From Candidatus Gottesmanbacteria bacterium RIFCSPHIGHO2_01_FULL_46_14 (lineage in GTDB: Bacteria > Patescibacteriota > Microgenomatia > UBA10105 > UBA927), in assembly GCA_001780895.1 (NCBI GenBank), contig MFJJ01000010.1, positions 898 to 64,897 of the forward strand: a stretch of DNA of 64,000 nt. Reading direction: 5' to 3'. The notes beneath the pieces were generated by a model that saw nothing but the letters and a program-made list of their open reading frames with translations, did not search any database and was not told the origin of the DNA. Below are positions 1-64,000 of this stretch, piece after piece. Both the position numbers and the translations under genes were made by a program. Positions within the stretch are counted from its first letter, which is position 1; each line of letters opens with the position of its first letter.

Positions 1-461
1 TCGGCGTTTGGGGCCATAGTATGGGCGCGATGCTTGCTATTATCTGGGGAAGCAAACATCCGGAGCTTAAAGCGATTTGTTCCGTATCTCCTCCGGTTCA
101 GACGGGAACTACGGATTGGCTTAGGCCACTCCTTAACGAATGGAAAAAAACCGGATGGTTTACGAAAGTTAGCACGAGCGGACGTGGGGAGAGTCGGGTG
201 CCGTGGGCCTTTATGGAAGATGCGGGGAAGTATAATACGTTGGACTATGTGGAAGATGTGCGAAGTCCGCTCATGATTGTCCTTGGGCTCGCCGAAGATA
301 CCGTGCCGCCCGAACATACGAGAGAAATATTTCGGAAAGCTCACGAGCCGAAGGCACTCGTGGAAATAGAAGGCATGAGTCACGATTACAAAAAAGTTCC
401 GAAGCACCTTCGGTTAGTGAATAGCAAGGTAATTCCATTTTTTGAGAAGTATCTGAAGTAA
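1..461 (+). CDS. alpha/beta-fold hydrolase, C-terminal part (gene starts upstream of the window)
   Basis: The frame is open from nt 3 and a GHSMG nucleophile-elbow motif is encoded at nt ~12-26. ORF-track 21..461 is the in-window portion. Confidence 0.5.
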   Translation, partial: GVWGHSMGAMLAIIWGSKHPELKAICSVSPPVQTGTTDWLRPLLNEWKKTGWFTKVSTSGRGESRVPWAFMEDAGKYNTLDYVEDVRSPLMIVLGLAEDTVPPEHTREIFRKAHEPKALVEIEGMSHDYKKVPKHLRLVNSKVIPFFEKYLK

Positions 462-480
462 CTCACGAGAAATCCGATTT

Positions 481-918
481 ATGAAACCGATGATTCACCA
501 GGGGACTATCAACGACATATCTACATATATTGCACTTCAGCGTCGAGATGGATTTTCTCATCAATACTATCTAACACCAGAAAGATTAAAACGTTTAATT
601 GATCGCGGTGAGCTATTCTTTCTGGCAATTCCAGAAGGAGCGCCAGTAGGTTTTGCGTCTGTCGACTGTGAGATTCGTTCACAAGCACATTTTTTGTCTG
701 TTGATAAAAAATACGCGAGGAGAGGAATTGGAAGCATGCTTATGAAAGCGCTTATGAATGAAGCAAAAAAACAAGGGCATACTCGGTTATGTTCGCATGT
801 AGAAGCAAGCTCAACGAAAGAAGTTTTTCTACAGAAACAAGGTTTTATTCAGGTGGGATACTACAAAAATAGATACGGAAATGGTGTAGACGCATCGATC
901 TGGGAAATCGCGTTATGA
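481..918 (+). CDS. GNAT family N-acetyltransferase
   Basis: 145 aa with an acetyl-CoA binding motif (RRGIGSMLMKAL...QGF), the typical GNAT core. Confidence 0.6.
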   Translation: MKPMIHQGTINDISTYIALQRRDGFSHQYYLTPERLKRLIDRGELFFLAIPEGAPVGFASVDCEIRSQAHFLSVDKKYARRGIGSMLMKALMNEAKKQGHTRLCSHVEASSTKEVFLQKQGFIQVGYYKNRYGNGVDASIWEIAL

Positions 919-1066
919 TTGTTTTAATTTCGTCATCATCAACGTCCCGCGCATGATGCGGGATGACTTTTTAGAGTTGGTGGCGGAGTGGTTTCAAAAA
1001 ATTCCATGAGCCTATTTTTGCAACGGCTTATTTGATTATGGTAGACTTATAGTGGAGAAGCCAATT

Positions 1067-1300
1067 ATGAACTATCAAAAACGTATCACAATCAATCCTA
1101 AAGTCATGGTTGGTAAGCCGGTGGTCGCCGGAACGCGCATCACAGTTGAGCAGGTACTCACACTTCTTTCTCAAGGGGTGACCGCGGAAGAGCTTGCTTC
1201 GGAAAAATACTATCCGCAGCTTACCAAAGCAGACGTATATGCTGCCGTTGCGTACGCCAAAGATCGCGTAGAAGATGAACGCGTCTATCCTCTGGGATGA
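1067..1300 (+). CDS. DUF433 domain protein (putative antitoxin)
   Basis: Sequence KPVVAGTRITVEQVL...G(V)TAEEL matches the DUF433 signature. ATG at 1067 is preceded by GGAGA (ORF track begins at GTG 1052). A 4-bp ATGA overlap couples it to the downstream PIN-like gene. Confidence 0.6.
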   Translation: MNYQKRITINPKVMVGKPVVAGTRITVEQVLTLLSQGVTAEELASEKYYPQLTKADVYAAVAYAKDRVEDERVYPLG

Positions 1301-1650
1301 AATTCCTAACGGACGAAAATATAGGACTTGAGGTTGTTGCATTTCTTCGAAAGAAGGGTCATGACGTTGGTTCTATTACAGAAATTTCTACCGGTGTATC
1401 CGACGTGATGGTCTTGGCGAAAGCCGTCGACGAAAAGCGGATTCTCATAACAGCGGATACAGATTTCGGCGAACTTGTCTACCACGCCGGAAAGCGACAC
1501 GCGGGCATTGTTTTACTTCGGCTTGATGATGAACGCAACGCAAATAAAATTCGTGTACTCGGAGAACTTCTTGAGAAATATGCCGATGAACTCGTTGGTA
1601 CCTTTGTTATAGTCACAGAAACCAGCGTGCGCATTCGCCGAATGTCGTAG
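1297..1650 (+). CDS. DUF5615 family PIN-like nuclease (putative toxin partner of DUF433)
   Basis: 117 aa with conserved acidic residues (LTDEN...ITADTDFGEL) in a PIN-like fold. The DUF433/DUF5615 gene pairing is established. Confidence 0.55.
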   Translation: MKFLTDENIGLEVVAFLRKKGHDVGSITEISTGVSDVMVLAKAVDEKRILITADTDFGELVYHAGKRHAGIVLLRLDDERNANKIRVLGELLEKYADELVGTFVIVTETSVRIRRMS

Positions 1651-1653
1651 GCT

Positions 1654-2652
1654 ATGAAACGATTTCCGATCGTCCGAGCACACGGGTCGCATTATGAGGT
1701 GGGTGTTGCCATTGGGAAAATGATGCGCCAACCTATCATAAATTTACTTACTCGGGAAAAAGCGAGTCTTGGAGAAAAATTTGTTTACTATGTGGACATG
1801 CTCCCGTCGTTTATCGAAATTACGAAGCGTTACTTCCCGCAATATATGGATGAAGTGAGAGGTATCGCGGATGGCGCGGGAGTGGATTTTCAAACATTGT
1901 TTTCTACAAACTGTCGTGAGGTTGTAGACTATTCGGGTTCTACAAGTACAGCAGACCATTGCACAATAGTTACTATTCCTCAGAGCAATCAATATATCGT
2001 GGGTCACAATGAGGATTGGGATGCCGAGTCGATTGAGATTCTATACATTTTTGACGCGGTTATAGACGGCGTACATATTTTCGGACTTAATTATGGAGAT
2101 AGCGTCATGGGAGATTCTATCTCCGTGACGAGCCATGGCCTCATACAGGCAGTCAACGATCTACAGCATCAAGACGCTCAACTCGGTGTTCCTAAAAAGT
2201 TTATCGCCCGGGCAATACTTGATTGTAAAACGCTTGAGGAGGCGGAGGACATCATGAAAAAAGTTCCGCGCGCGGCAGGATTTAATCACGTGCTTGCTCA
2301 GGGACAACGATTATGGAATATAGAGTCTTCTGCCAAAGAATACGTCATTGAGAAAGTCGAATTGCAAAAGTACGTCCATACCAATCATTACGTGACAGAG
2401 TTGAAGCGGATAGACAAAGGAAATCAGGAGTCGGAGAAGCGGTATGCGAAGGTTAAAGAACGACTTAGTGACGTCAATTCCATAAAAGATATGAAAGAAC
2501 TTTTAAGTGATCAAACAGATCCCCGCATTTGTCGAGAGGGGACCATCGGATCAGTAATCTTTGACATGCCCAACAAAGTCGCCCACATCGCCTACGGCCA
2601 ACCGACGCCGCAGGCGTATGTGGAGTATTCACTTGAGCACGTGTTGGAATGA
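1654..2652 (+). CDS. peptidase C45 family Ntn-hydrolase (acyl-CoA:6-APA acyltransferase-like)
   Basis: The N-terminal RAHGSHYEVGVAIG motif is typical of C45. Length is 332 aa with an internal Cys (ADHCTIV). Confidence 0.5.
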   Translation: MKRFPIVRAHGSHYEVGVAIGKMMRQPIINLLTREKASLGEKFVYYVDMLPSFIEITKRYFPQYMDEVRGIADGAGVDFQTLFSTNCREVVDYSGSTSTADHCTIVTIPQSNQYIVGHNEDWDAESIEILYIFDAVIDGVHIFGLNYGDSVMGDSISVTSHGLIQAVNDLQHQDAQLGVPKKFIARAILDCKTLEEAEDIMKKVPRAAGFNHVLAQGQRLWNIESSAKEYVIEKVELQKYVHTNHYVTELKRIDKGNQESEKRYAKVKERLSDVNSIKDMKELLSDQTDPRICREGTIGSVIFDMPNKVAHIAYGQPTPQAYVEYSLEHVLE

Positions 2653-2661
2653 GAGGATGAT

Positions 2662-2706
2662 ATGAAGTCGGAAGGGAGAGTCGCCATCGTCACCGGTTCT
2701 TTGTGA
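2662..2706 (+). pseudogene. 14-codon remnant of a short-chain dehydrogenase 5' end (MKSEGRVAIVTGS)
   Basis: It encodes the Rossmann GXXXGXG start of an SDR and has a good SD sequence (GAGAGGA) placed as if in operon with the C45 gene. A stop follows after 14 codons. An intact SDR paralogue starts at 3505. Confidence 0.45.
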
Positions 2707-2773
2707 GGGATTGGGTATAGCCGGATGGTAGTTTTATTGACAAAGTGTATAGATTATAGTACTATTAACATAT

Positions 2774-3085
2774 ATGTTAATTGATACGAACCAGATTATC
2801 AGTCTTTCCGATCTCCGATTCCGGCTCGGCAGGATGCTTGCCGAAGTGGAAGAAGGGAACGTTCTTCTCGTAGCAAATAAGGGAGATATTAAAGCCGCTT
2901 TTGTTCCCATGACTTTTTTGGAACAGAACGCCGGCAATTCCGAGGAAATGCGTATGAAAGCAAAGGCACTCCAACATGGTTTCGCCGCGGATATGGCAGG
3001 AAAAAAAACTGTTTGGAATAGCACCGTCTTGATCCGAACCCAACGAAACAAACGCGTTGCAAAAATGAACGAACTGATAAAATAG
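2774..3085 (+). CDS. Phd/YefM-like antitoxin
   Basis: 103 aa with an N-terminal pattern (ISLSDLRFRLGRMLAEVEEGNVLLVANKG) typical of Phd/YefM. It sits immediately upstream of a PIN toxin. Confidence 0.5.
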   Translation: MLIDTNQIISLSDLRFRLGRMLAEVEEGNVLLVANKGDIKAAFVPMTFLEQNAGNSEEMRMKAKALQHGFAADMAGKKTVWNSTVLIRTQRNKRVAKMNELIK

Positions 3086-3087
3086 CT

Positions 3088-3495
3088 ATGGAGCACATCG
3101 TGCTTGATGCATCGGTCGTGGTGAAGTGGTTTAAGAAGAAAAATGAGCAACGTACCAGCCAGGCAGACGTATTACTTCAGAATCTTCTTGACGGGACCGT
3201 ACGCGTTTCGATTCCTACGCTTCTTTTTACGGAACTTGTCAGCATTGCGGCCATTGATCGAAGCGTTTCGGAAGAACACTGGCAGGAGGCACTTGTATTT
3301 CTTTTTTCCCTTTCCTGGCATGTGTATCCACCGGACCAATTTTTCGTCAAAGATACGTATCGGTTAGCCAAAGGATTAGGACTGAGCGCGTATGATGCTA
3401 CGTACCTTGCTGTTGCCAAGCGCTGTAGCGCGGTGGTGGTGACGGAGGATAAAGAGCTTCTTGCCAAAGGCGGAAATTTGGTCCGAGCATTGTAG
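3088..3495 (+). CDS. vapC: VapC-type PIN domain toxin
   Basis: Begins LDASVVVKWF, has a conserved Asp (YDATYL), is 135 aa and follows the antitoxin with a 2-bp gap. Confidence 0.6.
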   Translation: MEHIVLDASVVVKWFKKKNEQRTSQADVLLQNLLDGTVRVSIPTLLFTELVSIAAIDRSVSEEHWQEALVFLFSLSWHVYPPDQFFVKDTYRLAKGLGLSAYDATYLAVAKRCSAVVVTEDKELLAKGGNLVRAL

Positions 3496-3504
3496 AAAAA
3501 GTCT

Positions 3505-4245
3505 ATGGAACTTAAAGATAAAGTTGTTCTCATTACAGGTTCTTCAAGTGGCATAGGCAAAGCCGCCGCCCTCAAATTTGCGCAAGAAAAAGCAAAAGTA
3601 GTTGTTCATTACAAAACTAATAAGACTGGGGCCCAACTTACAGTAGACGAAATGAAAAATTGGGGCGCTGAGGTTATCGCAGTTCAGGCCGATGTAGTGA
3701 AGCCTCACGAGGTCAAAAGACTATTTTCCGAGGTACTTAAAGCGTTTGGAACCTTAGACGTTCTCATTAATAATGCAGGATTAGCCAAGCCAAAGCCCTT
3801 TTTGGAAATCACCAGAGATGACCTGGCGGAGGAGTTTGATAAGAATTTCTTTAGCATGGTTTACTCCTGTCAGGAAGCTGCAAGAATCATGCAAAAAAAA
3901 GATTCCGGAAAAATTATCAATGTCTCTTCGATTTGTGGATTAACAGGCTGTACAAGCATACTCACTTTTACATCTGCGCGGTCAGCAGTAACGGGTTTTA
4001 CAAAGGCACTCGCCAAAATTCTAGCACCAAACATAATGGTTAATGCAGTAGCGCCAGGATTTACCCTTACCCGCTTTTGGGATAAAATGACAGACAAAGA
4101 GGTTAAAGAATTGCTTGACTCAACACTGTCTAAAAAGTGGGTTACCGCAGAAGAAATCGCAGATACATTTATTTATTTGACTAAAAACGATTCTGTGACT
4201 GGTCAAGTAATCGTTGTAGATGGAGGCTACACTACAAATATATGA
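3505..4245 (+). CDS. SDR family oxidoreductase (FabG-like)
   Basis: ITGSSSGIGKAAA Rossmann motif, NNAG motif, and the catalytic S...Y...K spacing. Confidence 0.75.
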   Translation: MELKDKVVLITGSSSGIGKAAALKFAQEKAKVVVHYKTNKTGAQLTVDEMKNWGAEVIAVQADVVKPHEVKRLFSEVLKAFGTLDVLINNAGLAKPKPFLEITRDDLAEEFDKNFFSMVYSCQEAARIMQKKDSGKIINVSSICGLTGCTSILTFTSARSAVTGFTKALAKILAPNIMVNAVAPGFTLTRFWDKMTDKEVKELLDSTLSKKWVTAEEIADTFIYLTKNDSVTGQVIVVDGGYTTNI

Positions 4246-4712
4246 ATACAAAAAACAAAAACATCATTAAGGATATTCTTCAAGCAACCCCCTTGCTGTC
4301 TATGGCTTCTATTACAAAAGACGGGAAGAGTTGGATTTGCACTGCCTTTTATGCATATGATGATAAACTGAAATTGTATTTTCTAACTCCGCCGACGACA
4401 CAACACAGTAAAAATTTAGAGAAAAATGCTTCAGTAGCTATTTCAGTTTTTGATACTCATCAAAACCCTGATGACAAGAAGCGGGGGCTACAGATATTTG
4501 GTGCATGTCATAAAGCAGCAGGTAATGAAATAGAGAAGGGGCTACGCATATATGGCAAACGATTTGTGGATTTCGGAAAGAAAATCCTTTCGCCAGAAGA
4601 TATTGAGAAATCAAAAATGCATTCGCGCTTCTATGTTGTAGTCCCGCAAAAGATAAAAATATTTGATGAATTAGTTTTCGGTGAAGAGATATGGGTAACC
4701 GTGGTTATTTGA
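4242..4712 (+). CDS. pyridoxamine 5'-phosphate oxidase-like FMN-binding split-barrel protein
   Basis: 156 aa. ATGA overlap with the upstream SDR gene. Pattern resembles general stress protein 26 / PNPOx. Confidence 0.4.
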   Translation: MNTKNKNIIKDILQATPLLSMASITKDGKSWICTAFYAYDDKLKLYFLTPPTTQHSKNLEKNASVAISVFDTHQNPDDKKRGLQIFGACHKAAGNEIEKGLRIYGKRFVDFGKKILSPEDIEKSKMHSRFYVVVPQKIKIFDELVFGEEIWVTVVI

Positions 4713-5343
4713 TCTCCGGCAAGACTTCGAGGGGGTTGACGGGGGTGCCGTCCTGGTAGATTTCGAGGTGAAGGTGGTTGCCGGTGGACCAGCCGGTGGA
4801 GCCTACCTCGCCGAGCTTCGTTTTCTTATCTACAGTTTGACCAGGACTCACATCGATTTTGGACATATGGCCATAAAGCGACTTCATGCCGTCGTCGTGT
4901 TCGACAAGCACATGGTTGCCGTAGCCCCAGTTTGAGAAAATAGTCCATTCCACCCAGCCGTCAGCGATTGGGTACACAGGAGTGCCTTTGGGATTGGTGA
5001 GATCAACACCCGGGTGGCCGGTTGAAAATATTGTGGTTAGGCCAAATCGGGTGAATGGCCACTGAAACTTGGTGTCTGTCGGGATGATCTCAATAATCGT
5101 CTCTTCTGTGGCCTTGCTCACTTCGAGATTGGCGACGAAATCTGTTGCAGTGGGCACTAAAACCGCGGAAAAGACAGCCACTCCAGACAAATACACTCCT
5201 ATGATCTGGGGGAGCTTGGTTGCCTCAATCTTTTTGCGTAAAATGAGGCTAATTCGATTGCTGCCTCGATAGGGGACCAGCAGCCAGTAAATAATCTTTT
5301 TCGTAGAAGCCGATAGTATATAATTTTGCTTCTTTCTTGTCAA
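4705..5343 (-). CDS. M23 family metallopeptidase (LytM-like), membrane anchored
   Basis: HPGVDL...GNHLHLE motifs (HxxxD and HxH). N-terminal TM helix. The apparent start is TTG at 5343 and there is no upstream ATG. Confidence 0.65.
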   Translation of the reverse strand: MTRKKQNYILSASTKKIIYWLLVPYRGSNRISLILRKKIEATKLPQIIGVYLSGVAVFSAVLVPTATDFVANLEVSKATEETIIEIIPTDTKFQWPFTRFGLTTIFSTGHPGVDLTNPKGTPVYPIADGWVEWTIFSNWGYGNHVLVEHDDGMKSLYGHMSKIDVSPGQTVDKKTKLGEVGSTGWSTGNHLHLEIYQDGTPVNPLEVLPEIK

Positions 5344-5360
5344 ATTGAGGTGCAGGCGCT

Positions 5361-6266
5361 ATGATGAGGAGATCTATGCGCAGAAAGATAGTATTTCTGG
5401 TCGTTATTCTTCTTCTGATCGGTGGTGTTATAGGACTAATCCGATTTTTTTCAGGCCGAAGCGGAGCGACCGGTGAGCTTCGTGTGGATAGTCAGCCTAC
5501 AGTGAGTATATTTTTGGATAATAGACATATTGGTCGAAGCCCCTATAAAGACAAAGTTGCCTCCGGTGAATATACCATCAAGCTTACTCCGGAATCTGCG
5601 GTCGATTCTCCGGCAAGTTGGCAGGGACAAATCACTATTGGACCCAATTTATTAACGTATGTAAATGCAACACTTTCCGACTCCGAGCTTACCAGTGCAG
5701 TCGATGTTCTTTGGCTCACTAAAACGTCAGGCAGAGCCTCCGAAGTTTCCGTTACCACCAACCCCGATGGCGCAACACTTCTTATTGATAACGAAACGAA
5801 AGGAGTAACACCCCTTGCTATCTCCGATCTTTCCGCCGGAGACCATACGCTCACGGTTACGTCTCCGGGATTTGCTCCCCGAACGCTCAAAATAAAAGCA
5901 ACGGCCGGGTATCGCCTCATCGTGACGGTCAAACTTGCCCTTTCTGGCGAGCCGATGCCAACGCCGACTGAGGAAGCGACACCTTCGCCAACACTTAAAA
6001 CAACACCTAAAGCGACCCCAACCAAGATAGCAACAAGTTCAGCCACCATGCCTGATCCGACTAAACCCTTCGTGACGATCAAAGACACACCCACCGGATT
6101 TTTGCGCGTCCGGATGGAGCCATCGACGGCCGCTACTGAAGCTGCACAAGTCAAGCCTGGTGAAAAATATCACATCGAGGATGAGCAGAGCGGGTGGTAT
6201 CAGATAAAATACAGCGGAACCAATGAGGGTTGGATCTCCGGCCAGTACGCCACAAAGACTGAGTAA
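5361..6266 (+). CDS. PEGA domain protein with C-terminal SH3b-like domain, membrane anchored
   Basis: N-terminal TM helix. PEGA-like block (TNPDGATLLIDNETKGVTPL...GDHTLTV). Pro/Thr-rich linker. C-terminal GWYQIKY...GWISGQY. Confidence 0.5.
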   Translation: MMRRSMRRKIVFLVVILLLIGGVIGLIRFFSGRSGATGELRVDSQPTVSIFLDNRHIGRSPYKDKVASGEYTIKLTPESAVDSPASWQGQITIGPNLLTYVNATLSDSELTSAVDVLWLTKTSGRASEVSVTTNPDGATLLIDNETKGVTPLAISDLSAGDHTLTVTSPGFAPRTLKIKATAGYRLIVTVKLALSGEPMPTPTEEATPSPTLKTTPKATPTKIATSSATMPDPTKPFVTIKDTPTGFLRVRMEPSTAATEAAQVKPGEKYHIEDEQSGWYQIKYSGTNEGWISGQYATKTE

Positions 6267-6271
6267 TATAT

Positions 6272-6679
6272 ATGGGTTATGAAAATGTGTTGCGCGTGGA
6301 GGGTTTTCTGAAGGATCGTATTGGCTGGTGTAGCGGAAGTGGTTATTCGAGTTTCGGGAGGATGGTTATAGCGTATCGCGACGAAGTACCTCGTGATGAC
6401 GTTTTAACAGGGGAGGAGCTTGAAAAAGCTTGCGCATCTTGTCCAGTGGGGAAAGAGAGAATACCTGGTTTGATTTGCGGTGGGATGAAATATGTCAATC
6501 GGATGCAAAGTCAAATGGTGGCTGAGGTGGATGTTTCAGATAAAGCTCAGTTACCGGAAGGCGCTGAAATATTTTGTGGCTTGGATAACGCGAGGTTACA
6601 ATCGATGAAGGAAGCACCGACCATAGCAGAAGTAGCAGCTCAATATACCGGCGATATGCCTCTCGTGCCGTATAATTGA
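6272..6679 (+). CDS. hypothetical protein
   Basis: 135 aa ORF with no recognisable family. Confidence 0.3.
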   Translation: MGYENVLRVEGFLKDRIGWCSGSGYSSFGRMVIAYRDEVPRDDVLTGEELEKACASCPVGKERIPGLICGGMKYVNRMQSQMVAEVDVSDKAQLPEGAEIFCGLDNARLQSMKEAPTIAEVAAQYTGDMPLVPYN

Positions 6680-6693
6680 TGGAGCGCAAATTG

Positions 6694-6750
6694 CTACCCT
6701 CCTATCCCATACACGACCACCAGCACGCTTCCCACCCAAAGTTCCTTCAG
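6694..6750 (-). pseudogene. duplicated 3'-end fragment of the UbiA-family prenyltransferase gene (encodes ...LWVGSVLVVVYGIGG*)
   Basis: 19 codons ending in TAG. The last 15 aa are identical to the C-terminus of the intact gene at 7384..8322, with about 10 synonymous nt differences. Confidence 0.6.
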
Positions 6751-7112
6751 TTCATCCGACGAAATACGATTTCAAACTCTTTACGAAATCCTTCAAACGT
6801 TATGGTGGCTTTTTGGAAAAGATCCGCTTGTCCGAGGATACAATGGTAGGGCGATATTCCTTCCACGATATTCAATGCGAGGGAAAACGTACTCCCATTT
6901 ATTTCTGCCTCCGCGCGATCAAACCGGTGAGAACGAAATTGTCCGCTTAACGTAAAGCCGATAGATGCCGGAATACTCTCCCATGGTATGCTGAGCGATT
7001 CTGCGATAGTCGTTGAAATCACTGCTCCTGCTGCGCCAGAGTCAACCAATGCAAATGTCGGAAATTCTGTTTGTTGGTGGCGAAATGTCACGGGAACTAT
7101 CGGTGCCAGCAC
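6747..7112 (-). CDS. retropepsin-like aspartic protease (clan AA)
   Basis: LVDSGAAGAVIS active-site motif, hydrophobic-hydrophobic-D-S/T-G-A. Length 121 aa. Confidence 0.55.
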   Translation of the reverse strand: MLAPIVPVTFRHQQTEFPTFALVDSGAAGAVISTTIAESLSIPWESIPASIGFTLSGQFRSHRFDRAEAEINGSTFSLALNIVEGISPYHCILGQADLFQKATITFEGFRKEFEIVFRRMN

Positions 7113-7383
7113 GACTCTGTTCTTGATGCTCGGAAGCGGACTGTACCTGTATTGTATGAAGCCTATCCGATGAAGTTGCCGTACGTTTTTCCTGCCGGAA
7201 AAAAGTATACCTTTTCTTTTTGTTTCTGTACCTTCTCTTTGAGTGTTTTTAGGTTTCTTCCGGCAAACACGACGGAGCGAAAGTCAGACGAAATTGCTAC
7301 CCATCCGGACGTATGGCCCCGCAGTAGTTTGACAAAATTGATCGACTTCTTTTTCATACAACAGTAGTATACTACTTTATGCT

Positions 7384-8322
7384 TCATCCTCCAATGCCGT
7401 AGACCACCACCAGCACACTCCCCACCCAGAGGATGATTGTGGCTAGAAGGGGAAGATCGCTGGTTAAAATTTTCTCCGGTGATTCACCTTTCCCTTCGTA
7501 AATAAGCTGCATATACCGCATGATGCCATAGAGAACAAATGGGATTGTCAACATCATCCATTTTCGCCCGGGAATATCCGGTGCAAAATCTCCGTAGTTG
7601 CGAAAAATAATACCTTCTCCTTGAGGTTGGGCTAAAAACGTAAAAAATGCGTAGGTAATAAACGTCGAGTTTGCAAACATTGCCGTATAGGTATCAAGGA
7701 GTTTTTCTGAGTAATGGGAAAGCGCCATACGCGTATCGCGGGGAACAACGCCTTCGTAGCTATCGATAAGGGTAAGCTCTGCTCTGCGTTTTCCGATAGC
7801 AAGAAACAAGGCAAGCGACAAAGCCGCCAGAGCGAGCCAAATGGAAATGTGAAATCCCGTGGCGGCTTCACCGGCATAGACCCGGAGGATATATGCGGTC
7901 GTAATGGTAAGAATATCAATAATACTGTACTGTTTTAAGATAAGCGTATAGGCATACTCAAGAAACAAAAATGCGACTGCAAAAAGAAAAAACGTCGGAT
8001 TGGTGAGACTTGCAATATAGAGCCCTGTGAAGGCAAAAAGAATCGAAACGAGGACTGCCACAGGGATAGGGAGTTTGCCGCTTGCGACCGGACGAAATTT
8101 TTTGAAGGGATGTTTTCGGTCTCGGGGAGCATCGAGGACGTCGTTAAAGAGATAGTTTGATGAGGAGAGTAAACAAAATGCAATAAACGCCCAGAGATTT
8201 TGTATAAATGGGGCGGTTTGAAACAGTTGCCCAGTAAAGAGAATCGGCGTGAAGATCGCGATATTTTTTAACCACTGTCGGGGTCGTGCGGTTTTGAAAA
8301 TTGCCAAAAGTACTTGAGCCAT
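7384..8322 (-). CDS. UbiA family prenyltransferase, decaprenyl-phosphate phosphoribosyltransferase-like
   Basis: NDVLDAPRDRKHP...RPVASGKL motif (NDxxDxxxD) and multiple TM helices. The start was trimmed to MAQVLL (8322) because the ORF-track N-terminal extension overlaps the upstream gene. Confidence 0.55.
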   Translation of the reverse strand: MAQVLLAIFKTARPRQWLKNIAIFTPILFTGQLFQTAPFIQNLWAFIAFCLLSSSNYLFNDVLDAPRDRKHPFKKFRPVASGKLPIPVAVLVSILFAFTGLYIASLTNPTFFLFAVAFLFLEYAYTLILKQYSIIDILTITTAYILRVYAGEAATGFHISIWLALAALSLALFLAIGKRRAELTLIDSYEGVVPRDTRMALSHYSEKLLDTYTAMFANSTFITYAFFTFLAQPQGEGIIFRNYGDFAPDIPGRKWMMLTIPFVLYGIMRYMQLIYEGKGESPEKILTSDLPLLATIILWVGSVLVVVYGIGG

Positions 8323-9395
8323 AGCAGGAAGCCGCCAATGACCACACCGACAAGAAGTAAGGTAAACACCTTCTGTCGACTCGTGACAGCCAAGGCGATT
8401 GCACCAAGTATAGCCGACACACCCCAGTAAAACAAGGCAACACGGCGTCGGCCCCATCCCAGATCCAAGAGTCGGTGGTGGAGGTGACCACGGTCGGCCC
8501 AAACTGGAGACTTTCCGTGGCCTATTCGTCGTATGAGCGTATAGAGGGCGTCAATTGTTGGAATGCCGAGAACCAGGAGTGCGGTGCCCAGTTTCCCGTA
8601 GGAAAGAATACCCAACAGTCCGAGCATCAGCCCGGCGATCGTTTTGCCGCCGTGTCCCGGCATGATTTTTTGCGGATAGACGTTCCATGGTAAAAAACCC
8701 AGGAACGCTCCGGCGACGATAAAGGCTAAAATCGTGACCGGAAGTTGAGACGGGTCGACGGCACTATAGCGCAGGGACAAGAGTCCCAAAACAATGCCAG
8801 AGACCACGACAAATCCCGGCATCTGTCCGTCGACTCCGGCTGACCAGCCGACGATGTGCATCGTCCACATAAGCCAGACGAATGCAAATAGGTCTGCCCA
8901 GACCAAAATGGAATGTTTTCCAAAAAAATCAAACGAGAGGCGCCAGGTTTGAAGATCGATTACTCCTCCGGTTATTGGATTGGTAACAAACGGAATACCG
9001 GCGCCCACTCCTATCACAACAATAACGGCAAGTATCCCAATACCAAGGCGAATATAGGGGTTTATATCACGTTTGTCGTCTATTATTCCCGTGATCGTCA
9101 GGAGTGCAAGTGCTACGATTATTCCGACCGTGAGTTTTGTAACGGGTAGATAAAGAAGCATTGCGATGGCGATTGCCGCAAATAAGGCAAGCCCTCCCGC
9201 GCGGGGGACTGTTCCGTGATGGGTATGGGCGGGATGATAGCGATTTTTTGGGTTATCGAGGAGTTTCCAGTTGCGGGCAAGATCAATAACCCATGGCGTT
9301 ACCCCAAAACTAATGAGACCTGCAACAATTCCGGCAAGAGCGAAATTCATGAGAGCGTTACGTAACCAGAGAGAGAATTTGTACGATTGAAACAA
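8268..9395 (-). CDS. glycosyltransferase family 4 polyprenyl-phosphate phosphosugar transferase (MraY/WecA family)
   Basis: 375 aa with about 10 TM helices and Asp-rich cytoplasmic loops (GIIDDKRD). Architecture is typical of MraY/WecA. Confidence 0.6.
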   Translation of the reverse strand: MFQSYKFSLWLRNALMNFALAGIVAGLISFGVTPWVIDLARNWKLLDNPKNRYHPAHTHHGTVPRAGGLALFAAIAIAMLLYLPVTKLTVGIIVALALLTITGIIDDKRDINPYIRLGIGILAVIVVIGVGAGIPFVTNPITGGVIDLQTWRLSFDFFGKHSILVWADLFAFVWLMWTMHIVGWSAGVDGQMPGFVVVSGIVLGLLSLRYSAVDPSQLPVTILAFIVAGAFLGFLPWNVYPQKIMPGHGGKTIAGLMLGLLGILSYGKLGTALLVLGIPTIDALYTLIRRIGHGKSPVWADRGHLHHRLLDLGWGRRRVALFYWGVSAILGAIALAVTSRQKVFTLLLVGVVIGGFLLWLKYFWQFSKPHDPDSG

Positions 9396-9732
9396 ACGAT
9401 AGTATACTCACAAAAAATGATGCAATGATGACAAGTTTTGAAAACACCGTTTGCCCACCGATATTACTTGCCAAAGTAAGACTCAGTCCTTGCCAAAAGA
9501 GACTCGCCCCCGGGAGAAGAAAGAGCCAGAGGGGGTTTGCCAGTTGGTCTTGTCCCCACGCCCGAGAATACCACAGCGGTATGAATGGCGGGAGCATTCG
9601 CCACCACCAGGCGATGATGGCGATAGAGAGCAGGGTGAAACTGATCGATGCGATCGAGAGCCAACGAATCAAGGGTAATACCAACAGTTGACTCCATTGT
9701 GCCCGAATGCGCTCTATAGGTGCGAGATTCAT
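9358..9732 (-). CDS. hypothetical membrane protein
   Basis: 124 aa with 3-4 TM helices, lying inside the glycosyltransferase cluster. Confidence 0.3.
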   Translation of the reverse strand: MNLAPIERIRAQWSQLLVLPLIRWLSIASISFTLLSIAIIAWWWRMLPPFIPLWYSRAWGQDQLANPLWLFLLPGASLFWQGLSLTLASNIGGQTVFSKLVIIASFFVSILSFVSIVQILSLVT

Positions 9733-11036
9733 AGGGGAGGAGTCGTGCTGTAAGCAACGCTATAGGATCCATCAATGTTAACTAAGAATGCTTGCATTGG
9801 ATAGGGCGGAAGATCATAGGCCTGTTTTTTTGGATCAAATATCGCATCCCCAACATACCAGGGAAACGCTGATCCGTTGGGATTATAGAGATACACGCGT
9901 GAAGGATCGGCACTATAGTATATGCTTTCAAACAAGATGAGTGGAGATTGAGCAAGTATCACATCGCGGGTTCCCGCAAGAGCGTTTATTTCTGTGAATG
10001 TACGGGCAATATCAACTTTTGGGTGTTTATTGGGGTACCACAGGTTGAATGCCAGAGAAAAAAGAATGAATGATACCCCCAACACTTTTTGCAATCGGCG
10101 GTTCCTCATGGCGTCAAGCGCATACACTAAAAGAAATACCTCGGCGATAGTAACGGGAATGAGGTATCGATTCACAAACAGCGGCTTGATAAACGATACA
10201 GAGATAACGAGAATTATCGGAGCAAATACGGCAAGGAAGAAATAGAGGGCTATCTGTTTGTGTTCTTTATTTCTGAGAGCCGTCACGAATAAAAGAATAA
10301 GCCCGACGGACAGAGCTGCGGTATAGTCCCATAAATACCACGGCGTCCCTTCATATCCCAAAAATATATTCCCAACGACCGAGGCAATCAGGTGAAAGTC
10401 GACAGGGAAATACCACGAATTTTTGAGTTTGGCCGATACTTGCGCAATGCGGATAAGCCAGGGAAGAATAAACAGTCCATTAATAAGAGAGGCGCGAACG
10501 AAAGGATCGCGCAGTCGCCTCGGTGACAGTTTTTTTGTGAGGAGCCAATGGATAACTTGGACGAATGGAACAATGAGAAAGTAGCTGTGTGTGTAAAATC
10601 CCAGGATCGTTGCCAGAATATAAAGCCGCCATCGACGTTCAATATACGTGTACATGGATAGTGTCGCAAAAAAGATATACCATCCATATGTTCGGACCTC
10701 AAACGCATAATAGATAAGCATGGGATTTAAAAAGAACAGGAGAGGGAGTACGATGGAAAGCCAGGACTTTTTAAATAACGTTTCTGACCAGTGTATGACG
10801 ACTCCAGTTGCAAGGGCAAATCCTAATAGAGATAAACTGCGAACGGCAATTTCACTTGTGCCAAAAAGTTTTATCCAATAATGGAGCATGGTGTAATAAA
10901 CGGGCGGTTCAAAGGTGACCGATTGAGCAATCCATGAGACTGGACGTTGCGCAACCAGTACCGAGAACGCCTCATCGCGCCAAAGGCTTTGGGTGAGGTA
11001 GAGGAGCGGGGTATGCGTCAAGAGCCAATTGAACAT
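9729..11036 (-). CDS. GT-C fold glycosyltransferase (ArnT/PMT-like, family 39/83-like)
   Basis: 435 aa, polytopic, with an N-proximal RDEA motif in the first loop, typical of lipid-linked sugar donor transferases. Confidence 0.5.
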   Translation of the reverse strand: MFNWLLTHTPLLYLTQSLWRDEAFSVLVAQRPVSWIAQSVTFEPPVYYTMLHYWIKLFGTSEIAVRSLSLLGFALATGVVIHWSETLFKKSWLSIVLPLLFFLNPMLIYYAFEVRTYGWYIFFATLSMYTYIERRWRLYILATILGFYTHSYFLIVPFVQVIHWLLTKKLSPRRLRDPFVRASLINGLFILPWLIRIAQVSAKLKNSWYFPVDFHLIASVVGNIFLGYEGTPWYLWDYTAALSVGLILLFVTALRNKEHKQIALYFFLAVFAPIILVISVSFIKPLFVNRYLIPVTIAEVFLLVYALDAMRNRRLQKVLGVSFILFSLAFNLWYPNKHPKVDIARTFTEINALAGTRDVILAQSPLILFESIYYSADPSRVYLYNPNGSAFPWYVGDAIFDPKKQAYDLPPYPMQAFLVNIDGSYSVAYSTTPPL

Positions 11037-11050
11037 ATCGTTACCTGCTA

Positions 11051-12532
11051 TTATACCTTTTCAGTCACTCGATACTCCAGGCGTTTGCCGAGCATGAGTC
11101 TTGTGTGAGCATCAAGTCCGGGAAGAGCGGAAAGGAAAAACGAGACGACGGGTAACGTAATCCATTGAAGGTATAAAAACGGTATTTTCCATCGTGCATA
11201 TTCTTTCGGACGAGGGGGTTTTATACGTAAATCGATGACAATAACAACAATAAGAAATATTGCCGATAGCGTAAGGATACCTGATGATATTTGCGAGAGA
11301 TTATGCCCGAGTACGGTGCGGGCAAACGCAGGGTTAATAAGGGGAGGAAGGGTGCTTCCAATTGTAAGAATAAACCAATTTGCCGGCCAGAACACGTGAT
11401 GTTCAAGGAGCATAATAAGGCGGCGTAGTCTGTCAGATAGCGGAATGGTGTGACTGAGGAAGACGCCACGGATGACAAAGGGAAGATCCGATACGCCCCA
11501 TGCCCAGCGTTTGGACTGTTCATATTGATTGACCATCGTCCGGAAAAATGAATGACTCTCCGCAGCATCAGCAAGAACCGGAAGAAATATGCCGCGGGTG
11601 GTAACTTTTTCTCCGAGGGCAAAATACACTTTAAAGAAGAGGTGATAATCTTCTGGGATTACGTCTATGCCCCAAAACCCTGCTTTTTGGGCTGTTGAAA
11701 GGGCTAGGGAATACGTGGAAAAATTGATGAATCGACTGCTTTGCGAGAGAAGCGAAAGATTCCAAATGCTGTTCATGGTATTAAATACCCGGCTGGGGAG
11801 GGGGATTCGCCAAATGTTGGAATAAAATAAAATCGCTCCCTGATAGAAATGATACGCCCGGTCTGGATCGGTGAGGAATTGACAGGAAAGAGCCGAGAAA
11901 TATTTTGGGTGGAGGAGTGCATCTGCGTCACACGAGGTGACGGTCGTGGTATTGATATCAATATGCCAACCCGGGAGAGCAGCGACAACTTTTTTTGCCG
12001 CCCATGCCATGTTTGATGATTTCCCCGCGACTTCGCCGGTATGAAGAACGTGTCGCGTGACCATGAATTTGCCAAAAAGACTCCCAAATTTCTTCCGTAG
12101 AGTTTTTTCTGTTTCTCGCGCGTGGGGATCTTTATCTTCGGTTGCGAGAACTACAATGATGCGCTCTTTAGGAAAGTCCTGTTGGGCTAGGTTTGTAAGT
12201 GTGCGTTCAAGGACGTGGATGGGTTCCTGATACTCGGGAACAATCACAACATGGTAGAGCTTATTAAAATCTGGGAGATTCTTTGTGAGTGCGACCCAGT
12301 CTACTTTCGTATGCGCAGAGATCATCAGAAACGATCGGATCGCATGAATAGCCAGGCGAAATGATTTATAAAACCAATAGACATCAAAAGTAATGATGAG
12401 ATAGGCAACGATAGCCGGATGCCAAAATGACAGCCAAAACGGCATCGTTATAAGTATCCACGAAGTGAAGGGAATGAGAATTTCAAAAAATCGTCTTGTC
12501 CGGTTTGGATACCGGAGAAATAATGATCTCAT
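11051..12532 (-). CDS. membrane-bound family 2 glycosyltransferase (processive synthase-like)
   Basis: N- and C-terminal TM segments flank a GT-A domain with DxD (CDADALL) and upstream IVPEYQE motifs. Confidence 0.5.
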   Translation of the reverse strand: MRSLFLRYPNRTRRFFEILIPFTSWILITMPFWLSFWHPAIVAYLIITFDVYWFYKSFRLAIHAIRSFLMISAHTKVDWVALTKNLPDFNKLYHVVIVPEYQEPIHVLERTLTNLAQQDFPKERIIVVLATEDKDPHARETEKTLRKKFGSLFGKFMVTRHVLHTGEVAGKSSNMAWAAKKVVAALPGWHIDINTTTVTSCDADALLHPKYFSALSCQFLTDPDRAYHFYQGAILFYSNIWRIPLPSRVFNTMNSIWNLSLLSQSSRFINFSTYSLALSTAQKAGFWGIDVIPEDYHLFFKVYFALGEKVTTRGIFLPVLADAAESHSFFRTMVNQYEQSKRWAWGVSDLPFVIRGVFLSHTIPLSDRLRRLIMLLEHHVFWPANWFILTIGSTLPPLINPAFARTVLGHNLSQISSGILTLSAIFLIVVIVIDLRIKPPRPKEYARWKIPFLYLQWITLPVVSFFLSALPGLDAHTRLMLGKRLEYRVTEKV

Positions 12533-12544
12533 ACAAGGTTATCT

Positions 12545-13264
12545 CTATACTGTTTTGAATAGCGCGTATTTGGTTAGTCTCCCGAGCAGATAATACGTTC
12601 GACTGACGATGTCTTTGAAAAGCGAACGCTCGTCTGCGCGAAGTTGAGTAAGAACGGTAAGCGCAGGGTCAAACAGGACTTTAAGGTGTTTTTGATGAAG
12701 CCGAATGGCGAGCGTGAGGTCATCCATTTGCGTGACGTCGTGAATTTTTCCGTCAAATCCCCCAGCTTTGGCGAGAGCATCCCGACGTATAGCAAGATTC
12801 CCACCGATAATCAGCTGAACTCCAAAGACAGCATGAAGAAGGGCAAACATATATATATAATCTTTTCCTTGAGGAAAAATCCACGTATAGAATTTTCCGA
12901 CGTCTGTAAAACTATATGGACCACCGACAGCCGCAATAGAGGGATGTTCCCGAAAGGTGACTTGGATTTTTTTGAGGTAATCAGAAGGAACGACGCAATC
13001 TGCATCTACAAAAACGAGGAGCTCACTTTTTGCCCGCCGTACTCCGGTGTTTCGGGCGTTGCTTGCTCCCGGTTTCTGCTCGAGAAAGACAAGTTGTATA
13101 TATTTTTTTGCAACGTCGCTCGTTGCATCCTTGGAGTTATTGTCGACGACAATAATTTCATACGGCTCGCGGAGACTTTGTTTTTTAAGGGAAGCGAGGC
13201 AAGCTCCAATATGGTGTGCTTCGTTGTATGCGGGAATAATGATCGACAAAACCGGTTTTTGCAT
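12545..13264 (-). CDS. family 2 glycosyltransferase (polyprenyl-phosphate sugar synthase-like)
   Basis: SIIIPAYNE...VVDNNSKD...VDADC motifs. Start trimmed to MQKPVLS. Confidence 0.6.
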   Translation of the reverse strand: MQKPVLSIIIPAYNEAHHIGACLASLKKQSLREPYEIIVVDNNSKDATSDVAKKYIQLVFLEQKPGASNARNTGVRRAKSELLVFVDADCVVPSDYLKKIQVTFREHPSIAAVGGPYSFTDVGKFYTWIFPQGKDYIYMFALLHAVFGVQLIIGGNLAIRRDALAKAGGFDGKIHDVTQMDDLTLAIRLHQKHLKVLFDPALTVLTQLRADERSLFKDIVSRTYYLLGRLTKYALFKTV

Positions 13265-13294
13265 TGTAGGAATTATACAAAACCTGTGGTATAA

Positions 13295-14671
13295 ATGCAT
13301 GTTATAGTGGATTGCCCACGAATTGTTATCATCGGTGCCGGACCATGCGGTTTAGGTGCAGCATGGAGACTGCAAGAATTTGGCTACAGAGATTTTGTCC
13401 TCTTAGAAAAAGAAAATCACGTTGGCGGTCTGGCGTCCTCGTATGTTGATGCCAACGGATTTACCTGGGACGTTGGTGGTCACGTCATTCACTCGCACTA
13501 CCCCTATTTTGACCGTGTTTTTCAAGAGGTCACCGCTGGAGAATATTTAACCCACGAGCGTGAATCCTGGATATGGATATACGATCGTTTCGTTCCCTAT
13601 CCGTTTCAGAATAATATCCGTTATCTGCCTCCTTCGGTGATACAGGAGTGCCTTGACGGCTTAAAGGAGGCTTCTGCAAAGAAACACGACCCGGAAACGT
13701 TTGCCGAATGGATAGTTGATTCTTTTGGAAGTGGCATCGCCAAACATTTTCTTTTTCCATACAACCGCAAAGTATGGGCATATCCGCTTGAAAAAATGAG
13801 CTACCAATGGGTGGGCGATAGAGTTGCTTCTGTCGACATAACAAGAATTGAACTCAACATTGCAGAAAAGAAAGACGACGTTTCATGGGGTCCCAATGCC
13901 GTATTTGAGTTTCCAACATTTGGGGGAACCGGTTCTATTTGGGAGGGTGTTGCAAATCGGTTCCGGTCGCACATCCGACTCAACGCCGGTGTTACTTCTA
14001 TTGATGCCCTCAAGCGGCAGGTAATCTGTACTGATGGTTCGGTTCATCCTTACGACGTGCTTTTGACGACGATGCCGATAGACCGATTGACTGGATTGAC
14101 GACGGGACTCACTGGCACGTCAGGATCTGAGGACCTTCATTTCTCTTCAGTTTTTATCGTGGGGATCGGGGTTAAAGGAGATACTCCAGCTCACCTTCGC
14201 GGGAAGTGTTGGATGTATTTTCCCGAAGATCACGCCCCGTTTTTTCGCGCGACGGTTTTTTCCCATTACTCACCACATAACGCCCCCAAAGGAACATGGT
14301 CTCTCATGACGGAAACGTCAGTTTCGCGCTATCAACCGCTAGCTAACCAAGACATTGTCGCTTCCGTTATCGACGGGGCAAAAAAAACGGGTTTAATCGG
14401 AGAGCAATCAACCGTTGTCGACACGTGGAAATTTACGACAAACTATGGCTATCCAACACCGACGCTTGGGCGTGATCAAATTCTTGATCGGTTATTCCCG
14501 ATATTTGAAAAGCACAATATTTTTTCCCGGGGAAGATTTGGAGCATGGCGGTATGAAGTTTCCAATCAGGATCACACATTTATGCAAGGAGTTGAGTGGG
14601 TCAATAAGATTCTCAATGGAGAAGAAGAGGTAACGGTCTTCCATCCGGAGTTGGTTAATGCAAAGAAGTGA
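13295..14671 (+). CDS. FAD-dependent oxidoreductase, amine-oxidase fold (UDP-galactopyranose mutase-like)
   Basis: IVIIGAGPCGLGAA...EKENHVGG Rossmann motif, then GGHVIH and a FPYNRKVW block resembling the UGM substrate motif. The specific function is uncertain. Confidence 0.4.
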   Translation: MHVIVDCPRIVIIGAGPCGLGAAWRLQEFGYRDFVLLEKENHVGGLASSYVDANGFTWDVGGHVIHSHYPYFDRVFQEVTAGEYLTHERESWIWIYDRFVPYPFQNNIRYLPPSVIQECLDGLKEASAKKHDPETFAEWIVDSFGSGIAKHFLFPYNRKVWAYPLEKMSYQWVGDRVASVDITRIELNIAEKKDDVSWGPNAVFEFPTFGGTGSIWEGVANRFRSHIRLNAGVTSIDALKRQVICTDGSVHPYDVLLTTMPIDRLTGLTTGLTGTSGSEDLHFSSVFIVGIGVKGDTPAHLRGKCWMYFPEDHAPFFRATVFSHYSPHNAPKGTWSLMTETSVSRYQPLANQDIVASVIDGAKKTGLIGEQSTVVDTWKFTTNYGYPTPTLGRDQILDRLFPIFEKHNIFSRGRFGAWRYEVSNQDHTFMQGVEWVNKILNGEEEVTVFHPELVNAKK

Positions 14672-15425
14672 AGAGCGTTTGTGCATTAGTTGTCGTTGTG
14701 TCTGCCAGAACTTTTGTTGTAATTCCTTTTAGTTGGGCGATCTGTTTAGCGATAAGCGGAATATATTTGGGTTCATTGCGTTCTCCTCGATGAGGCACCG
14801 GTGTTAGATAGGGTGCATCAGTTTCTAGCAGAAGCATGGAAAGCGGAATTGATGGAACGGTTAGTGACAATTGTTTGGAATAGGTTACATTGCCATCAAT
14901 ACCGACAAAAATTTTTCGCGCCTGGGCTTGGCGAAGTTCTTGAAGACCTCCGGAAAAACAGTGGATGGTGCCTTTTGGTAAAGATGGGAGTGCGTCGAGG
15001 ACAGTAAAAAAATCTTCGTATGCGTCCCGACAGTGCATGATAACCGGAAGATTATGGCGAAGTGCGAGACGAAGCTGTTCATCAAAGAGCCGTTTTTGTT
15101 TGTCTTTTTTTCCGAGCGCCTGCTCACCCTTGTACTGAAAATAATCCAAACCGCATTCTCCGATAGCTATGACTTGATCATTCATAAGGGAGTCGAGTTT
15201 TTGCACATCCGGGTCATGCTGTGCTTCGTGGGGGTGGATGCCCAGAGCAGGGAAGATAACGCCCGGATAAAGCTTAGCCAGCTCCAACACTTCTTGTGAA
15301 GAGTGTAAATCAACGCCGGGATTGATACATTGTTTCACTCCCGCCTTTTTGGCATTCCCTACGACCATCGCCCGATCAGAATCGTATTGAGAGAAATTAA
15401 GATGGCAATGTGTATCGATGTACAT
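14655..15425 (-). CDS. tatD: TatD family metal-dependent hydrolase
   Basis: Starts MYIDTHCHL, has conserved His/Asp/Glu positions, 256 aa. Confidence 0.75.
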   Translation of the reverse strand: MYIDTHCHLNFSQYDSDRAMVVGNAKKAGVKQCINPGVDLHSSQEVLELAKLYPGVIFPALGIHPHEAQHDPDVQKLDSLMNDQVIAIGECGLDYFQYKGEQALGKKDKQKRLFDEQLRLALRHNLPVIMHCRDAYEDFFTVLDALPSLPKGTIHCFSGGLQELRQAQARKIFVGIDGNVTYSKQLSLTVPSIPLSMLLLETDAPYLTPVPHRGERNEPKYIPLIAKQIAQLKGITTKVLADTTTTNAQTLFTSLH

Positions 15426-15428
15426 GCG

Positions 15429-16865
15429 TTACAGGCGGGGAAATAACGATGGTTGAGATAGTATCGTCGGCCCCCTAAATTGCTCAAGAATTTTTTGGGC
15501 GGTTTGTGGCAGAAACGGTTGGAGGAGGGTGGCGATTTCGATAATTTGGCTGATTGCTCGGTCAAGTACTTTGATTAAATCATTGCCAGATAACTTCCAC
15601 GGTTGGTTCTCGTTGATAAACTTATCTACTGTTTTTACTCTCTCCCAGACATACGCAAGCGCATCATTGAATCTGTACTCTTCAAGCGCTTTTTTGTATT
15701 CTCCGGTATTGACGTCTTGAAAATTTACATTTTTCATTTTACACTTTTGACTTTCTGCCAGTTTCGCGATTCTAGCCACTAAATTTCCAAGTCCGTTGGC
15801 AAGATCTGCATTGTAAAGTTCTTTAAATCTTCTCTCTGAATAATCGCCGTCACTATAACTAGGTATTTCGCGGGTGAGATAGTACCGGACTGCGTCAGTT
15901 CCATATTGATTAAGAACTTTTATGGGATCCACAACATTGCCAACCGTTTTACTCATTTTTTGCCCATCAACAGTCAAGTAGCCATGAACGAAGAGTTGCT
16001 TGGGTAATGGCAGACCCGCGGATTTGAGAACTGCCGGCCAGTAGATTGCATGAAACCGCAAGATTCCTTTGCCGATAATCATAAGGTCAGCTGGTGCCCA
16101 TTTGGTAAATAGTTCGTCATTCCAGCCTAAGCCAATCCCACTGTAATAAATGTTGTTCGCATCAAACCATACATACATAATTTGATCGGGATCTCCAGGG
16201 ACAGGTACGCCCCATCCTTTGGCGCGTTCTTTAGTTCGGGAAATAGAAAAATCTTCTAAGCCTTTTTTTATAAAAGCTACCGTTTCATTTTTTTTGCTCT
16301 GAGGGATAATAGAGAGAGCATCAGAGATGATTAACTCCTCGAAAAATTTTTGGTATTTTGACAAACGGAAAAAATAATTTTTTTCTGCGATAAGATCAAG
16401 CTTCTTGCCGGGATGTTCAAAACATTCACCGTTTTCATTGAGTTCATCGGATGTATAAAAAGCTTCACAACCAACGCAGTAGAGCCCCTCGTATGATTTT
16501 TTATAAATATCCCCACTTTTTGTACAGAGTTCCCAGAGTTTTTGAGAGGATAAAAAGTGATTTTCGTTTGTCCCACGTTGCCATATATCAAAATGAACAT
16601 TGAGCTTTTTGGCCAGATCAAGAAATTCTTGTTGGTGAATGTCGCAGAATTTATGTGGTTCTACTCCAGCCTTTTGGGCGGCCTGAATAATTTTTAGTCC
16701 ATTTTCATCGGCTCCACACAGATACAGTACATCCTCATGGAGAAGCTTGTGATATCGTCGAATAACGTCTGAGTAGATAAATTCCTGTGCATGGCCGATG
16801 TGAGGCGCAGCGTTGACGTAAGGAATTGCGCTATGGAGGTAGAATTTATTTGTCATAATCGTCAT
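15429..16865 (-). CDS. metG: methionine--tRNA ligase (short form)
   Basis: HIGH (APHIGHAQEF) and KMSKT motifs. 478 aa. Confidence 0.85.
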   Translation of the reverse strand: MTIMTNKFYLHSAIPYVNAAPHIGHAQEFIYSDVIRRYHKLLHEDVLYLCGADENGLKIIQAAQKAGVEPHKFCDIHQQEFLDLAKKLNVHFDIWQRGTNENHFLSSQKLWELCTKSGDIYKKSYEGLYCVGCEAFYTSDELNENGECFEHPGKKLDLIAEKNYFFRLSKYQKFFEELIISDALSIIPQSKKNETVAFIKKGLEDFSISRTKERAKGWGVPVPGDPDQIMYVWFDANNIYYSGIGLGWNDELFTKWAPADLMIIGKGILRFHAIYWPAVLKSAGLPLPKQLFVHGYLTVDGQKMSKTVGNVVDPIKVLNQYGTDAVRYYLTREIPSYSDGDYSERRFKELYNADLANGLGNLVARIAKLAESQKCKMKNVNFQDVNTGEYKKALEEYRFNDALAYVWERVKTVDKFINENQPWKLSGNDLIKVLDRAISQIIEIATLLQPFLPQTAQKILEQFRGPTILSQPSLFPRL

Positions 16866-17068
16866 TGTACCATCAAAAAACCTCCTTGCGGAGGTTATTA
16901 AAATTCCAGATTATAACCTCCGCTACAAGACGGCTTGCATTGCCATCAACGTGGAGGTTTGGGTTTTCATATTATTTACTGTGTTTTCGCACAAACAGGG
17001 CGCCGAGCAAAGCGACAAAGGCCAGAGCGAAGAGATATAAAATGAGATTATTTTCTATCTGATTCATA
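16866..17068 (-). promoter_or_regulatory. metG leader: putative attenuator with four GGAGGTT/AACCTCC segments and a 31-codon upstream ORF
   Basis: Reading the minus-strand transcript: a uORF (MNQIENNLILYLFALAFVALLGALFVRKHSK, about 17068..16973) is followed by segment 1 AACCTCCAC (~16959-16951), segment 2 GCGGAGGTTAT (~16923-16913), segment 3 ATAACCTCCGC (~16898-16888) and segment 4 GGAGGTT+UUUU (~16885-16875). Pairings 1:2, 2:3 (11 bp perfect) and 3:4 (terminator, 7 bp plus U-run) are mutually exclusive. Confidence 0.45.
16875..16896 (-). terminator. intrinsic terminator-like hairpin (AACCTCC-GCAA-GGAGGTT + U-tract) about 10 nt upstream of the metG start codon
   Basis: 7-bp stem, 4-nt loop, U-run. 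Its 5' arm is shared with an alternative 11-bp antiterminator stem. Confidence 0.45.
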
Positions 17069-17258
17069 AGTCAATAATATAGCTTGCAAGGTAAAAAAGC
17101 AACACAATGACAACTCCCCCGATAAATATCTGCAACGAGAATGGTCTGTCGTCTAAGAATTGACCAAACACAAGCGCTATTGCGACCAAATTTCCCAACT
17201 CCATGAGTTTTTCTGATAATCGGGATCGAAAGGGTTTACGGAAAACAATTCTCTTCAT
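17064..17258 (-). CDS. hypothetical small membrane protein
   Basis: 64 aa with two hydrophobic helices. Confidence 0.3.
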   Translation of the reverse strand: MKRIVFRKPFRSRLSEKLMELGNLVAIALVFGQFLDDRPFSLQIFIGGVVIVLLFYLASYIIDL

Positions 17259-17275
17259 GTTTCAAGAATACCACG

Positions 17276-17623
17276 TCACCGTTTTGATAGCAGGAGCTCA
17301 AGGGAGGTGAGGCAAGCAAGAAGCAAAATGAGATAGAGCGGTTCGCGAAGGTTGAGGATTTGAAGGACGAGGTAAGTCGTAAGCCCTAGGGATAAAAGAA
17401 CAGAACGTCGTACATTATTTAAGAGGTAGAGGAGTATCCAGAAACAAGAGACAAATAGTAATACAAAAAAAATACCAAACAAATGCCATGCATTGGGTTC
17501 GTAGCTATTAATAAACCACGCAAAGCCACTAAAACTTGTCAGTCCCAAAACCAACCACCAGATAGACCGCGGATGTTTCTCGTGACGCATATCGTGAGTC
17601 AATTGTAGCGGGGTAGATCCCAT
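17276..17623 (-). CDS. hypothetical membrane protein
   Basis: 115 aa with 3 TM helices. Confidence 0.3.
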   Translation of the reverse strand: MGSTPLQLTHDMRHEKHPRSIWWLVLGLTSFSGFAWFINSYEPNAWHLFGIFFVLLFVSCFWILLYLLNNVRRSVLLSLGLTTYLVLQILNLREPLYLILLLACLTSLELLLSKR

Positions 17624-17643
17624 GCTACAATATCAAAACTTCT

Positions 17644-18681
17644 ATGACACAAGATCTTCTCCTTATAATTTTTTCTATTCTTTTGGGATTTGGGGCACTT
17701 ATTTGGATTATCAGGCGCGAACTAGGCAAGCTTAGCGAGTCGAAGGATGATTCGACCTTAACAGAATGGCTCAAGTCGATGCAGATTTCGATTGAGCATA
17801 CCAATAAAACATTAAACGAAGCGATGCGCGGATCGACCAGTGACGTCGCAAAATTATTACAAGCAAATACGAAACAGCTCAACGAACGTTTGGATACGGC
17901 AGCCAACGTGATCGGCGATCTCAAAAAAAATTTGGGAGAAATGAGCGAAGTTGGCCGCGGTATCAAAAGCTTGCAGGAATTTCTTCAATCACCAAAACTT
18001 CGCGGCAACATCGGCGAACAGGTCTTGCAGGATATGATCGGACAGACGTTTCCGAAAAACTCGTTTCACCTCCAGTATTCTTTTAAGTCCGGCGTCAAAG
18101 TCGATGCCGTCCTCAAAACTGACGCAGGACTTCTCTGTATCGACTCGAAGTTTCCCATGGAAAACTTCAACGTGATGCATAAAGGAGAAACCGAAGCAGA
18201 TCGGGCACGTGCAAAGCGGGAATTTATGGCAGATGTCAAAAAGCACGTGAGCGATATTGCCAAGAAATATATATTGCCCGAAGAAGGCACGATGGATTTT
18301 GCGCTCATGTATATTCCCTCGGAAGGCGTCTACTACGAAATTGCCAACATGAATGAGCTCATGGAATTTGCTCGAAAGCAGCGGGTCTACCCCGTCTCCC
18401 CCAATACGCTCTACGCGCACCTTCAAGTTCTTCTTCTCAGTTTTCAGGGAAAAGATTTAGAACAAAAATCAAAACAGGTGTTTCAGCTGCTTCGCGCGAT
18501 ACAAAAAGATTACGGGAAGGTAGAAGAAAATCTCGGTGTTCTCGGCCGCCACGTCAATAACGCATATAACAGCATGAGTACGGTGACTTCAACATTCGGA
18601 CTTCTCGGCCAAAAACTCTCGCAAACCAACACGCTCGGAGACGGCAATGAAGAAGAAAGTCAGCTAAAAATAGAGGGATAA
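17644..18681 (+). CDS. rmuC: DNA recombination protein RmuC
   Basis: N-terminal TM helix, coiled-coil region, and a C-terminal RmuC nuclease-like region (GEQVLQDMIGQTFPKN...DAVLKTDAGLLCIDSKFP). Confidence 0.65.
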   Translation: MTQDLLLIIFSILLGFGALIWIIRRELGKLSESKDDSTLTEWLKSMQISIEHTNKTLNEAMRGSTSDVAKLLQANTKQLNERLDTAANVIGDLKKNLGEMSEVGRGIKSLQEFLQSPKLRGNIGEQVLQDMIGQTFPKNSFHLQYSFKSGVKVDAVLKTDAGLLCIDSKFPMENFNVMHKGETEADRARAKREFMADVKKHVSDIAKKYILPEEGTMDFALMYIPSEGVYYEIANMNELMEFARKQRVYPVSPNTLYAHLQVLLLSFQGKDLEQKSKQVFQLLRAIQKDYGKVEENLGVLGRHVNNAYNSMSTVTSTFGLLGQKLSQTNTLGDGNEEESQLKIEG

Positions 18682-18695
18682 CGATTCCGTTGGAT

Positions 18696-18725
18696 ATGTT
18701 ACTATGTTTCGAAACAAGATAACAT
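18696..18725. repeat. degenerate copy of the 30-bp palindrome ATGTTACTATGTTTCGAAACATAGTAACAT
   Basis: ATGTTACTATGTTTCGAAACAAGATAACAT has about 3 mismatches in the right arm. It sits 3 nt beyond the stop of the P-loop kinase gene. Confidence 0.7.
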
Positions 18726-18728
18726 GAA

Positions 18729-19244
18729 TCATCGGAAGTATTCGTGTATCCACGATTCAATCGACAATGATCCATCATAGGAAATGACATGCTCATCAGG
18801 TGTTGGAGGTTGAAAGTTATCTGCAACCTCGGTAAAATCTTCGTCTCGAACATCATATCGTTCTTTGGTTTGTCTATTGCTTTGCCAACGTTGTCTTGCG
18901 ACTGACTCGGGAATGTTTACATAAATAACTATTGAATCAGTTCCGACTTTTTCAGCTATAGCACGGAGTTTGTCTCTTTGTTCTCGCGTAAAATTAGCCG
19001 TATCGTTGATAACTGTTCTACCCTCACGTAAACGTAGTTCTGTTCGTTCATAAGAAATTCGGTATGTTTCTTTCCAATCCTCATTGGAAATTTCATCATT
19101 GCTGAGTTCTCTTAAACCTCGTTCACTATTGATTTCATCCAAATCTACGCGAACCCACCCGAAGTGCTTAACGAGTTCGTTGGCAAGAGTTGTCTTTCCT
19201 GCAAATGGTAAGCCGCAAAATATAAGAAGCACAGTCTCGTTCAT
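18729..19244 (-). CDS. P-loop kinase / AAA-type ATP-binding protein (zeta-toxin / polynucleotide-kinase-like fold)
   Basis: Walker A motif GLPFAGKTTLANEL. 171 aa with no other domain. Bracketed by 30-bp palindromes. Confidence 0.5.
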   Translation of the reverse strand: MNETVLLIFCGLPFAGKTTLANELVKHFGWVRVDLDEINSERGLRELSNDEISNEDWKETYRISYERTELRLREGRTVINDTANFTREQRDKLRAIAEKVGTDSIVIYVNIPESVARQRWQSNRQTKERYDVRDEDFTEVADNFQPPTPDEHVISYDGSLSIESWIHEYFR

Positions 19245-19250
19245 GAGATT

Positions 19251-19280
19251 ATGTTACTATGTTTCGAAACATAGTAACAT
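19251..19280. repeat. 30-bp perfect palindrome ATGTTACTATGTTTC|GAAACATAGTAACAT (putative operator, shared by divergent genes)
   Basis: Perfect 15+15 inverted repeat, 7 nt upstream of the kinase start and 17 nt upstream of the TrpR-like gene start. Confidence 0.8.
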
Positions 19281-19296
19281 AAGGCTGTAGGATTGT

Positions 19297-19737
19297 ATGA
19301 CGCAAATATCAAAATATCCTCTACGAAAAGAAATTGAGAATCGGATGCTTGAGGTTTTTCTTGATAGCATAGGGATGGTAAAAACCCGAGAACACGTCCA
19401 GAAACTCATTGATGATCTCTTCTCTCCTACCGAGCGCGTAATGCTCGCAAAACGCCTGTCTATAGCACTGTTGCTTCTTAAGAAATATGATCAGAGGACG
19501 GTAGCAAGAATACTCAACGTAAGCTTAGGAACGGTAAATAAAGTGAGCTTAGCGCTTCAGAAAGGAAATGGAGGGTATGAATTGGTCGTTAATTCTATAG
19601 TTCGACAGGAGAAATTTCACGCGTTTTTAGAGAAAATCGATGAAACACTCGTAGATATCGTTACCACGGGTCATTCTCTTCCTAATTGGCGTCGCGTGCG
19701 GTGGGAAACGAAAATCCGCAATCGAAAGCCTTACTAA
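19297..19737 (+). CDS. TrpR/YerC/YecD-like DNA-binding protein
   Basis: SPTERVMLAKRLSIALLL...QRTVARILNVSLGTVNKVS, a TrpR-like HTH of the YerC/YecD family. 146 aa. Confidence 0.55.
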   Translation: MTQISKYPLRKEIENRMLEVFLDSIGMVKTREHVQKLIDDLFSPTERVMLAKRLSIALLLLKKYDQRTVARILNVSLGTVNKVSLALQKGNGGYELVVNSIVRQEKFHAFLEKIDETLVDIVTTGHSLPNWRRVRWETKIRNRKPY

Positions 19738-19740
19738 CAC

Positions 19741-19770
19741 ATGTTACTATGTTTCGAAACATAGTAACAT
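19741..19770. repeat. 30-bp perfect palindrome, third copy
   Basis: Identical to 19251..19280. Starts 4 nt after the stop of the TrpR-like gene. Confidence 0.8.
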
Positions 19771-19825
19771 AAAAATGTAAAGCATAGGAAGATAAGTTTT
19801 TTTTGATGAATGCTATACTTAAGAT

Positions 19826-20113
19826 ATGGCAGATATTACCCAGATGTGTACGAAATGCGGGAAGAAATTTTTGATAATTAGTCAGGAACAGGAATTTCTT
19901 AAAAAGAAAAATTTGCCTCTTCCGACGCTATGCCCTTCAGATCGACAGGCAAGGCGTCTTGATGACCGCGGAGAACGAACGCTATATAAAACAACTTGTC
20001 AGGAATGTGGCGCGAACATGATTGCCTCGTATGATCCCGCAAAAGAGAAGAGTAAAATTTTTTGTAAAAATTGTTACCGGAAGTATTTCGAAACACACGA
20101 GTTGGTATCATGA
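19826..20113 (+). CDS. zinc-ribbon protein
   Basis: 95 aa with CTKC...CQEC...CKNC pairs. Its stop overlaps the ATG of the next gene (ATGA). Confidence 0.45.
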   Translation: MADITQMCTKCGKKFLIISQEQEFLKKKNLPLPTLCPSDRQARRLDDRGERTLYKTTCQECGANMIASYDPAKEKSKIFCKNCYRKYFETHELVS

Positions 20114-21006
20114 CAGCTGAAGAATTTTACTCTCAGTATCTCGTTCTCAAACATTCTCTTCCCCAGTCTGCTACGCATAGTCATAGCAACGAAAACTCAG
20201 AGTATGTAAGTTACAGTTACCGATGCAAGAATTGTTACTATTGCTTTGATTGTGTCGATTGTAGAAACTGTTTGTATTGTTTCGATTGCGTACGCAGTAA
20301 CGATTGTCTAGATGGTGATTATTGCGTTGAGTGCGAGCAACTCTACGAGTCTGTTGATGCATATCGCTGCTACAACAGTGCGTTTCTCAACTACTGTGCA
20401 CGGGTTTATGACAGCTATTTTTGTCGCAATTGTTTTGACAGTCACAATCTTTTCGGATGTGCCGATCTCAAGCAAAAACAATATTGCATTTTTAACAAGC
20501 AATATACAAAAGAAGAATACGAAAAACAGGTTATAGAGTTATTGAAAATCGTACCCAAAGAGCATCTGAAAAAATTGAATGAACTCGCGAGTCAACATCC
20601 TATTGGTCCGACGTACGTCTCGAACTCCGAAAACAGTGACTATGGCAATCAAGTGCACTACTGCACGAGCTGTTATCTTTGTTTCGACACTGCTCGAAGT
20701 AATGACTTAGCATATTCATACGATACGGCATACTGTACAAATTCAATGGATTTGACATACTGCTACAAAGCAGAACTCTGTTACGAGTGTACCGATAGTT
20801 CAAAGATTTATAACTGTGATTTTATCGAGTGGTCGAGCGAGTGCTTTGATAGCGCGTATTTAACCAATTGCAAAGATTGCCATAATTGTTTTGGCTGTGT
20901 AGAAGTTGCGCATAAACGGTTTTGTATTCTCAATAAGCAATATTCGCAAGAAGACTATAAAAAGGTAGTTAGCGAAATTGTGGTTTCTAGACAAGCGGTT
21001 CACTAA
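20110..21006 (+). CDS. Cys-rich tandem-duplicated protein (Cys every third residue: CxxCxxCFDCxxC...), unknown family
   Basis: About 33 Cys in about 298 aa. Two homologous modules of roughly 110 aa, each ending C(I)FNKQY(T/S)xE(E/D)YxK. Start trimmed to ATG 20110 (ORF track begins at 20071). Confidence 0.5.
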   Translation: MTAEEFYSQYLVLKHSLPQSATHSHSNENSEYVSYSYRCKNCYYCFDCVDCRNCLYCFDCVRSNDCLDGDYCVECEQLYESVDAYRCYNSAFLNYCARVYDSYFCRNCFDSHNLFGCADLKQKQYCIFNKQYTKEEYEKQVIELLKIVPKEHLKKLNELASQHPIGPTYVSNSENSDYGNQVHYCTSCYLCFDTARSNDLAYSYDTAYCTNSMDLTYCYKAELCYECTDSSKIYNCDFIEWSSECFDSAYLTNCKDCHNCFGCVEVAHKRFCILNKQYSQEDYKKVVSEIVVSRQAVH

Positions 21007-23173
21007 ATGCTTGTGCTTTTGCCTCAGCGACCGATGGTATGCCAGATTCTTCAAGCAGCCCAATCTCTTTTTCCACTTCAGATCTCGGACGTGCGAATCG
21101 CTCGCGGGACGTTCGCACGATATCGTTTGCAAGATCCTCGTCGGGTTTGGGGAAATTAAGCGTGCGGCCGGAAAACGGTGGAGCGGTTTGCCCATCGATC
21201 GTCATTTTTACGTAGAAATTTCGCATATCTAAATTGAGAAAATCTTTTGGCGAAAAGGTTGGCGTATATTCTTTTTCAAGAACTGCTGCGTCTTCGCCGC
21301 CGACGCGAAATGAAACAATACTTCCGATATTACCAAATATGGTGGAGCGGACTTCTTCCGGCAGTTGCATCATATACTGGTGCGCAACTGTGAGATTCAA
21401 GCGATATTTTCTGGCTTCCGAAAGAATATTCGAGAAAGCGCTTGTGGCGAAATTTTGAAACTCGTCGATATACAAGTAAGTATCTTTTCTGTCCTCTTCT
21501 GCTAAACTTGCCCGAGCAACCGCTGCTTGCCAAAGCTTGGTAATAAACATTGCACCCAGTAGCGCGCTATTTTCCTCGCCCAACTTTCCGATTGCAAAAT
21601 TGGCAATAAGAATTTTTTCGCCGTTTATGATTTCGTCGAGTTTAACAGAACTTTTTGTTTGACCAACAATATTTCTGATAATCGGGTTGGCGACAAATTG
21701 ACCGACTTTATTGATAATCGGCGTAATTGCTTCGCCGGCAAATTGCTCGTTCCACGACGAAAACTCCGTCGTCCAGAATTTTTTTACCAAGGGATCCTGA
21801 ATTTTGGCGATAATTTCCTGTCGATAGCGGATATCAGAAAGCATATTGGTAATGCCCAATACCGTTGCACCGGGAACATCAAGAAGTGCGAGCGTTGTGT
21901 AGCGAAGCACGTGTTCTAATCGTTGATTCCAGGTGAATGAAAATAACTTCTTAAATATTGCGATAAATCCAGCAACGACAGTTTGCTTAAACTCATACGT
22001 CCCTACTCCTTCGAGCGGATTGAAACTCATGGGGTAGTCAATATCAGAAGGATTAAAATACACAACGTCGTAGAGTCTCTCTCTGGGAATATAGCGAAGC
22101 ATTTCTTCGGAAAGATCGCCGTGCGGGTCCATGATGACGCAGCCTTTTCCCTGTCGAATATCAGCAAGAGCGAGAAGTTGGATGAGTTTACTTTTTCCGA
22201 CCCCAGTTTTTCCGATGATGTAGAGATGTTTTCTTCGATCTTCTCGCTTAATACCAAACTCCGTCGAAACTCCCCGAAAATTGGTGGTGGCAAAAGGAAT
22301 AATTGCGGGTTTGGTGGGCAAATTTATCGGCGGCTCGGCGGTTTTCGATTTGGCTACTGATACTTGCGCGATACCGGAGGAGGCTAGGGGCAAGTGATAC
22401 ATCGTTGCCAGTTCATCTCCTCCCAAAAGAAATGGTTTTGGCGAGGCGGTACGCTGCCGGAACGCATCGACTGCGCGGGGATTACTGCCACGCTTCCAGA
22501 TTTTGAGTGAGTTGAGATTTGGGTTATCGAGGATTTTAAAGAGTGCAGAAACTGATGAGGCGAGCAGTTCCGATTTTGTATCCGCGCTTGCCGCAATGCG
22601 AATTGTTGTCGAAAACAGCGATTTGTGCAATTTTTCTGTCTCCTTTTCCTGAAGTAGTTCCCGCATGGAAGAATTTTTCCTCATGCTTTGTCTCCATGAA
22701 GTGCGAAGCATTTCGCGAAATTTGAATGAAAGTGACTCATTGTTTACCGGGCTTACGATGACTTGAATGCCAATGAGGTCATTGCCGGAAATACTTGATG
22801 CCATTCCGGATAAAGCGGACAGAAAATCAGTTTCGAGTTCCTTATACGTTTTGATGGGATAGGCATCCGGCCGTTCTAATTTTAGGATTATCACGTGTGA
22901 CGAAAGAGAGAGCGAGCCGGTGTAGTCGGTAACCTCAACGATTTCGAGCGTTGGATACTGGGAAAATAACTGTCCGCGGACGATATCGACGTTGCTTCGT
23001 TCGGTGACGACAAAAAAATACAAGAATCCGCCGCGCACCACAATCTCAAATGAGAGTGTGGCGGGGTGATGGCGAAAAAGTTCGGAAAGCCCTGTAAATA
23101 TGGCCTCCGCTGCCACCGGCCCCCGGTCATTTTCCCTGGGGACTTTAAGATGCAGGACAACAGGCGCGTTCAT
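20987..23173 (-). CDS. TraD/VirD4/HerA-FtsK superfamily P-loop ATPase with about 300-aa N-terminal domain
   Basis: Walker A IIGKTGVGKSKL, then the CVIMDPHGDL motif typical of coupling-protein/DUF87-like ATPases, then a Walker B-like LYIDEFQNF. 728 aa. Confidence 0.5.
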   Translation of the reverse strand: MNAPVVLHLKVPRENDRGPVAAEAIFTGLSELFRHHPATLSFEIVVRGGFLYFFVVTERSNVDIVRGQLFSQYPTLEIVEVTDYTGSLSLSSHVIILKLERPDAYPIKTYKELETDFLSALSGMASSISGNDLIGIQVIVSPVNNESLSFKFREMLRTSWRQSMRKNSSMRELLQEKETEKLHKSLFSTTIRIAASADTKSELLASSVSALFKILDNPNLNSLKIWKRGSNPRAVDAFRQRTASPKPFLLGGDELATMYHLPLASSGIAQVSVAKSKTAEPPINLPTKPAIIPFATTNFRGVSTEFGIKREDRRKHLYIIGKTGVGKSKLIQLLALADIRQGKGCVIMDPHGDLSEEMLRYIPRERLYDVVYFNPSDIDYPMSFNPLEGVGTYEFKQTVVAGFIAIFKKLFSFTWNQRLEHVLRYTTLALLDVPGATVLGITNMLSDIRYRQEIIAKIQDPLVKKFWTTEFSSWNEQFAGEAITPIINKVGQFVANPIIRNIVGQTKSSVKLDEIINGEKILIANFAIGKLGEENSALLGAMFITKLWQAAVARASLAEEDRKDTYLYIDEFQNFATSAFSNILSEARKYRLNLTVAHQYMMQLPEEVRSTIFGNIGSIVSFRVGGEDAAVLEKEYTPTFSPKDFLNLDMRNFYVKMTIDGQTAPPFSGRTLNFPKPDEDLANDIVRTSRERFARPRSEVEKEIGLLEESGIPSVAEAKAQAFSEPLV

Positions 23174-23219
23174 GAGCGTATTGTATCAGAACGCACTCAC
23201 ACGATGCTATAATTGCGCT

Positions 23220-23792
23220 ATGAAAAATATGCTTATTCTTCATGGTATTGGGGGAAGCTTTGGACTCAATTGGTATCAATATATCGCCAGAGAAGCTGAA
23301 GCTAATGGCTATAAGGTGTACGTCCCGCAATTACCATCCACAGATAGGCCGAATCTTAACGTCACGTACGAATTCTTACAAAAGACATCTTCTTTTGACA
23401 AGGAGACAATTCTTATTGGTCACTCATCTGGTGCTAGTTTGTCACTGGGGATTTTACAGTTGCTCCCCAAGGATATTGTAATTAAGCGTACGATTTTGGT
23501 AGCTGGATTTATTGACCCCAATCTTACACCCGAGCTTCACAAATATATTCCCCGGTCCGACTATGCTCATTTGTTTCCTAAAATGTGGGATTGGGACAAA
23601 ATTCGAAAATCTTCAAAAGATTTTATTATTTTTTATTCCCCTCAAGATCCGTTTATTCAGTCACGACATGCCGAGACTCTTGAAAAGAATCTTAATGGCA
23701 AACTAATCCTAGTTTCAGACGCGCTTCATTTTAGTGTTGCATCGGGTGGAGAACGATTTAGAGAGTTTCCAGAACTTCTGAAGTACATCTAA
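23220..23792 (+). CDS. RBBP9/YdeN-like serine hydrolase (alpha/beta fold)
   Basis: ILHGIGGS...W start, GHSSGA nucleophile elbow, about 190 aa. Start trimmed to MKNMLILHG. Confidence 0.55.
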   Translation: MKNMLILHGIGGSFGLNWYQYIAREAEANGYKVYVPQLPSTDRPNLNVTYEFLQKTSSFDKETILIGHSSGASLSLGILQLLPKDIVIKRTILVAGFIDPNLTPELHKYIPRSDYAHLFPKMWDWDKIRKSSKDFIIFYSPQDPFIQSRHAETLEKNLNGKLILVSDALHFSVASGGERFREFPELLKYI

Positions 23793-25027
23793 TTTTTCCG
23801 GTAAATTTTTCCCGAAGACACTTCGTTAACTTCTTTGTAATTATTGTTGATGTAGGTTTGTATTTGAATGAGGTTTCGGAAATTTGAGGGGATGGGTTGG
23901 GGAATCACAATAATTTCTATATGTTCAGATTCCAGGCGATTGATGATTTGTTGTTCATAATCCGGAAAAAATTGCTGGAAGATTTGAAAGTGAATAGGAA
24001 AATAGGTCGGCGGGAGTTGGTCGCGAATCATATAGAGTTCGTAAAATTCACCGAAGACATAGAATTTTTTGTCAAGATAATATGCGACATTTGCGAGTGT
24101 TGCAACTCTTTTCGATTGATCCCGTTCTTTAGCAAGAACGCTATAGCGATAATTTATTTGTCTCGTGAGTGCGATAGATAATAGCAGGAGTCCTAAACCT
24201 ACGAATAGTTTGTATCTGCGTGATGCTGATGTAAATACCAATCCGATGAAGAGAACAAAAAAAGTCGCCATTGGTACGAGGTGTTCTTTACCATAGGTAA
24301 GACGCAGGAATACCAAAGAGACCAGCATAAACGTAAACGGCAAGATGCTTTTTGTGGCACGAGATCGAATTGCCGTATAGAGACTCAACAAAAGTACTCC
24401 TGACGCAGTCACGAGTATACGCTTATCCCCTATCGGAAGGCCTTCGTAGTATTTAAAAAGAAACTGATTAAACATAAATAAATCTGATATAAGAGGCGAT
24501 AGTCCTCCGATTATCCAATACGTTATACATACAACAACCCACATGAAGCCGGTGACCAGAACCGGAACGAGACTTTTTTTGTATATACCAATGGGCAGCA
24601 GAATGAGTACGGCAGTTGGTTTGATGAACGACGCTAGCCCTACAAGGAATCCAATCAAAACTGGGGATGATTTTTGTGTGAGCGCTCTATAGGTTAGTAG
24701 GTAAAATACGGTGATAACGCCTTCGTACCAAAAGTAATTTTCTGATACAAAGACAGATACGAGTACGAAAAAGACTGTCATGAGGTGGTTACGCAAAATT
24801 TTGTATACGAGAATGGTACTCAGAAGCTGGGTAAGTATGTAGAACGTATTTCCAGCAATGATGGTAAGCGCATAGGAGAGAAGAAACCCATGATTATCAA
24901 AAAAATCCCGATACGGTACCAACCCTTTGGAGACAAGCCAGGGCAGAAACGAGAGTTCAGGCCAGATGTGAATAGGCAGAGATAATAAAAAAGTGAGATG
25001 AACTAAAATAATTATCAGAAGAACCAT
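23789..25027 (-). CDS. polytopic membrane protein, putative GT-C-like glycosyltransferase
   Basis: At least 10 TM helices. Start trimmed to MVLLIII (25027) so it does not overlap the divergent helicase gene. Confidence 0.35.
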   Translation of the reverse strand: MVLLIIILVHLTFLLSLPIHIWPELSFLPWLVSKGLVPYRDFFDNHGFLLSYALTIIAGNTFYILTQLLSTILVYKILRNHLMTVFFVLVSVFVSENYFWYEGVITVFYLLTYRALTQKSSPVLIGFLVGLASFIKPTAVLILLPIGIYKKSLVPVLVTGFMWVVVCITYWIIGGLSPLISDLFMFNQFLFKYYEGLPIGDKRILVTASGVLLLSLYTAIRSRATKSILPFTFMLVSLVFLRLTYGKEHLVPMATFFVLFIGLVFTSASRRYKLFVGLGLLLLSIALTRQINYRYSVLAKERDQSKRVATLANVAYYLDKKFYVFGEFYELYMIRDQLPPTYFPIHFQIFQQFFPDYEQQIINRLESEHIEIIVIPQPIPSNFRNLIQIQTYINNNYKEVNEVSSGKIYRKN

Positions 25028-25056
25028 TTTTCTGTTGGGAGTATAATGACCGAACC

Positions 25057-27942
25057 GTGAAAAAGACTTCCGAAGAGCGTATATTAAACCAGGAGCAAAG
25101 ACAAGCCGTTGAACATGGCGATGGACCGTTGTTGATTGTCGCAGGTGCCGGAACAGGAAAGACAACAGTTGTAACTGAACGCATCAAGCATCTTATTACA
25201 TCTGGAAAAGCTAATCCTCAAGAGATTTTAGGTCTCACGTTTACGGAAAAGGCTGCCCGCGAAATGGAAGAGCGGGTAGACATTGCTCTTCCGTATGGCA
25301 CAACGCAAATGTGGATCTCCACGTTTCACTCATTTTGCGATCGGATTCTTAAAAATGAATCGATTAATATTGGCCTTGATCCGGGATTTACGCTCATGAC
25401 CGAAGCCGAGACGATTATTTTTTTCCGTAAGAATCTCTTCAAATTTGACCTCAAATACTTCCGTCCGCTGGGAAATCCTACCAAGTTTATTGCAGGGATG
25501 ATACAGCATTTTTCAAGACTCAAGGATGAAGATATTAATCCCAAGCAGTATCTAGAATGGGCTAAGACCCAAGTTGGAGAAGAAGGAGAAAGATATCAGG
25601 AATTGGCCGATGCTTATCGATCCTATGAAGAAGTCAAAGTAAAAGAAGGGGTTGCTGATTACTCAGATCTTATTAGTAATACGTTAAAAATATTCAGACT
25701 TCGGAAAAATATTCTCAAACGGTATCAAGAGCAATTTAAATACATTCTGATCGACGAGTTTCAGGATACGAATTTTGCGCAAAATGAACTCGCTATTCTT
25801 CTTGCGGGTCAGCGGAAAAACATTACCGTCGTCGGAGATGATGATCAGGCAATTTATCGTTGGCGTGGGGCGGCGATAAGTAACATTATTCAGTTCAGGA
25901 GTCATTTTCATAAAACGGCAATCGTCGTGCTTACGAAAAATTACCGTTCCACAAAAGAAATACTTGACCGATCGTATGCCCTCATTCAATTGAACAATCC
26001 TGATCGATTGGAAGTGGTTGAAAAGATAGATAAAAAATTGGAAAGCATGAGGAGAACAAACGGGCAACCCATAGAGGTTTTATATGAACAACGGGTCGAG
26101 AACGAAGCCGATGAAGTGGCAAAATCTATTCAGAATTTGAAACTCGAAATGAAAAACGAGTGGAAAAATTATGCGATTTTAGTCAGAGCCAATGTCCATG
26201 CAGAGCCATTTGTCAGAGCGCTTTCGCGACTGGGAATTCCGTATCAATTTTTAGGTCCGGGTCAACTGTTTCGACAGCCGGAAGTAAAAGATCTCATTGC
26301 CTATCTTAACGTCCTTGCTAACTATGAAGACAATGTTGCTATGTATCGGGTGTTGACGATGGATGATATCGGAATTAGTGATCGTGACGTCGCGGTACTT
26401 ATTAATTACGCAAAGAAATTCGGAACATCACTTTTTGAAGCGTGTGAGCAGCTCTCAAGGTCCAGCCACTCTCAAGGCTCGGCCTTAAAGTACCCCAAGG
26501 CCGAGCCTTTTATGGGGCTTGCAAATCTGGTAGCAATGATTACTCGGCACCTGGGACGTATCAAAAAAGAGACGGCCGGACAAATTCTGTATTATTTCCT
26601 CCAAGATACCGGACTGTTACAAAAACTTGGAACGTATAAAACGCCAAGAGACGAGAGGATTGCGACCAATATTGCCAAGTTTTTCAATAAACTTAAAACC
26701 TATGAAGCGGAACACGACGACGCAAGTGTGTATGCGGTTGTTGACTGGATCGATATGGCCATGAAGTTAGGTGAGTCGCCGCTAGCGACCGATACGGATT
26801 GGTCCGGCAATAATGCAGTCAACATTCTCACGATTCACTCATCCAAGGGACTTGAATTTTCCGTTGTGTATCTGGTTAATCTCGTGTCTCAGAGATTTCC
26901 GACGACCCAGCGACGGGAGCAAATTCCGATCCCAGATGCACTTGTCAAAGAGATTTTGCCAAGTGGAGATTTTCATACAGAAGAAGAACGGCGACTTTTT
27001 TATGTAGGGATGACGCGCGCTCGTGATCATTTATTTTTCACTGCGGCTAAATACTATGGCGAAGGCAAGCGGGAGAAAAAGATTTCACCCTTCGTCATTG
27101 ACGCATTAGGAGAATTACCAAGCGTAAAGATACCAAGTGAACAAAAACAACTCACGCTCCTGGATTGGGAGAAGAAAGAAGAGTCAGCAGTTTCAATAGT
27201 CAGGCAACCAATTGATTATGTCTCCTATTCGCAGCTTGATACTTTTAAAACCTGTCCGCTCCAGTATAAGTATCGCTATATTCTTAAAATTCCGGTGCCA
27301 CCGTCAGCCGCTCTTACGTTTGGCGACAGCATGCATCGGACGATGCGCGCATTTTATGAGCTTGTGCAACAGGGAAATGTCCCTACAAAGGATACACTCC
27401 TTCGACTTCTCGACGATCATTGGATTTCATTGGGATATGGGCAGCGTTCGTACGAAGAAAAAATGAAAGTGCACGGGAGGGAATTACTTGCAGAATTTTT
27501 TGAGAAAGGATATGAACCGGGGAAAATTCCAAAGAGTCTAGAGGAGCCATTCAGGATAAAAATTACACCGTTTCTTAAGCTCGGCGGGAAAATCGATCGC
27601 GTTGATGAACTGCCCGACGGAACTATTGAGATTATTGATTACAAAACCGGCCAAGCACCGAAAAACCGCGATGTGAGGGCAGATTCGCAATTAACTGCAT
27701 ACGCACTCGCTGCGACAGACGAGGGAATATACAATAAATCTCCCGAACACGTTATTGTTTCGTTTTACTTTTTTGAAGGACAGGAAAAAATTTTTGCTTC
27801 GCGAACCCGTGCGCAATTGGCAGAGGCGATACAACATATTACCAAAACTGCTGACGAAATCTCGCGAAGTGACTTTAAGCCGACTCCCGGAAAGCATTGT
27901 GATTTTTGTGAGTTTCGCCTCATCTGTGAGGCGTGGCAGTAA
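25057..27942 (+). CDS. UvrD/PcrA-family helicase fused to a C-terminal PD-(D/E)xK nuclease domain with a Cys cluster (AddA/Cas4-like)
   Basis: GTG start. Helicase motifs AGAGTGKT, DEFQDTN, VGDDDQAIYRWRGA and the KNYRST motif. C-terminus has YSQL...C...IDRVDEL...IIDYKTG...CDFCEF..C. Confidence 0.75.
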   Translation: MKKTSEERILNQEQRQAVEHGDGPLLIVAGAGTGKTTVVTERIKHLITSGKANPQEILGLTFTEKAAREMEERVDIALPYGTTQMWISTFHSFCDRILKNESINIGLDPGFTLMTEAETIIFFRKNLFKFDLKYFRPLGNPTKFIAGMIQHFSRLKDEDINPKQYLEWAKTQVGEEGERYQELADAYRSYEEVKVKEGVADYSDLISNTLKIFRLRKNILKRYQEQFKYILIDEFQDTNFAQNELAILLAGQRKNITVVGDDDQAIYRWRGAAISNIIQFRSHFHKTAIVVLTKNYRSTKEILDRSYALIQLNNPDRLEVVEKIDKKLESMRRTNGQPIEVLYEQRVENEADEVAKSIQNLKLEMKNEWKNYAILVRANVHAEPFVRALSRLGIPYQFLGPGQLFRQPEVKDLIAYLNVLANYEDNVAMYRVLTMDDIGISDRDVAVLINYAKKFGTSLFEACEQLSRSSHSQGSALKYPKAEPFMGLANLVAMITRHLGRIKKETAGQILYYFLQDTGLLQKLGTYKTPRDERIATNIAKFFNKLKTYEAEHDDASVYAVVDWIDMAMKLGESPLATDTDWSGNNAVNILTIHSSKGLEFSVVYLVNLVSQRFPTTQRREQIPIPDALVKEILPSGDFHTEEERRLFYVGMTRARDHLFFTAAKYYGEGKREKKISPFVIDALGELPSVKIPSEQKQLTLLDWEKKEESAVSIVRQPIDYVSYSQLDTFKTCPLQYKYRYILKIPVPPSAALTFGDSMHRTMRAFYELVQQGNVPTKDTLLRLLDDHWISLGYGQRSYEEKMKVHGRELLAEFFEKGYEPGKIPKSLEEPFRIKITPFLKLGGKIDRVDELPDGTIEIIDYKTGQAPKNRDVRADSQLTAYALAATDEGIYNKSPEHVIVSFYFFEGQEKIFASRTRAQLAEAIQHITKTADEISRSDFKPTPGKHCDFCEFRLICEAWQ

Positions 27943-27946
27943 TTGG

Positions 27947-28210
27947 ATGTATAATATACCCATGAGTGATAATAATCGGCCATATTTTTTGTGGGATTAT
28001 GATTTGACCGAAGAGGATATTCGGAGGATTTTGCGTGGGGAAAACCGTACGGATAGAATTTGGATTCTATCGCGGATTCTGGAAAGCGCACGGTTTGAAG
28101 ATGTATGGCGATATACGACGCTTTCCGAAGTACGAGAAATGTTTCCCGTATTAAAACTCAAGCAACCCATCCGACAGGCTTGGGAACACGCGTTACACGT
28201 ATGGCAATAA
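27947..28210 (+). CDS. hypothetical small protein, possible partner of the AbiEii-family gene
   Basis: 88 aa. Its stop overlaps the start of the next gene by 10 nt. Confidence 0.3.
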   Translation: MYNIPMSDNNRPYFLWDYDLTEEDIRRILRGENRTDRIWILSRILESARFEDVWRYTTLSEVREMFPVLKLKQPIRQAWEHALHVWQ

Positions 28211-28863
28211 ATTATCATTTACAAGATCAATTTTTAGACAAGTTTTTCATGAGCCAGTTCGGGCCGGATTTTTATTTGACCGGCGGGACAGCGCTTGCGC
28301 GATTTTACTTTCACCATCGAGAAAGCATTGACCTGGATTTGTTTACCCAGAATAAAAACACAGACTTTGCTGTATTGAATTTGTTCGTGGAAAAAATCGG
28401 TTTAGCGATAGGACTCAAGACGGTCAAACAGGTGGTTACAAATGCGTTTTTGCAGTATATCTTTGAAGATATTTCCGGTGAAGGCCTGAAGGTAGATATT
28501 GTCAAAGACATTCCGGTGCATTTCGGAGAGTTTAAGCAGGAAGGTATGATAAGGGTAGACTCTCTAGAAAATATCGGAACTAATAAAGTATTAGCTATTT
28601 TTGGAAGGACAGATCACAAAGATTTCATTGATTTGTACTATATCCTTCACCAAACACAATTAACTTTTGATTACCTCGTTTCACTTGCTAAACAAAAAGA
28701 CGTGGGGCTTACGGAGTTTTATCTTGCCAACTCCATCGATCAGCTTCAAACCGCTACCCAGATGCCAGCACTCCTCAGGCCATTAGATGTTGACGTATAC
28801 AAAGCATTTTATAAGCAGATATCAGAAAAGATGCTCTCGAAGCTTAAACCGGAGGACACGTGA
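28201..28863 (+). CDS. AbiEii/DUF1814 family nucleotidyltransferase (abortive-infection / type IV TA toxin family)
   Basis: FYLTGGTALARFYFHHRESIDLDLF N-terminal signature. About 220 aa. Confidence 0.5.
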   Translation: MAINYHLQDQFLDKFFMSQFGPDFYLTGGTALARFYFHHRESIDLDLFTQNKNTDFAVLNLFVEKIGLAIGLKTVKQVVTNAFLQYIFEDISGEGLKVDIVKDIPVHFGEFKQEGMIRVDSLENIGTNKVLAIFGRTDHKDFIDLYYILHQTQLTFDYLVSLAKQKDVGLTEFYLANSIDQLQTATQMPALLRPLDVDVYKAFYKQISEKMLSKLKPEDT

Positions 28864-28884
28864 TTTTTCTGGTAGGATAGATTT

Positions 28885-30045
28885 ATGGATCAATCGTCAC
28901 CTCTTCAACCACAGAATGCAGCTCAAGTTCGACCGGTGAATCCAAAAAGGTCGTTGAGACAATTATGGTGGATGGTTGGAGGATTTGTGGTGTTGTGTGT
29001 TGGATTTGTTTCCGGATTCGTGGCCGGAAAAACATTGTACGCACCAAAGTCGACTCTATCTCCAGCGCCCATTGCGTATTCCTCTCCTTTTCCTACCCCC
29101 GATCCGACGACGGGGTGGAAGACATTTTTGAACGGAAATTACAAATATGAATTTAAGTATCCCCAAGATTGGCCAGATATCCCTCTCATTGCTTCCAACC
29201 AAAAGGATGGTTTTCAATTTGCTGGGCAGACCGTATATGCATCTCGAAATTTTCCTAAAGTGCAGCCTCCGCAATTACAGATTGAGGTTTTTAAGAGTGA
29301 AAGAGAATTATCTTCTGATGAGCTTGAGGAGAAAGAGAGTTGTGGATCTCCAGTCTTTACTATCTCCAAAAGGACAGTTGGGGGAGTACCTGCGATAATT
29401 GGAAAGAGATTGGCTTCTCGGGATCCAGGAGCGCCATACTATACTGGACTCCATTACTGCGTACGTGCATATCAAAGCGGGTTTATTTATAGCTTATTGT
29501 GGGAAGAAGGCTCTGATAAAGATAGTGGCGTATTTGATAAAATATTGGGGACGTTTCGGTTTCTCGATACAGTTGTCCCGAGTTCTGTTCCGAATGTAAA
29601 AAATATAAAAGTTTTGAAATATAATCTCCAGTCGGATTGGAAAACAGTACAAGATAAAACTGGGGCGCTTGAAGTAGGATATGATCCGTCGATATCAAAA
29701 GTCAGCGAGCCGGCCGTCGAGAATTCTATAAGTATTTATAAAACGAATAGAATTCTCGGAAGTTTTATGACCGTGAGACTCTTGCCATACGACGGAGGTT
29801 CTCGACATGAGTTTTTATATGTGCAGATTGGTGAAAAACCGGTGAAAGAGGATTTACTCCCCTCATATCATGAACAGGAGTATACATATACTGGTAGATC
29901 GTGTTTATTTCTTATCGGTATAACCATTTCACAATTTCCCACCACGTGGGGGATGTGCGATGCGGGAGGAGGCAAGGCCTTTTTGATTACTTCATACGAT
30001 GATGGCGATTTTGAAAAGACGGCTCAGACAATACGGTTGTTGTAG
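28885..30045 (+). CDS. hypothetical membrane-anchored extracellular protein
   Basis: N-terminal TM helix followed by WKTFLNGNYKYEFKYPQDWP. It is a paralogue of the module in 31099..31752. Confidence 0.35.
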   Translation: MDQSSPLQPQNAAQVRPVNPKRSLRQLWWMVGGFVVLCVGFVSGFVAGKTLYAPKSTLSPAPIAYSSPFPTPDPTTGWKTFLNGNYKYEFKYPQDWPDIPLIASNQKDGFQFAGQTVYASRNFPKVQPPQLQIEVFKSERELSSDELEEKESCGSPVFTISKRTVGGVPAIIGKRLASRDPGAPYYTGLHYCVRAYQSGFIYSLLWEEGSDKDSGVFDKILGTFRFLDTVVPSSVPNVKNIKVLKYNLQSDWKTVQDKTGALEVGYDPSISKVSEPAVENSISIYKTNRILGSFMTVRLLPYDGGSRHEFLYVQIGEKPVKEDLLPSYHEQEYTYTGRSCLFLIGITISQFPTTWGMCDAGGGKAFLITSYDDGDFEKTAQTIRLL

Positions 30046-30083
30046 CAAGAAAACGAAGACTGTTTGCCTTACTTGACCACTGT

Positions 30084-31076
30084 TTGTTTCAGAAGTTTTC
30101 TTTAAACTTCGTAACCCCCTCCGTTCATGAAATTGAGCATGCGACCATTCCGTCTCAGTATACATGGTGGCTTAGTGGGGAAGCTATTTGGGGATTGACA
30201 GAAGTATTTTTATGTGTGTTTAATAAAGTAAATACAGATAGTATGCCGCAATATCTCATCCACCCCAAACACCCTTTGCGTATCTTTGTCTACATTGTTC
30301 TTGTTCTCGGATTTGTTGTAGGCGGATTTTTTACATTTAAAGCCTCTCAAATGTCTACAGAGAGTCGTTCCAAGGCAGCATTGGAATATAAGACCTATGT
30401 AAATTGGGAATTTAATGGAACGGACCCAGAGGGTTGGGTTGGTGAGAATCTCACGAATATAAAAGTTGGCGGCGGGGTTCTAAAGGGTATTGTGGGAGGA
30501 GCAAAGACTTATCCCAAGTTGACACATAAAAAGGTAGCACTCGACCAGGGGAATAAAATGTTTGAGATTTCCATAGCGGTAGCTCCTGCAGTAAAGCCGG
30601 AAAGAGGCCCTACTCCCGCAGTAGAACCATATAAACTTAATGTGATATATGCGGTATCAACTGACGGATTAAAAAGGAAACAATTAGTGATGAAGGGTAG
30701 GCCCAATGGTAAACTTAATAATTTAAAAGCTAAATTTCCTGAAATTGGAAAGTTGAACATTGACAATCTTCAGTTGGAATTTGTGAATGTAAAAAGTGAT
30801 TCTATTATCACAATAGAATCAATAAAGGTAACAGACATAGTAGGAACGAAACCAAGTCCAACACCCACCCCACTGCCTGGTTTAGTAAATTGTGAATCGC
30901 TTTACAAAGAGAAATCATCTTATTTCAAAGGTTGTTCAGATAATGGGTATGCACAGGTCTGTTTTAATCAGTTCACGACAGAATATCAAGGATGTAATAA
31001 GGCAGGCGAAAATACTTGTACACAAAATAATGTTAATGCCGCCAGTAATATTCTTTGTGACTCGTCTCCAATGTAG
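30084..31076 (+). CDS. hypothetical membrane-anchored protein with Cys-rich C-terminus
   Basis: ORF-track frame. The probable start is an internal Met near 30243, just before the TM helix. Confidence 0.3.
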   Translation: MFQKFSLNFVTPSVHEIEHATIPSQYTWWLSGEAIWGLTEVFLCVFNKVNTDSMPQYLIHPKHPLRIFVYIVLVLGFVVGGFFTFKASQMSTESRSKAALEYKTYVNWEFNGTDPEGWVGENLTNIKVGGGVLKGIVGGAKTYPKLTHKKVALDQGNKMFEISIAVAPAVKPERGPTPAVEPYKLNVIYAVSTDGLKRKQLVMKGRPNGKLNNLKAKFPEIGKLNIDNLQLEFVNVKSDSIITIESIKVTDIVGTKPSPTPTPLPGLVNCESLYKEKSSYFKGCSDNGYAQVCFNQFTTEYQGCNKAGENTCTQNNVNAASNILCDSSPM

Positions 31077-31098
31077 CCTGGAGTGAATAATTGAATCA

Positions 31099-31752
31099 GT
31101 GGATACAGTAATGCCTGTTCAGCCGCCGCCGATGGTACCGCCTCAAAAATCTTCTTCCCACCCTGCTCTTTTTATCGCTGGTACTACCTTGCTCGCTATA
31201 GCCATCAGTTACTTGGGCTACCAAAATTGGCAACTCAAACAGCAAGTCAATCGGTTAGACAAACTTGTCCAAGTCGACAACACCCCTCTGTCTTCACCTA
31301 CCGATTCATCCGACCCCACCGCGAGCCAGGCTCCGAATGGTGACCTGGCCAACTGGAAAACATATACAAATAATGATCTGAGAGTAAACTTCAAACATCC
31401 CAGCGGTTGGGTGATAACTGAAACTAGCATCGGAGTTGTTTTATTGAAAGATCCTGACATACGCATGGTAATTGGAGCTTGTCCGGGATACTCATTTTCC
31501 GTTTCAAAATATGATCCGTATTTAAACTATTCACGATTCGATAAGGTGGTTAAATCAGAACTCGATGGCAAATCTACCGAAACTTGGACAAGTAACGACT
31601 CAAAGTGTAAAGAAAAGGTTATCTTTATTAACGCTTTACCCTCCAATGACCTAAAACCCAAATATATAATTTCATTTATATCTAAAAATTCTGACGGCGA
31701 TAAAATTCTTGACCACATCCTCTCCACCTTCAAGTTTACGGCAAATGAGTAG
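31099..31752 (+). CDS. hypothetical membrane-anchored extracellular protein
   Basis: TM helix followed by WKTYTNNDLRVNFKHPSGW, a paralogue of the 28885 gene product. Confidence 0.35.
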   Translation: MDTVMPVQPPPMVPPQKSSSHPALFIAGTTLLAIAISYLGYQNWQLKQQVNRLDKLVQVDNTPLSSPTDSSDPTASQAPNGDLANWKTYTNNDLRVNFKHPSGWVITETSIGVVLLKDPDIRMVIGACPGYSFSVSKYDPYLNYSRFDKVVKSELDGKSTETWTSNDSKCKEKVIFINALPSNDLKPKYIISFISKNSDGDKILDHILSTFKFTANE

Positions 31753-31771
31753 GGTAATCGAGTTCTTCTTC

Positions 31772-32149
31772 ATGGTATACTACCCCCGTATGGGTATAAC
31801 AACAATTTCAGCAACTATTACAAGCCTCGAGAATCCGAAAAATAAAGTCAGCGGAAAGTTTATGGTGGATACTGGTGCAGCATATACAGTGCTTCCACAG
31901 GCGCTTGTTGACAAACTACACCTGAAGCCGGTCAAAACGCAAGAATTTACCTTGGCAGACGGCACAACCGTTGCCCGAAGACTTGGTCATGCAATGGTTG
32001 AGATTGATGGCGACAGAGCTCCGTCTATAGTCGTACTTGGAGAAAGAGATGATTCACCTCTTATCGGAGTAGTGACGCTTGAAAATATGGGACTTATGGT
32101 TGATCCCTTTAAAAGGAAACTTCGCCCCATGAGACTCATGTTGGCCTAA
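31772..32149 (+). CDS. retropepsin-like aspartic protease (second copy)
   Basis: FMVDTGAAYTVL active-site motif. ATG at 31772 or 31790. The ORF-track upstream extension overlaps the previous gene. Confidence 0.5.
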   Translation: MVYYPRMGITTISATITSLENPKNKVSGKFMVDTGAAYTVLPQALVDKLHLKPVKTQEFTLADGTTVARRLGHAMVEIDGDRAPSIVVLGERDDSPLIGVVTLENMGLMVDPFKRKLRPMRLMLA

Positions 32150-32157
32150 ATGGTACG

Positions 32158-32958
32158 TTACCCAGCAACAGGGTAATACCGTGGTGTTCCTCCAAATCCT
32201 TCTTTAAATTTCGTAAACCCTTTCCATTCATGGAACTGTTTAGGGTTTCGTTCATCCCAGACGCCGACAAAGTCAAACTGTTTCATTCCCCGTTTTTTTG
32301 ATAGTTTCAATGCCTCCCAAACGAGAAGAGTCGGAGTGAATAATTTTTTTCCTTGGTGGGTGGCTCCTGCGATCCAATAATAGGAGGTATCCTCCCAAAA
32401 AATGAGAAGTACACCACCATGTTGTGCAAGAAGAATACTTGCATGTTTCTGGGAAAATATTGACCAGAGATCTATTATTCCATAGGTAGTAATACTGCCA
32501 AAAAGCCCGGCTGATTTAGATTTAATTGCAATAAGTTCGTTGATGTTTGCAGATTCTCTTACAATCACCCCATGTTTTTCTGCCCGACGAACAGCCCGTC
32601 GTTTTGCTTCGGAAAATCTGTTAAATATTTCATCTTCGGTAGCTGTTAGATCAACAAGAATAGTTTTTGTCGGCAAAAATGGATTTCCGCCAACGGACGG
32701 AATTTTTTTCCTCCACTCGTCAAACGCCGTCTGGGAAACAACCGCGTCCGGTTCAACGGTAATCCGGCGGATTCGTTTTTCGCGCAATAGTTTATTGAGA
32801 GTATCGGGAGATGGAAGTCTGGTTGGCCGCTGTAGTTTTGCCAATGCCCCATATATGGGAAAGTAGCGGAAGATAATTGTCGATCCGTCTATCTCACTCG
32901 TGTGCCAGCCGAGTTTTTCGATATATGAAATATACAGTGATGATTGTTGCAGCTCCAT
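32158..32958 (-). CDS. FemAB family peptidoglycan peptidyl/aminoacyl transferase
   Basis: 266 aa with the FemAB C-terminal block (HEWKGFTKFKEGFGG). Tandem with a paralogue. Confidence 0.55.
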   Translation of the reverse strand: MELQQSSLYISYIEKLGWHTSEIDGSTIIFRYFPIYGALAKLQRPTRLPSPDTLNKLLREKRIRRITVEPDAVVSQTAFDEWRKKIPSVGGNPFLPTKTILVDLTATEDEIFNRFSEAKRRAVRRAEKHGVIVRESANINELIAIKSKSAGLFGSITTYGIIDLWSIFSQKHASILLAQHGGVLLIFWEDTSYYWIAGATHQGKKLFTPTLLVWEALKLSKKRGMKQFDFVGVWDERNPKQFHEWKGFTKFKEGFGGTPRYYPVAG

Positions 32959-33846
32959 TTATCGCAGCATTTTCAAATATTTCCATCGAATCGTATCGGC
33001 GACCGTATAGATTTTGTAGAGAGCGGGTTTAAGGATGAGGTCATAGGATCCGACAAATTCAATCAAATTTGGATTGAAACCTTGTTTAAATCGATGAAAT
33101 CCATACCAAGGATCATTGGGATCGGGGTCGGGACCGAGTGCACCCCATAGATCAAATTTTTTATATCCTTCCGATTTTCCCCATCGGGCTATTTCCCAAA
33201 GCATAAGGTTTGGCGCCATGACTTCCCGATGATCTCTTGATGAGGCACCATAGGGGTAATACATCGTATCCTTCCAGCAAAAAATAATCCACGAGGCAAG
33301 AATTTGATTTCTATACGTGGCCGTAAACAGTCGGGCGATATCGGGATGAAAATGTTGCCACATTTGCCGGTAATACAAATCGTTGTGCGCATAAAAGTGC
33401 TGGCGTTTAAGCGTTTCATTATTTAAACGCAGAAATGGTCCAAGATTTTCTTCTTCGTTGATCGTTACTTTGTGTTTTTGGGCGACGCGAATGTTGTAGC
33501 GCGTTTTGGGGTGCATGGCTTTTAGTAGTTCTTCTTCAGACTTTGTGAGATCTAAGACAAATGTGTATCTGGAAAACAACGGATGGTGGGAGTGTGGTAG
33601 CAGCTGATCGCCAGAAGTGACATTGGGTTCGATTTGAATACAGAGTGCATTTTTTTCGTTCCCCAATGCTTTTAGTTTTTCTATCATCTCTTTTGTTACG
33701 CTTGGTCCTTTGGGAAAATAGCCGATGGTCCATGGAGTGAGAGGAATTTTGTGGAATGTCAGTTGCCAGTTGCCAATGCGGGCCACGTCGATGCCCATGG
33801 AGCGACGAAATGCTCCCCATGCCGGTGATTGAAGTGGGTGTTGCAT
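32959..33846 (-). CDS. FemAB family peptidoglycan peptidyl/aminoacyl transferase (paralogue)
   Basis: 295 aa with the matching C-terminal block (YGFHRFKQGFNPNL) and a GNAT-like fold pattern. Confidence 0.55.
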   Translation of the reverse strand: MQHPLQSPAWGAFRRSMGIDVARIGNWQLTFHKIPLTPWTIGYFPKGPSVTKEMIEKLKALGNEKNALCIQIEPNVTSGDQLLPHSHHPLFSRYTFVLDLTKSEEELLKAMHPKTRYNIRVAQKHKVTINEEENLGPFLRLNNETLKRQHFYAHNDLYYRQMWQHFHPDIARLFTATYRNQILASWIIFCWKDTMYYPYGASSRDHREVMAPNLMLWEIARWGKSEGYKKFDLWGALGPDPDPNDPWYGFHRFKQGFNPNLIEFVGSYDLILKPALYKIYTVADTIRWKYLKMLR

Positions 33847-34073
33847 ATCCCCTATTATCGTTGGAACTGCCTTGTGTTACAATGGCGCTGTGAGTAGGCG
33901 TCGTTCTGATACTCCCATCCCTTGGCTTCCTATTGATAGTCGGTTATTCACTCCTTTCTTGTCGTTTGGCCACGTAAAAGGATGGGCAAGGATTTTTCTC
34001 CAAATAGAAATTTTTCTTTCCGTTGTCACTGTCCTGGGGACAGTACTCTATGGAGTGCTCCTCGTCGTACGCT

Positions 34074-35933
34074 CTAAATGAGCATATCATCGGTATTAAA
34101 TCCGCGATCACTATCGAGGGAAACCTGAAAGTTAAGCGCGTGTTGGGGAATATCAGAGATAAACCGTGATATCATATTTTGTGTCCTTGTCCCAAAGAAA
34201 AGTCGTCTGTTTGCATAGGTGAAGTAGAGCTTTTCTTTTGCTCTGGTGATCCCGACGTAGCACAAACGTCGTTCCTCTTCCAATTCGTCACGTTCCAAAA
34301 GCACGCGGCTGTGTGGAAACAATCCTTCTTCCATTCCAACCATAAAGACGATCGGGAACTCTAATCCTTTTGCTGCATGTAAGGTCATGAGGGTTACGGC
34401 ATTTCTATCGTTGTTACGATGTTGTCGGGGTTGATACTCCCGCTCAACCAGTGCTACGGTTTCTAAGAATTCCTGGAGTTTTGAAAATTCCGTTGCCACA
34501 GATCGAAGTTCTTTAATGTTTTCAAGTCGTGATTGCTCTTCTTCAATGTTGGCGTCGTAAAGCTCAAGATAGCGGGTTGTTTGGAGAATCTGATCAAGAA
34601 GTTCTAGTGTGGTCAGCTCAATAAGTTTGTCATCTTTGGATACGGCATCAGCAAACCCCAAAAATTTTTCCAGTCTCCGTATCCCAAGTTTTTCCACCCG
34701 CCTGTAGGAAACGGTATCTTTGGGATTGGCAATCAAACGGAGATAGGCCAAGACATCCTTGATTTCTTTTCGTTCATAAAATCGGGTGCCGCCAACAAGT
34801 ACATACGGGATACCGGCGTGAAGAAACGTTTCCTCGAGTACTCGCGATTGGGCATTGGTACGGTACAAGATTGCACTATCAGTGAACGGGCGGTTGAATT
34901 GCAAGATCGTCTGAATGAGAAACGTCGCTTCATCGTGTTCGTTTCGTGCTTCGTAGAGAACGATTTGGTCACCGCCGTGTTTATCCGTCCATAATTTGAG
35001 AATTGGGTGAGACGTATTTTTAGAAATGACGCCAAATGCCGCATCAAGAATAGTTTGAGTGGACCGATAGTTTTGTTCTAAGTGAAAAACCTCTACATCA
35101 GGATGGTCTGTTTTGAAATTAACAATATTTCGGTAATCAGCCCCCCGCCAGCGATAAATGCTTTGCGATGCGTCACCCACGACACAAATATTTCGGTGTC
35201 TGGCAGATAAGAGCTTTGTCAACATGTATTGGGCGCGATTGGTGTCCTGGTATTCGTCAACGAGTACATAGCGATACTTTTCTTGATATTTGCCTAATAT
35301 TTGGGGTTCTTTTTCGAACAGTCGAACGGTGAGGCTCAAAAGATCATCAAAGTCAACAGCGGCATTGTCCCGGAGAAGTTGTTGATAAGCCATGTAGACG
35401 GTCGCCACCGTTTTCTGGAAATACCCGCGGGCGTACTGGGGGTATTGGGTGGCCCCAACAAGTTCATTTTTCGCCTGAGATATGGTATGGAGGATGGCGC
35501 CTGGATTGAAGTTTTTTGTCGAAATATCAAGTTTTTTCATGACGTCTTTAATGGCATCGGCTTGATCTTGTTCATCGTAAATGACGAAATTTGGTGCGAG
35601 CCCGATGGCGCCACCATCTGAGCGGAGGATCTTTACGCAAAGAGAATGGAATGTGCCGGCAAAGGGGAGTGAGGAGGTGTCCCCCAGTATTTTTTGTATT
35701 CTCTCCTTCATCGCACCCGCGGCTTTATTGGTAAACGTTACCATGAGAATATCGTCTGGCGATACGTGTTTGTGATTCATGAGATAGGCGACTTTGTAGG
35801 TAAGGACGCGGGTTTTACCGCTCCCGGCTCCGGCAAGAATGAGGATCGGGCCATCAGTTTGTTTGACCGCCTCTTGTTGGGCAGCATTGAGCTCATTGAG
35901 GAGAGAATCGACCATAACATATAATACTAGCAC
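34074..35933 (-). CDS. ATP-dependent DNA helicase, UvrD/PcrA family (short)
   Basis: AGAGSGKTRVL, DEYQDTN and GDASQSIYRWRGA motifs. 619 aa. The start may be MVDSLL at 35915. Confidence 0.75.
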   Translation of the reverse strand: MLVLYVMVDSLLNELNAAQQEAVKQTDGPILILAGAGSGKTRVLTYKVAYLMNHKHVSPDDILMVTFTNKAAGAMKERIQKILGDTSSLPFAGTFHSLCVKILRSDGGAIGLAPNFVIYDEQDQADAIKDVMKKLDISTKNFNPGAILHTISQAKNELVGATQYPQYARGYFQKTVATVYMAYQQLLRDNAAVDFDDLLSLTVRLFEKEPQILGKYQEKYRYVLVDEYQDTNRAQYMLTKLLSARHRNICVVGDASQSIYRWRGADYRNIVNFKTDHPDVEVFHLEQNYRSTQTILDAAFGVISKNTSHPILKLWTDKHGGDQIVLYEARNEHDEATFLIQTILQFNRPFTDSAILYRTNAQSRVLEETFLHAGIPYVLVGGTRFYERKEIKDVLAYLRLIANPKDTVSYRRVEKLGIRRLEKFLGFADAVSKDDKLIELTTLELLDQILQTTRYLELYDANIEEEQSRLENIKELRSVATEFSKLQEFLETVALVEREYQPRQHRNNDRNAVTLMTLHAAKGLEFPIVFMVGMEEGLFPHSRVLLERDELEEERRLCYVGITRAKEKLYFTYANRRLFFGTRTQNMISRFISDIPQHALNFQVSLDSDRGFNTDDMLI

Positions 35934-35934
35934 A

Positions 35935-36582
35935 ATGAAACCGGTCTATATCGTTGCCAACTGGAAGAGTAATAAAACAGTTGCGGAAACTCGTAGTTGG
36001 CTTGAGTCCTTTACATTGCCATCGAAAGACTGCACTGTTATTATTTGTGCACCTTTCACGCTACTCCATTTTTTGAACGAGCAAAAACTCCAGGTTCATT
36101 TGGGTGCTCAAGATGTCTCACCTTTTGGAGAAGGAGCGTACACAGGTGAAGTCAGCGCGAAGCAATTAAAAGAACTTGTTGAGTGGGTAATAATCGGACA
36201 CTCCGAACGAAGAAAATATTTAAAAGAGAGCGATGAGGAATTATCATTTGAAGTTTTGCAAGCAAAACAGGCGGGTCTCGGCGTTATTTTTTGTGTACCC
36301 GATGAGAATATTCATATTCCTCCCGGGGTAGAGGTTGTTGCATATGAACCCCAGGACGCTATCGGAACAGGAAAAAGTGAGGATCCAACGCGTATGAATG
36401 CTGTAATCGCGGGTTTAAAAAAGCGATCTAAATCTTTATACGGACTCTATGGAGGGAGCGTCACGCCCCAGAACGTCGCATCGTTTATAAAAGAGCCATC
36501 CATTGATGGAGTTCTTGTTGGAGGGGCGAGTCTGGATGCAGTAGCGTTTCAACAACTCATCGAAAATGCCTACCATTCATAA
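35935..36582 (+). CDS. tpiA: triosephosphate isomerase
   Basis: ANWKSNKT and IIGHSERR motifs. Start trimmed to MKPVYIV. Confidence 0.8.
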   Translation: MKPVYIVANWKSNKTVAETRSWLESFTLPSKDCTVIICAPFTLLHFLNEQKLQVHLGAQDVSPFGEGAYTGEVSAKQLKELVEWVIIGHSERRKYLKESDEELSFEVLQAKQAGLGVIFCVPDENIHIPPGVEVVAYEPQDAIGTGKSEDPTRMNAVIAGLKKRSKSLYGLYGGSVTPQNVASFIKEPSIDGVLVGGASLDAVAFQQLIENAYHS

Positions 36583-37576
36583 ATTTCGTCGTATGTATGG
36601 ATCAATAATAAAGCGCGTTATTTCAGTCGTTGTCGCCTTCCTCCTTCTGGTTGTTGTTACCAAAGTCGTTGTATGGAGTAAGCAGTTTATGGACGCTACC
36701 GGACTTACTCCAACAACACTTTTCCGTTTAGCGTTTGATACCGGTGTACCGCTCAATTCTTCAAACGGCCGGACCAATATTCTGATTCTTGGTATCGGTG
36801 GAGGAGTTCATGCGGGTGCGGATCTAACGGACACAATGATGGTTTTCTCTGTTGATGCCAACCAGAAGAGCATAGCGATGATTTCTCTGCCGCGCGATAT
36901 ATGGTCCGATACGTTGAAAGACAAAGTAAACAGCGCCTATCACTATGGGAAAGCCCCGCTTGCTAAAGTCATCACAAGCGAAGTGGTAGATCTTCCTATT
37001 CACTATGTTTTATTAATTGATTTTTCCGGGTTTGAAGATGTTATCGATCTCGTTGGGGGCGTAACCGTTGCGGTACCCAACGCGTTTACTGATCCGAATT
37101 TTCCCATTGCGGGTAGAGAGGAAGATTTTTGTAACGGCGACCCGGAGTATCGGTGTCGGTATGAGACTGTCTCTTTTGAACAAGGACTTCAGAATATGTC
37201 CGGAGAACGAGCGCTTACCTATGTGCGCAGTCGTCACGCAGAAGGGGAGGAGGGAAGTGATTTTGCCCGCAGCCGAAGGCAGCAGGATGTCATGGTAGCG
37301 CTCAAAGAGAAGATTATGCGGCCAGAAGTATATTTATCTCCAACGAAAGTCAGGGAACTCTTGAGGGCTTTTGATAACGCAACAGAAACTGATCTTCGTA
37401 TCGGTGAACTGGCTACGATTGCAAAAATCGTCTCGAGCATTCCCGGTGATCACATTCGTCGAATATCACTGGAAGACAAGCTCGACATTGCACCACTATG
37501 GCTCTATGGACGTTACGCATTGGTTCCCAAAGAATCGTGGGAAGCAATCCGCCAATACATTCGTTCACAACTATAG
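36566..37576 (+). CDS. LCP (LytR-CpsA-Psr) family cell-envelope phosphotransferase
   Basis: N-terminal TM helix, then ILILGIGGG...DTMMVFSVD...ISLPRD, which is typical of the LCP family. Confidence 0.65.
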   Translation: MPTIHKFRRMYGSIIKRVISVVVAFLLLVVVTKVVVWSKQFMDATGLTPTTLFRLAFDTGVPLNSSNGRTNILILGIGGGVHAGADLTDTMMVFSVDANQKSIAMISLPRDIWSDTLKDKVNSAYHYGKAPLAKVITSEVVDLPIHYVLLIDFSGFEDVIDLVGGVTVAVPNAFTDPNFPIAGREEDFCNGDPEYRCRYETVSFEQGLQNMSGERALTYVRSRHAEGEEGSDFARSRRQQDVMVALKEKIMRPEVYLSPTKVRELLRAFDNATETDLRIGELATIAKIVSSIPGDHIRRISLEDKLDIAPLWLYGRYALVPKESWEAIRQYIRSQL

Positions 37577-38140
37577 CGCTAACCCGAGAAGAACAAGAAG
37601 ACTGCCGATTGTGATGACAGAAATCCCTACGGCACCGGGACCAATTCCGGAAACCGGTACCTTGGGGGTTGATTGGGCTGGCGGAGTGCCTTGGGTAACG
37701 GGTGGAGTACACGAGCAATCTACTTCATCGGTACACGATGAGTTTCTGCATGCTCCATCACTACAGGTGAGATTGCTTGGGCACTCACTATCAGAAGCAC
37801 AAATTGCATTACATTGAGATATTGGTGTTGGAGAGGGTCCCGGAGATGAGGTTGGTGTGATTGTCGGCGTTGGTGTGTTGGTTGGTGTTAACGTTGGTGT
37901 TAGGCTAGGTGTGGCTGTTGCGGTCGGAGTAGGAGTACCTGTTTGTGTTGGTGTTGGTGAGGATAGCGCAAAGGTCAGTGTACATGCAGGAGCGACTGCT
38001 TGGGGAGCCACTTCAGGCACAGTAGGGGCAACAGGAGTTTTTTTGCTTAGCTGTTGACTTGTCAGAAAAACCATTACGGCTAAGCCAACGGTAATGATTC
38101 CCAATAATAATACGTACCAGTATCGTTTAAAGAAGTTCAT
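37571..38140 (-). CDS. Pro/Thr-rich cell-surface protein with Cys-rich module and C-terminal TM anchor
   Basis: Signal/TM segment, (PT)n linker, Cys-rich block, C-terminal hydrophobic helix. Confidence 0.4.
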   Translation of the reverse strand: MNFFKRYWYVLLLGIITVGLAVMVFLTSQQLSKKTPVAPTVPEVAPQAVAPACTLTFALSSPTPTQTGTPTPTATATPSLTPTLTPTNTPTPTITPTSSPGPSPTPISQCNAICASDSECPSNLTCSDGACRNSSCTDEVDCSCTPPVTQGTPPAQSTPKVPVSGIGPGAVGISVITIGSLLVLLGLAL

Positions 38141-38143
38141 AGG

Positions 38144-39274
38144 TTATTTCCAATTGCCATTGATGAATACCTCTGCTTCAAATGAAGCCTGCGCTTGGGT
38201 AATGGCTGATGGGATATTGATGGCTAGTCGGTATTCGTTGTTTGTCGTAAGTGCCGGATTATTCTCTGCAAACTGGGTGATTCCCTGAATACGGAATCTT
38301 GCTTTTGTTGTAGCAGTTCCTCTGGGTGTTGCCAGTGTCACCGTCTCTCCAGCAGACAGTCTTCGTGTTCCGTTTCGGAGAGCTTCGGTTATATTCGTAT
38401 CACTTGCGTCGTAGACCCGGATCGCTTGGCACTGTCCGCCGGGACGATGCGTGGGCGTTGGCGTGTTCTCTCCGCTGGGTGGAGGATTGGTCTCGCCTCC
38501 GGGTGGTGGCGGTTGACTTGTTCCGGGAGGAGTGCTTGCTGTCGGTGCAGCCGCGCAGTTCGTTGGGTAACAGGTCATGCCGGATCCGTTTGGCGTATCC
38601 AACTGGACAAATGCGCAGTATTGATTTGCGATAGAAACGCAGTCTACGTTACCACTCCTTGTTTCTACAGAATTGATACAAATGGGTCCTGGGCCGCGTC
38701 CAGTTGGGCCATCTTTACATACATTGATCGTAACTTGTCCGTGACACTCGAGACCGCTTGCGCCTGTATCAGATGTAGTTCCTAGATAATCATCACAGTC
38801 TTTTCCTTTGGACGTATGAATACCACTATTGTTTCCAAATGGACTTGTGCCTGAGGTGACCGGCCGGAGATTTTTATCCAGTTGAATACGATCGGCGTTA
38901 CGTTCGCCATTGATTAGGTCGCCTCCGCGATTTTTGGCATCGATGGCGGCAATATCACTCCGATTAACGTTGTTTCTCTCGCCAGCTAAGCGGATGATTT
39001 CTACTGGTCGGTCCGGCGGCTGGGAGCTGTCGTTGGATTCGTTGCGCTGGGTATATTCCGGTTGTTGGGGTGGCTTATCGATATTTTCCGGTTGACGTGC
39101 CTCATACCAGCCGGTGACCCATTGCTCCGGCGTGCTACAGCTGCCGGGATTGACATTACACATGTTATCCGCCGCAAAAGCGACGGATGCTCTCTGATGC
39201 CACAATGTGAAGGAAAAAAATATCAAGGTACTAACGCAGAAGATACGACGTTTCATAGCGATATTATTGGGCAA
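38144..39274 (-). CDS. secreted Cys-rich hypothetical protein
   Basis: Signal peptide. 376 aa. Lies in the pilus-associated operon. Confidence 0.3.
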   Translation of the reverse strand: MPNNIAMKRRIFCVSTLIFFSFTLWHQRASVAFAADNMCNVNPGSCSTPEQWVTGWYEARQPENIDKPPQQPEYTQRNESNDSSQPPDRPVEIIRLAGERNNVNRSDIAAIDAKNRGGDLINGERNADRIQLDKNLRPVTSGTSPFGNNSGIHTSKGKDCDDYLGTTSDTGASGLECHGQVTINVCKDGPTGRGPGPICINSVETRSGNVDCVSIANQYCAFVQLDTPNGSGMTCYPTNCAAAPTASTPPGTSQPPPPGGETNPPPSGENTPTPTHRPGGQCQAIRVYDASDTNITEALRNGTRRLSAGETVTLATPRGTATTKARFRIQGITQFAENNPALTTNNEYRLAINIPSAITQAQASFEAEVFINGNWK

Positions 39275-40166
39275 CGGTTACTGTTGGTATTTGGTCCGCT
39301 GATGCGCTTCCAACTTTTTGTTCTGTGAGTGTTTTGCCAAGCCGATCGACGACTTCTACGAGATAGCCGTCAGATGAGGCTGGGATTTGCGCGTCAATAA
39401 GCGAAACATCCACGCTATAGACACCCTGTTGATCCGTTTTGGATGCAATAGGGAAGTAAAACCTGTCGGTCAGTAATGGGGAAATCACGACAAACACATC
39501 TTTGAGTGGTTGGCCGCCTGATGTAACTATCGTGCCTTCTACAAATCTGGAGGGAGGTTTCCTCTCGTCAAAGAGACCACTTATAACTGTTGCTCCAAAG
39601 AACGGATGGAGGGATATTTTCTGTCCTCCTTGGGCAGATAGTTCATGGGGCGTATACGGATCGAGGTTGGTTAGGGTGATCAAATGCATGCGAGAGAGAG
39701 TGTCGTCACATGCTTTTGTTTCTTTTTTCGTTTGTGTATTTTTTGCCATGGCGCACCCTTTTGAGTCCGCCTGTTCTTTCCAGATAACAGAGAGCGAAGT
39801 TTTATCCAGATTTGCGATATATAACTTGCTTTCTGATGTAACATATGCGGCTTTACTTCGCGTGTCGGCAAGCTGGCGCTGCTGCGAAACGAAGTAAACT
39901 GCTAGGGGAATAGTAAGAAGTAAAAATAGAAGCGATGCAACGATGATATTCATTCGGGAAAACCGTGATTTTTTGGGAAGAGGTGACGACGGAGGGGGCG
40001 GCGGCGGCGTATCAAGGACGGCATTCATTATGTCATCGGCGGGTTGAGAAGGCGGAGGAAGTACCGCTTCTTCCTTAAGCAGCGGTGCGTCTTGTAATTT
40101 TTGGGCAGCGTCAGCAATATCAATCATTCTTCTTCTACTGTAGAGTACTTTGGAACTAGTCGTCAA
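39264..40166 (-). CDS. hypothetical membrane-anchored protein with Pro-rich N-terminal region
   Basis: TM helix near residue 80, followed by beta-rich sequence. Confidence 0.3.
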   Translation of the reverse strand: MTTSSKVLYSRRRMIDIADAAQKLQDAPLLKEEAVLPPPSQPADDIMNAVLDTPPPPPPSSPLPKKSRFSRMNIIVASLLFLLLTIPLAVYFVSQQRQLADTRSKAAYVTSESKLYIANLDKTSLSVIWKEQADSKGCAMAKNTQTKKETKACDDTLSRMHLITLTNLDPYTPHELSAQGGQKISLHPFFGATVISGLFDERKPPSRFVEGTIVTSGGQPLKDVFVVISPLLTDRFYFPIASKTDQQGVYSVDVSLIDAQIPASSDGYLVEVVDRLGKTLTEQKVGSASADQIPTVTVAQ

Positions 40167-40169
40167 GCA

Positions 40170-41387
40170 TTACAGAGCCAGAAGTGTACCACCTGCGACC
40201 AAGAGTCCAAAGCCAATAAACACGATAATGAGCGTTGGAAGTATCGATCCGCTCGTTGGTATTGGCTCTCCAGCAAGTGTTGATGTTGGTGTTGGTTCGA
40301 GCGTTGCTGACGGGGTCGCATCACCCAGAACCTGTGTTCCGCTTTTGAGTATTTCAAAAAGATGGGTAATTGCAATCGTTTTTCCAGAAGAATCTTGGGT
40401 TGTCATCGTGACGCTCTGTTTTCCGATTCCAAGGTTTTTTATTGGTGTATACCGCCAAATTCCGTCAGTGCCGACGATAGTCGTGTCGCTATATGGGTTG
40501 GTAATACCCAGTGTGAGTACGACTGTTTTTTCGGGAATTCCTGTTCCATGAATGAGAGGTGTTGTCCCGGGAATTGCTGATCCTTCTTGGGGAGCGACAA
40601 GAGATACCGTGGATGTACCAAGAACAGTGGGTTGCTTGGGCACTTGTGCCTGTTGTTTGCGGAAATCATAAGATTTGCCAATAGTCATGACAGGGACCGG
40701 TGAATCGTTGAGCGTATCCGTAATGGCTTGCGTTTCCTCTTTCCCCGCGACGCGGACACCAATATTTTCCGTCATGCGTTGGGTTGTTCTTAGGTAGTGC
40801 GTTTCGTCGCTGGTTCTTAGGCGATTGAGTGGGATAAGCCACGAACCCGATGGGCTGACGAACGTTGATAGCGTCTGTCCGCCTTCTACAGTTACATACA
40901 CGAGCGCTCCGATCGCCGGTTGATTGGTATCTGAAAGAACACTTCCGTAGGACGGGCCCAAGGCATTATTTTCCGAGGGTAGGAGCGAGGGGCCGGTAGA
41001 GACTGATTGGGAAGGGGATTGAGCTTTTTTTCCGTCGGAGCGAATAGTTAGCTGATATTGAGTGTCAGCAGTCAGATCGCGTACGGTCACGTGATGGGTT
41101 GTCGTCGGGATTTTTTTAGTAGGTGTGTCCCGATCATCCAACGCAGTACGGGAGCTCATGTTTCCTCCTGATACCAAAACGTCACCGACTACAGGAGACT
41201 GTGTGGTCCACGATAGAGAAAAAGAAACGTCGGTACTATTGGTGATTTTAATATTTTCCGCGTTTATTTCGGTTCGTGCAAAAAGAGTAGACATGGCTGG
41301 CACGCGTTCACCAAAAAAAATTATCCCGCTTACGAGGATTGCGGCAATGAGTAGTCCGGCGATGGTGGGTATTTTGGTTTGTGGCAT
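40170..41387 (-). CDS. secreted protein with fibronectin-III-like and Ig-like domains, TM segments at both ends
   Basis: FN3-like VSFSLSWTT...YQLTIRS pattern. 405 aa. Immediately downstream of pilO. Confidence 0.35.
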   Translation of the reverse strand: MPQTKIPTIAGLLIAAILVSGIIFFGERVPAMSTLFARTEINAENIKITNSTDVSFSLSWTTQSPVVGDVLVSGGNMSSRTALDDRDTPTKKIPTTTHHVTVRDLTADTQYQLTIRSDGKKAQSPSQSVSTGPSLLPSENNALGPSYGSVLSDTNQPAIGALVYVTVEGGQTLSTFVSPSGSWLIPLNRLRTSDETHYLRTTQRMTENIGVRVAGKEETQAITDTLNDSPVPVMTIGKSYDFRKQQAQVPKQPTVLGTSTVSLVAPQEGSAIPGTTPLIHGTGIPEKTVVLTLGITNPYSDTTIVGTDGIWRYTPIKNLGIGKQSVTMTTQDSSGKTIAITHLFEILKSGTQVLGDATPSATLEPTPTSTLAGEPIPTSGSILPTLIIVFIGFGLLVAGGTLLAL

Positions 41388-41389
41388 AC

Positions 41390-41584
41390 TTAGTATATTT
41401 TTCGCTTTACGATTTCTGTTAGTATGTCTGCATCAATGGTCGGTGAGAACGGCGTGATAACCTGCGCTACAGTTGAACTGACCGTTGTGGTTTTGACTGT
41501 TTTGACAAACTCAAAGAAAACCCACAAACTGACGGTGAGAAACGTAAATACCGAAATAAGCACGATATCGCGATCACTGTTCAT
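41390..41584 (-). CDS. hypothetical small membrane protein
   Basis: 64 aa with a single TM helix. Confidence 0.25.
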   Translation of the reverse strand: MNSDRDIVLISVFTFLTVSLWVFFEFVKTVKTTTVSSTVAQVITPFSPTIDADILTEIVKRKIY

Positions 41585-42230
41585 TGATTTTTTCAGGTAA
41601 ATAATACGCGCGAAGTTTCATAGTGAGTTGGAGCGGTCCGTTTGCCGATTCATTTCGCCCCGACGAGCTGGGTGAAAAATTAATTTTCTCCACAGTGATT
41701 ATTCTACGCATATCTATCATACCATTCAAGAATGCTTGGAGCTGTTCAAATGTACCGGTAAGAGTCATTCCAAACGACAATTCATACGGAGTGCCCGGTT
41801 TTTGTGCTACACTCGCCGATACAGTAGCACCGGTTACCGAAACATCAGAAACACGGACTGCGGAGATAGAAGCCTGAGTAACTCCTGCTAGAGCGTTCAA
41901 TTGACTCATGATCCGGATGATATCCGGTGTTGAAGGAAGGGCTTGGGAGAGCAATGGAAGATTTGGTTCGATTTGGGTGAGGTTATTTTGTGCTTCGATG
42001 AGTGCGGTGATTTTTTCCTCCATTTTTTGGTTTACCTCTGTTTTGTCTTTTATCTCCCGGCGCAGATAGAGAATAGTTTGCAGTGTCGGACGTATTGCGT
42101 ACCAGGCAAATAACGATATGGATAAAAAGGTAAAGGCGATGGTAGTATAGAGATGGGTATTGGGACGCTTGCGCATCTCCGTGACAATTTGATAATACCG
42201 ATGATATTGCTGGTAATCAATTTTTTTCAT
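41574..42230 (-). CDS. pilO: type IV pilus assembly protein PilO-like
   Basis: N-terminal TM helix, coiled coil, and a C-terminal PilO-like domain. Adjacent to a PilN-like gene. Confidence 0.45.
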   Translation of the reverse strand: MKKIDYQQYHRYYQIVTEMRKRPNTHLYTTIAFTFLSISLFAWYAIRPTLQTILYLRREIKDKTEVNQKMEEKITALIEAQNNLTQIEPNLPLLSQALPSTPDIIRIMSQLNALAGVTQASISAVRVSDVSVTGATVSASVAQKPGTPYELSFGMTLTGTFEQLQAFLNGMIDMRRIITVEKINFSPSSSGRNESANGPLQLTMKLRAYYLPEKINEQ

Positions 42231-42826
42231 GGATTTCGTTTCGGTTGGGGTGTAGACCCGATTTCAACGGTAAGATCAAATTGCGACCCTCCCATTTTTC
42301 CGGTCGTGATATCTCCAATGGTGACAGAAGAAACATGAGGGTTTGCTTTGAGATTGGTAAGAAGGGATGATACACCTTGTGTTGTACCTACAATAACAGA
42401 CATTTTCGCCTCCTTTTCTGATATATCCAGTGATTCTAAATATGCGTCAGGGGGAAGCGCATTTTGAATATCCCGTAGCGTTGTAATGGGCTCTGCCTGA
42501 TTGGTGATAAGCGTTCTGATGGTAGTGAGTTTTTGCTGAACCAAACGTATTTGTTGTTCGAGACTATTATTTGTTTCGATAATCGCTTGTTTTTGAGTGA
42601 TTTCTTCTTTGAGATCAGTGAGCTTGCGATCGAGACTAAAGCGTGAAATAAAAGCAAGAAGTACGATAATTTCTGTGAGGATCATGATATAGCGGCCATA
42701 CGTCGTGGCCCACGTAACAATCCGGCCGATTGGGGTGCGGGAGAAATCACCCTCTCCAATGAGGTTTATATCGATGCGCGAGAATTTCGTGGCAGGCATG
42801 GTATTAGTATAACGCCAATTAGACAA
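42227..42826 (-). CDS. pilN: type IV pilus assembly protein PilN-like
   Basis: INLIGE near the N-terminus resembles the INLLP motif. TM helix and coiled coil. ATGA overlap with pilO. Confidence 0.45.
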   Translation of the reverse strand: MSNWRYTNTMPATKFSRIDINLIGEGDFSRTPIGRIVTWATTYGRYIMILTEIIVLLAFISRFSLDRKLTDLKEEITQKQAIIETNNSLEQQIRLVQQKLTTIRTLITNQAEPITTLRDIQNALPPDAYLESLDISEKEAKMSVIVGTTQGVSSLLTNLKANPHVSSVTIGDITTGKMGGSQFDLTVEIGSTPQPKRNP

Positions 42827-43058
42827 ATTTGGCTAATTTGGAGAGTCGGGTTTTGAGGCGAGCAGAAGTATTTTTATGGATCACATGTCTATTGGTTGCT
42901 TTATCAAGCATCATGAATGCTTTCGCCAGATTCTTCGCGTTTGGAGATTTTCGTACGAGTTTGACCGCGCTCCGAACCGACTCCCGAGTATTTGCATTAC
43001 GATCAGTTCTCCTTCTGTCGCTGCGCATTTTCTTGATTGCTTGTTTCGTAATTGGCAT
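42819..43058 (-). CDS. rpsT: 30S ribosomal protein S20
   Basis: 79 aa, basic and helical, with AIKKMRSDRRR...ARLKTRLSKLAK. Confidence 0.7.
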   Translation of the reverse strand: MPITKQAIKKMRSDRRRTDRNANTRESVRSAVKLVRKSPNAKNLAKAFMMLDKATNRHVIHKNTSARLKTRLSKLAKFV

Positions 43059-43128
43059 GGCTGGTAAAGGAGTATAGCATAAAACGGCCAGTGTCGAAAG
43101 GGCGCGCTGCCTTGTATAATGGGTAATA

Positions 43129-44754
43129 ATGGAACGGATATTGGGAATTTTTTATCGAAGACAGGGAGGCATTGGATCGGCTGCGTTCGTTTTGGCGTCA
43201 ATGGTTCTTACATCGCGCGTATTTGGTCTCATCCGTGATCGCATGCTTGCTTCGCGTTTTGGACCTGATGAATTGGGGGTATATTTTGCGGCGTTTCGTA
43301 TCCCTAATCTCGTATTTGAGTTATTGGTGATGGGTGCACTTACTTCTTCGTTTATTCCGGTATTTACGAAATATCTTGCCACTAAGCGCGAGAATGACGC
43401 GTGGATCATGTCGTCAGTGCTCATTAATGTGAGTACGGTTATTTTGGCAGTTCTCGCGATCCCTCTCTTTATCTGGGCGGATGCGTTATGTAGAGTACTG
43501 GCACCAGGATTTAACAACGCACAACAAGCACAGATGGCGGTATTTACTCGGTTTCTCTTGTTGTTTCAGGTAGTACCGTTATGTATCGGCAATTATTTAA
43601 CCGGGATTTTGCAATCGTTTCGTTTGTTTTTGATTCCGGCTTTAGCGCCGGTTGTCTATAACGTTGGTATTATCGCAGGTATTTTCTTCCTCTCTCCTTC
43701 ATATGGTTTGATGGCACCGGTGATTGGAGTGGGGCTTGGAGCTCTCCTTTTTGTGATTATTCAATTGCCACTTTTATGGCATATCGGATATCGCTATACA
43801 CCGATATTTTCCTTATCTCACCGGGGGGTAGTAGAAGTAGCAAAGCTCGTAGGACCCAGAACGATCGGGCTCGCAGCCTCGCAAATAGATACAACGGTTG
43901 ATCTTATGTTAGCGAGTTTATTGGGAGCGAGGTATGTAACAATCTTTAATTTCGCCCAACATCTTCAGCAGCTTCCGGTAGGATTATTTGGCATCACGAT
44001 CGCACAAGCGGCATTACCGACATTGTCACTATCGTCAGCGTCGGAGGACCGAGCGCAATTTCATAAAATTATTTTATCGTCCCTTCATCAGATATTATTT
44101 TTTGTGCTTCCTATTTCTGCTCTCTTTATCGTGCTCCGAATCCCGGTGGTGCGTCTCGTTTTTGGTGCGTCTCATTTTGATTGGTCCGCAACGGTACTTA
44201 CCGGTATGACATTATCCACATTTAGTATTTCTCTGTTTGCGCAATCGATCGGGCAAGTTCTTGCGCGTGGATTTTATGCCCTCTACGATAGCAAAACTCC
44301 GGTAACGGTAAGCGTTGTAACGATAGTTTTAAACACCGTTTTATCTATCATATTTATTCGCTGGTTAGCCCTTCCCGTATGGTCGCTCGGTCTTTCTACA
44401 TCGATTGCAAGCATTATGTATGCAGGAGCACTTCTGATTCTTCTGGATAGGCGGTTGGGGACATTTCCCCGTCGGGAGTTACTTCTTCCTCCGCTCAAAA
44501 TGATTATGGCAGCTATCGTGATGGCGGGAATGCTCTATATACCACTCAAGCTTTTAGATCAGCTCGTTTTTGACACGACGCGAACAATGGGATTAATATT
44601 GTTGACCGGTATTGCGGGAGCGATTGGATTGTCTTCGTATCTTTTTCTTACGTGGGTATTTGGCGTTGGCGAGGTGCGATCGCTCATTACATTTGTAAAG
44701 AGATTGCGGAAGCAAGGAACTATTTTACTTGAACCGGCGAGTGAAGTTAGTTAA
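43129..44754 (+). CDS. murJ: lipid II flippase MurJ
   Basis: GLIRDRMLASRFG...AFRIPN(L) motif. 14 TM helices. 541 aa. Confidence 0.8.
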   Translation: MERILGIFYRRQGGIGSAAFVLASMVLTSRVFGLIRDRMLASRFGPDELGVYFAAFRIPNLVFELLVMGALTSSFIPVFTKYLATKRENDAWIMSSVLINVSTVILAVLAIPLFIWADALCRVLAPGFNNAQQAQMAVFTRFLLLFQVVPLCIGNYLTGILQSFRLFLIPALAPVVYNVGIIAGIFFLSPSYGLMAPVIGVGLGALLFVIIQLPLLWHIGYRYTPIFSLSHRGVVEVAKLVGPRTIGLAASQIDTTVDLMLASLLGARYVTIFNFAQHLQQLPVGLFGITIAQAALPTLSLSSASEDRAQFHKIILSSLHQILFFVLPISALFIVLRIPVVRLVFGASHFDWSATVLTGMTLSTFSISLFAQSIGQVLARGFYALYDSKTPVTVSVVTIVLNTVLSIIFIRWLALPVWSLGLSTSIASIMYAGALLILLDRRLGTFPRRELLLPPLKMIMAAIVMAGMLYIPLKLLDQLVFDTTRTMGLILLTGIAGAIGLSSYLFLTWVFGVGEVRSLITFVKRLRKQGTILLEPASEVS

Positions 44755-45914
44755 GGTGATGGTGGTTGTTCTGGTACAAATGGACTTGCTTCACTGGCCG
44801 TCTGTGTTTCGTTCGTTGGCCCCGATTCAATCGGGGTTGGCGGAATGTACGGAGGAGGCGGATTCATCCTTCGACGGATGATGATGAAGATACCAATCGC
44901 AGTTGTCAGTCCAAGTATGATCCAGATCCATGCTCCGAGACCACCTTTGGCAACCGTGAAGTCATCCGTATACGTCGTACTTACACCATTAATATCAGTT
45001 GCCGTGACGCGGAGTTGTTTTGCTCCGGGAGTAAGTTTTTGAGTAATGATATAGCGCCATTGACCATTTTCATCCGCCGTTGCGGTGCCAAAAATTCCAT
45101 CTGGAGAGATTTCGATCGTAATTTGTGCATTGGGTGAGGATGATCCGCTTATCGTAAAACTTGAGGGTGATTCTTTTTTGCTATTGGTAAATGAGGTGAC
45201 CGTCAGTGTCGGTGGTTCTGATGCAATAAATGGAGTCGGCGTGAGTGTGGGCAAGAGCACCAGAGTCGGACTTGCAGTTGCAATTGGTGTTGTTGTGGGA
45301 CGACGTGTTGGAGTAATCGTCGGCCGTCGGGTTGGCGTGACTGTTGGTCGAAATCCACCAACGCCTGATGTAGGGGTGGGTGTATTGGTTGGAGTGTTGG
45401 TAGGAGAAGATGTTGGCGTGTTGGTTGGAGTGTTGGCCGGTGTTAGGCTAGGAGTTGGGCTGCCCGTCGGCGTTAGGGTTGGTGTGCTGGTTGGTGTTGC
45501 GGTAGCCTGTGACAGAGGAGGAAATTTAAATTTTTTGGAAACTGCATCGTAACAATTGGGATCGGTGACGATCAAAGGATCGTTGGTCTTCCCAGCGCCT
45601 GCCTCAAGGCTCTTCCATTCGTAGACGTTGCCGGAGGGAAGTATGTAATACCATATACTCTTTTTATTCCAAAACCACTTTTCTTTAAGACCACCCCAAT
45701 TGCGGAAAATACCGTCGGGGTGAATCGTCAAAGGGCTACCAGAAGAGAGTGCATTGACGGTGATTTGGCAGGGGACGGGCAATGGGGTTGGTTCGGCAGC
45801 CCGGTTGCGAATATCTTGTTGTTGCTGTGTGACAAAAACTCCTGCAATTAAACCCAAACCGGCAATGAGCAGTGCGATAAACAGCAAATATTCTTTTTTG
45901 AGAAGTTTTTTCAT
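44751..45914 (-). CDS. Pro/Thr-rich surface protein with Ig-like domain and C-terminal TM anchor
   Basis: N-terminal TM helix, long (T/P) tract, Ig-like block, C-terminal hydrophobic helix followed by a basic tail. Confidence 0.4.
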   Translation of the reverse strand: MKKLLKKEYLLFIALLIAGLGLIAGVFVTQQQQDIRNRAAEPTPLPVPCQITVNALSSGSPLTIHPDGIFRNWGGLKEKWFWNKKSIWYYILPSGNVYEWKSLEAGAGKTNDPLIVTDPNCYDAVSKKFKFPPLSQATATPTSTPTLTPTGSPTPSLTPANTPTNTPTSSPTNTPTNTPTPTSGVGGFRPTVTPTRRPTITPTRRPTTTPIATASPTLVLLPTLTPTPFIASEPPTLTVTSFTNSKKESPSSFTISGSSSPNAQITIEISPDGIFGTATADENGQWRYIITQKLTPGAKQLRVTATDINGVSTTYTDDFTVAKGGLGAWIWIILGLTTAIGIFIIIRRRMNPPPPYIPPTPIESGPTNETQTASEASPFVPEQPPSP

Positions 45915-47329
45915 GGTGCTCGGGTAACTTCCAATATAACGATGCTTTGTGCTGGCATGAGTATTTGTTTTTTTAGTCTATCACTCGTGACTATCTCTTG
46001 CGTGGACGTATTTTGTCCAAGAAAATACCTTTGCCTTATAGTGTATGTTCCCGGACTAAGATTCGTCAATGTGATAGGTACTGTTTCCGTGTGGCTGCCG
46101 TAGGGATCGAAATTAACCAGAAGTACTTTTATGGTTCCCTCCAGTACACTTGCATAACCCATTACCCACGTGCCTTCGCCAGTAAGGTTGAGTCTCGTTC
46201 CTGCCATGCCATCGAGGAAGTTGTAGACTGAATATCTGGGTTTGGTTCGTTTACCGTTACCCTCATGGGTGATGAGGCCCCATCCGTTGCCATCTTCCTG
46301 ACCCGGTCCGTCTTTTAACTGAAAAGAGAAAAGATAATCGGGGCCTCCGGAAATAAGTTGCCTAACAACGGCAGCAGTGTGGGCTGCAGCAAACATCGTG
46401 CCGTAGCGTTTGTCTTTATTACCAGTAAAACCTGCTTCTGTTATGAGAGTAGGGATAAGCGTAAATTGTGGGAAGGGGAGAAGCCAGGAGATGAGGTTTC
46501 TCTGATCTTGTTCAAATCTCCGTGGATCTTCAAGATAGGAATGCCATGAGAGAAAATCGACGCGGTTGCCGCTGGTTACCAGTGCCGTGATCCAGCTTTT
46601 GTATAGTCCGGTTGTTGCCGGTCCGCCTAAATAAAATGTGTTTGTATTTGAGGCGCGCCGCGCGCCGACAGAAGCATACCGATACAATTGAAGATAGCTT
46701 TTTTCTCCGCCAACCTTCCAGCTTCCAAACTGTGCCAAATCCGGTTCATTCCAGACTTCATAATAGACACCGCTCACGTTTTTTTCTGATCTGCCGCTAT
46801 AATGCTCGATCGTTTTTTGAACCACGAGTGCCCATTCGTCCCAATTATTCGGTGGATTGATAAGGCTTCCGCCTTGAGCAATAGCGGGAGGCATGAAAGA
46901 AAGGACGAGCATGGGTTTGGCACCGGTAGCCAGAATCGTGTTGACAGAACGGTCGAGCGAGGAAAAATCAAATGTCAGTTGATCGCCCGATCGCCCAACG
47001 ACGTTGTGATGATCATAGATATGGTCAATACGAATAATTTTTGGCCGTAATGCGGAAACCTCGCCTGCAATGGGAGCAAGCATATCTGTAGATTCTTCAC
47101 CTCCCTGAGAAAATGTGTGATAGAAGGCTGTGGGGATTGGTTCAAGCGTTGCTTTTGTATCAACAATGATATTGGCGGATTTTCCCGTTGCACGCGAGAC
47201 AAGAATGACCGTTTGATATGCGCCAAAAAGAAGAAATGGTAAAAAGAGGAGAAGTGCTGCAAGAGACACGAGAGAAGAGGTGCGCGGGGAAACCTGTTTA
47301 ATAAGATAGTTTTCCATAGACAATACCAA
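45911..47329 (-). CDS. glycoside hydrolase, GH5/GH39-like TIM-barrel
   Basis: YYEVWNEPD, the NEP catalytic acid/base motif of clan GH-A. N-terminal TM anchor. Confidence 0.5.
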   Translation of the reverse strand: MVLSMENYLIKQVSPRTSSLVSLAALLLFLPFLLFGAYQTVILVSRATGKSANIIVDTKATLEPIPTAFYHTFSQGGEESTDMLAPIAGEVSALRPKIIRIDHIYDHHNVVGRSGDQLTFDFSSLDRSVNTILATGAKPMLVLSFMPPAIAQGGSLINPPNNWDEWALVVQKTIEHYSGRSEKNVSGVYYEVWNEPDLAQFGSWKVGGEKSYLQLYRYASVGARRASNTNTFYLGGPATTGLYKSWITALVTSGNRVDFLSWHSYLEDPRRFEQDQRNLISWLLPFPQFTLIPTLITEAGFTGNKDKRYGTMFAAAHTAAVVRQLISGGPDYLFSFQLKDGPGQEDGNGWGLITHEGNGKRTKPRYSVYNFLDGMAGTRLNLTGEGTWVMGYASVLEGTIKVLLVNFDPYGSHTETVPITLTNLSPGTYTIRQRYFLGQNTSTQEIVTSDRLKKQILMPAQSIVILEVTRAP

Positions 47330-48284
47330 AACTGATAAGGATTAACGCTAAAGTTATGACTAAAATTGTCGGCTCTGCGCTGCCGGAAACCGGTACCCCG
47401 GAGTCTGTGGCAACAACAAATGATTCGGTGGCCGTGTCGCTGCCGTCGCCAGCTGTGGCGACAATGGTATGGGGACCGGGTTCGAGTGGAGTTTGGGGTG
47501 TATATACCCAATTGCCGTTGGCGTCTGCAGTGACGATAACGGTGGATGGGGTCGAGTAAATCGTGAGAGTAACTTTTGAACCGGGAGCGGCCTTTCCTTT
47601 GATCGTTGGTCTGTCGCGTTGCGCTGCGGAGCTCGCTGTGGGTGTCGTAATATCCAAAACAGCGGAAGCGGAGGCTTCAGCTGAGAGAGAGGCATCTATT
47701 TCATCGTTGAGACTAAGACTTGCCGAGGGGGTTGCGGCCGGTCCTGTACGGTCAGTCGATGCCCCCGTAATCGTAATTTTTCCCGGCGTCGTACCGGTCA
47801 ATACATTTGTCGATCCTTCTCCAAGGCCACTTACGAGCGTAGTACTTGCAAAACTTACGGTAATCGGTGTACTCGTGGGAGCAAGCGCTTTAAATCGGAC
47901 AACCGCTACTGTTCCCTGGCCATGAACCGGTTGGGCATTGCTGGGCGCTCCGACCGTGATGGACGCTGTACCTGCCTCCACAAGTCCCGACGTTAAGACG
48001 TTGGGGAAAAGGGCGCCGTTGGTAAGCGTAATCGCCTCAAGTTTTTCCGGATCAAAGGCGATATGGAGCTCAGTTGCAATTACCTGGTTGTCGCCGGTAT
48101 TGATATGCACTTCCATAGAAAATTCACTCCCAACCGCTTTGGCGGTTGATGCCGGAGAAAAAGCAAGCGTCGTGGCTGGCGCTGCTTTTTTGCGCAACTC
48201 CTGTCTCTGAGAGACCAAATAAATCGTTACTGGTATTGCGACCATGACGACAAGAATACTCACCATAAGAAGGAGTTTTTTCAT
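47298..48284 (-). CDS. surface protein with cohesin/Ig-like domains, C-terminal TM anchor
   Basis: Signal/TM segment, two beta-sandwich-like blocks, C-terminal hydrophobic helix. Confidence 0.3.
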   Translation of the reverse strand: MKKLLLMVSILVVMVAIPVTIYLVSQRQELRKKAAPATTLAFSPASTAKAVGSEFSMEVHINTGDNQVIATELHIAFDPEKLEAITLTNGALFPNVLTSGLVEAGTASITVGAPSNAQPVHGQGTVAVVRFKALAPTSTPITVSFASTTLVSGLGEGSTNVLTGTTPGKITITGASTDRTGPAATPSASLSLNDEIDASLSAEASASAVLDITTPTASSAAQRDRPTIKGKAAPGSKVTLTIYSTPSTVIVTADANGNWVYTPQTPLEPGPHTIVATAGDGSDTATESFVVATDSGVPVSGSAEPTILVITLALILISFGIVYGKLSY

Positions 48285-48315
48285 CTATAAACTATTATGT
48301 GTGAAAAAATCTCTA

Positions 48316-48344
48316 TTGACAAGGGTTAGCACTCGATGTATAGT
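48316..48344 (+). promoter_or_regulatory. sigma70-like promoter (TTGACA-17 bp-TATAGT) of the hrcA operon
   Basis: TTGACA at about 48316-48321 and TATAGT at about 48339-48344. It overlaps CIRCE. Confidence 0.5.
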
Positions 48345-48352
48345 ACTGCTAA
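48326..48352 (+). promoter_or_regulatory. CIRCE operator (TTAGCACTC-N9-TACTGCTAA)
   Basis: Matches the CIRCE consensus TTAGCACTC-N9-GAGTGCTAA with 2 mismatches. It lies 10 nt upstream of hrcA. Confidence 0.65.
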
Positions 48353-48361
48353 TTCTAGATT

Positions 48362-49096
48362 ATGGATCAAATATCCAATCTTTCAGACCGTCAACTTCAT
48401 ATCCTCAAAGCAATTATCGAGGAATATATTGCAACTGCACAACCCGTTGGTTCAGAGACGCTCGATAAAAAGTACAACCTGGGAGTTTCTCCTGCAACTA
48501 TCCGCAATGAAATGGCCCGGCTTGCTGATATGAAGCTCCTCAACCAGCCCCACACGTCTGCGGGTCGAACACCCACCCCGGTAGCACTCAAGTATTACGT
48601 CGAAAACCTCATGAAAACCAAAGATATGTCCGTGGCAGATGAAGTTTCCGTCAAAGAAAAGATTTGGGATTACCGGCAGGAAGTGGATAAACTCCTTCGG
48701 GAGGCAACCAAGACGTTGGCGGAAAAAACAAAAGCACTTGCTGTTACTGCAACTGGTGATGGAGACCTCTATTACTCGGGAGCCGCCAATATCCTTGACA
48801 TGCCCGAATTTTACGACTTTGAGCTCACCCATCATTTATTGGCAGCGCTGGACCGATATGATTTTTGGTGGGACCTTCTGGAAGCCAATCAAGATCCGTT
48901 CTCTATTCTTCTTGGCGAAGAGTTTGGAGCGCGCAGTATGCTTGATCAATGCGGCTATGTCTACGCAAAGTTTACAACGCCGCATTTATCCGGATCAATC
49001 GGCGTCGTTGGCCCTTCCAGATTAAACTATCAATATGTTATTCCTGTTGTTCGCTATTTAGGTGGACTCATCGATGAAATGGGGAGAAACTGGTGA
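48362..49096 (+). CDS. hrcA: heat-inducible transcription repressor HrcA
   Basis: LSDRQLHILKAIIEEYIATAQPVGSETL start. 244 aa. Confidence 0.8.
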   Translation: MDQISNLSDRQLHILKAIIEEYIATAQPVGSETLDKKYNLGVSPATIRNEMARLADMKLLNQPHTSAGRTPTPVALKYYVENLMKTKDMSVADEVSVKEKIWDYRQEVDKLLREATKTLAEKTKALAVTATGDGDLYYSGAANILDMPEFYDFELTHHLLAALDRYDFWWDLLEANQDPFSILLGEEFGARSMLDQCGYVYAKFTTPHLSGSIGVVGPSRLNYQYVIPVVRYLGGLIDEMGRNW

Positions 49097-49506
49097 AAAA
49101 ACAAGTCGATCAACCCAGTGAAGAATGGAAAAATAAATATTTGCGGGCGCTTGCTGATTATCAGAACCTTGAGAAACGCACGCGCGATGAAATTGGTGAA
49201 GTAAGAAAATTTGCCTCCGAAGTGGTTTTAGCGAGATTGCTGCCCGTTGTAGATACATTGAAAAAGGCCAAGGATCATATTAAGGATCCCGGATTAGATT
49301 TAACATATAAGGAACTCCTTGCTGTTCTTGAAGAGCAGGGAGTTGAAAAAATTGAGATCGTCGGGCGTCAATTTAACCCGCATGAAATGGAATGTATAGA
49401 GGTTATTGAGGGTAAAAACGACGAAGTCGTCGAAGAGGTATTGCCAGGATATCGATTTAGAGGGAAAATAATAAGAGTGGCCCAGGTAAAAGTAGGAAAG
49501 GAGTAA
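49093..49506 (+). CDS. grpE: nucleotide exchange factor GrpE
   Basis: [14 protein letters not shown] motif. 137 aa. Confidence 0.8.
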
Positions 49507-49513
49507 AAAATAT

Positions 49514-51421
49514 ATGGCAAAAATAATTGGTATAGATCTTGGAACGACAAATTCCTGTGTTGCAGTTATGGAGGGGGGAGCTCCCAAAGTGATTCATTCC
49601 GCCGAGGGGAGAAACGTTATCCCCTCTGTCGTTGATCCCATCAAAAATATTGTTGGGGATGTAGCAAAGCGGCAGATGGTGATTAACCCGAAGTCGACGA
49701 TATTTTCCGTCAAGCGCTTGATGGGGCGAAAGTACTCTGATTCAAGCGTTCAGACTGACAGTAAGTGGCTTCCGTATACGATAAAAGCTGGAAAGAATGA
49801 TATGGCCGTTGTGGAAGTGGAAGGTCGCCAGTTTACGCCACAGGAAATTTCAGCAAAAATTCTTTCTAAAATCAAAGCTGATGCCGAGAAATATTTGGGG
49901 GATACCGTCAAGCAAGCGGTCATTACGGTTCCTGCCTATTTTGATGACAGTCAGCGGCAAGCAACCAAACAGGCGGGTGAGATTGCCGGGCTTGAAGTCC
50001 TTCGTATTCTCAATGAGCCTACGGCAGCAGCCCTTGCGTATGGGTTAGATAAGAAAAATGTTCATACGATTGCCGTCTATGATTTGGGTGGCGGCACGTT
50101 TGACATTTCTATTTTAGAGCTGGGTGAGGGGGTCTATGAAGTAAAAGCCACCAACGGCGATACGCATCTAGGCGGCGATGATTTTGACAAAAAGATTTTG
50201 GATTGGATTGCAGATGAGTTTAAGAAAGAACACGGTGTCGATTTGCGAAAAGATCCGCAGGCCCTCCAAAGACTTCGCGACGCGGCAGAGAAAGCAAAGA
50301 TCGAACTCTCTAGCTCAATGGAAACCGAGATTAATCTTCCGTTCATAACCCAGGGCAAAGAAGGGCCGCTCCATTTAGTGATGAAGCTCTCGCGGTCTAA
50401 GCTCGAGCAAATTGTTGACGACCTCATCGTTAAATCCATTGAACCGGTTAAAAAGTGTCTGTCAGACGCCAAAATGAAAACGAGCGATATTAGCGAAGTG
50501 GTTATGGTTGGAGGAATGACGCGGATGCCCAAGGTTTTTGAGACGGTCAAGAGTTTTTTTGGTAAGGATCCCAATCGGTCTGTTAACCCAGATGAAGTGG
50601 TTGCAGTCGGCGCGGCGGTACAGGCAGGAGTCTTGGCTGGCGACGTGAAGGACGTCGTTTTACTTGATGTAACGCCATTGACATTGGGCGTAGAGACGCT
50701 TGGCGGCGTATCGACACCGCTTATCGTCAGAAACACCACGGTTCCGACGAGCAAATCAGAGATTTTTTCAACAGCCGCTGATAGCCAGACATCGGTTGAA
50801 ATTAATGTCCTTCAGGGAGAGCGACCGATGGCAGCAGACAATAAATCGCTCGGACGATTTGTGCTTTCGGGTATTCCGCCGGCGCCTCGCGGGGTTCCGC
50901 AGGTCGAGGTTACCTTTGATATCGACGCAAGTGGAATTCTTAATGTGACGGCCAAAGACAAGGCAAGCGGCAAGGTCAGTACGATAAAGATTACCGGATC
51001 AACCGGTCTATCCAAAGACGAAGTTAGTAAGATGAGGAAAGAGGCAGAGGAGCATGCTGCGGAAGACACAGAGAAAAAAGAAAAGATCGAGGTCAGAAAC
51101 CGCGCTGACAATTTGATATATACGGCCGAGAAGACATTGAAAGATATGGGTGACAAGGTCAAAGAAGAAGATAAGAAGGCTGTTGAAGAGAAGAGCAAAG
51201 CGCTCAAAGATATCTTGGAGACGGGATCAAGGGAGGATATTGAAGCCAAAACCAATGAACTGTCTGAAGCGGTCCAAAAAGTCGGCGCCGCAGCGTACGC
51301 GCAGCAGCCAGCTGACAGCTCCCAGCAATCAGCAGGACAAACCGATGATTCTGGAAATGGAAAGAAAAAAGACGAGAAAAAAGATGAAAAGAAAGTGGAG
51401 GAAGGGGAAGTGGTGAGCTAA
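49514..51421 (+). CDS. dnaK: molecular chaperone DnaK
   Basis: [14 protein letters not shown] and DLGGGTFD motifs. 635 aa. Confidence 0.95.
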
Positions 51422-51721
51422 AATATGGAACGATCTCTAGTTGCTCTTACTCCAGAGAAGGCATCAAATCAGTTATTCCAATTAGGGTACGATAAAATTG
51501 AGAATGTACCAGTTGGTAGGGGTAATGATTATCTAACAGCTTTGGTAAAAATAGCGGGGGGGGGGCATATCAAGGTATTGATATAGGTACAGTAATGAAA
51601 ATTATTCATACTGAAAATAACGCGAGAGAAAATACACAGGACAGACCGTAAGAAAAACTATTGTAAGATGTTAGGGCGCGCGGGAGCGCGCCTATTTAGT
51701 ATAATTAAAGAAATTTTGGAT

Positions 51722-52243
51722 ATGAAAAAACAAAAACGCCGTGTTGTCTATTCATTTATAGACAGTCAAAACTTGAACCTCGGTACAAGCAAGGACATCA
51801 ATCGTCAAGGAAAACGGATTTATACTGGCTGGAAACTTGACTTTAAAAAATTCAGACAGTATCTCAAGGACAAGTTCCGCGTAAATAAAGCCTTTTTATT
51901 CATTGGTTACATTCCCCAACATAAACCATTGTATAGATATCTCCGTTCTTGTGGATATGAAATGGTATACAAACCGACAGTGAAAGATGATCAAGGAAAA
52001 CCAAAAGGAAATGTTGATGCAGAACTCGTACTTCATGCCGCAGCCATTGAATTTACACGGTATGAAAAGGCAGTCATTGTTGCAGGCGACGGTGATTATC
52101 GGTGTCTTTATGAGTTTCTGATAAAACGTGGCAAACTGCTTCGAATTGTTATCCCAAATTCAAAGACTGAGTCGTCACTTCTTAAGCCTTTCCAAGCGTA
52201 CAAAACGTTTCTTGAAAATGAGAAGCAAAAGTTAAAGATCTAA
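51722..52243 (+). CDS. NYN domain (LabA-like, PIN-related) protein
   Basis: VDAELVLHAA...VIVAGDGDY motifs. Start trimmed to MKKQKRR, which is preceded by TATAAT. Confidence 0.5.
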   Translation: MKKQKRRVVYSFIDSQNLNLGTSKDINRQGKRIYTGWKLDFKKFRQYLKDKFRVNKAFLFIGYIPQHKPLYRYLRSCGYEMVYKPTVKDDQGKPKGNVDAELVLHAAAIEFTRYEKAVIVAGDGDYRCLYEFLIKRGKLLRIVIPNSKTESSLLKPFQAYKTFLENEKQKLKI

Positions 52244-52362
52244 CCATTAAAATTGGGAGGCGTTACTTATAACACGTAGTCATAAGCTCGTTTCTCCCTG
52301 ATGATGAATCTATTATATAACACAAAAGCAAGTAAATCAAAATATCCATAAATTTACGTATT

Positions 52363-53244
52363 ATGGCAACAAAAAGAGATTACTATGAAGTTTTAGGGGT
52401 TTCGAAGAATGCTTCAAGCGCAGAAATTAAGGCTGCATACAGGAAACTTGCGCTGGAGTGGCATCCGGATAGGAACAAAGCGGCCAATGCCAACGAAAAA
52501 TTTAAAGAGATTAATGAAGCCTACGCGGTGCTTTCTGATGATAAAAAAAAGCAAACGTATGACCAGTTCGGACATGCTGCCTTTCAGCCGGGAATGGGGG
52601 GGCAGTCCCGCGAAGCGGGATCCGGCTTCGCCGGACAAGGTCCTTTTTCCTATTATTATTCCACCAATGGTGGCGCTTCGCCGTTTGGTGACATAGGCCT
52701 CGATCCGTTTGAAATTTTTGAACAATTCTTTGGCGGCGGTTTCGGACGAACGTCCGCCCGTCGGCAAAGACAGGTCTATGAGATTAATATCGATTTTATG
52801 GAAGCGGCAAAAGGCGTTACTAAAGAGGTTCATGTGCCGCGAGGTCAGGCAGGGGATGGGTCAGTCAGAAAAACGATTAAGATTCCGGCTGGTGTTGATT
52901 CCGGCTCGCGCGTTCGTTTTGACGACTTTGACATCGTTGTTGATGTAGTACCAGACAAGCAATTTAAGCGCGAAGGTGACGATATCATCGTTGAAAAAGA
53001 GATTTCCTACTCCCAAGCTGCTCTTGGAGATACGATTGAAGTGCCGACTATTGATGGAGGGCTCCATATTCGCATTCAACCCGGTACCCGACCCGGCACA
53101 CTTATTCGCCTTCGCGGTCGAGGCGTCCCGCATGTTGGTGGCTCGGGTCGCGGCGACGAATACGTCCGCATCCAAATCAAAATCCCCACGCACCTCTCGC
53201 GTCGTCAGCGTGAACTCCTCGAAGAACTTGAGGAGATTGACTGA
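52363..53244 (+). CDS. dnaJ: DnaJ-family co-chaperone lacking the zinc-finger domain
   Basis: J domain (DYYEVLGV...HPDRN), G/F region, two C-terminal beta-sandwich domains, and no CxxCxGxG repeats. Confidence 0.8.
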
Positions 53245-53287
53245 ACGCATGTAGGCGCTATATAATAAGGAAGTGTTTTGAGGAAAA

Positions 53288-53309
53288 GGTGGGATAGCCC
53301 ACCTTTTTT
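53288..53309 (+). terminator. intrinsic terminator GGTGGG-ATAG-CCCACC-TTTTTT between dnaJ and nusA
   Basis: 6-bp GC-rich stem, 4-nt loop, and a 6-T run. Confidence 0.65.
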
Positions 53310-53322
53310 ATTAAGAAAACCT

Positions 53323-54351
53323 ATGCCAGCAATCGTACGAAGTGAATTTGCATTAGCCTTAAATCAAGTCGCCACAGAGCGTGGGATTGATCCATCTGTG
53401 GTTCTCGAGACGATTAAGGCCGCTATTTTGGCTGCCTATCGAAAAGACTACGGGGCTGAAGAGCTCGAGCTTTTGACCGTGGATCTCAACCCCGATACGG
53501 GTGAATCGAAGGTACTCAAAGAAGGCCGCGACGTAACCCCACCAGGTTTTGGCCGTATTGCCGCCCAAACTGCTAAGCAAGTGATTCTCCAACGCATCCG
53601 TGAAGCAGAAAAACAAGCGGTATTAGCTGATTTTCAGACAAAGGTAGGTTCGATTGTGCCTGGTATGGTGCTTCGCTTTGACGGGCCGAACGTGATTGTT
53701 GATATAGGTCGTACGCAGGCAGTCATGCCGCCCCAAGAGCAAAATCAGGGAGAGCGGTATCACCTCAATGGTCGTCTCACTTTTTATATCGAGGGTATCC
53801 GCGAGACGATGCGCGGTAATGAGATCATCGTTTCCCGAGCACACAAAGGACTTGTTGAGGGACTGTTTAAGCGGGAAGTGCCGGAAGTAGCTTCAGGAGC
53901 AGTAGAACTTCGTGTTATAGCCAGAGAACCCGGCGGAAGAACAAAAGTCGCGGTATATTCTACCCAATCAGGTGTTGATCCCGTGGGATCTTGTGTTGGA
54001 CAAAAAGGTGTTCGCGTTCAGGCGGTCATTGGTGAGCTTGGCATTAATGAAAAGGTTGATATTATCCAGTGGAGCGATGATGCCCATCAGCTGATTACCG
54101 CAGCGTTGGCTCCGGCAAAAGATCTTGAGGTTATTTTAAACGAAAAAAAGAAATCAGCAGAAGTACTTGTGCCGGAAGATCAACTTTCATTAGCCATTGG
54201 TCGTGATGGGCAGAACGTTCGTTTAGCCGCAAAGCTCACGGGTTGGAAAATCGATATACGAGGAAAAGGCGGCAAAGCGGCATCAACGCAAAATACGAAC
54301 GATGATACTGCAGATCCCAAAAACAAGAAAAAAAAGCCAGCAAGCGAGTAG
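53323..54351 (+). CDS. nusA: transcription termination/antitermination factor NusA
   Basis: S1 and KH domain pattern. GRDGQNVRLA block. Start trimmed to MPAIVR. Confidence 0.85.
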   Translation: MPAIVRSEFALALNQVATERGIDPSVVLETIKAAILAAYRKDYGAEELELLTVDLNPDTGESKVLKEGRDVTPPGFGRIAAQTAKQVILQRIREAEKQAVLADFQTKVGSIVPGMVLRFDGPNVIVDIGRTQAVMPPQEQNQGERYHLNGRLTFYIEGIRETMRGNEIIVSRAHKGLVEGLFKREVPEVASGAVELRVIAREPGGRTKVAVYSTQSGVDPVGSCVGQKGVRVQAVIGELGINEKVDIIQWSDDAHQLITAALAPAKDLEVILNEKKKSAEVLVPEDQLSLAIGRDGQNVRLAAKLTGWKIDIRGKGGKAASTQNTNDDTADPKNKKKKPASE

Positions 54352-54361
54352 CGTATGAAAT

Positions 54362-55843
54362 ATGAAATCAAAAAAGCAAATCCAATCTGTCTCTTCCCGA
54401 CCCGCCTCGCCGGCAGGCAGGCCACCCATCGTCGCGGTACTCGGCCACGTTGACCACGGAAAAACTACCCTTCTTGATTACATCAGAAAAGCAAATGTTG
54501 CCTCCCATGAGCATGGAGGCATAACGCAACATATCGGGGCGTATCAGGTAGAAACGAATAGCAGACTCATTACCTTCATTGATACCCCAGGGCATGAGGC
54601 GTTTGCCAAGATGAGATCCCGGGGAGCGTCGGCAGCGGATATCGCGATCCTGGTCGTGGCAGCCGACGATAGTGTCAAACCCCAAACGAAAGAGTCGATT
54701 GAGCAAATTAAGGCCGCACATGTCCCTATGGTTGTGGCGGTCAATAAGATTGATCTTCCGGGTGCTACTGTCGATCGCGTTAAGAAAGATTTGGCGAAAG
54801 TTGGGGTTCAGGTAGAAGGCTTTGGAGGAGATGTTCCTATCGTCTCTGTATCAGCGAAACAAGGAACTGGTATTGTCGAGCTCCTCGACATGATTCTTTT
54901 GGTTTCGGACATGAAGGGACTCGAAGGATCGCCGGACGCGCCGTTTCTAGCCCACGTCATTGAGACACGTTTGGATAAGGGTCGGGGTATGGTAGCAACG
55001 CTCATTATCAAAAGCGGGACACTGCGATCGGGCATGGTGCTGTTTGAGGGAGACCGCCAAATAGCAAAAGTTCGGGCGTGTTTCGACGAATATGGAAAAG
55101 GAGTTTCCGAAGCGCTTCCCAGTAAGCCAGTCGAGGTTCTTGGATTTACGATACTTCCAACCATCGGTACGGTTGTTTCCAACGAGCCTGGAGTTTCTGT
55201 TGTGACTGTACCCAAAAAGAAATTAACCAATGATATGCCTGATTTTCTCAAACCCATGGAAGAGGAAGAACAGAAACTAAAAATAATCCTCAAAGCAGAT
55301 ACTGCAGGAAGCTTAGAAGCAATTGGCGCTTCATTACCAAAGGGAGTTACGGTGGTAAGTACGGGAATTGGGGACGTCGGTGAAGCAGATGTACTTCTGG
55401 GCAAATCCTCGGGGTCTATCGTCATAGGATTTAACGTAGGAACCAAGCCGGCTGTCGTTAAACTTGCCCAAACGGAAAAGGTGATTTTTCGATCATACAC
55501 CATTATTTATGAACTCCTTGATGAGGTTAATGATGTCGTATCGGGCCTTAAAGTCGCTCTTGTGGAAGAGCGGGAGCTCGGAGTGGGGAAAGTAATTGCG
55601 GAGTTTCCGTTTGAAAAAGATCGGATTGCCGGAATAAAAGTCGTTTCTGGGAGGCTCGCCAAAGGCGATAGCGTCAAGATTATGCGAGGTGAATCGGAGA
55701 TTGGGCGGGCAAAAATCAAATCATTGCGGCACGGAAAAGACAATATAACGAAGGCCGAGCAGAGTAACGAATGCGGTGTTCTATTCGACCAAAAACTTGA
55801 TTTTACTATAGGAGATGGTATAATCGCTGTCACTATAGGATAG
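54362..55843 (+). CDS. infB: translation initiation factor IF-2 (N-terminally short form)
   Basis: G domain (VLGHVDHGKTTLLD, DTPGHEAF, NKID). 493 aa. Confidence 0.9.
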   Translation: MKSKKQIQSVSSRPASPAGRPPIVAVLGHVDHGKTTLLDYIRKANVASHEHGGITQHIGAYQVETNSRLITFIDTPGHEAFAKMRSRGASAADIAILVVAADDSVKPQTKESIEQIKAAHVPMVVAVNKIDLPGATVDRVKKDLAKVGVQVEGFGGDVPIVSVSAKQGTGIVELLDMILLVSDMKGLEGSPDAPFLAHVIETRLDKGRGMVATLIIKSGTLRSGMVLFEGDRQIAKVRACFDEYGKGVSEALPSKPVEVLGFTILPTIGTVVSNEPGVSVVTVPKKKLTNDMPDFLKPMEEEEQKLKIILKADTAGSLEAIGASLPKGVTVVSTGIGDVGEADVLLGKSSGSIVIGFNVGTKPAVVKLAQTEKVIFRSYTIIYELLDEVNDVVSGLKVALVEERELGVGKVIAEFPFEKDRIAGIKVVSGRLAKGDSVKIMRGESEIGRAKIKSLRHGKDNITKAEQSNECGVLFDQKLDFTIGDGIIAVTIG

Positions 55844-55846
55844 ACT

Positions 55847-56737
55847 ATGGATGTACAGACCGATTTACCAAAAGTCAAAGAGCAGTTGGAAAAAGCCAAA
55901 GAAGTACTCATTGTCACGCACGAGAAACCGACGGCTGATAGCGTGGGGAGTACGCTCGCACTCTACCTGGGGCTCATCAGCTTGGGAAAGAAAGTAACGG
56001 TTGCTTGCCCTGAACCGATTACTGTCGAACTTTCTAACTTCATTGGTGTTCAAAAAATTGTCTCTGACCTTGGCAATAAAAATTTTGTGATCTCTCTCGA
56101 TTACGTCGACGGGTCAATCGAAAAAGTAAGTTACAATATAGAAGGTGATAAATTTAACCTCGTTATAGAACCGCGTGTGGGTTTTGAACCCTTTTCTCAA
56201 GAGAAAGTGCACTATGCGTATGCAGGCACCAATGCAGATTGCATTATTGCCGTTGATACGATCCATTTGGGTGGTCTCAAAAAACTCTATGACGGAGATA
56301 AAAATCTGTTTGCCAGTAAACCCGTTATCAATGTTGACCGACACGCCAATAACTCCATGTTCGGGACAATCAATCTTGTTGATCCGCAGGCATCTGCGAC
56401 AACAGAGATTATAGCTCAGCTCATGAGCGGTTTGGGAGTAAAACTTACGGTCGATATCGCAAGCAATATTTTAAACGCCCTCTATGGGGCAACCGACGGA
56501 TTTAGTCAGGCCAATGTGACACCGCTAGCCTTTGAGCTTGCCGCCACATGCCTTCGTGCTGGAGGCAAACGATTTGGTGCTGCAGAGCCTCAACCAATCG
56601 CGCCAGTGGTATCAGTACCGGTGACGTCTGTTCCGATCCAACCGCTTATCAAGCAACCGGCACCAAATGCCGGAGGTCAAACACCAGCCGACTGGCTCAA
56701 ACCCAAAATCTTCAAGAGCTCCACCAATATTTCCTAA
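55847..56737 (+). CDS. DHH family phosphoesterase (NrnA-like)
   Basis: DHH-type N-terminus (VLIVTHEKPTADSVGS) and a DHHA1-like C-terminal part. Confidence 0.5.
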   Translation: MDVQTDLPKVKEQLEKAKEVLIVTHEKPTADSVGSTLALYLGLISLGKKVTVACPEPITVELSNFIGVQKIVSDLGNKNFVISLDYVDGSIEKVSYNIEGDKFNLVIEPRVGFEPFSQEKVHYAYAGTNADCIIAVDTIHLGGLKKLYDGDKNLFASKPVINVDRHANNSMFGTINLVDPQASATTEIIAQLMSGLGVKLTVDIASNILNALYGATDGFSQANVTPLAFELAATCLRAGGKRFGAAEPQPIAPVVSVPVTSVPIQPLIKQPAPNAGGQTPADWLKPKIFKSSTNIS

Positions 56738-56774
56738 ACATTGAAGGAGCAGACGTTCTGTACTATACTTCTCT

Positions 56775-57053
56775 TTGATGCGACTGGTATTTTCCGATCA
56801 TGCGAAACGACGCATGAATGAGCGGAAAATCAGTAAAATTCTCGTTAAAGGAGTCGTAGAAGCGTTCGATTATAAGTTTCTTGATGTTTTAACTAAACAC
56901 ATTGTTTTTGTAAAAAGCATGATGTTTAGAAGAGAAAAACGGTATATTGCGGTTTCTGTCGATGAGCGTGAAGAGGAATATATAGTTGTCAGCGTTCATC
57001 CGATTCGTGATCGGGATTTTTCATCAAGAATAGAAAGTGGTAGATGGATATGA
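56775..57053 (+). CDS. DUF4258 domain protein (putative toxin)
   Basis: FSDHAKRRMNERKIS signature. 92 aa. Overlaps the downstream DUF2283 gene. Confidence 0.5.
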   Translation: MMRLVFSDHAKRRMNERKISKILVKGVVEAFDYKFLDVLTKHIVFVKSMMFRREKRYIAVSVDEREEEYIVVSVHPIRDRDFSSRIESGRWI

Positions 57054-57268
57054 AGCAAAAACCAAAAGTTTACTATGACCAAAAAGTCGATGCGTTGTGG
57101 ATCCGGGTTAAGAAAGGCCCGGAGGCAGATTCGGCTGAAATTGCTCCTGGTTTGACAGTTGAGTACAACGCAAAAGGTGACATTATCGGCCTCGAAATCC
57201 TCAATGCTTCCTCGGTATTTAATGCCGTTAAAACCCGTTCCGTTCCGCAGGAAGCATCCTACGCTTGA
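57044..57268 (+). CDS. DUF2283 domain protein (putative antitoxin)
   Basis: KVYYDQKVDALWIRV...EYNAKGDIIGLEI signature. 74 aa. Confidence 0.5.
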   Translation: MDMKQKPKVYYDQKVDALWIRVKKGPEADSAEIAPGLTVEYNAKGDIIGLEILNASSVFNAVKTRSVPQEASYA

Positions 57269-57334
57269 TATTTCAGTGAGAATTTAGTATAATTATATTT
57301 GTTGGAGCGAAACGTAGCTCCTTTTCAGTATTTT

Positions 57335-57712
57335 ATGCCTCGAACGAAGAAAACTGCGAAAGAAGTAAAGAAACAAACCAAAACTTCCAAAGGAACTCCT
57401 AAAAAAGTTGCCAAAAAAGAAAAAAAGGAAGCGGTGGTCGTTGCTCCTGCGCCAAGTGCAGAAAAGCAAGTGGTTATTACGCAATTTCAAGTCAAACAGG
57501 GCGATACCGGAAGCCCAGAAGTGCAGGTTGCGCTCCTGACTAAACGCATTGAAAAACTCGTTGGGCATCTGAAAGGTAATCCGTCGGATAATCATTCCCG
57601 GCGCGGGTTACTGGGAATTGTCAGCAAACGCCGGAGACTATTAAATTACTTGGAAAAGAAGGATGACAGGCGATATAAAATAATTGCACAGAAACTCGGG
57701 CTTTCTAAATGA
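57335..57712 (+). CDS. rpsO: 30S ribosomal protein S15 with Lys-rich N-terminal extension
   Basis: C-terminal 85 aa match S15 ([14 protein letters not shown]...HSRRGLL...RRLLNYL). It is preceded by a 37-aa KK-rich extension. The ORF-track start 57299 is TTG; ATG is at 57335. Confidence 0.75.
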
Positions 57713-59871
57713 AGATTACCAAAAAAACAGTAGATATAGGTGGGAGAACGCTTTCTCTGGAAGTAGGCAGGTTTGCCGAACAGGCAAGTGCTTCTGTTCT
57801 TGCGAGCTACGGCGATACCATGGTATTGGCCACAGTCACCGCTTCCTCCAAAGAAACGACGCTTGATTACTTCCCGCTTTCTGTTGAATATGTGGAGCGT
57901 CTCTACGCCGGAGGCCGCATCAAAGGAAGCCGTTGGGTCAAACGCGAAGGCAGGCCATCGGACGATGCAGTGCTTGCCGGGCGGGTCATTGATCGATCGA
58001 TCCGACCGCTATTCCCCAAAACCTATAAGCACGACGTACAGGTGATTATTACCGTTTTGTCCGTCGACGGAGTCAATGATCCGGATATTTTGGGTTTAGT
58101 GGCCACATCAGCGGCAATTGCACTATCCCCTATCCCATGGAATGGGCCGATAGCCGGTGTGCGCGTGGGCTACGTTAAAGACAACGGCAACAGTTCGTTT
58201 TTGATAAATCCGACCATAACGGAGCAGGGACTGTCCGATTTTGATTTTGTCGTTTCGGGTACCCGCGAAAAGACCGTTATGCTTGAAGGTGGATTTTGTG
58301 AGACTCCCGAGAATGTGGTATTTGAAGCAATTGGGAAAGCAAAAGAAGCCAACGCAAAAATTATTGATTGTATTACATCGCTTGTCAAAGCTGTCGGAAG
58401 CACAAAAGTCCCGGTTTCTCTCGTGAGCCAAGCAGATGAACTCAAGATTAAAATTAGTCAGGATTACAAAAAAGAAATGGCCGAGGCTTTTGCCAAAAAA
58501 GCCCAAAAAGAATTTGGCGGAGCGGAAGTGGCTGAGCTTGCTAAGATTATCGCAGAGGCATACGGAAAGGACTATACCGTCAAAGTTATTGAGGAAGCGC
58601 TTGACGGGCTGTTCAAAAAGCAGGTTCGCGATAATGTTTTGGAAAAAGGACAGCGCTTTGACGGAAGGAAGATTGACGAAGTACGCCCGGTTTCCGTCGA
58701 CGTGGGTATCTTGCCGCGAACACACGGGAGCGCAGTATTTCAGCGCGGCCAAACACAAGTACTGACCGTGGCTACTTTGGGGACACCAAGTCTCGAGCAG
58801 CTTATTGAAAGTCCGGCAGGAGAGGAATCAAAACGCTATATCCATCACTACAGTATGCCGCCGTACTCAGTTGGCGAAACAGGCCGCGTAGGAACGCCCT
58901 CCCGCCGCGAAATTGGTCACGGTGCGCTTGCCGAGCGGGCGCTTCTTTCGGTTATTCCCTCTGAAGAAGAATTTCCCTACACTATTCGGCTCGTGTCGGA
59001 AGTCATGTCGAGCAATGGTTCAACCTCAATGGCGTCGACCTGCGGATCAACTTTAGCGCTTATGGATGCAGGAGTTCCAATCAAAGAGCCGGTCTCCGGA
59101 ATTTCGATTGGTCTCATGACCGACAAGAAAAAATTCGTGTTACTCACCGACATTATGGGGATAGAAGATTTCGCCGGTGATATGGATTTTAAAGTAGCTG
59201 GAACCAAAAATGGCATTACCGCAATCCAATTAGATATCAAGATCGACGGACTCACTGACGAGATCGTTGAGGGGACATTGGAGCGGGCAAAAGTTGCGCG
59301 ATTGAAGATTTTGGCGGATATGCTTGCTGTTCTTGATGCGCCCAGAAAAGCACTTTCTCAGTACGCGCCCAAAGTCCAGATTGTCAAAGTTCCGACGGAA
59401 AAAATCGGCGAAGTTATTGGTCCCGGTGGCCGGATGATCAGGCAGATTATCGCAACCACTGGTGCAACCGTGGATGTCAACGATGATGGATCTATCGTTA
59501 TGTCCGGTAGCGCCGAGGCGGTAGATAAAGCCGTTACCTGGGTTCAGGGGTTGACGCGCGATGTGCAGGTTAATGAGGAATTTGAGGGAGAAGTGAAGCG
59601 AATTTTACCATTTGGTGCGTTTGTTGAAGTATTGCCGGGAAAAGAAGGCATGGTTCATGTTTCGCAGATGTCAACAGGTTTTGTGAACGATCCCAATGAC
59701 GTCGTGAAGCTCGGTCAAAAAGTGAAGGTTCGGGTCATGGAAATAGACGATCAACATCGGGTGAATTTATCAATGCTTTTCGGCGACGATGCCAAAAAGG
59801 TAGCCCCTCGGCAGCGTCAGGATGGTGGAGACCGACCTCGCAGATCGTTCGACCGGAAGCGCAGATATTAA
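57709..59871 (+). CDS. pnp: polyribonucleotide nucleotidyltransferase
   Basis: Two RNase PH domains, KH and S1 domains. 720 aa. Confidence 0.9.
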
Positions 59872-59900
59872 CCTTCGGTTCCTCGTGATACTATTACACT

Positions 59901-60986
59901 ATGTCCAAGCTCACCGATGAAGTGGAGGCACTTCGAAAAAAACTTAGTGAAGCGCACGTTCCAAAAGAATTAACAACGCGTGTTGAAGGCAATTTGGAAG
60001 AAATACTTCGTATTGAACATGACATTACTTCCCGCGCGCACATTGATCAAATCCTCCGTTACGTCGATTGGGTACTCCATCTCCCATGGGATACGCGAAC
60101 CAATGACGTTCTTGATTTACCCAAGGCACGAGAGATTCTCAATAAACACCACTACGGCTTGGAGCCAGTTAAAATCCGAATTTTGGAGTATTTAGCAATA
60201 TTGAAGCTTAACCTTGATCGCTGGAAGAATGAGTCGTCCACCAATGAGGCAAAGCTTTCTCATGCAATTTTGGCTCGTCGTGCACCGATTTTGTGTTTAG
60301 TAGGACTCGTCGGTACCGGAAAAACGACGCTTGCTAAATCGATTGCCGAGGCAATGGGGAGGCGCTACGTGCGTATTCCATTTGGAGGAATGAGTGATTC
60401 TCTGGATCTTCGTGGACAATCCCGTGTACGAGCTGATGCGGAGATAGGTTTAATCCTCAAGGGACTCCGGTTTGCCGGGACAAAAAATCCCGTGATATTG
60501 CTCGACGAAATAGACCGTGTCGCAGAACAAACCCGCGGTGACATTATGGGAGTGCTCGTTGAGCTTTTGGATCCGGAACAAAACGTCGCATTCACCGATC
60601 ATTATTTGGACTATCCGTTTGATTTATCTGAAGTCCTTTTTATCGCAACGGCCAATAATACGACCAACATCGCTACAGCAGTCCTCGATCGTTTGGAACC
60701 GATCCAGATGCCTTCCTATAGCGACGAAGAAAAGATCACTATTGCAAAAGATTATGTTCTCCCACAGCTCATGGCTGAATCAGGGCTCACGAAAGAAAAT
60801 TTAACCATTGATGAGTCCATTTGGCCTAAACTCGTCAGACCCTTGGGCTATGATGCCGGCATCAGAAGTCTCGAGCGCACCATGAATAGTCTGTGTCGCA
60901 AAGTTGCCCGCATGATTGTGGAAGGAAAGGGAAAGAGCTTCACCGTAACGCCGGAAAATATAAAGGAATTTATCGAAACGTATTAA
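59901..60986 (+). CDS. Lon-like AAA+ ATPase module lacking N-terminal LAN and C-terminal protease domains
   Basis: HYGLEPVKIRILEYLAI...LCLVGLVGTGKTTLAKSIA, then Walker B and sensor motifs. It ends exactly where the Lon protease domain would begin. Confidence 0.55.
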   Translation: MSKLTDEVEALRKKLSEAHVPKELTTRVEGNLEEILRIEHDITSRAHIDQILRYVDWVLHLPWDTRTNDVLDLPKAREILNKHHYGLEPVKIRILEYLAILKLNLDRWKNESSTNEAKLSHAILARRAPILCLVGLVGTGKTTLAKSIAEAMGRRYVRIPFGGMSDSLDLRGQSRVRADAEIGLILKGLRFAGTKNPVILLDEIDRVAEQTRGDIMGVLVELLDPEQNVAFTDHYLDYPFDLSEVLFIATANNTTNIATAVLDRLEPIQMPSYSDEEKITIAKDYVLPQLMAESGLTKENLTIDESIWPKLVRPLGYDAGIRSLERTMNSLCRKVARMIVEGKGKSFTVTPENIKEFIETY

Positions 60987-61000
60987 GCGGAATTATTATG

Positions 61001-61030
61001 ATACTGTATTACTGAACAGTAATACAGTAT
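61001..61030. repeat. palindrome ATACTGTATTACTG-aa-CAGTAATACAGTAT (14-bp arms)
   Basis: Perfect inverted repeat located between the lon-like stop and the TrpR-like gene start. Confidence 0.75.
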
Positions 61031-61050
61031 CCAGTTTATCGAAATTGAAT

Positions 61051-61440
61051 ATGACTAGGGTATCCCGAGTTCCGCTCAGTAACAAAGAGAAGTTGTCATT
61101 GACTGAAGAGTTTTGGAACACACTCGGAGAATTGAATAAAACGCAGGTCGAGCATTTTTTTAGAGAGTTCTTTTCGCCAACGGAGATTGTAATGTTTGCA
61201 AAGAGACTTCATATTTTAAAAAGTCTTCGACAGAACACTACATATGAGCACATACAACAAGGCATTAAGGTTACTGAGCCTACGATCGCCAAGATGAGTG
61301 CAATACTGCAACGCGGCGATGAAGATTTTTTCCGTATTCTTGATTACTTAATTCGTGATGAAAACAGTAGATGGCAAGCATATCTCGATTCTCGTAAACC
61401 TCACATTCGGGGAAAAATGATTTTTCATGTTAATAGATAG
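61051..61440 (+). CDS. TrpR/YerC/YecD-like DNA-binding protein (second copy)
   Basis: SPTEIVMFAKRLHILKSL...TYEHIQQGIKVTEPTIAKMS. ORF-track start 61045 is TTG; ATG is at 61051. Confidence 0.55.
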   Translation: MTRVSRVPLSNKEKLSLTEEFWNTLGELNKTQVEHFFREFFSPTEIVMFAKRLHILKSLRQNTTYEHIQQGIKVTEPTIAKMSAILQRGDEDFFRILDYLIRDENSRWQAYLDSRKPHIRGKMIFHVNR

Positions 61441-61444
61441 TTAC

Positions 61445-61466
61445 TTTATTACTGTCCAGTAATTAA
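61445..61466. repeat. palindrome TTTATTACTG-tc-CAGTAATTAA (shares the core TTACTG-N2-CAGTAA with the upstream palindrome)
   Basis: 10-bp arms with one mismatch. Starts 5 nt after the stop of the TrpR-like gene. Confidence 0.65.
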
Positions 61467-61484
61467 GTATTACATTACAGACAT

Positions 61485-63218
61485 ATGAGACGTTTTTTTC
61501 AAAGAAGAAAACAACAAACTGTTTTTCAGGGTTCTTCGGGAAGTGGGAAAGATTCAGTTCGTGTTATCCCTCTTGGCGGGACGGGGAATGTGACGAAAAA
61601 TATGTTCGTCTATGAGTATCGCTATGATGGAAAACTCCGGGATATACTTCTGGTTGATTGCGGTATCGGATTTCCAGACCCGGATATGTATGGCGTCGAT
61701 TTAGTCATACCCGATGTGCGATATTTGGAAAACAAACGAAACGCTATCAGGGGATTGGTGTTTACTCACGGACATGATGATCACATTGCGGGGATTCCCT
61801 ATGTTTATCACAAACTGGGGAGTATTCCCATGTGGGCAACGACGCTCACCGCAGCGTTTGCCAATATTAAGCTCAATGAAATTCACATTCGGGAGCGAGT
61901 CAAGGCAGTCTCGTTTGATACGACGCTTCGGATAGGGCCGTTTACCGTATCATTTGTCCGCGTGACCCACTCGGTACCAGATGCGGCGAATTTGATTATT
62001 CAAACGCCGATTGGAATGTTTTATCACGGCAGCGATTTTAAGTTTGATTTTGACCCCCTTGACGGGAAAAAATCAGAGCTCGAAAAAATTACCGCGGCGG
62101 GCAAGCGCGGAGTACTCTGTTTGCTCACTGACTCATTGGGAAGCGAACGGCCGGGGTTTACCCCGTCTGAACAGGCCGTAGGTGATACGCTGGAAAAAGA
62201 GCTCCGCTTAAGTACCGGTAAGTTTCTTTTTACCACGCAGTCGAGTAATATCTCCCGTATTCAATTAGCAATTGAACTCGGTCTCAAGTATCATCGGCAA
62301 ATTGCATTCTTAGGAAGAAGTATCGATCAGAATGTGGAAGAGGCAGTAAAACTTGGTTACATGAAGTTTCCCCGCGAGGCCTTGATCGGCGATCGGGATC
62401 TCAAACGAATTCCGGCCAATAAGCAATTCCTGGTCGTTGCCGGGAGCCAAGGGCAGTCTGATTCAGCGCTCACGCGGATTGCAAATGATACCCATCGATT
62501 TGTCCATTTAGAAGAGAGCGATACGGTGGTATTTTCAGCCGATCCGATCCCCGGGCACGAAAATGACGTGGGGAGTCTTATAGACCAAATATATCGAAAA
62601 GGCGCGCGCGTTTCCTACTCTTCCATAATGGAGGATCTTCATGTATCCGGCCACGGGAGCCAAGGCGACTTAATGCTTATGCTTTCAGCATTAGGTCCCA
62701 GATATGTGTTTCCTATCGGAGGGACGTATCGTCACACCATGCAATATCGAAGATTGGCCCAAGACATTGGATACGAGAAGCGCGATATTCTTATTCCGGA
62801 AGAAGGCGATGTCATAGAATTTCGGTCCGATGCTCCCCCCAGGGTTGCAGAACGCATAGCCCTAGAAAACGTCATGATAGACGGATTGGGAATTGGAGAT
62901 GTTGGCGATATCGTCCTGCGTGATCGCCAAACGATAGCCAAAGAAGGAATTGTTGTCGTGGTTGTACCGATTGAGCAGTCATCGAGTCGTGTGGTCGGAG
63001 GAGTTGATATTATTTCACGCGGATTTGTCTATATGAGGCAATCGGGGAAATTGGTTGATGATGCCAAGCGTATCGTGTCAGCTTCTCTGAAGCTTCGAAA
63101 AGGCCGAATGGTCGATTGGCAATTTGCGAGAAAACAAATAGAAGAAGAACTTGCACGATTTCTCAAGCGCGAAACCGGCCGAAATCCTTTGATTGTCCCC
63201 GTTTTAGTTGAAGTATAA
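61485..63218 (+). CDS. rnj: ribonuclease J (metallo-beta-lactamase / beta-CASP)
   Basis: VFTHGHDDHIAG motif and beta-CASP motifs. 577 aa. Confidence 0.85.
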   Translation: MRRFFQRRKQQTVFQGSSGSGKDSVRVIPLGGTGNVTKNMFVYEYRYDGKLRDILLVDCGIGFPDPDMYGVDLVIPDVRYLENKRNAIRGLVFTHGHDDHIAGIPYVYHKLGSIPMWATTLTAAFANIKLNEIHIRERVKAVSFDTTLRIGPFTVSFVRVTHSVPDAANLIIQTPIGMFYHGSDFKFDFDPLDGKKSELEKITAAGKRGVLCLLTDSLGSERPGFTPSEQAVGDTLEKELRLSTGKFLFTTQSSNISRIQLAIELGLKYHRQIAFLGRSIDQNVEEAVKLGYMKFPREALIGDRDLKRIPANKQFLVVAGSQGQSDSALTRIANDTHRFVHLEESDTVVFSADPIPGHENDVGSLIDQIYRKGARVSYSSIMEDLHVSGHGSQGDLMLMLSALGPRYVFPIGGTYRHTMQYRRLAQDIGYEKRDILIPEEGDVIEFRSDAPPRVAERIALENVMIDGLGIGDVGDIVLRDRQTIAKEGIVVVVVPIEQSSSRVVGGVDIISRGFVYMRQSGKLVDDAKRIVSASLKLRKGRMVDWQFARKQIEEELARFLKRETGRNPLIVPVLVEV

Positions 63219-63251
63219 GCTTCTAAAGACCTATACTAGACAGTACTCACT

Positions 63252-64000
63252 ATGGCGTTGTTTAAAAAGAGAAAACGATCTTACAAAAAACGACGGAATC
63301 AATTTGGGTCGGTGAAGCTCAAGAAGCAGACCGTCTATACGGTCGCAGCGATCTGGATGTGGTTATTTGCCGGTACTATCACATTGGCATTTTTTGGTGA
63401 AGGATCGCTCTTAACCTCGCTTCGGGACGAAATTACCTATCACATTGGTTGGGGAATGTACGGGCTTCCGCCGTTTTTGATTACCGCAAGTTTCCTTTTA
63501 TTTAAGGTTAAGTCCGATATTGGCAAACCCAATGTCCCTCTGGGAGTTGGGATTATGTTAGCCTCTTTGATCGGACTTACCCAGGCAGGAATCGCGGGAG
63601 AGGCTGTTTGGAATATTTTAGCAGAAGCAATCTCCACTGAGGGCGCGGTACTCGTGTTTTTAGGAGCGTTTATGGTAGGGTTCATTATTCTCCTCAATAC
63701 GTCGCTTGATCGATTTATCAACTTTATCTTTACCGGGCTACAAAAACTGGTTGAGATGGTCGGGAGTATCGGGACGTTATCGAAAAAGGATGATATCGTA
63801 TTTAGTAAAGACAAGGAGAAGCCGATCGTCAAAACTCCCATGCCGCTTCCTCCCGTTGCCGGAGCTAAAGTTGCACCCGAGAGAACCCAGGCCCAGTCCT
63901 CGTTGTCTATTCCTTCACCAACAGTATCAGGGGAACCCATGCTATGGGAGTATCCACCGCTGTCTTTGCTATCTGATGGACCAGGTCAAAAGGCTGACCG
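63252..64000 (+). CDS. ftsK: DNA translocase FtsK, N-terminal membrane domain (gene continues beyond the window)
   Basis: ATG at 63252 and an open frame to the window end. Basic N-terminus, 4 TM helices, and the WEYPPLSLL motif that precedes the motor domain. Confidence 0.6.
   Translation, partial: MALFKKRKRSYKKRRNQFGSVKLKKQTVYTVAAIWMWLFAGTITLAFFGEGSLLTSLRDEITYHIGWGMYGLPPFLITASFLLFKVKSDIGKPNVPLGVGIMLASLIGLTQAGIAGEAVWNILAEAISTEGAVLVFLGAFMVGFIILLNTSLDRFINFIFTGLQKLVEMVGSIGTLSKKDDIVFSKDKEKPIVKTPMPLPPVAGAKVAPERTQAQSSLSIPSPTVSGEPMLWEYPPLSLLSDGPGQKAD

Follow-up and report, generated by a model that had tools for sequence, protein, structure and literature searches.

A Phd-like/VapC Cassette beside the Relic of a Short-chain Dehydrogenase Gene Start at a Variable Locus in Candidatus Gottesmanbacteria

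Results

Gene Organization of the Locus

The window (the whole stretch of 64,000 nucleotides analyzed, from the groundwater bacterium Candidatus Gottesmanbacteria bacterium RIFCSPHIGHO2_01_FULL_46_14) contains a gene for a C45-family acyltransferase/hydrolase on the forward strand (1654–2652; Pfam AAT, 2e-28; NCBIfam C45_proenzyme, 6e-58), which forms the left anchor of the locus, and an M23 peptidase gene on the reverse strand (4705–5343; Pfam Peptidase_M23, 6.6e-31), which forms the right anchor. The interval between them is occupied, all on the forward strand, by a short open reading frame (ORF), a two-gene toxin-antitoxin cassette of ∼0.77 kb, an intact short-chain dehydrogenase (SDR) gene at 3505–4245 (Pfam adh_short, 8e-51), located after the module as originally predicted, and a PNPOx-like gene at 4242–4712 (Pfam PNPOx_N, 1.3e-8), which overlaps the SDR stop by 4 nt and whose own stop overlaps that of the M23 peptidase gene.

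The Toxin-Antitoxin Cassette

The cassette opens with a promoter-like TTGACA-17-TACTAT on the forward strand (2737–2765, 10 of 12 matches). Its earlier assignment to the module is borne out by a five-locus cassette alignment, in which the flanks diverge directly 5′ of TTGACA and conservation among the copies starts at that box. An 18-nt perfect palindrome, ATTAACATATATGTTAAT (2764–2781), found by self-BLAST as an inverted repeat of 100% identity, covers the antitoxin start codon and is kept with one or two changes in the copies at loci L072, L075, and L076 of other genomes; it is probably an operator.

The antitoxin gene (2774–3085, forward strand) encodes 103 aa with a Phd/YefM-like N terminus. 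Its match to Pfam PhdYeFM_antitox (PF02604) is weak (E = 0.0019), the score of 18.4 bits lying under the 29.8-bit gathering cut-off, and no match was found in NCBIfam, or by sequence in the PDB with either the single protein or a 4-sequence profile. A single-sequence AlphaFold model reached a pLDDT of 44, which is too poor for a fold search; the order of its secondary structure elements is compatible with Phd/YefM. With a sub-threshold Pfam score and nothing matching in NCBIfam or among PDB sequences, the protein is no more than a probable member of the Phd/YefM class. The toxin of the originally predicted Phd/VapC pair is a VapC-type PIN protein of 135 aa (3088–3495, forward strand; PF01850, 2.1e-11, 44.9 bits against a cut-off of 23.6 bits), in whose translation the acidic residues Asp7, Glu49, Asp103, and Asp121 are present.

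The two genes lie on the same strand, antitoxin first, with a 2-nt gap as in translationally coupled genes, and the pair is kept as a unit at L072–L076, where the toxin homologues match at 87–93%. The dN/dS ratio is 0.09–0.17 for the antitoxin (compared with L072, L075, and L076) and 0.08–0.12 for the toxin between cassette copies, so that the cassette is under purifying selection with dN/dS of ∼0.1. The cassette would probably behave as a standard type II module, with its TTGACA/TACTAT promoter repressed by the antitoxin, alone or in complex with the toxin, acting at the palindrome over the start codon, and with RNA cleaved by VapC once the antitoxin is lost. At present, the SDR-PNPOx genes are probably driven by transcripts that start at the cassette promoter and read through.

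A Relic ORF 3′ of the C45 Gene

A Shine-Dalgarno-like GAGAGGA, read from the sequence on the forward strand at 2651–2657 and positioned 5 nt 5′ of the ATG at 2662, would serve the short ORF (2662–2706, forward strand), which comprises 14 codons and a TGA stop and encodes MKSEGRVAIVTGSL, its reading beginning MKSEGRVAIVTGS. Both the ribosome-binding site and the 14-codon ORF had been described in the original prediction, where the peptide as printed had dropped its final Leu. The resemblance to SDR genes does not end at the stop codon but continues to ∼2715–2722 (…TGSL*GIG), and reading through the TGA yields GIGYS, which completes the Rossmann motif TGxxxGIG. The whole extent of SDR 5′-end homology is 2662–2722, being certain for nt 1–54 and ambiguous to about nt 64. 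In the alignment, the TTG-TGA of the stub (2701–2706) lies opposite TCG-CGA (Ser-Arg) in L025 and L014, and opposite TCG-CGC or TCG-CGT in other relatives. Recoding of TGA (genetic code 25) as the cause of the in-frame stop was rejected because neighboring genes, C45 among them, terminate at TGA.

The proposal that this ORF is an SDR 5′ remnant was upheld along three lines. Over all six reading frames of the 64-kb window, the pattern [VILA][VILAT][VILFM][VILF]TG...G[IL]G matches only twice, once at the stub and once at the intact SDR, against a mean of 0.0 across 300 Markov-simulated windows. When aligned to the SDR 5′ ends of relatives, as originally suggested, the first 66 nt of the L025 SDR found their best match in the window at 2679–2715 (86.5% over 37 nt, E = 1.8e-4, blastn-short). 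Finally, an SDR start lies directly after the C45 gene in L014, L024, and L026, which is the exact position of the stub. From these comparisons, 2662–2722 is a dead relic of the first ∼55–64 nt of an SDR gene.

It is extremely improbable that the stub instead arose by chance or encodes a functional leader peptide, with no SDR ancestry in either case. A strong ribosome-binding site stands upstream of it, and it is unchanged across all 10 contigs with an identical C45 protein, but these contigs are identical at every base from 1654 to 4712 and hence represent a single population, so that the invariance is uninformative on whether the stub is neutral. Such an origin is contradicted by the motif statistics (0.0 expected in 64 kb), by the blastn match to the SDR start of a relative, by homology extending past the stop codon, and by the syntenic position. 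For annotators, the case carries a warning that short "ORFs" beside such cassettes are gene-end relics.

The Intact SDR Differs from the Syntenic Type

The intact SDR has the N-terminal cofactor-binding motif TGxxxGxG, as TGSSSGIG, but lacks the catalytic YxxxK, which is replaced by FTSAR at residues 155–159; the syntenic type has YSCAK at this point. An FxxxR motif is found in 25 of 121 aligned SDR sequences (120 homologues and the L014 protein), and the protein is 42% identical to the SDR of L014, which is of the syntenic type, and 64–74% identical to its closest homologues. Of three further contexts inspected, two (L017–L019 and L020) have the same overlapping SDR-PNPOx pair in unrelated neighborhoods, and the third (L022) has a weakly matching PNPOx gene on the opposite strand. 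The GC content of the SDR-PNPOx unit is 37–42%, compared with ∼45% in its neighbors.

The stub itself sides with the other SDR type. It is identical to the syntenic L025/L014-type SDR at 42 of 54 nt (31 of 36 in the core), compared with 31 of 54 nt (22 of 36 in the core) for the window's own intact SDR, and the first 66 nt of the latter gave no blastn-short match at the stub. It follows from the affinity of the stub, the 42% identity, the FTSAR sequence, and the pairing with PNPOx that the resident SDR was lost and that a non-orthologous gene, the intact SDR, took its place. Consequently, the insertion of a cassette with replacement of a gene end, as first proposed, is retained in its discrete cassette and SDR relic, and in the architecture at L072, L073, and L074 described below, but not in its implied identification of the intact SDR as the gene that was displaced.

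The left boundary of the replacement can be placed only putatively. The cassette/SDR junction (3496–3526, forward strand) is conserved and consists of a 9-nt spacer and the opening ∼22 nt of the SDR reading frame, with the SDR 5′ end of L072 matching the window at 3509–3526 (94% over 18 nt, E = 0.011). Beyond 3526 the window turns to the PNPOx-paired SDR type. The ∼22 nt are shared with cassette-linked SDR starts, but MELKDKVV is also a native N terminus of the PNPOx-paired subfamily; the crossover point at this position is thus putative.

The Interval between C45 and M23/PEGA Is Variable

Related loci were found through C45 orthologues at 84–91% and 57–61%, and C45…M23-PEGA synteny was observed in L011, L014, and L023–L026. 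L014 has the order C45→SDR→M23 peptidase→PEGA with nothing inserted and represents an empty site, whereas at L015 nothing at all lies between C45 and M23/PEGA. Elsewhere the C45 gene is followed by an aminotransferase and other genes (L011, L023), a different toxin-antitoxin pair, RHH-VapC (L024), an aldehyde dehydrogenase and then an SDR (L025, L028), an SDR with an internal deletion and a 122-aa ORF (L026), or a DUF433/DUF5615 toxin-antitoxin pair, an aminotransferase, and then an SDR (L027). In total, eight different contents are found between C45 and M23/PEGA among L011, L014, L015, L023–L028, and the window; the interval is a hotspot for recombination in Gottesmanbacteria. L025, L027, and L028 carry an intact SDR and lack the cassette. 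The empty-site relatives are 57–87% identical in C45 and do not include near-identical strains.

The breakpoints within SDR genes coincide closely, at SDR nt 54–64 in the window, ∼60 in L072, 64 in L026, and 66 in L024. In the C45 tree, L024 and L026 fall in one clade with L025 and L027, both of which have an intact SDR. Comparison of the C45-SDR junction among relatives, as advised in the original prediction, revealed an intact SDR in L014 and, in L026, a decayed SDR with no toxin-antitoxin module, which is in part the arrangement that had been named as counting against an insertion. SDR decay at this site is therefore not exclusively tied to toxin-antitoxin insertion.

The Cassette in Other Genomes

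The cassette copies at L072–L076 are conserved from TTGACA to ∼22 nt inside the following SDR, an SDR start being what comes after the cassette in all of them; in four other lineages the cassette lies 8–10 nt 5′ of that start. The flanking genes are far more diverged. Between the window and L072, dS is 0.56–0.86 for the cassette and saturated for C45 and PEGA (dN of 0.21–0.27), and between L072 and L075 it is 0.31–0.46 for the cassette compared with 1.6 for the adjacent SDR and 1.7 for a Dabb gene. This contrast between genomes indicates horizontal movement, and the flanking genes are demonstrably older than the cassette.

In L072, L073, and L074 the cassette is preceded by a 60-nt relic of an SDR 5′ end and followed by an L025-type SDR whose 5′ end is complete. 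In L072 the 60-nt copies of the SDR start on either side of the cassette are identical at 46 of 60 nt, and both align to SDR starts. The relics of the window and of L072 share 35 of 54 nt, which is compatible both with one shared ancient event, followed by neutral decay at the dS of the cassette, and with independent events.

This architecture raises the possibility that the cassette of the window entered the SDR that now lies downstream, bringing or duplicating its 5′ end, so that stub and intact gene would be the two ends of one gene. In L072, L073, and L074 relic and SDR are indeed of the same type, and the cassette-linked SDR starts are matched in the window by the spacer and the opening ∼22 nt of the intact SDR. 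The stub of the window, however, resembles its own SDR less well than it does that of L025, with no blastn-short match between them, and the low identity of the intact SDR to the syntenic type, its FxxxR motif, and its recurrent pairing with PNPOx elsewhere are at odds with a single gene. Such an origin is accordingly considered unlikely for the window.

At L075 and L076 the cassette has no recognizable relic upstream. The cassette of L076 starts 22 nt past the stop of an aldehyde dehydrogenase gene whose C terminus is of the L025 type, and in L025 the SDR start lies 14 nt past the aldehyde dehydrogenase stop; the two loci have the look of occupied and unoccupied versions of one site. An aldehyde dehydrogenase 5′ of the SDR is shared by L025, L028, and L072, and L025 and L028 were considered as exact empty sites for L072 but rejected, the aldehyde dehydrogenase of L072 being of another lineage (dN of ∼0.54).

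These loci also bear on whether any insertion took place, as a tandem SDR-cassette-SDR ancestor could have suffered a deletion that fused nt ∼60 of the first SDR to the DNA 5′ of the cassette promoter. The internal deletion in the SDR of L026 has its left breakpoint at nt 64, almost as in the window, and two SDR genes occur near the locus in L028 and L075. Against this, a full SDR followed by the cassette and a second SDR was found in none of the relatives, the same truncation would have to arise again, or travel with the cassette, in L072, where the flanks are very distant, and L076 and L025 together resemble filled and empty sites. Deletion from a tandem ancestor is thus quite unlikely.

Mobility Genes, Repeats, and Other Relics

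Searches with Pfam for recombinase families (integrase, transposase, resolvase) found none among the called genes within ±8 kb, and in the region 2500–4800 neither terminal repeats of the cassette nor attC-like structures were detected, merely short repeats at chance level; the integrase and attC-kind repeats that characterize integron cassettes or integrase islands are accordingly not seen here. An Rfam search of 1–9000 at E ≤ 1 returned no RNA family, so that no known RNA element accounts for the intergenic segment.

Nearby small cassettes are likewise flanked by gene-end relics, of a UbiA 3′ end and of a hydrolase 3′ end. The UbiA parallel drawn in the original prediction was confirmed, with a 44-nt duplicate of 82% identity (6698–6741 and 7388–7431) flanking a DUF5678-like/retropepsin-like pair.

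A recombinase encoded at another locus and using the G-rich SDR segment GGGATCGGGCGGGCGACGG as its attachment site, in the manner of an integron or integrative element, would explain why four breakpoints fall inside 12 nt and why two unrelated toxin-antitoxin cassettes (that of the window and L072, and that of L024), each beginning at a TTGACA box, are joined there. Yet no integrase, transposase, or resolvase family lies within ±8 kb, the cassette ends carry no inverted repeats or attC-like structure, and the other relics of the region are of quite different sequence. Moreover, L026 shares the breakpoint but carries a deletion and no insertion. Taken together, these observations make site-specific integration very unlikely.

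Discussion

The data are best explained by recombination of the cassette into the 5′ end of a resident SDR, with later or concurrent replacement of that SDR and the stub left as a scar, a reading to which we assign a probability of roughly 0.7. The original order would have been C45→SDR→M23 peptidase→PEGA, as in L014 today. The promoter-bearing Phd-like/VapC cassette, functional and horizontally mobile, would then have entered the resident SDR at its 5′ end by recombination, leaving the start of that gene upstream as the stub, and, simultaneously or afterward, the SDR body would have been replaced by a foreign, lower-GC unit of FxxxR SDR and PNPOx-like gene, joined on the left somewhere in the opening ∼22 nt of the SDR ORF and on the right at the M23 stop. 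Decay of the stub, from TCG-CGA to TTG-TGA, would have followed. Mechanistically, we favor illegitimate recombination anchored by homology, or else homologous recombination across the conserved sequence of the SDR start, either of which could result in a long target duplication.

A broader and more tentative possibility, which we regard as open to considerable doubt, is that small promoter-bearing cassettes, here the toxin-antitoxin pairs and the DUF5678-like/retropepsin-like pair, spread among Gottesmanbacteria with no recombinase of their own. A conserved gene end of 35–62 nt, either carried or landed on, would act as homology arm; with every hop a diverged copy of the gene end would be left behind, which could also permit precise excision, and the G-rich Rossmann segment of SDR genes would be a preferred landing site. 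If true, "insertion with long target duplication" would apply to toxin-antitoxin modules as well as to restriction-modification systems, and gene flux in CPR bacteria would have a concrete, testable route.

As a toxin-antitoxin module the cassette is conventional, and the locus is an evolutionary scar, not a new molecular system. The module resembles VapBC-type type II modules with a Phd/YefM-class antitoxin in gene order, the 2-nt gap, the PIN toxin with four acidic residues, the promoter-like site with a palindrome, the small size of its genes, and strong purifying selection, and differs from them in its 103-aa antitoxin, whose assignment to the class is only probable, given a Phd/YefM score under the Pfam threshold and no matching sequence in NCBIfam or the PDB.

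Several known routes of gene acquisition invite comparison. Integration of e14 in icd, and of islands in the 3′ ends of tRNA genes, replaces a gene end by means of an element-encoded integrase and a defined att core. Here, too, a substitute gene end appears to have been supplied by the insert while the displaced original end was kept as a relic, but neither integrase nor att core was found at this locus. In homology-facilitated illegitimate recombination, reportedly described in 2002 by de Vries and Wackernagel and by Prudhomme et al., homology anchors the incoming DNA at one end, whereas its opposite end undergoes illegitimate joining at a GC-rich site, and a duplication or deletion can arise next to the anchor. 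At the present locus, the joints occur where the SDR start is richest in G+C; such a process would be read here from its scars. A literature search combining toxin-antitoxin systems with homology-facilitated illegitimate recombination returned nothing specific. To our knowledge, the movement of chromosomal toxin-antitoxin cassettes without transposases or integrases is poorly documented, and we know of little on gene exchange in the reduced genomes of CPR bacteria.

Minimal mobile elements, in the 2007 description as relayed in PMC3787668, consist of conserved flanking genes between which close relatives hold differing whole-gene cassettes. The C45 gene on the left and M23/PEGA on the right correspond to such flanks, exchange being best explained by homologous recombination within them, whereas some crossovers here lie inside the resident gene and leave relics, and natural transformation is not known in Gottesmanbacteria. 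Insertion with long target duplication has been published for restriction-modification units (Nobusato et al. 2000; Furuta, Abe and Kobayashi 2010, PMC2853133; Mruk and Kobayashi, PMC3874152). In this mode, a small addiction-type unit that has neither transposase nor integrase is flanked by direct repeats of >30 bp, which correspond to a single-copy target in empty-site relatives, often overlapping a gene end. At ∼0.77 kb and with no mobility gene within ±8 kb, the cassette fits the description in Furuta et al. 2010 of an insert of <20 kb without mobility genes, and flanking repeats of >30 bp are seen as the 60-nt copies in L072, L073, and L074; in the window the left copy alone survives, with only ∼22 nt on the right shared with cassette-linked SDR starts. 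The arrangement is displayed by the Phd-like/VapC cassette of L072 between its 60-nt repeats and by the DUF5678-like/retropepsin-like pair of the window between its 44-nt copies of the UbiA 3′ end. The differences are that the cargo is a type II toxin-antitoxin pair and the host a CPR bacterium, that the right-hand copy in the window seems to have been overwritten by a different SDR while the left copy (2662–2722) survives, and that the repeats are 77–86% identical compared with 93–100% in the cases listed by Furuta et al. (PMC2853133), which means that the events are old or that one copy is donor-derived.

Collectively, these comparisons suggest that the best analogue of the locus is insertion with long target duplication in a hotspot resembling a minimal mobile element. 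As the junction scars are kept, relatives are found in filled, empty, and partly decayed states, and the cassette is younger than its flanks, the locus offers a small, well bounded natural experiment on recombinase-free cassette mobility.

Gene Order of the Locus

The region consists of an α/β-hydrolase gene (21-461), a GNAT acetyltransferase gene (481-918), a DUF433/DUF5615 toxin-antitoxin pair (1067-1650), a C45 acyltransferase/hydrolase gene (1654-2652), a short ORF (2662-2706), genes for a Phd-like antitoxin (2774-3085) and a VapC (PIN) toxin (3088-3495), a short-chain dehydrogenase (SDR) gene (3505-4245) and a PNPOx-like gene (4242-4712), all on the plus strand, followed by an M23 peptidase gene on the minus strand (4705-5343) and a PEGA-domain gene on the plus strand (5361-6266). 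The arrangement originally predicted, with a stub, a promoter-like TTGACA/TACTAT, a VapC cassette and an intact SDR gene, was confirmed overall, although the antitoxin's match to Phd/YefM is weak (E = 0.0019) and further searches did not strengthen it. Groundwater-metagenome contigs of Candidatus Gottesmanbacteria match the window (e.g. GCA_001779345.1 MFJW01000002.1). Contigs of the window's own population (L001-L010) are identical from C45 to PNPOx, yet differ further downstream of M23, where L003 carries a 168-aa minus-strand ORF in place of the PEGA gene and L004 lacks a 135-aa gene; gene content in the C45/M23 neighborhood therefore varies within the population.

The Short ORF Is an SDR Relic

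The 14-codon ORF encodes MKSEGRVAIVTGSL*, with GAGAGGA located 5 nt upstream of its ATG, and reading through the TGA yields GIGYS, so that the whole Rossmann signature (TGxxxGIG) is there but interrupted. This motif occurs twice in the six frames of the 64 kb, in the stub and in the intact SDR, against a mean of 0.0 in 300 simulated windows. The best match in the window to the first 66 nt of the SDR of the related locus L025 is at 2679-2715 (86.5% over 37 nt, E = 1.8e-4), and the start of the window's own SDR, used as the query, gave no match to the stub. In the DNA alignment, TTG-TGA of the stub falls opposite TCG-CGA (Ser-Arg) of L025 and of a second relative, L014, so the stop was made by two C→T changes. 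A chance ORF is ruled out by the motif counts, the L025 match and the Ser-Arg codon alignment. The predicted ORF, an SDR Rossmann start with a ribosome-binding site and a stop after 14 codons, is thus borne out, and it aligns with the SDR 5' ends of relatives better than chance. The stub shares 42 of 54 nt with the L025 SDR (core 31/36), as compared with 31 of 54 (core 22/36) with the window's own SDR. Taken together with the comparative junctions, this shows the stub to be the start of the syntenic SDR, the L025/L014 type found after C45 in relatives.

The Intact SDR Belongs to Another Subfamily

The intact SDR is only 42% identical to the syntenic type, its closest homologues being 64-74% identical. 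Homologues of its subfamily in three loci (L017-L019) overlap a PNPOx-like gene by 4 nt and in L020 a 153-aa ORF with no Pfam match on record, all in unrelated neighborhoods and with no C45 gene or toxin-antitoxin module near these copies. In L022, a PNPOx-like gene (weak match) lies on the strand opposite to the SDR; of the three further contexts looked at, two had an overlapping downstream PNPOx-like partner. The catalytic YxxxK is kept in classical SDRs, including the syntenic type, whereas the window SDR has FxxxR there (FTSAR, residues 155-159), as do its closest relatives. Among 121 aligned sequences (120 homologues and L014), the tally was 82 YxxxK, 25 FxxxR, 9 FxxxK and 5 YxxxR. The GC content of the SDR-PNPOx segment is 37-42% versus ~45% around it. 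The divergence, PNPOx contexts, FxxxR motif and GC content together show that the resident SDR was lost and a non-orthologous SDR substituted, with no gene repaired. The original interpretation is therefore supported in that a cassette was inserted at an SDR start and left a relic, but not in its view that the present SDR had its end replaced, as the intact gene is of another subfamily and the stub is closer to L025.

The Cassette Is a Conserved and Mobile Unit

A promoter-like site (TTGACA-17-TACTAT) is found at 2737-2765, and a perfect 18-nt palindrome (2764-2781) covers the antitoxin start codon. VapC is clearly a PIN protein and has Asp7, Glu49, Asp103 and Asp121. By analogy with the VapBC family, repression of the promoter by the antitoxin, alone or in complex with the toxin, would run through the palindrome, and free VapC would cleave RNA; the module is otherwise conventional. 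No terminator-like site was found between VapC and the SDR, and the cassette promoter probably now reads SDR-PNPOx as well. In the RHH-VapC cassettes of relatives, another toxin-antitoxin pair, a perfect palindrome follows the TTGACA box and precedes the antitoxin start (TAGTACAATTGTACTA, 3968-3983, in L024; 34 nt, 4306-4339, in L028), paralleling that of the window's cassette.

Homologues of the window VapC (87-93% identity), each paired with this same 103-aa antitoxin, occur in L072/L073/L074, L075 and L076. Conservation runs from the TTGACA box through both genes and an 8-10-nt spacer to ~22 nt of the next gene, which in every copy is an SDR start. The upstream neighbor is C45 in the window, the aldehyde dehydrogenase of one lineage in L072, an L025-type aldehyde dehydrogenase in L076 and dCMP deaminase in L075. 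In L072/L073/L074 a duplicated SDR start flanks the cassette, the upstream copy being a 60-nt relic and the downstream copy running into an L025-type SDR, with 46 of 60 nt shared.

The cassette dN/dS is 0.08-0.17. Between the window and L072, cassette dS is 0.56-0.86, whereas C45 and PEGA are saturated (dN 0.21-0.27); between L072 and L075 it is 0.31-0.46, compared with 1.6 for the adjacent SDR and 1.7 for a Dabb gene. Cassette divergence is thus far below that of its surroundings, so the cassette has passed from lineage to lineage separately even from the SDR body, repeatedly ending at SDR starts. The cassette accordingly appears to be a discrete, functional and mobile unit.

The C45-M23 Interval in Relatives

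C45 orthologues were gathered from representative genomes and metagenomes. L014 (C45 identity 57%) has the order C45, SDR, M23, PEGA, with 4 nt from the C45 stop to the SDR ATG. Among relatives with 84-91% C45 protein identity the interval content is never the same twice: an aminotransferase and other genes in L011 and L023, aldehyde dehydrogenase then SDR in L025 and L028, and a DUF433/DUF5615 pair, aminotransferase, then SDR in L027. In L024, C45 is followed by an SDR-start relic (MRLQNKVAIITGSSRGIGRATA*), RHH-VapC and M23. The post-C45 SDR of L026 is internally deleted, its 5' 64 nt fused to ~55 nt of the 3' end, with a 122-aa ORF between it and M23. The SDR after the cassette in L072/L073/L074 (L072 7418-7729) is a 103-aa in-frame internal-deletion product (…ATALLFAKE joined to LAPHIRVNAV…), showing repeated, different damage to the SDR across lineages.

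Measured from the SDR ATG, the relic ends at nt 54-64 in the window, ~nt 60 in L072, nt 64 in L026 and nt 66 in L024, all four breakpoints lying within the G-rich GGGATCGGGCGGGCGACGG, immediately past the GIG codons. In the C45 tree, L024 and L026 cluster with the intact-SDR loci L025 and L027 (89-96% identity), with the window outside this clade at 85-87%. Thus, either at least some truncations were separate events or the relic travels with the cassettes.

Other Gene-end Relics and Cassettes

The last 44 nt of the minus-strand UbiA gene (7388-7431) are duplicated at 6698-6741 with 82% identity, the copies flanking a DUF5678-like gene (7387-7163) and a retropepsin-like gene (7112-6747); the predicted likeness to the SDR relic holds. 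The same gene pair is also present in L011/L023 and L075. The segment ~943-1008 (plus strand), located after GNAT and before the DUF433/DUF5615 pair, encodes INVPRMMRDDFLELVAEWFQKIP*, a 3'-end relic of the α/β-hydrolase (…ITDVPRPMREEFLVLVRDWFAKTI* in relatives) that directly precedes C45 in relatives; the window's present hydrolase is a different, L012-like paralogue. Hydrolase 3'-end relics or duplicates are found in four relatives (35-62 nt, 79-86% identical): after the DUF433/DUF5615 pair in L013 (327-381/1047-1102, 56 nt, 79%), directly upstream of the RHH-VapC cassette's TTGACA in L028 (~4200-4285), around a two-gene insert in L075 (4164-4225/5607-5668, 62 nt, 85%) and after C45 in L027 (3520-3554/4589-4623, 35 nt, 83%). 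Gene-end relics flanking inserts are general in this neighborhood.

The window's DUF433 (antitoxin-like) and DUF5615/PIN_10 (toxin-like) pair ends 3 nt from the C45 start. Such a pair lies downstream of C45 in L027, a DUF5615 gene upstream in L013 and a DUF433-like gene downstream in L012; thus, movable toxin-antitoxin cassettes bracket C45 in several lineages.

Further along the window, a 30-34-nt palindrome (ATGTTACTATGTTTCGAAACATAGTAACAT) occurs three times (18695-18730, 19249-19282 and 19741-19772), twice in perfect form. Enclosed by these copies are a minus-strand kinase-like gene (18729-19244) and a 146-aa ORF (19297-19737, TrpR/YerC-like by eye), whose L013 homologue (4744-5196) is likewise bracketed by palindromic repeats. 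The palindromes may be operators or cassette boundaries.

Mode of Insertion and Comparison with Known Systems

No recombinase gene was found near the cassette and no terminal repeats of it, and an Rfam search matched no family. Insertion probably proceeded by homology-anchored recombination, by any of three possible routes: illegitimate joining within the G-rich part of the SDR, integration of a gene-end-carrying circle in the Campbell manner, or a double crossover via two short arms. As an evolutionary scar within a recombination hotspot the feature is informative, and its insertion mode has published precedent. As a whole, the C45-M23 locus acts like a minimal mobile element (PMC3787668). 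The architecture resembles insertion with long target duplication, which excerpts of PMC2853133 and PMC3874152 describe for restriction-modification units without mobility genes, mostly in naturally competent bacteria. The repeats here are only 77-86% identical, in contrast to 93-100% in the restriction-modification cases listed in those excerpts, meaning that either the events are old or one repeat copy is donor-derived.

Follow-up and report, generated by a model that had tools for sequence, protein, structure and literature searches.

A two-gene cassette lies between two synonymously diverged copies of a UbiA gene end in a Gottesmanbacteria genome

In the 64-kb stretch of Candidatus Gottesmanbacteria DNA analyzed here (hereafter the window), the last 15 codons and the stop of a UbiA-family prenyltransferase gene are present twice on the minus strand, once within the intact gene and once as an orphan fragment. 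Between the two copies lie two small genes, a 64-aa ORF and a retropepsin-like aspartic protease (Table 1). We consider it somewhat probable that a small mobile cassette, travelling with a copied host gene end, left this region as its footprint. The same gene pair recurs in other contigs of the candidate phyla radiation (CPR), in some cases flanked by duplicated ends of other genes.

Table 1. Features of the UbiA junction in the window.
Feature	Position	Strand	Evidence or remark
UbiA-family prenyltransferase, decaprenyl-phosphate phosphoribosyltransferase-like, 312 aa, intact	7384..8322	-	Pfam PF01040, E 9.5e-22
Functional copy of the duplicated UbiA end, 15 codons + TGA	7384..7431	-	
Cassette leader, 26 nt	7358..7383	-	-10-like TATACT at 7366-7371; homology between cassettes begins here
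Small ORF, 64 aa, DUF5678-like, GWVAISSDF motif	7163..7357	-	start matches that of homologues in 68 loci (equivalent of 7357)
Retropepsin-like aspartic protease, 136 codons + TGA, motif LVDSGA	6747..7157	-	92 homologues
Spacer AGGAA, 5 nt, protease stop to orphan tail	6742..6746	-	
Orphan copy of the UbiA end, 15 codons + TAG	6694..6741	-	
ORF135, lineage-restricted, between PEGA gene and orphan	6272..6679	+	context, outside the cassette
PEGA/SH3 gene, conserved convergent neighbor of UbiA, marks the ancestral junction	5361..6266	+	Pfam PEGA + SH3_3

Read along the minus strand, the in-gene tail (7431..7384) is CTCTGGGTGGGGAGTGTGCTGGTGGTGGTCTACGGCATTGGAGGATGA and the orphan tail (6741..6694) is CTTTGGGTGGGAAGCGTGCTGGTGGTCGTGTATGGGATAGGAGGGTAG; both encode the peptide LWVGSVLVVVYGIGG*. 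The initial annotation had located this duplication exactly and had reported identical peptides with about 10 synonymous differences. The peptide identity stands, and the count becomes 11 nucleotide differences, comprising nine third-position changes, all synonymous (T/C, A/G, C/T, C/G, G/C, T/C, G/C, A/T and G/A), and two within the stop, which is TGA in the gene and TAG in the orphan. None of the first and second codon positions has changed, and the orphan keeps its stop. By our own arithmetic, the probability that all 9/45 differences land on third positions is C(15,9)/C(45,9), about 6e-6. The longest run of identity shared by the two tails is 11 nt. By six-frame translation, this is the only repeated peptide of at least 10 aa in the window, except for one palindrome family near 19.2-19.8 kb, and the UbiA pair is the sole duplicated gene tail found within the 64 kb. 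The segment 6260-7440 is identical in four independent assemblies and is therefore no assembly artefact.

Judging from its sequence context, the orphan tail is untranslated: it lies in the -1 frame relative to the protease, an in-frame stop occurs 11 codons upstream, and a start codon is absent. On these grounds we rejected the orphan as a frameshift extension of the protease or as an ORF of its own; the homologous proteases, like that of the window, also finish at RRMN*. The protease stop (6747-6749) had been described as overlapping the fragment; it is in a different frame and falls 5 nt before it. The DNA adjoining the orphan on its downstream side is CAATTTGCG, and 14 nt separate the orphan stop from the ORF135 stop.

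The distance between the two tails, 9/45 nt, lies within the 6-11/45 seen between same-peptide orthologous tails of different species, in agreement with the earlier proposal that both copies evolved as coding sequence. The synonymous background is saturated (0.39-0.48), and the 6/15 codons that are identical between the tails agree with it. Because this divergence equals that of orthologous tails from different species, we infer that one copy is foreign, coming from a different lineage and arriving with the cassette. Insertion of 6742-7431 and insertion of 6694-7383 yield the same final sequence, so the geometry does not show the functional end to be the imported copy. The orphan may instead be the travelling copy, as suggested by two loci (L145 and L159) in which a tail copy follows the cassette although the target gene is missing on its upstream side. 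The original suggestion of an integrative element bringing a foreign replacement end thus holds for the insertion and the foreign copy, fails for a classical element, and is not supported as regards import of the functional end. A diversity-generating retroelement was rejected as the source of the differences, since there is no reverse transcriptase and the changes are all at synonymous third positions and not confined to adenines.

An empty site, proposed at the outset as a check, was found in relatives. In about 85 related Gottesmanbacteria loci, UbiA is convergent on the PEGA/SH3 gene and the cassette is absent; in L180, the intact UbiA stop is followed by 15 nt and then by the stop of an ORF135-like gene, also with no cassette, and beyond the orphan, on its downstream side, the window and L180 are colinear. 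The segment is therefore an insertion. ORF135 has no family matches and a single non-self homologue, P0214 (67%), at the same position in L180. No tail duplicates occur at the UbiA junction in 21 related loci with inserts, and what looked like an exactly duplicated PEGA end in L020 borders a stretch of N and was dismissed as a scaffolding artefact. As for a donor, none of 80 other Gottesmanbacteria species carries the cassette or an orphan tail at UbiA. Tests for a donor tract in UbiA and PEGA (sliding-window identity, max-chi-square and third-position identity) are limited by synonymous saturation. Max-chi-square placed a breakpoint near nt 780 of UbiA (0/300 permutations with two comparators, 1/300 with a third), with synonymous sites saturated against all references. 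Different ancestry of the two flanks was rejected, L001 being the nearest relative on either side.

The inserted segment had been described as 660 bp with a retropepsin gene only; it measures 642 nt between the tail copies and contains both the small ORF and the protease. Upstream, the UbiA-family gene has 6376 homologues, the closest of which (86-87% identity, Gottesmanbacteria) are named UbiA/DPPR transferase. The leader of the window cassette contains AGCATAAAG, and an alignment of cassettes reveals a conserved TGGTATACT about 20 nt ahead of the ATG. The strain variant L181 has TATAAT in place of the TATACT hexamer; a simple promoter scan made no call at the TATACT box. A 74-aa version of the small ORF, starting from an ATG at 7387, is probably an over-extension. 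No Rfam family matched in 6000-7700 at E<=1, searches of PHROGs returned no matches, and the 64-kb window holds no other copy of the cassette. We rejected the remnant of a larger prophage or ICE, as both cassette ends are tight, with the 26-nt leader on one side and the 5-nt spacer on the other.

Homologues of the protease are mostly 136 aa long, with methionine at the position of an ATA in the window (7155-7157). The family ATG is thus an ATA here, and the next possible start is the GTG at 7110-7112. Gene callers give the protein as 114-121 aa, and homology gives 136 codons; a start at GTG 7112 would take away the N-terminal strand. The AlphaFold model, built from a 59-sequence alignment, has a pLDDT of 93.7 and is predicted to form a retropepsin β-barrel: in a Foldseek search of the PDB, the 50 matches listed are all HIV-1, HIV-2 or SIV proteases, with probability 1.0 and a TM (target) of about 0.7. 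The catalytic D-[ST]-G-A motif is present as LVDSGAAG; across the 59 sequences, D39 and G41 never vary, and at least 90% keep S40 and A42. The protein scores under the Pfam cut-offs for PF13975 (gag-asp_proteas; 24.0 vs 28.2 bits) and PF13650 (20.6 vs 24.3), and reaches 14 against a cut-off of 58 for TIGR02281. By these scores it is a divergent relative of the retropepsins, outside the curated families. One homologue, P0123, matches the PADLOC model PDC-M52B over its full length (E 6.6e-7).

The small protein matched no PADLOC model. DUF5678 (PF18929) matches 11 of 36 members of its family (best E 1.7e-6), with no match for the window copy and 19.3 bits against a cut-off of 23.2 for the copy in L010. 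A single-sequence structure model of the small ORF had low confidence (pLDDT 70.9) and was left unused, and a literature search found nothing on DUF5678 biology. The two genes are small, adjacent, co-oriented and kept together in mobile or defence contexts, as is typical of type II toxin-antitoxin (TA) systems, and the pair is probably a TA-like or defence-type module.

The initial annotation had proposed a search of the genome for other retropepsin-gene copies with similar flanks; such copies occur on other contigs. The small ORF and the protease are adjacent in 68 loci on other CPR contigs in unrelated contexts, including defence/TA islands (among them L008, L010 and L147), with neighbors that include RM/OLD, Gp49-HTH, DUF433/DUF5615 and RelB/YafQ. 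Where both flanks are available, locus-specific direct repeats of about 18-57 nt flank the cassette in 13/54 loci, with alignment scores above the 99th percentile of a mismatched-flank null. Compared as protein, the repeats include C-terminal codons of nusG (L155), fusA (L106 and L107) and a 524-aa gene (L131, L147 and L150). A comparison of 11 tail pairs gave 36 synonymous and 7 non-synonymous codon differences, with a stop retained in all the orphans; orphans at these loci are likewise preceded by stops. The tail of the 524-aa gene, in 13 distinct copies, varies at 4/0/9 sites in the first, second and third codon positions. At this same target, the orphan length varies from 13 to 23 codons and arrays are found, in which tail copies part different TA-like cassettes, among them a RelB/YafQ pair and a further DUF5678/retropepsin pair. 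In seven loci, the orphan begins 1-8 nt past the protease stop. The 524-aa gene and the other ORFs of the arrays have no informative family matches, and our literature search found no paper on this cassette or on tail duplication at housekeeping genes.

Starting from what is directly seen, that is, the duplication, the synonymous-only divergence, the empty sites, the gene pair and its recurrence, the arrays and the modelled protease fold, we infer the following course of recombination. A cassette of about 640 bp, consisting of a leader with a -10-like box, the 64-aa gene and the 136-codon protease gene, would have been placed directly behind the UbiA stop, followed by the second, untranslated 15-codon tail copy. 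One of the tails would until recently have been the working UbiA end in another lineage and would have come in with the cassette. Integration would have proceeded by recombination at or beside the short tail homology, either through a Campbell-type single crossover, the cassette and its tail forming a circle, or through recombination that is anchored by homology and has one side joined illegitimately ('3'-end displacement'). In either form, the host gene would stay intact, the direct repeat would consist of one resident and one imported tail, and no element-encoded integrase would take part. Repeats of the process at one gene end would produce arrays of cassettes parted by tail copies.

Several observations bear on this course of events. 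Recombination at the tail homology is weakened by the longest identity run of only 11 nt, which is too short for an ordinary RecA-dependent crossover; at about 20% divergence, moreover, homeologous recombination seldom occurs. Random illegitimate joining is weakened because the orphan starts so close to the protease stop in the seven loci, a tight junction that hints at a defined element end and an enzyme. The favored reading as a whole is weakened by the presence of flanking repeats in only about a quarter of the cassette loci, by the missing donor among the 80 Gottesmanbacteria species and by the lack of the family ATG in the window protease. We raise tentatively, and with some doubt, a broader view in which CPR bacteria possess an integrase-free, integron-like system whose small TA or defence cassettes use the last 10-25 codons of conserved host genes as portable attachment sites. 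Each cassette would bring a tail copy along and enter the matching gene end of a new host with the gene left unharmed, and repeated rounds would leave arrays of former gene ends from different lineages.

A site-specific recombinase acting in trans, such as a phage or ICE tyrosine integrase encoded elsewhere, would make the gene end an att site and the cassette an integrase-less passenger flanked by attL and attR, comparable to a cis-mobilizable element. The e14/icd-like architecture, with its 3'-end repeats, synonymous differences and displaced fragment, is what such an enzyme would leave, the right junction is tight, and the arrays look like tandem accretion at a single att site. We nevertheless regard this as unlikely. 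An integrase gene is absent from the element, and no tyrosine or serine recombinase motif turned up in a crude regex scan of the 64-kb window. At least four unrelated targets (UbiA, nusG, fusA and the 524-aa gene) were used, and no motif is shared among their ends; the spread of repeat lengths at one target leaves no fixed crossover point and so argues against a fixed-site recombinase; and no viral contig in IMG/VR carries the cassette. Integration linked to tRNA was also rejected: the 64-kb window contains no tRNA, and among the cassette loci only L095 and L096 have one nearby, which is not repeated. It seems similarly improbable that the insertion itself made a target-site duplication of 20-57 nt, identical at first and diverging later, with the gene end later exchanged for that of a foreign allele, or with selection or gene conversion preserving the coding character of the orphan because excision has to give back a working gene. 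Such a duplication would fit the repeats that are nearly identical (56/57 in L155, 41/43 in L131) and those that are non-coding (a terminator-like hairpin in L124 and L125, RBS-like DNA in L111 and L126). At UbiA, however, third positions are saturated (9/15), yet 0/30 first and second positions have changed in an untranslated orphan, where we estimate that about 12 such changes would be expected under neutrality. No bacterial insertion mechanism is known to yield variable duplications of 20-57 nt. Gene conversion would homogenize the copies and not leave 20% divergence, and later replacement of the gene end calls for the same rare homeologous recombination plus one more event. A transposon with target-site duplication was rejected as well, there being no transposase, repeats of variable length (20-57 nt) and no reported terminal inverted repeats.

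The degraded tandem paralogue offered as an alternative by the initial annotation, in which the body of a second UbiA gene was deleted or replaced, draws on the existence of a second UbiA-like 3' fragment and nothing else. A second UbiA copy or fragment is found in 0 of about 85 related loci, where the PEGA gene, or ORF135 in L180, abuts UbiA; the similarity begins sharply 5 nt after the protease stop; and the pattern recurs behind the single-copy genes nusG and fusA. The related loci refute this origin, which we judge very improbable. Hardly credible at all is a chance match of a low-complexity hydrophobic peptide, also contemplated earlier, or an assembly chimera of two strains. The tail is indeed a Val/Gly-rich transmembrane segment, but a chance match would not be expected to give 15 identical residues and an aligned stop with differences at third positions only, and like structures exist elsewhere in non-hydrophobic tails; a chimera is opposed by the four identical assemblies and by a fifth strain variant.

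CPR/Patescibacteria are regarded as poor in mobile elements, and little is understood of how accessory genes enter such reduced genomes. A cassette travelling with a gene end would, if confirmed, show how very small selfish or defence cassettes can move between species without a recombinase of their own, with the conserved ends of nusG, fusA and a cell-envelope prenyltransferase gene serving as landing pads. It would also join the replacement gene ends of prophages with the C-terminal displacement arrays of toxin loci, and give a genomic behavior to the uncharacterized pair of DUF5678 and retropepsin-like proteins. An untranslated copy of the last codons of a gene, diverged with period 3, could then serve as a signature of recent horizontal insertion in metagenomes.

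Among integrase-less passengers of integrative elements, the cis-mobilizable elements of Streptococcus undergo tandem accretion at fda, and cargo-only tycheposon satellites, also integrase-less, reside at tRNA genes. The CPR cassettes resemble these in being small modules flanked by gene 3'-end repeats and accumulating in tandem. They differ in having many targets and variable junctions, whereas the passengers rely on a cognate integrase and one att site. With integrons they share arrays of small, often TA-type cassettes between a recurring short sequence, and apparent addition next to a fixed anchor. Unlike in integrons, the tails have no attC-like hairpin, with fold z-scores of -0.85 to +0.9 against shuffles, and the repeats are host coding sequence varying with period 3; an attC identity was rejected since the tails fold no better than shuffles. 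Inspection of the tails revealed no GTTRRRY core, and a crude test found no IntI-like gene in the window; the array contigs are short (4-6 kb) and partly annotated. In gene content, the pair is akin to type II TA systems, with two small adjacent co-oriented genes in defence/TA islands, and to PDC-M52 of PADLOC through the full-length match of the protease family.

In E. coli, e14 and phage 21 insert at the 3' end of icd, leaving icd intact and an icdC fragment with synonymous differences (PMC13626634). The icd and icdC copies differ mainly synonymously or conservatively, a consequence of their origin in different lineages (Hill et al. 1989, cited in PMC13626634). As at icd, the direct repeats in the window are the 3' end of the target gene and relatives have an empty site; e14, however, is a prophage of 15 kb that encodes an integrase and has a fixed att core. 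Here, the insert of 0.65 kb holds just two small genes, neither of them an integrase, and the cassette family sits at several unrelated gene ends, with repeats of variable length, in place of a single att target. At Rhs, CDI and T6SS effector-immunity loci, a proposed process termed homology-facilitated illegitimate recombination (HFIR) lets an incoming module recombine through a conserved upstream part of the gene, pushes the old 3' end downstream and, when repeated, generates strings of orphans, with no known integrase (PMC5361080). Those loci likewise have orphaned 3' fragments downstream of an inserted module, at times in strings. Their new end is a different toxin tip with an immunity gene and serves to diversify the protein, whereas here the peptide is unchanged between the two ends and a separate cassette, placed after the stop of housekeeping genes, forms the cargo. 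Integrase-less, 3'-end-replacing integration would, in this sense, be a variant of the 3'-end replacement already known from these systems.

The UbiA-family gene, whose closest homologues are Gottesmanbacteria proteins annotated as 'UbiA / decaprenyl-phosphate phosphoribosyltransferase', ends in 15 codons that, together with the stop, occur a second time on the same strand as an orphan. Both tails translate to LWVGSVLVVVYGIGG* and differ at 11 of 48 nucleotides, comprising nine synonymous third-position changes and a stop change (TGA versus TAG). This confirms the duplicated 3' end with synonymous differences described in the initial annotation; the computed chance of all nine changes falling on third positions is ~6e-6. 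The similarity begins abruptly at a Leu codon and stops at the stop codon. The orphan is not translated, since its frame lacks a start codon and is closed by a stop 11 codons upstream. An assembly artefact is excluded, since positions 6260-7440 are identical in four independent assemblies and also present in a fifth strain variant. We found no further gene-tail duplicates within the window, where the only other repeated peptide of at least 10 aa derives from a ~30-nt palindrome, ATGTTACTATGTTTCGAAACATAGTAACAT, at ~19.2-19.8 kb. Its three copies, spaced ~500 nt apart, look like a repeated operator ahead of small genes.

Features of the window and gene-end repeats at other cassette loci
Feature	Position	Strand	Remarks
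UbiA-family gene	8322..7384	minus	Pfam PF01040, E 9.5e-22
Functional tail	7431..7384	minus	last 15 codons + stop
Small ORF	7357..7163	minus	64 aa; start judged from homologues
Protease ORF	7157..6747	minus	homologues nearly all 136 aa
Orphan tail	6741..6694	minus	second copy of the 15 codons + stop
ORF135	6272-6679
Palindrome, three copies	18696-18726, 19251-19280, 19741-19772		two perfect, 18696 copy ~90% matched
Duplicated end of upstream nusG, L155			17 codons
Duplicated end of upstream fusA, L106 and L107			~10 codons
Duplicated tail of upstream 524-aa gene of unknown function, L131 and L150			QWFFFLQTKREEMG*
524-aa gene tail, L147	362, 1077, 1767
524-aa gene tail, L148	8, 3445, 5826
524-aa gene tail, L158	141, 821

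Between the tails lie 642 nt carrying two genes. The segment had been thought to hold the protease gene only, with its stop overlapping the orphan; neither point survived, as a small ORF is also present and the protease stop lies 5 nt ahead of the orphan in a different frame. Comparison with homologues places the start of the small ORF at the ATG at 7357, not that at 7387. The Met of the protease homologues aligns exactly with an ATA (7155-7157) that is the same in four assemblies and hence real; because it replaces the family ATG, gene callers report a protein of 114-121 aa. A divergent stand-alone retropepsin-like protein, the protease scores under the curated cut-offs of Pfam and NCBIfam and conserves a D-S-G-A motif; its confident model (pLDDT 93.7) finds its closest structural counterparts in HIV-1 proteases (probability 1.0). 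Its family numbers 826 cluster representatives at E<=1e-3 and 54 at E<=1e-10, and a close homologue gives a full-length match to PDC-M52B, a candidate defence protein in PADLOC (E 6.6e-7). In the small-protein family, 11 of 36 members match DUF5678 (best E 1.7e-6); we found no paper on DUF5678 biology.

The two genes stand side by side in 68 contigs, with homology between cassettes running from a TGGTATACT box ~20 nt before the ATG to the protease stop. Among the genes around them are restriction and OLD-type genes, Gp49/HTH, DUF433/DUF5615 and RelB/YafQ pairs, and a putative toxin-antitoxin-like or defence role can reasonably be inferred. At the TGGTATACT box, a -10-like hexamer (7366-7371) reads TATACT in the window and TATAAT in the strain variant L181; this and the ATA start may reflect decay of the cassette or tuning of its expression. 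At L155 (944-1192), where the cassette is associated with nusG, the protease carries an internal deletion (82 aa, lacking the catalytic region), while the flanking repeats are still 56/57 identical.

The window belongs to a Candidatus Gottesmanbacteria (CPR) genome, and the comparison with related genomes revealed sites lacking the cassette. In the six closest relatives, L001-L006 (UbiA 85-87% identical), UbiA converges directly on the PEGA/SH3 gene across 0-85 nt, and the convergent pair was present in all 80 species-level genomes retrieved. None of the 80 had the cassette, ORF135, a second UbiA copy or a tail duplicate at this junction; some had other inserts, such as NUDIX-like or CPBP-like genes. 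For ORF135, between the PEGA/SH3 gene and the orphan, 5.8 billion proteins contain a single non-self homologue (67% identity), on contig L180, where the order is PEGA, ORF135-like and reversed UbiA, without a cassette. The stop-to-stop gap is 15 nt between UbiA and the ORF135-like gene of L180 and 14 nt between orphan and ORF135 in the window, and the DNA beyond is colinear. Together with the empty sites, this colinearity indicates that 690 bp were inserted; by geometry, the block fits 6742-7431 (tail plus cassette) and 6694-7383 (cassette plus tail) equally well. ORF135 is absent from L001-L006 although these are overall closer to the window than L180, a distribution that suggests patchy loss or separate transfer.

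The junction is an insertion hot spot in Gottesmanbacteria (L014-L093, ~3500-5600), with a 175-aa gene, NUDIX-like by eye, in L063, L067, L070, L073 and L082, a 220-aa membrane protein in L036 and L048, and larger ORFs in L016, L064, L074 and L083. No tail duplicates were found beside these inserts; apparent ones in L020 (4496-4594) and L014 (~4440-4550) adjoin runs of N and are scaffolding artefacts mimicking tail duplication. In L010 (2100-5400), the same cell-envelope neighbourhood (TatD, GT2 ... GT4) holds an island with a cassette and a DUF433/DUF5615 pair, at a different junction from the window's and with no flanking repeat.

Exactly the same 15-aa peptide ends UbiA at six other loci, in five distinct sequences. 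These same-peptide tails differ pairwise at 6-11 of 45 nt; the window's copies, at 9 of 45, all synonymous, fall within this orthologue range, upholding the view that both evolved as coding sequence. Identical codons (6/15) match the saturated background of the window's UbiA against other species (0.39-0.48). In-place divergence of an untranslated orphan to this extent is estimated to give roughly twelve changes at first and second positions; there are none, and the stop is retained. One of the two tails, on this codon evidence, must therefore be foreign, the working gene end of another lineage until recently. The functional tail is slightly closer to L001 and L057, the orphan to L016, L017 and L180, and the nearest relative on both flanks is L001. 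A max-chi-square analysis suggests another nearest neighbour for the last ~155 nt of UbiA, a result made unreliable by saturated synonymous sites, and 7384-7540 and ~6050-6150 (PEGA SH3 region) are closer to L057, L018 and L054 than to L001, a signal that is not robust for the same reason. Such patterns hint at mosaic ancestry near the insert. The core of the reading in the initial annotation, insertion at the 3' end of a gene together with a foreign version of this end, is supported; the label 'integrative element' and the functional end as the imported one are not established.

Similar flanks were found at other copies. Among 54 cassette loci with both flanks, 13 have direct repeats whose scores exceed the 99th percentile of a null built from mismatched flanks; they measure ~18-57 nt, share 79-100% identity and are specific to their locus. 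Beside closely related cassettes in three contigs (L008 3697-3714 and 4414-4431; upstream flanks of L094 and L095), a hairpin-like motif, AAATCAACCCGACGGGTTGATT, is found repeatedly, so not all flanking repeats are locus-specific. At the protein level, several repeats correspond to the last codons of the same-strand gene just upstream. In these gene-end repeats the upstream copy finishes at the host stop codon (plus 0-6 nt), and in seven loci the orphan starts 1-8 nt past the protease stop. Across 11 tail pairs, 36 codon differences are synonymous and 7 non-synonymous, and every orphan keeps its stop. Judging from these comparisons, the tail-duplication pattern is general for this cassette.

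The 524-aa gene tail occurs two or three times per contig, with different cassettes lying between its copies, among them a RelB/YafQ pair and a second pair of DUF5678 and retropepsin genes. L147 has three copies, each preceded by a stop, on a contig that lacks the gene itself. Over 13 distinct copies (12 orphans), variable sites by codon position number 4, 0 and 9, and orphans of 13-23 codons make up five or more junction types at a single target. In L145 and L159, cassette and downstream tail adjoin a divergent ABC-transporter gene, with no 524-aa gene upstream; a cassette may therefore travel as a unit with the tail downstream of it. Soon after tail copies and at cassette leader starts in the arrays (L145, L147, L148, L150, L158, L159; for example L147 ~1135-1150) lies a conserved motif, ATCATCACAAATTTTGC, which could be a promoter, an operator or part of a recombination site.

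We lean towards an integrase-less integration of the cassette in which short tail homology would guide recombination, either as a Campbell-type crossover of a circle of cassette plus tail or as homology-anchored recombination completed by an illegitimate join, a route put forward earlier to explain arrays of orphaned 3' ends at T6SS, Rhs and CDI loci (PMC5361080). Its weak points are that the longest identical run between the window's tails is 11 nt, that the right junction is suspiciously tight, that repeats flank only about a quarter of cassette loci, and that no donor with the cassette at UbiA occurs among the 80 genomes. A fixed-site integrase is disfavoured: the cassette encodes none, a crude scan of the window found no recombinase motif, targets are unrelated and junctions vary at one target, the tails lack attC-like hairpin folding, and neither a tRNA nor an Rfam family nor a viral contig is implicated. 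A site-specific recombinase acting in trans seems improbable to us. We give equally little weight to in-situ duplication with later events, as a mechanical duplication of the target diverging in place fails the codon-position test. A paralogue remnant or chance match is very improbable; no related genome checked has a second UbiA copy from which a tandem paralogue could have decayed.

The window's locus is one instance of a recurrent behaviour, apparently undescribed so far, of a small CPR cassette family. The resulting arrangement resembles that of e14 and the icdC fragment at icd (PMC13626634), and the behaviour belongs, as a variant, with known 3'-end-replacing or displacing integration.

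Follow-up and report, generated by a model that had tools for sequence, protein, structure and literature searches.

What brought two small retropepsin-like aspartic proteases into one 64,000-nucleotide stretch of a Candidatus Gottesmanbacteria genome (hereafter the window), and do the two belong together? We refer to the protease at 6747-7112 on the minus strand as copy 1 and to the one near 31772-32149 on the plus strand as copy 2. An initial annotation of the window had taken both for stand-alone proteins and had proposed that a small mobile unit spread them. Retropepsin-like proteases are known from bacteria, very few of them, to our knowledge, with an assigned role, and CPR bacteria have small genomes in which few mobile elements are recognised.

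The copy 1 protease and its partner gene

The D-S/T-G-A signature from which both proteins had been recognised is present in both open reading frames: LVDSGAAGAV lies within the frame at 6747..7112 (minus strand), which encodes 121 amino acids from a GTG, and FMVDTGAAYTV within the frame at 31709..32149 (plus strand). The size of about 120 amino acids given for both is right for copy 2 (119 amino acids) but not for copy 1, the full coding sequence of which comprises 136 codons (6747..7157, minus strand, stop codon at 6747-6749) and has a mutated start. Its homologues are mostly 136 amino acids long and begin with MRYPYSQLPSITSREV, 15 residues more than the 121-residue frame of the window. A protein annotated as hypothetical, from Candidatus Gottesmanbacteria bacterium RIFCSPHIGHO2_01_FULL_4x (CPR/Microgenomates), is 100% identical to copy 1. 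The 15 corresponding upstream codons in the window are in frame and conserved, reading IQYRYSPLPSIKNRV, and the frame at 6747-7112 represents the 3′ 121 codons of the gene, with GTG at 7110-7112 as the first canonical start. Where the family has an ATG start codon, the window has ATA (7155..7157, minus strand), a point mutation common to all strain-variant contigs of this lineage (L027-L036). The nearest relative, from the diverged genome L128, has ATG at the start of its protease gene (MQYRYSPLPSIKTRV). Because of this mutation the protease in this genome is probably attenuated or truncated at its N-terminus. A second case of decay in the protease family is a C-terminal truncation in Dictyobacter.

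The conserved residues of copy 1 are those of a retropepsin. From the sequence and the family alignment, the catalytic D-S-G-A was placed at residues D39-A42 of the 136-residue form (7032..7043, minus strand); D39 and G41 never vary across 45 members of the family, and at least 90% of these retain S40 and A42. A hydrophobic-hydrophobic-Gly motif is typical of retropepsins, and here it appears as I-L-G within CILGQxDLF (6831..6839, minus strand), with I107, L108 and G109 kept in at least 90% of the same 45 sequences. The Pfam profiles proposed for checking the annotation, PF13975 and PF13650, divided the two proteins. Copy 2 passed the gathering scores of both (42.1 bits against 28.2, and 34.6 against 24.3), but copy 1 of the window fell below them (24.4 and 21.0 bits); many homologues of copy 1 have precomputed matches to PF13975 or PF13650. 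Against TIGR03698 (clan_AA_DTGF), with its curated cut-off of 57.35 bits, copy 1 scored 13.8 bits and copy 2 scored 55.4, just under that cut-off. No further domain was found in either protein, as had been stated at the outset.

Structural comparison placed copy 1 more clearly. The family profile matched the retropepsin domains of DDI1 in the PDB with an E-value of about 0.01. An AlphaFold2 model, computed from a 12-sequence family alignment, reached a pLDDT of 92.9, and a Foldseek search of the PDB with this model returned the HIV-1 and HIV-2 proteases as top matches (probability 1.00, TM-score about 0.72 on the target). The predicted structure thus confirmed a single-lobe retropepsin fold.

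Copy 1 did not prove to be a stand-alone gene. Directly upstream lies a small gene (7163..7357, minus strand) for a protein of 64 amino acids plus stop, and such a gene precedes the protease gene in all 22 independent loci identified by tblastn (L001, L002, L005-L016 and L018-L024 in the count), with a gap of −17 to +21 nt between them. A longer, 74-residue version of the small frame would start at 7385-7387 (minus strand), where it overlaps the stop codon of the gene before it (ATGA). In nearly all loci a box reading TATAAT or TATACT, in many cases preceded by TG, ends 7-9 nt before the ATG of the small gene. In the window this is TATACT at 7366..7371 (minus strand), 8 nt upstream of the ATG, preceded across a 17-nt spacer by a −35-like hexamer, TTGGAG (7389-7394, minus strand), inside the end of the neighboring gene. 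A scan of 6200-7700 for consensus promoters and terminators returned nothing relevant and left the box at 7366-7371 uncalled. The conservation of the box suggests that the two genes have a promoter of their own, from which a leaderless or short-leader transcript would be made.

The partner protein is marginally DUF5678-like. Of its 22 family members, 13 match PF18929 at E-values up to 10 (best 1.7e-6), the window member not being among them, and distant relatives score 16-22.7 bits against a gathering score of 23.2. An exhaustive profile search gathered 93 representative clusters, mostly of about 50-90 amino acids, across which only W19, L12 and Y59 are broadly conserved. We considered a Phe-Pro bond in the partner as a general retropepsin cleavage site and rejected it, the aromatic-Pro motif YFFPAG being confined to a narrow subfamily. 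The partner gave no match to HTH, RHH or AbrB domains, its predicted fold has no significant neighbor in the PDB, and its sequence no meaningful match among solved structures. The partner gene of the window is intact. Copy 1 is thus the second of two genes in a small cassette, about 650 nt long, that is made up of a −10 box, the gene for the 64-residue DUF5678-like protein and that for the 136-residue protease.

Insertion behind conserved genes

The gene before the cassette, at 7384..8322 on the minus strand, encodes a UbiA-family prenyltransferase of 312 amino acids (PF01040 was assigned on the identical gene in L027, and 80 relatives were mapped). Its functional last 15 codons, encoding LWVGSVLVVVYGIGG, occupy 7388..7431 (minus strand) and are followed by the stop codon TGA at 7384-7386. 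On the far side of the cassette, at 6698..6741 (minus strand), these 15 codons recur in a second, displaced version with TAG at 6694-6696 as its stop; it begins 5 nt past the protease stop, in a frame different from that of the protease. Between the repeats lie the two cassette genes only. The duplication footprint reported next to copy 1 is therefore borne out as a direct repeat of 44 nt with 82% identity, both copies of which encode the same peptide. Apart from the change of stop codon (TGA versus TAG), the two versions differ at nine sense codons, always at the third position and always synonymously (9/9). With 28% of random single changes being synonymous, this has a probability of about 1e-5. 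Such a pattern implies that both versions evolved as working gene ends, and thus in two lineages; decay of one copy following a simple target-site duplication would not produce it.

Among 80 fetched loci of UbiA relatives (65-89% amino acid identity), none carries the cassette at this site. The order GT4, UbiA and convergent PEGA gene is kept wherever the contig reaches, the UbiA and PEGA genes are in most cases no more than about 30 nt apart, and in the relatives with longer gaps no repeats of the UbiA tail were found. In this lineage, the cassette has evidently been inserted immediately after the stop codon of the UbiA-family gene. The footprint does not fit the elements that first come to mind. 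We rejected an IS element or MITE, in view of the missing terminal inverted repeats (no inverted repeat spans the cassette ends in the window) and of flanking repeats that are 31-57 nt long and imperfect, and an integron gene cassette, as the repeat in the window is coding, shows no evident hairpin on inspection and has no integrase in its neighborhood. Nor did we find a tRNA or tmRNA target within the window.

A 135-residue open reading frame next to the cassette, but outside it (6272..6679, plus strand), is present or absent between near-identical strains. Two of the strain variants, L029 and L035, lack the segment corresponding to 6274-6717 of the window; their UbiA-tail remnant is a third version, again synonymous, and the breakpoint falls inside it; in L048, a homologue of the 135-residue frame directly follows UbiA. 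This frame marks the same recombination hot spot as the cassette, and the strain differences with a breakpoint in the remnant indicate that the remnant of the gene end behaves as a recombination substrate.

A diverged genome (L128-L130, GCA_040960315.1) also has the cassette at this place behind UbiA. In a comparison of L128 with the window, four-fold degenerate sites are identical at 36% in the GT4 gene (n = 146), 37% in UbiA (n = 126) and 29% in the PEGA gene (n = 103), compared to 60% in the small gene (n = 25) and 61% in the protease gene (n = 59). The difference between the cassette (61%) and its flanks (29-37%) is significant (Fisher p = 1.4e-5), and nucleotide identity climbs from 60-75% to 80-88% from about position 7590 onwards. 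The ancestor of the cassette is therefore more recent than that of the flanks, and the cassette has been exchanged into the same site. A degenerate remnant of the UbiA tail considered after the cassette in L128 was not significant.

Comparable footprints surround the cassette at many other loci, with imperfect direct repeats that are derived from the target and differ from locus to locus. The repeats enclose the cassette only in L012, L013 and L014 (30-34 nt from the C-terminus of EF-G, ..STFTGRVE*), in L024 (38 nt, with similarity running on to the stop, from a tRNA-synthetase-like gene with an Anticodon_2 domain) and in L002 and L015 (32 and 52 nt, in terminator hairpins). They enclose additional DNA in L011 (45 nt from the C-terminus of DnaJ, around the cassette and two metabolic-looking genes, 2.4 kb), in L018 (57 nt from the C-terminus of NusG, around the cassette and two genes, 2.6 kb) and in L009 and L023 (33 and 43 nt, with an upstream copy that has no assigned long open reading frame, around the cassette and about 0.3-1 kb of extra DNA). 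Reading the hairpin repeats of L002 and L015 as attC sites was rejected, since they look like terminators. As in the window, differences between the coding repeats are mostly synonymous (4/5 in L014, 4/5 in L011 and 4/4 in L013).

To gauge how often such repeats occur by chance, we took segments of the same length from other parts of these loci and compared their 250-nt flanks as controls. Five of 20 cassette loci reached a repeat score of 20 or more, against none of 340 control segments (p = 3e-7), and none of the 340 reached even a score of 15. The flanking repeat is absent at about half of the loci; FtsZ (L010) and NusG (L016) genes, for example, stand directly upstream of cassettes with no detectable repeat, and a protein-level search for decayed remnants in the loci without DNA repeats added no new cases. 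We found no recombinase or transposase in the repeat-bounded segments (the frames of L011 and L018 were read by eye) or within 4 kb of the cassette in L027, and no match to the cassette in phage records, viral contigs or plasmids.

Taken together, these loci point to a cassette that moves horizontally among Microgenomates and also outside them. How it may move can be sketched in outline. Repeat copies that differ only synonymously would represent one gene end derived from the donor and one from the recipient. Once such a structure exists, a double crossover could spread the cassette between relatives, one exchange taking place within the conserved gene and a second within the short remnant of its end, and spread of this kind would account for the synonymous differences between donor and recipient ends. 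A bolder generalisation, which we put forward tentatively and think rather unlikely to hold as a whole, is that Microgenomates (CPR) may carry integrase-less mini-cassettes placed precisely behind the stop codons of housekeeping genes (UbiA, EF-G, DnaJ, NusG and the tRNA-synthetase-like gene), duplicating their last 10-20 codons. Short gene ends would then serve as portable homology or att sites, the driver would be a recombinase acting in trans or short-homology recombination after DNA uptake, and the retropepsin and DUF5678 pair would travel as cargo, serving addiction or defence through the protease.

Copy 2 and its relation to copy 1

Copy 2 is a partner-less clan AA aspartic protease of 119 amino acids, which we place at 31790..32149 (plus strand). 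An in-frame ATG is indeed present at 31772, the start initially annotated, but the likely start is 31790, because the homologues are 119 amino acids long and begin with MGITTI, and because a TGgTATACT box at 31773-31781 (plus strand) places the start there. The catalytic D-T-G-A lies at 31868-31879 (plus strand), with D27, G29 and A30 invariant in 30 members. The FemAB pair that had been noted beside copy 2 abuts it at 32158..33846 (minus strand). With more than 220 homologues at cluster level in this family alone, single-domain retropepsins can no longer be called uncommon in bacteria, contrary to what had been supposed, and this applies to the families of both copies. Gottesmanbacteria, Chisholmbacteria, Woesebacteria and Beckwithbacteria are among the named sources of these homologues, several of which NCBI lists as 'clan AA aspartic protease'.

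No small partner gene accompanies the relatives of copy 2 in any of the eight contexts examined (8/8), the neighborhoods of which all differ. One homologue (L042) again has PF02388 FemAB and UvrD neighbors, in rearranged order, and another follows a PBP1A-type gene and a gene for a membrane protein weakly related to the product of 31099..31752 in the window.

Could both proteases nonetheless be two copies of one small mobile unit, as originally proposed? They share the D-S/T-G-A signature, a length of about 120-136 amino acids, variable contexts and a similar −10 box of leaderless type. However, the two proteins are only 27% identical over 78 amino acids (BLASTP), and their family profiles align over just 54 columns around the catalytic loop, with a probability of 42% (hhalign). 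Moreover, the partner gene goes with copy 1 only, and copy 2 in the window lacks a flanking repeat. A single unit is thus extremely improbable, and these differences refute it at the level of recent common origin. Copy 2 is instead a member of a separate, unrelated clan AA family with a predicted promoter of its own, outside the copy 1 cassette. What stands of the original proposal is that both are retropepsin-like aspartic proteases and that copy 1 resides on a small unit that moves horizontally and is marked by the duplication footprint; copy 2, with its different sequence and architecture, is not part of it.

Function of the pair and comparison with known systems

Our best overall reading, to which we would give a probability of roughly 0.6, is that of a horizontally mobile two-gene cassette, inserted behind UbiA, with a role resembling that of a toxin-antitoxin system or of a candidate anti-phage system. 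A module of this kind would be the most likely function of the pair, as judged from the operon layout, the mobility of the cassette, one locus that resembles a defence island, a match to a candidate defence protein and the two cases of protease decay. That locus combines the cassette with a type IIG-like methylase/restriction gene, an OLD-family nuclease, DUF2130 and Gp49/HTH genes; against such a role, most insertion sites adjoin housekeeping genes and not defence islands. The match is to PADLOC model PDC-M52B, found for 42 of the 45 protease family members over positions 6-135 of 139 (best E-value 1.4e-7), including copy 1 of the window (1.9e-4). It also counts against this role that none of the 22 small partners matched PDC-M52A, even at E-values up to 10, or any other PADLOC model. 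In such a module, a cytoplasmic protease of homodimer type would be the effector, and the small co-translated partner would hold it in check by binding as an inhibitor or pseudosubstrate. Were the partner lost, the protease would be free to cleave cellular targets. Literature searches on DUF5678, PDC-M52, PDC-M08 and retropepsin with antitoxin returned nothing that describes this pair.

Three other explanations deserve consideration. The pair may be a processing system, in which the small protein is a dedicated substrate, precursor, chaperone or adaptor of the protease and the cassette is accessory cargo shuffled by general recombination; we hold this to be possible but doubtful. Decay of copy 1 into a pseudogene without present function is suggested by the ATA codon in place of the family ATG, since the first canonical start would remove 15 N-terminal residues, among them the predicted N-terminal beta-strand (residues 2-4). 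Nonetheless, neither a frameshift nor a stop interrupts the 136 codons, which are conserved throughout, with 90% amino acid identity to L128 and 72-74% to L001, the sequence is identical in ten strain-variant contigs, and the partner gene beside it is undamaged, so that we regard a mere pseudogene as unlikely.

The remaining explanation concerns the origin of the footprint. Imperfect direct repeats of 31-57 nt taken from the 3′ ends of conserved genes are a classic signature of tyrosine integrases, and the repeats of L011 and L018 enclose 2.4-2.6 kb with extra genes. The cassette could accordingly be the last piece of a larger, integrase-borne element that inserted site-specifically at gene 3′ ends, with the repeats as attL and attR. 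Yet none of the repeat-bounded segments holds an integrase gene, nor do the surrounding 4 kb in this lineage, and the targets comprise five or more different genes or sites. In several independent loci, furthermore, the repeats lie close against the cassette, 0-5 nt beyond the stop of the protease gene on one side and 30-60 nt ahead of the small gene on the other, an arrangement that random decay would not repeat. We therefore think an origin from such an element decidedly improbable.

The strict and mobile pairing provides the retropepsin and the DUF5678-like protein, both of unknown families, with a functional context that can be tested, as a putative protease effector and its restrainer, possibly directed against phages. 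The footprint may be of wider interest still: synonymous duplicates of gene 3′ ends surround a unit of 650 nt that has no recombinase, that occupies one and the same site in genomes that have diverged, and that uses several target genes. The movement of gene cassettes in CPR bacteria may become understandable from it.

In size (about 100-140 amino acids) and in the D-S/T-G-A signature, both copies resemble the known single-lobe retropepsin-like proteases, namely the RVP domain of DDI1, APRc, RimB and Rlo, and copy 1 resembles them also in fold and in the hydrophobic-hydrophobic-Gly motif. APRc is anchored in the membrane. The proteins encoded here differ from APRc, RimB and Rlo in being small and in having no second domain, and copy 1 differs further in its dedicated DUF5678-like partner, as no such partner was found described for those enzymes. 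Bacterial retropepsins had already been described as Rickettsia APRc (PMC4140852), Pseudomonas RimB (PMC11957791) and the Rlo enzymes (PMC12239564); the Rlo enzymes are described as secreted (PMC12239564) and RimB as part of a RimABK complex (PMC11957791). In Sulfolobales, small proteins with a retropepsin domain (about 100 amino acids, Saci_1895 type) are found near type III CRISPR-Cas systems (PMC3973734). With one cassette locus they share the small retropepsin domain and a neighborhood of conflict systems; the gene tables that we examined around the cassette contained no CRISPR-cas genes.

Of the candidate defence systems, PADLOC PDC-M52 is the closest counterpart. Its name implies two components, as in the cassette, and component B was matched, at modest scores and within a candidate that is itself unvalidated; component A is not matched by the small partner. 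The prefix PDC we take to mean 'phage defence candidate', and we found no paper on PDC-M52. With type II toxin-antitoxin systems the cassette shares a small upstream gene that is coupled to, or overlaps, a larger one, a promoter of its own, mobility, variable contexts and decay of the putative toxin. A 2009 comparative survey of toxin-antitoxin systems mentions no aspartic protease effector in its main text (PMC2701414). The cassette departs from these systems in that no DNA-binding antitoxin fold was found in its partner and its putative effector is an aspartic protease.

Integrative elements that target gene 3′ ends form the other point of reference, and include cis-mobilisable elements of streptococci, Tn7 at glmS and casposons at the EF-2 gene. 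Like them, the cassette stands directly behind conserved genes, within imperfect repeats of 31-57 nt that restore the gene end. Unlike them, its unit is only about 650 nt long, has no recombinase, transposase or terminal inverted repeats, and meets targets that vary by lineage. Its repeats also differ synonymously, as if the two gene ends had come from two host lineages.

Segments bounded by duplicated gene ends

Duplicates of the 3' end of a DnaJ gene (45 nt; locus L011, 3961-4005 and 6409-6453) and of a NusG gene (57 nt; locus L018, 2626-2682 and 5279-5335) each bound 2.4-2.6 kb, within which the cassette, a DUF5678-like small gene with the retropepsin-like protease downstream of it, is accompanied by ordinary-looking genes (HAD-type hydrolase, epimerase-like protein, aminopeptidase-like protein). 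The protease cassette is therefore not the only cargo to which the gene-end duplication footprint applies. Relatives of copy 2, the separate clan AA protease of the window, also lie within repeat-bounded segments in some genomes, with bounds formed by a 125-nt duplicate of a cation-efflux gene 3' end (L127, 2968-3092 and 4271-4396) or a 35-nt repeat present three times (L124, 821-855, 1808-1842 and 2293-2327). At cassette locus L001, a Gp49/HTH toxin-antitoxin pair beside the cassette is enclosed by two TspO/MBR-like ORFs (5469-5960 and 7137-7631, both minus strand), which may represent another duplication around an inserted module.

Beyond the cassette, the window carries a 135-aa ORF (6272-6679, plus strand) beside the remnant of the UbiA tail (6694-6741). 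This ORF is absent from the near-identical strain contigs L029 and L035, where a third synonymous version of the remnant, two codons shorter, directly adjoins the stop of the PEGA gene. At another UbiA locus, L048, a homologue of the ORF lies immediately 3' of UbiA.

Taxonomic range and shared promoter-like boxes

Contigs carrying the cassette are assigned to very different phyla. They include a Nitrososphaeraceae MAG contig (L007) and MAGs labelled Gammaproteobacteria (L009, L012, L014, L019, L020 and L024); the copy in Dictyobacter formicarum (P0079) is truncated at its C-terminus. This range reflects either wide horizontal spread or contigs that were mis-binned or mislabelled.

Common to both protease families is a TGnTATAAT-type box (loci L001-L024, L037-L043 and L124-L127), found in the window at 7366-7371 for the cassette and 31773-31781 for copy 2. 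Because the box ends 7-9 nt before the ATG in both families, its position suggests that leaderless or very short-leader transcripts are a common pattern in these genomes.

Neighboring genes in the window

The mechanically called UbiA-family ORF (7384-8502, minus strand) extends 60 codons upstream of the probable start at 8322 and overlaps the GT4 gene (8268-9395, minus strand); the actual overlap is ~50 nt, the same as in relatives. About 3 kb from the cassette, a small gene adjoins a PIN-domain gene (3088-3495, plus strand; 135 aa, annotated as PF01850 on contig L027, which is identical here). The two are likely a VapBC-type toxin-antitoxin pair.
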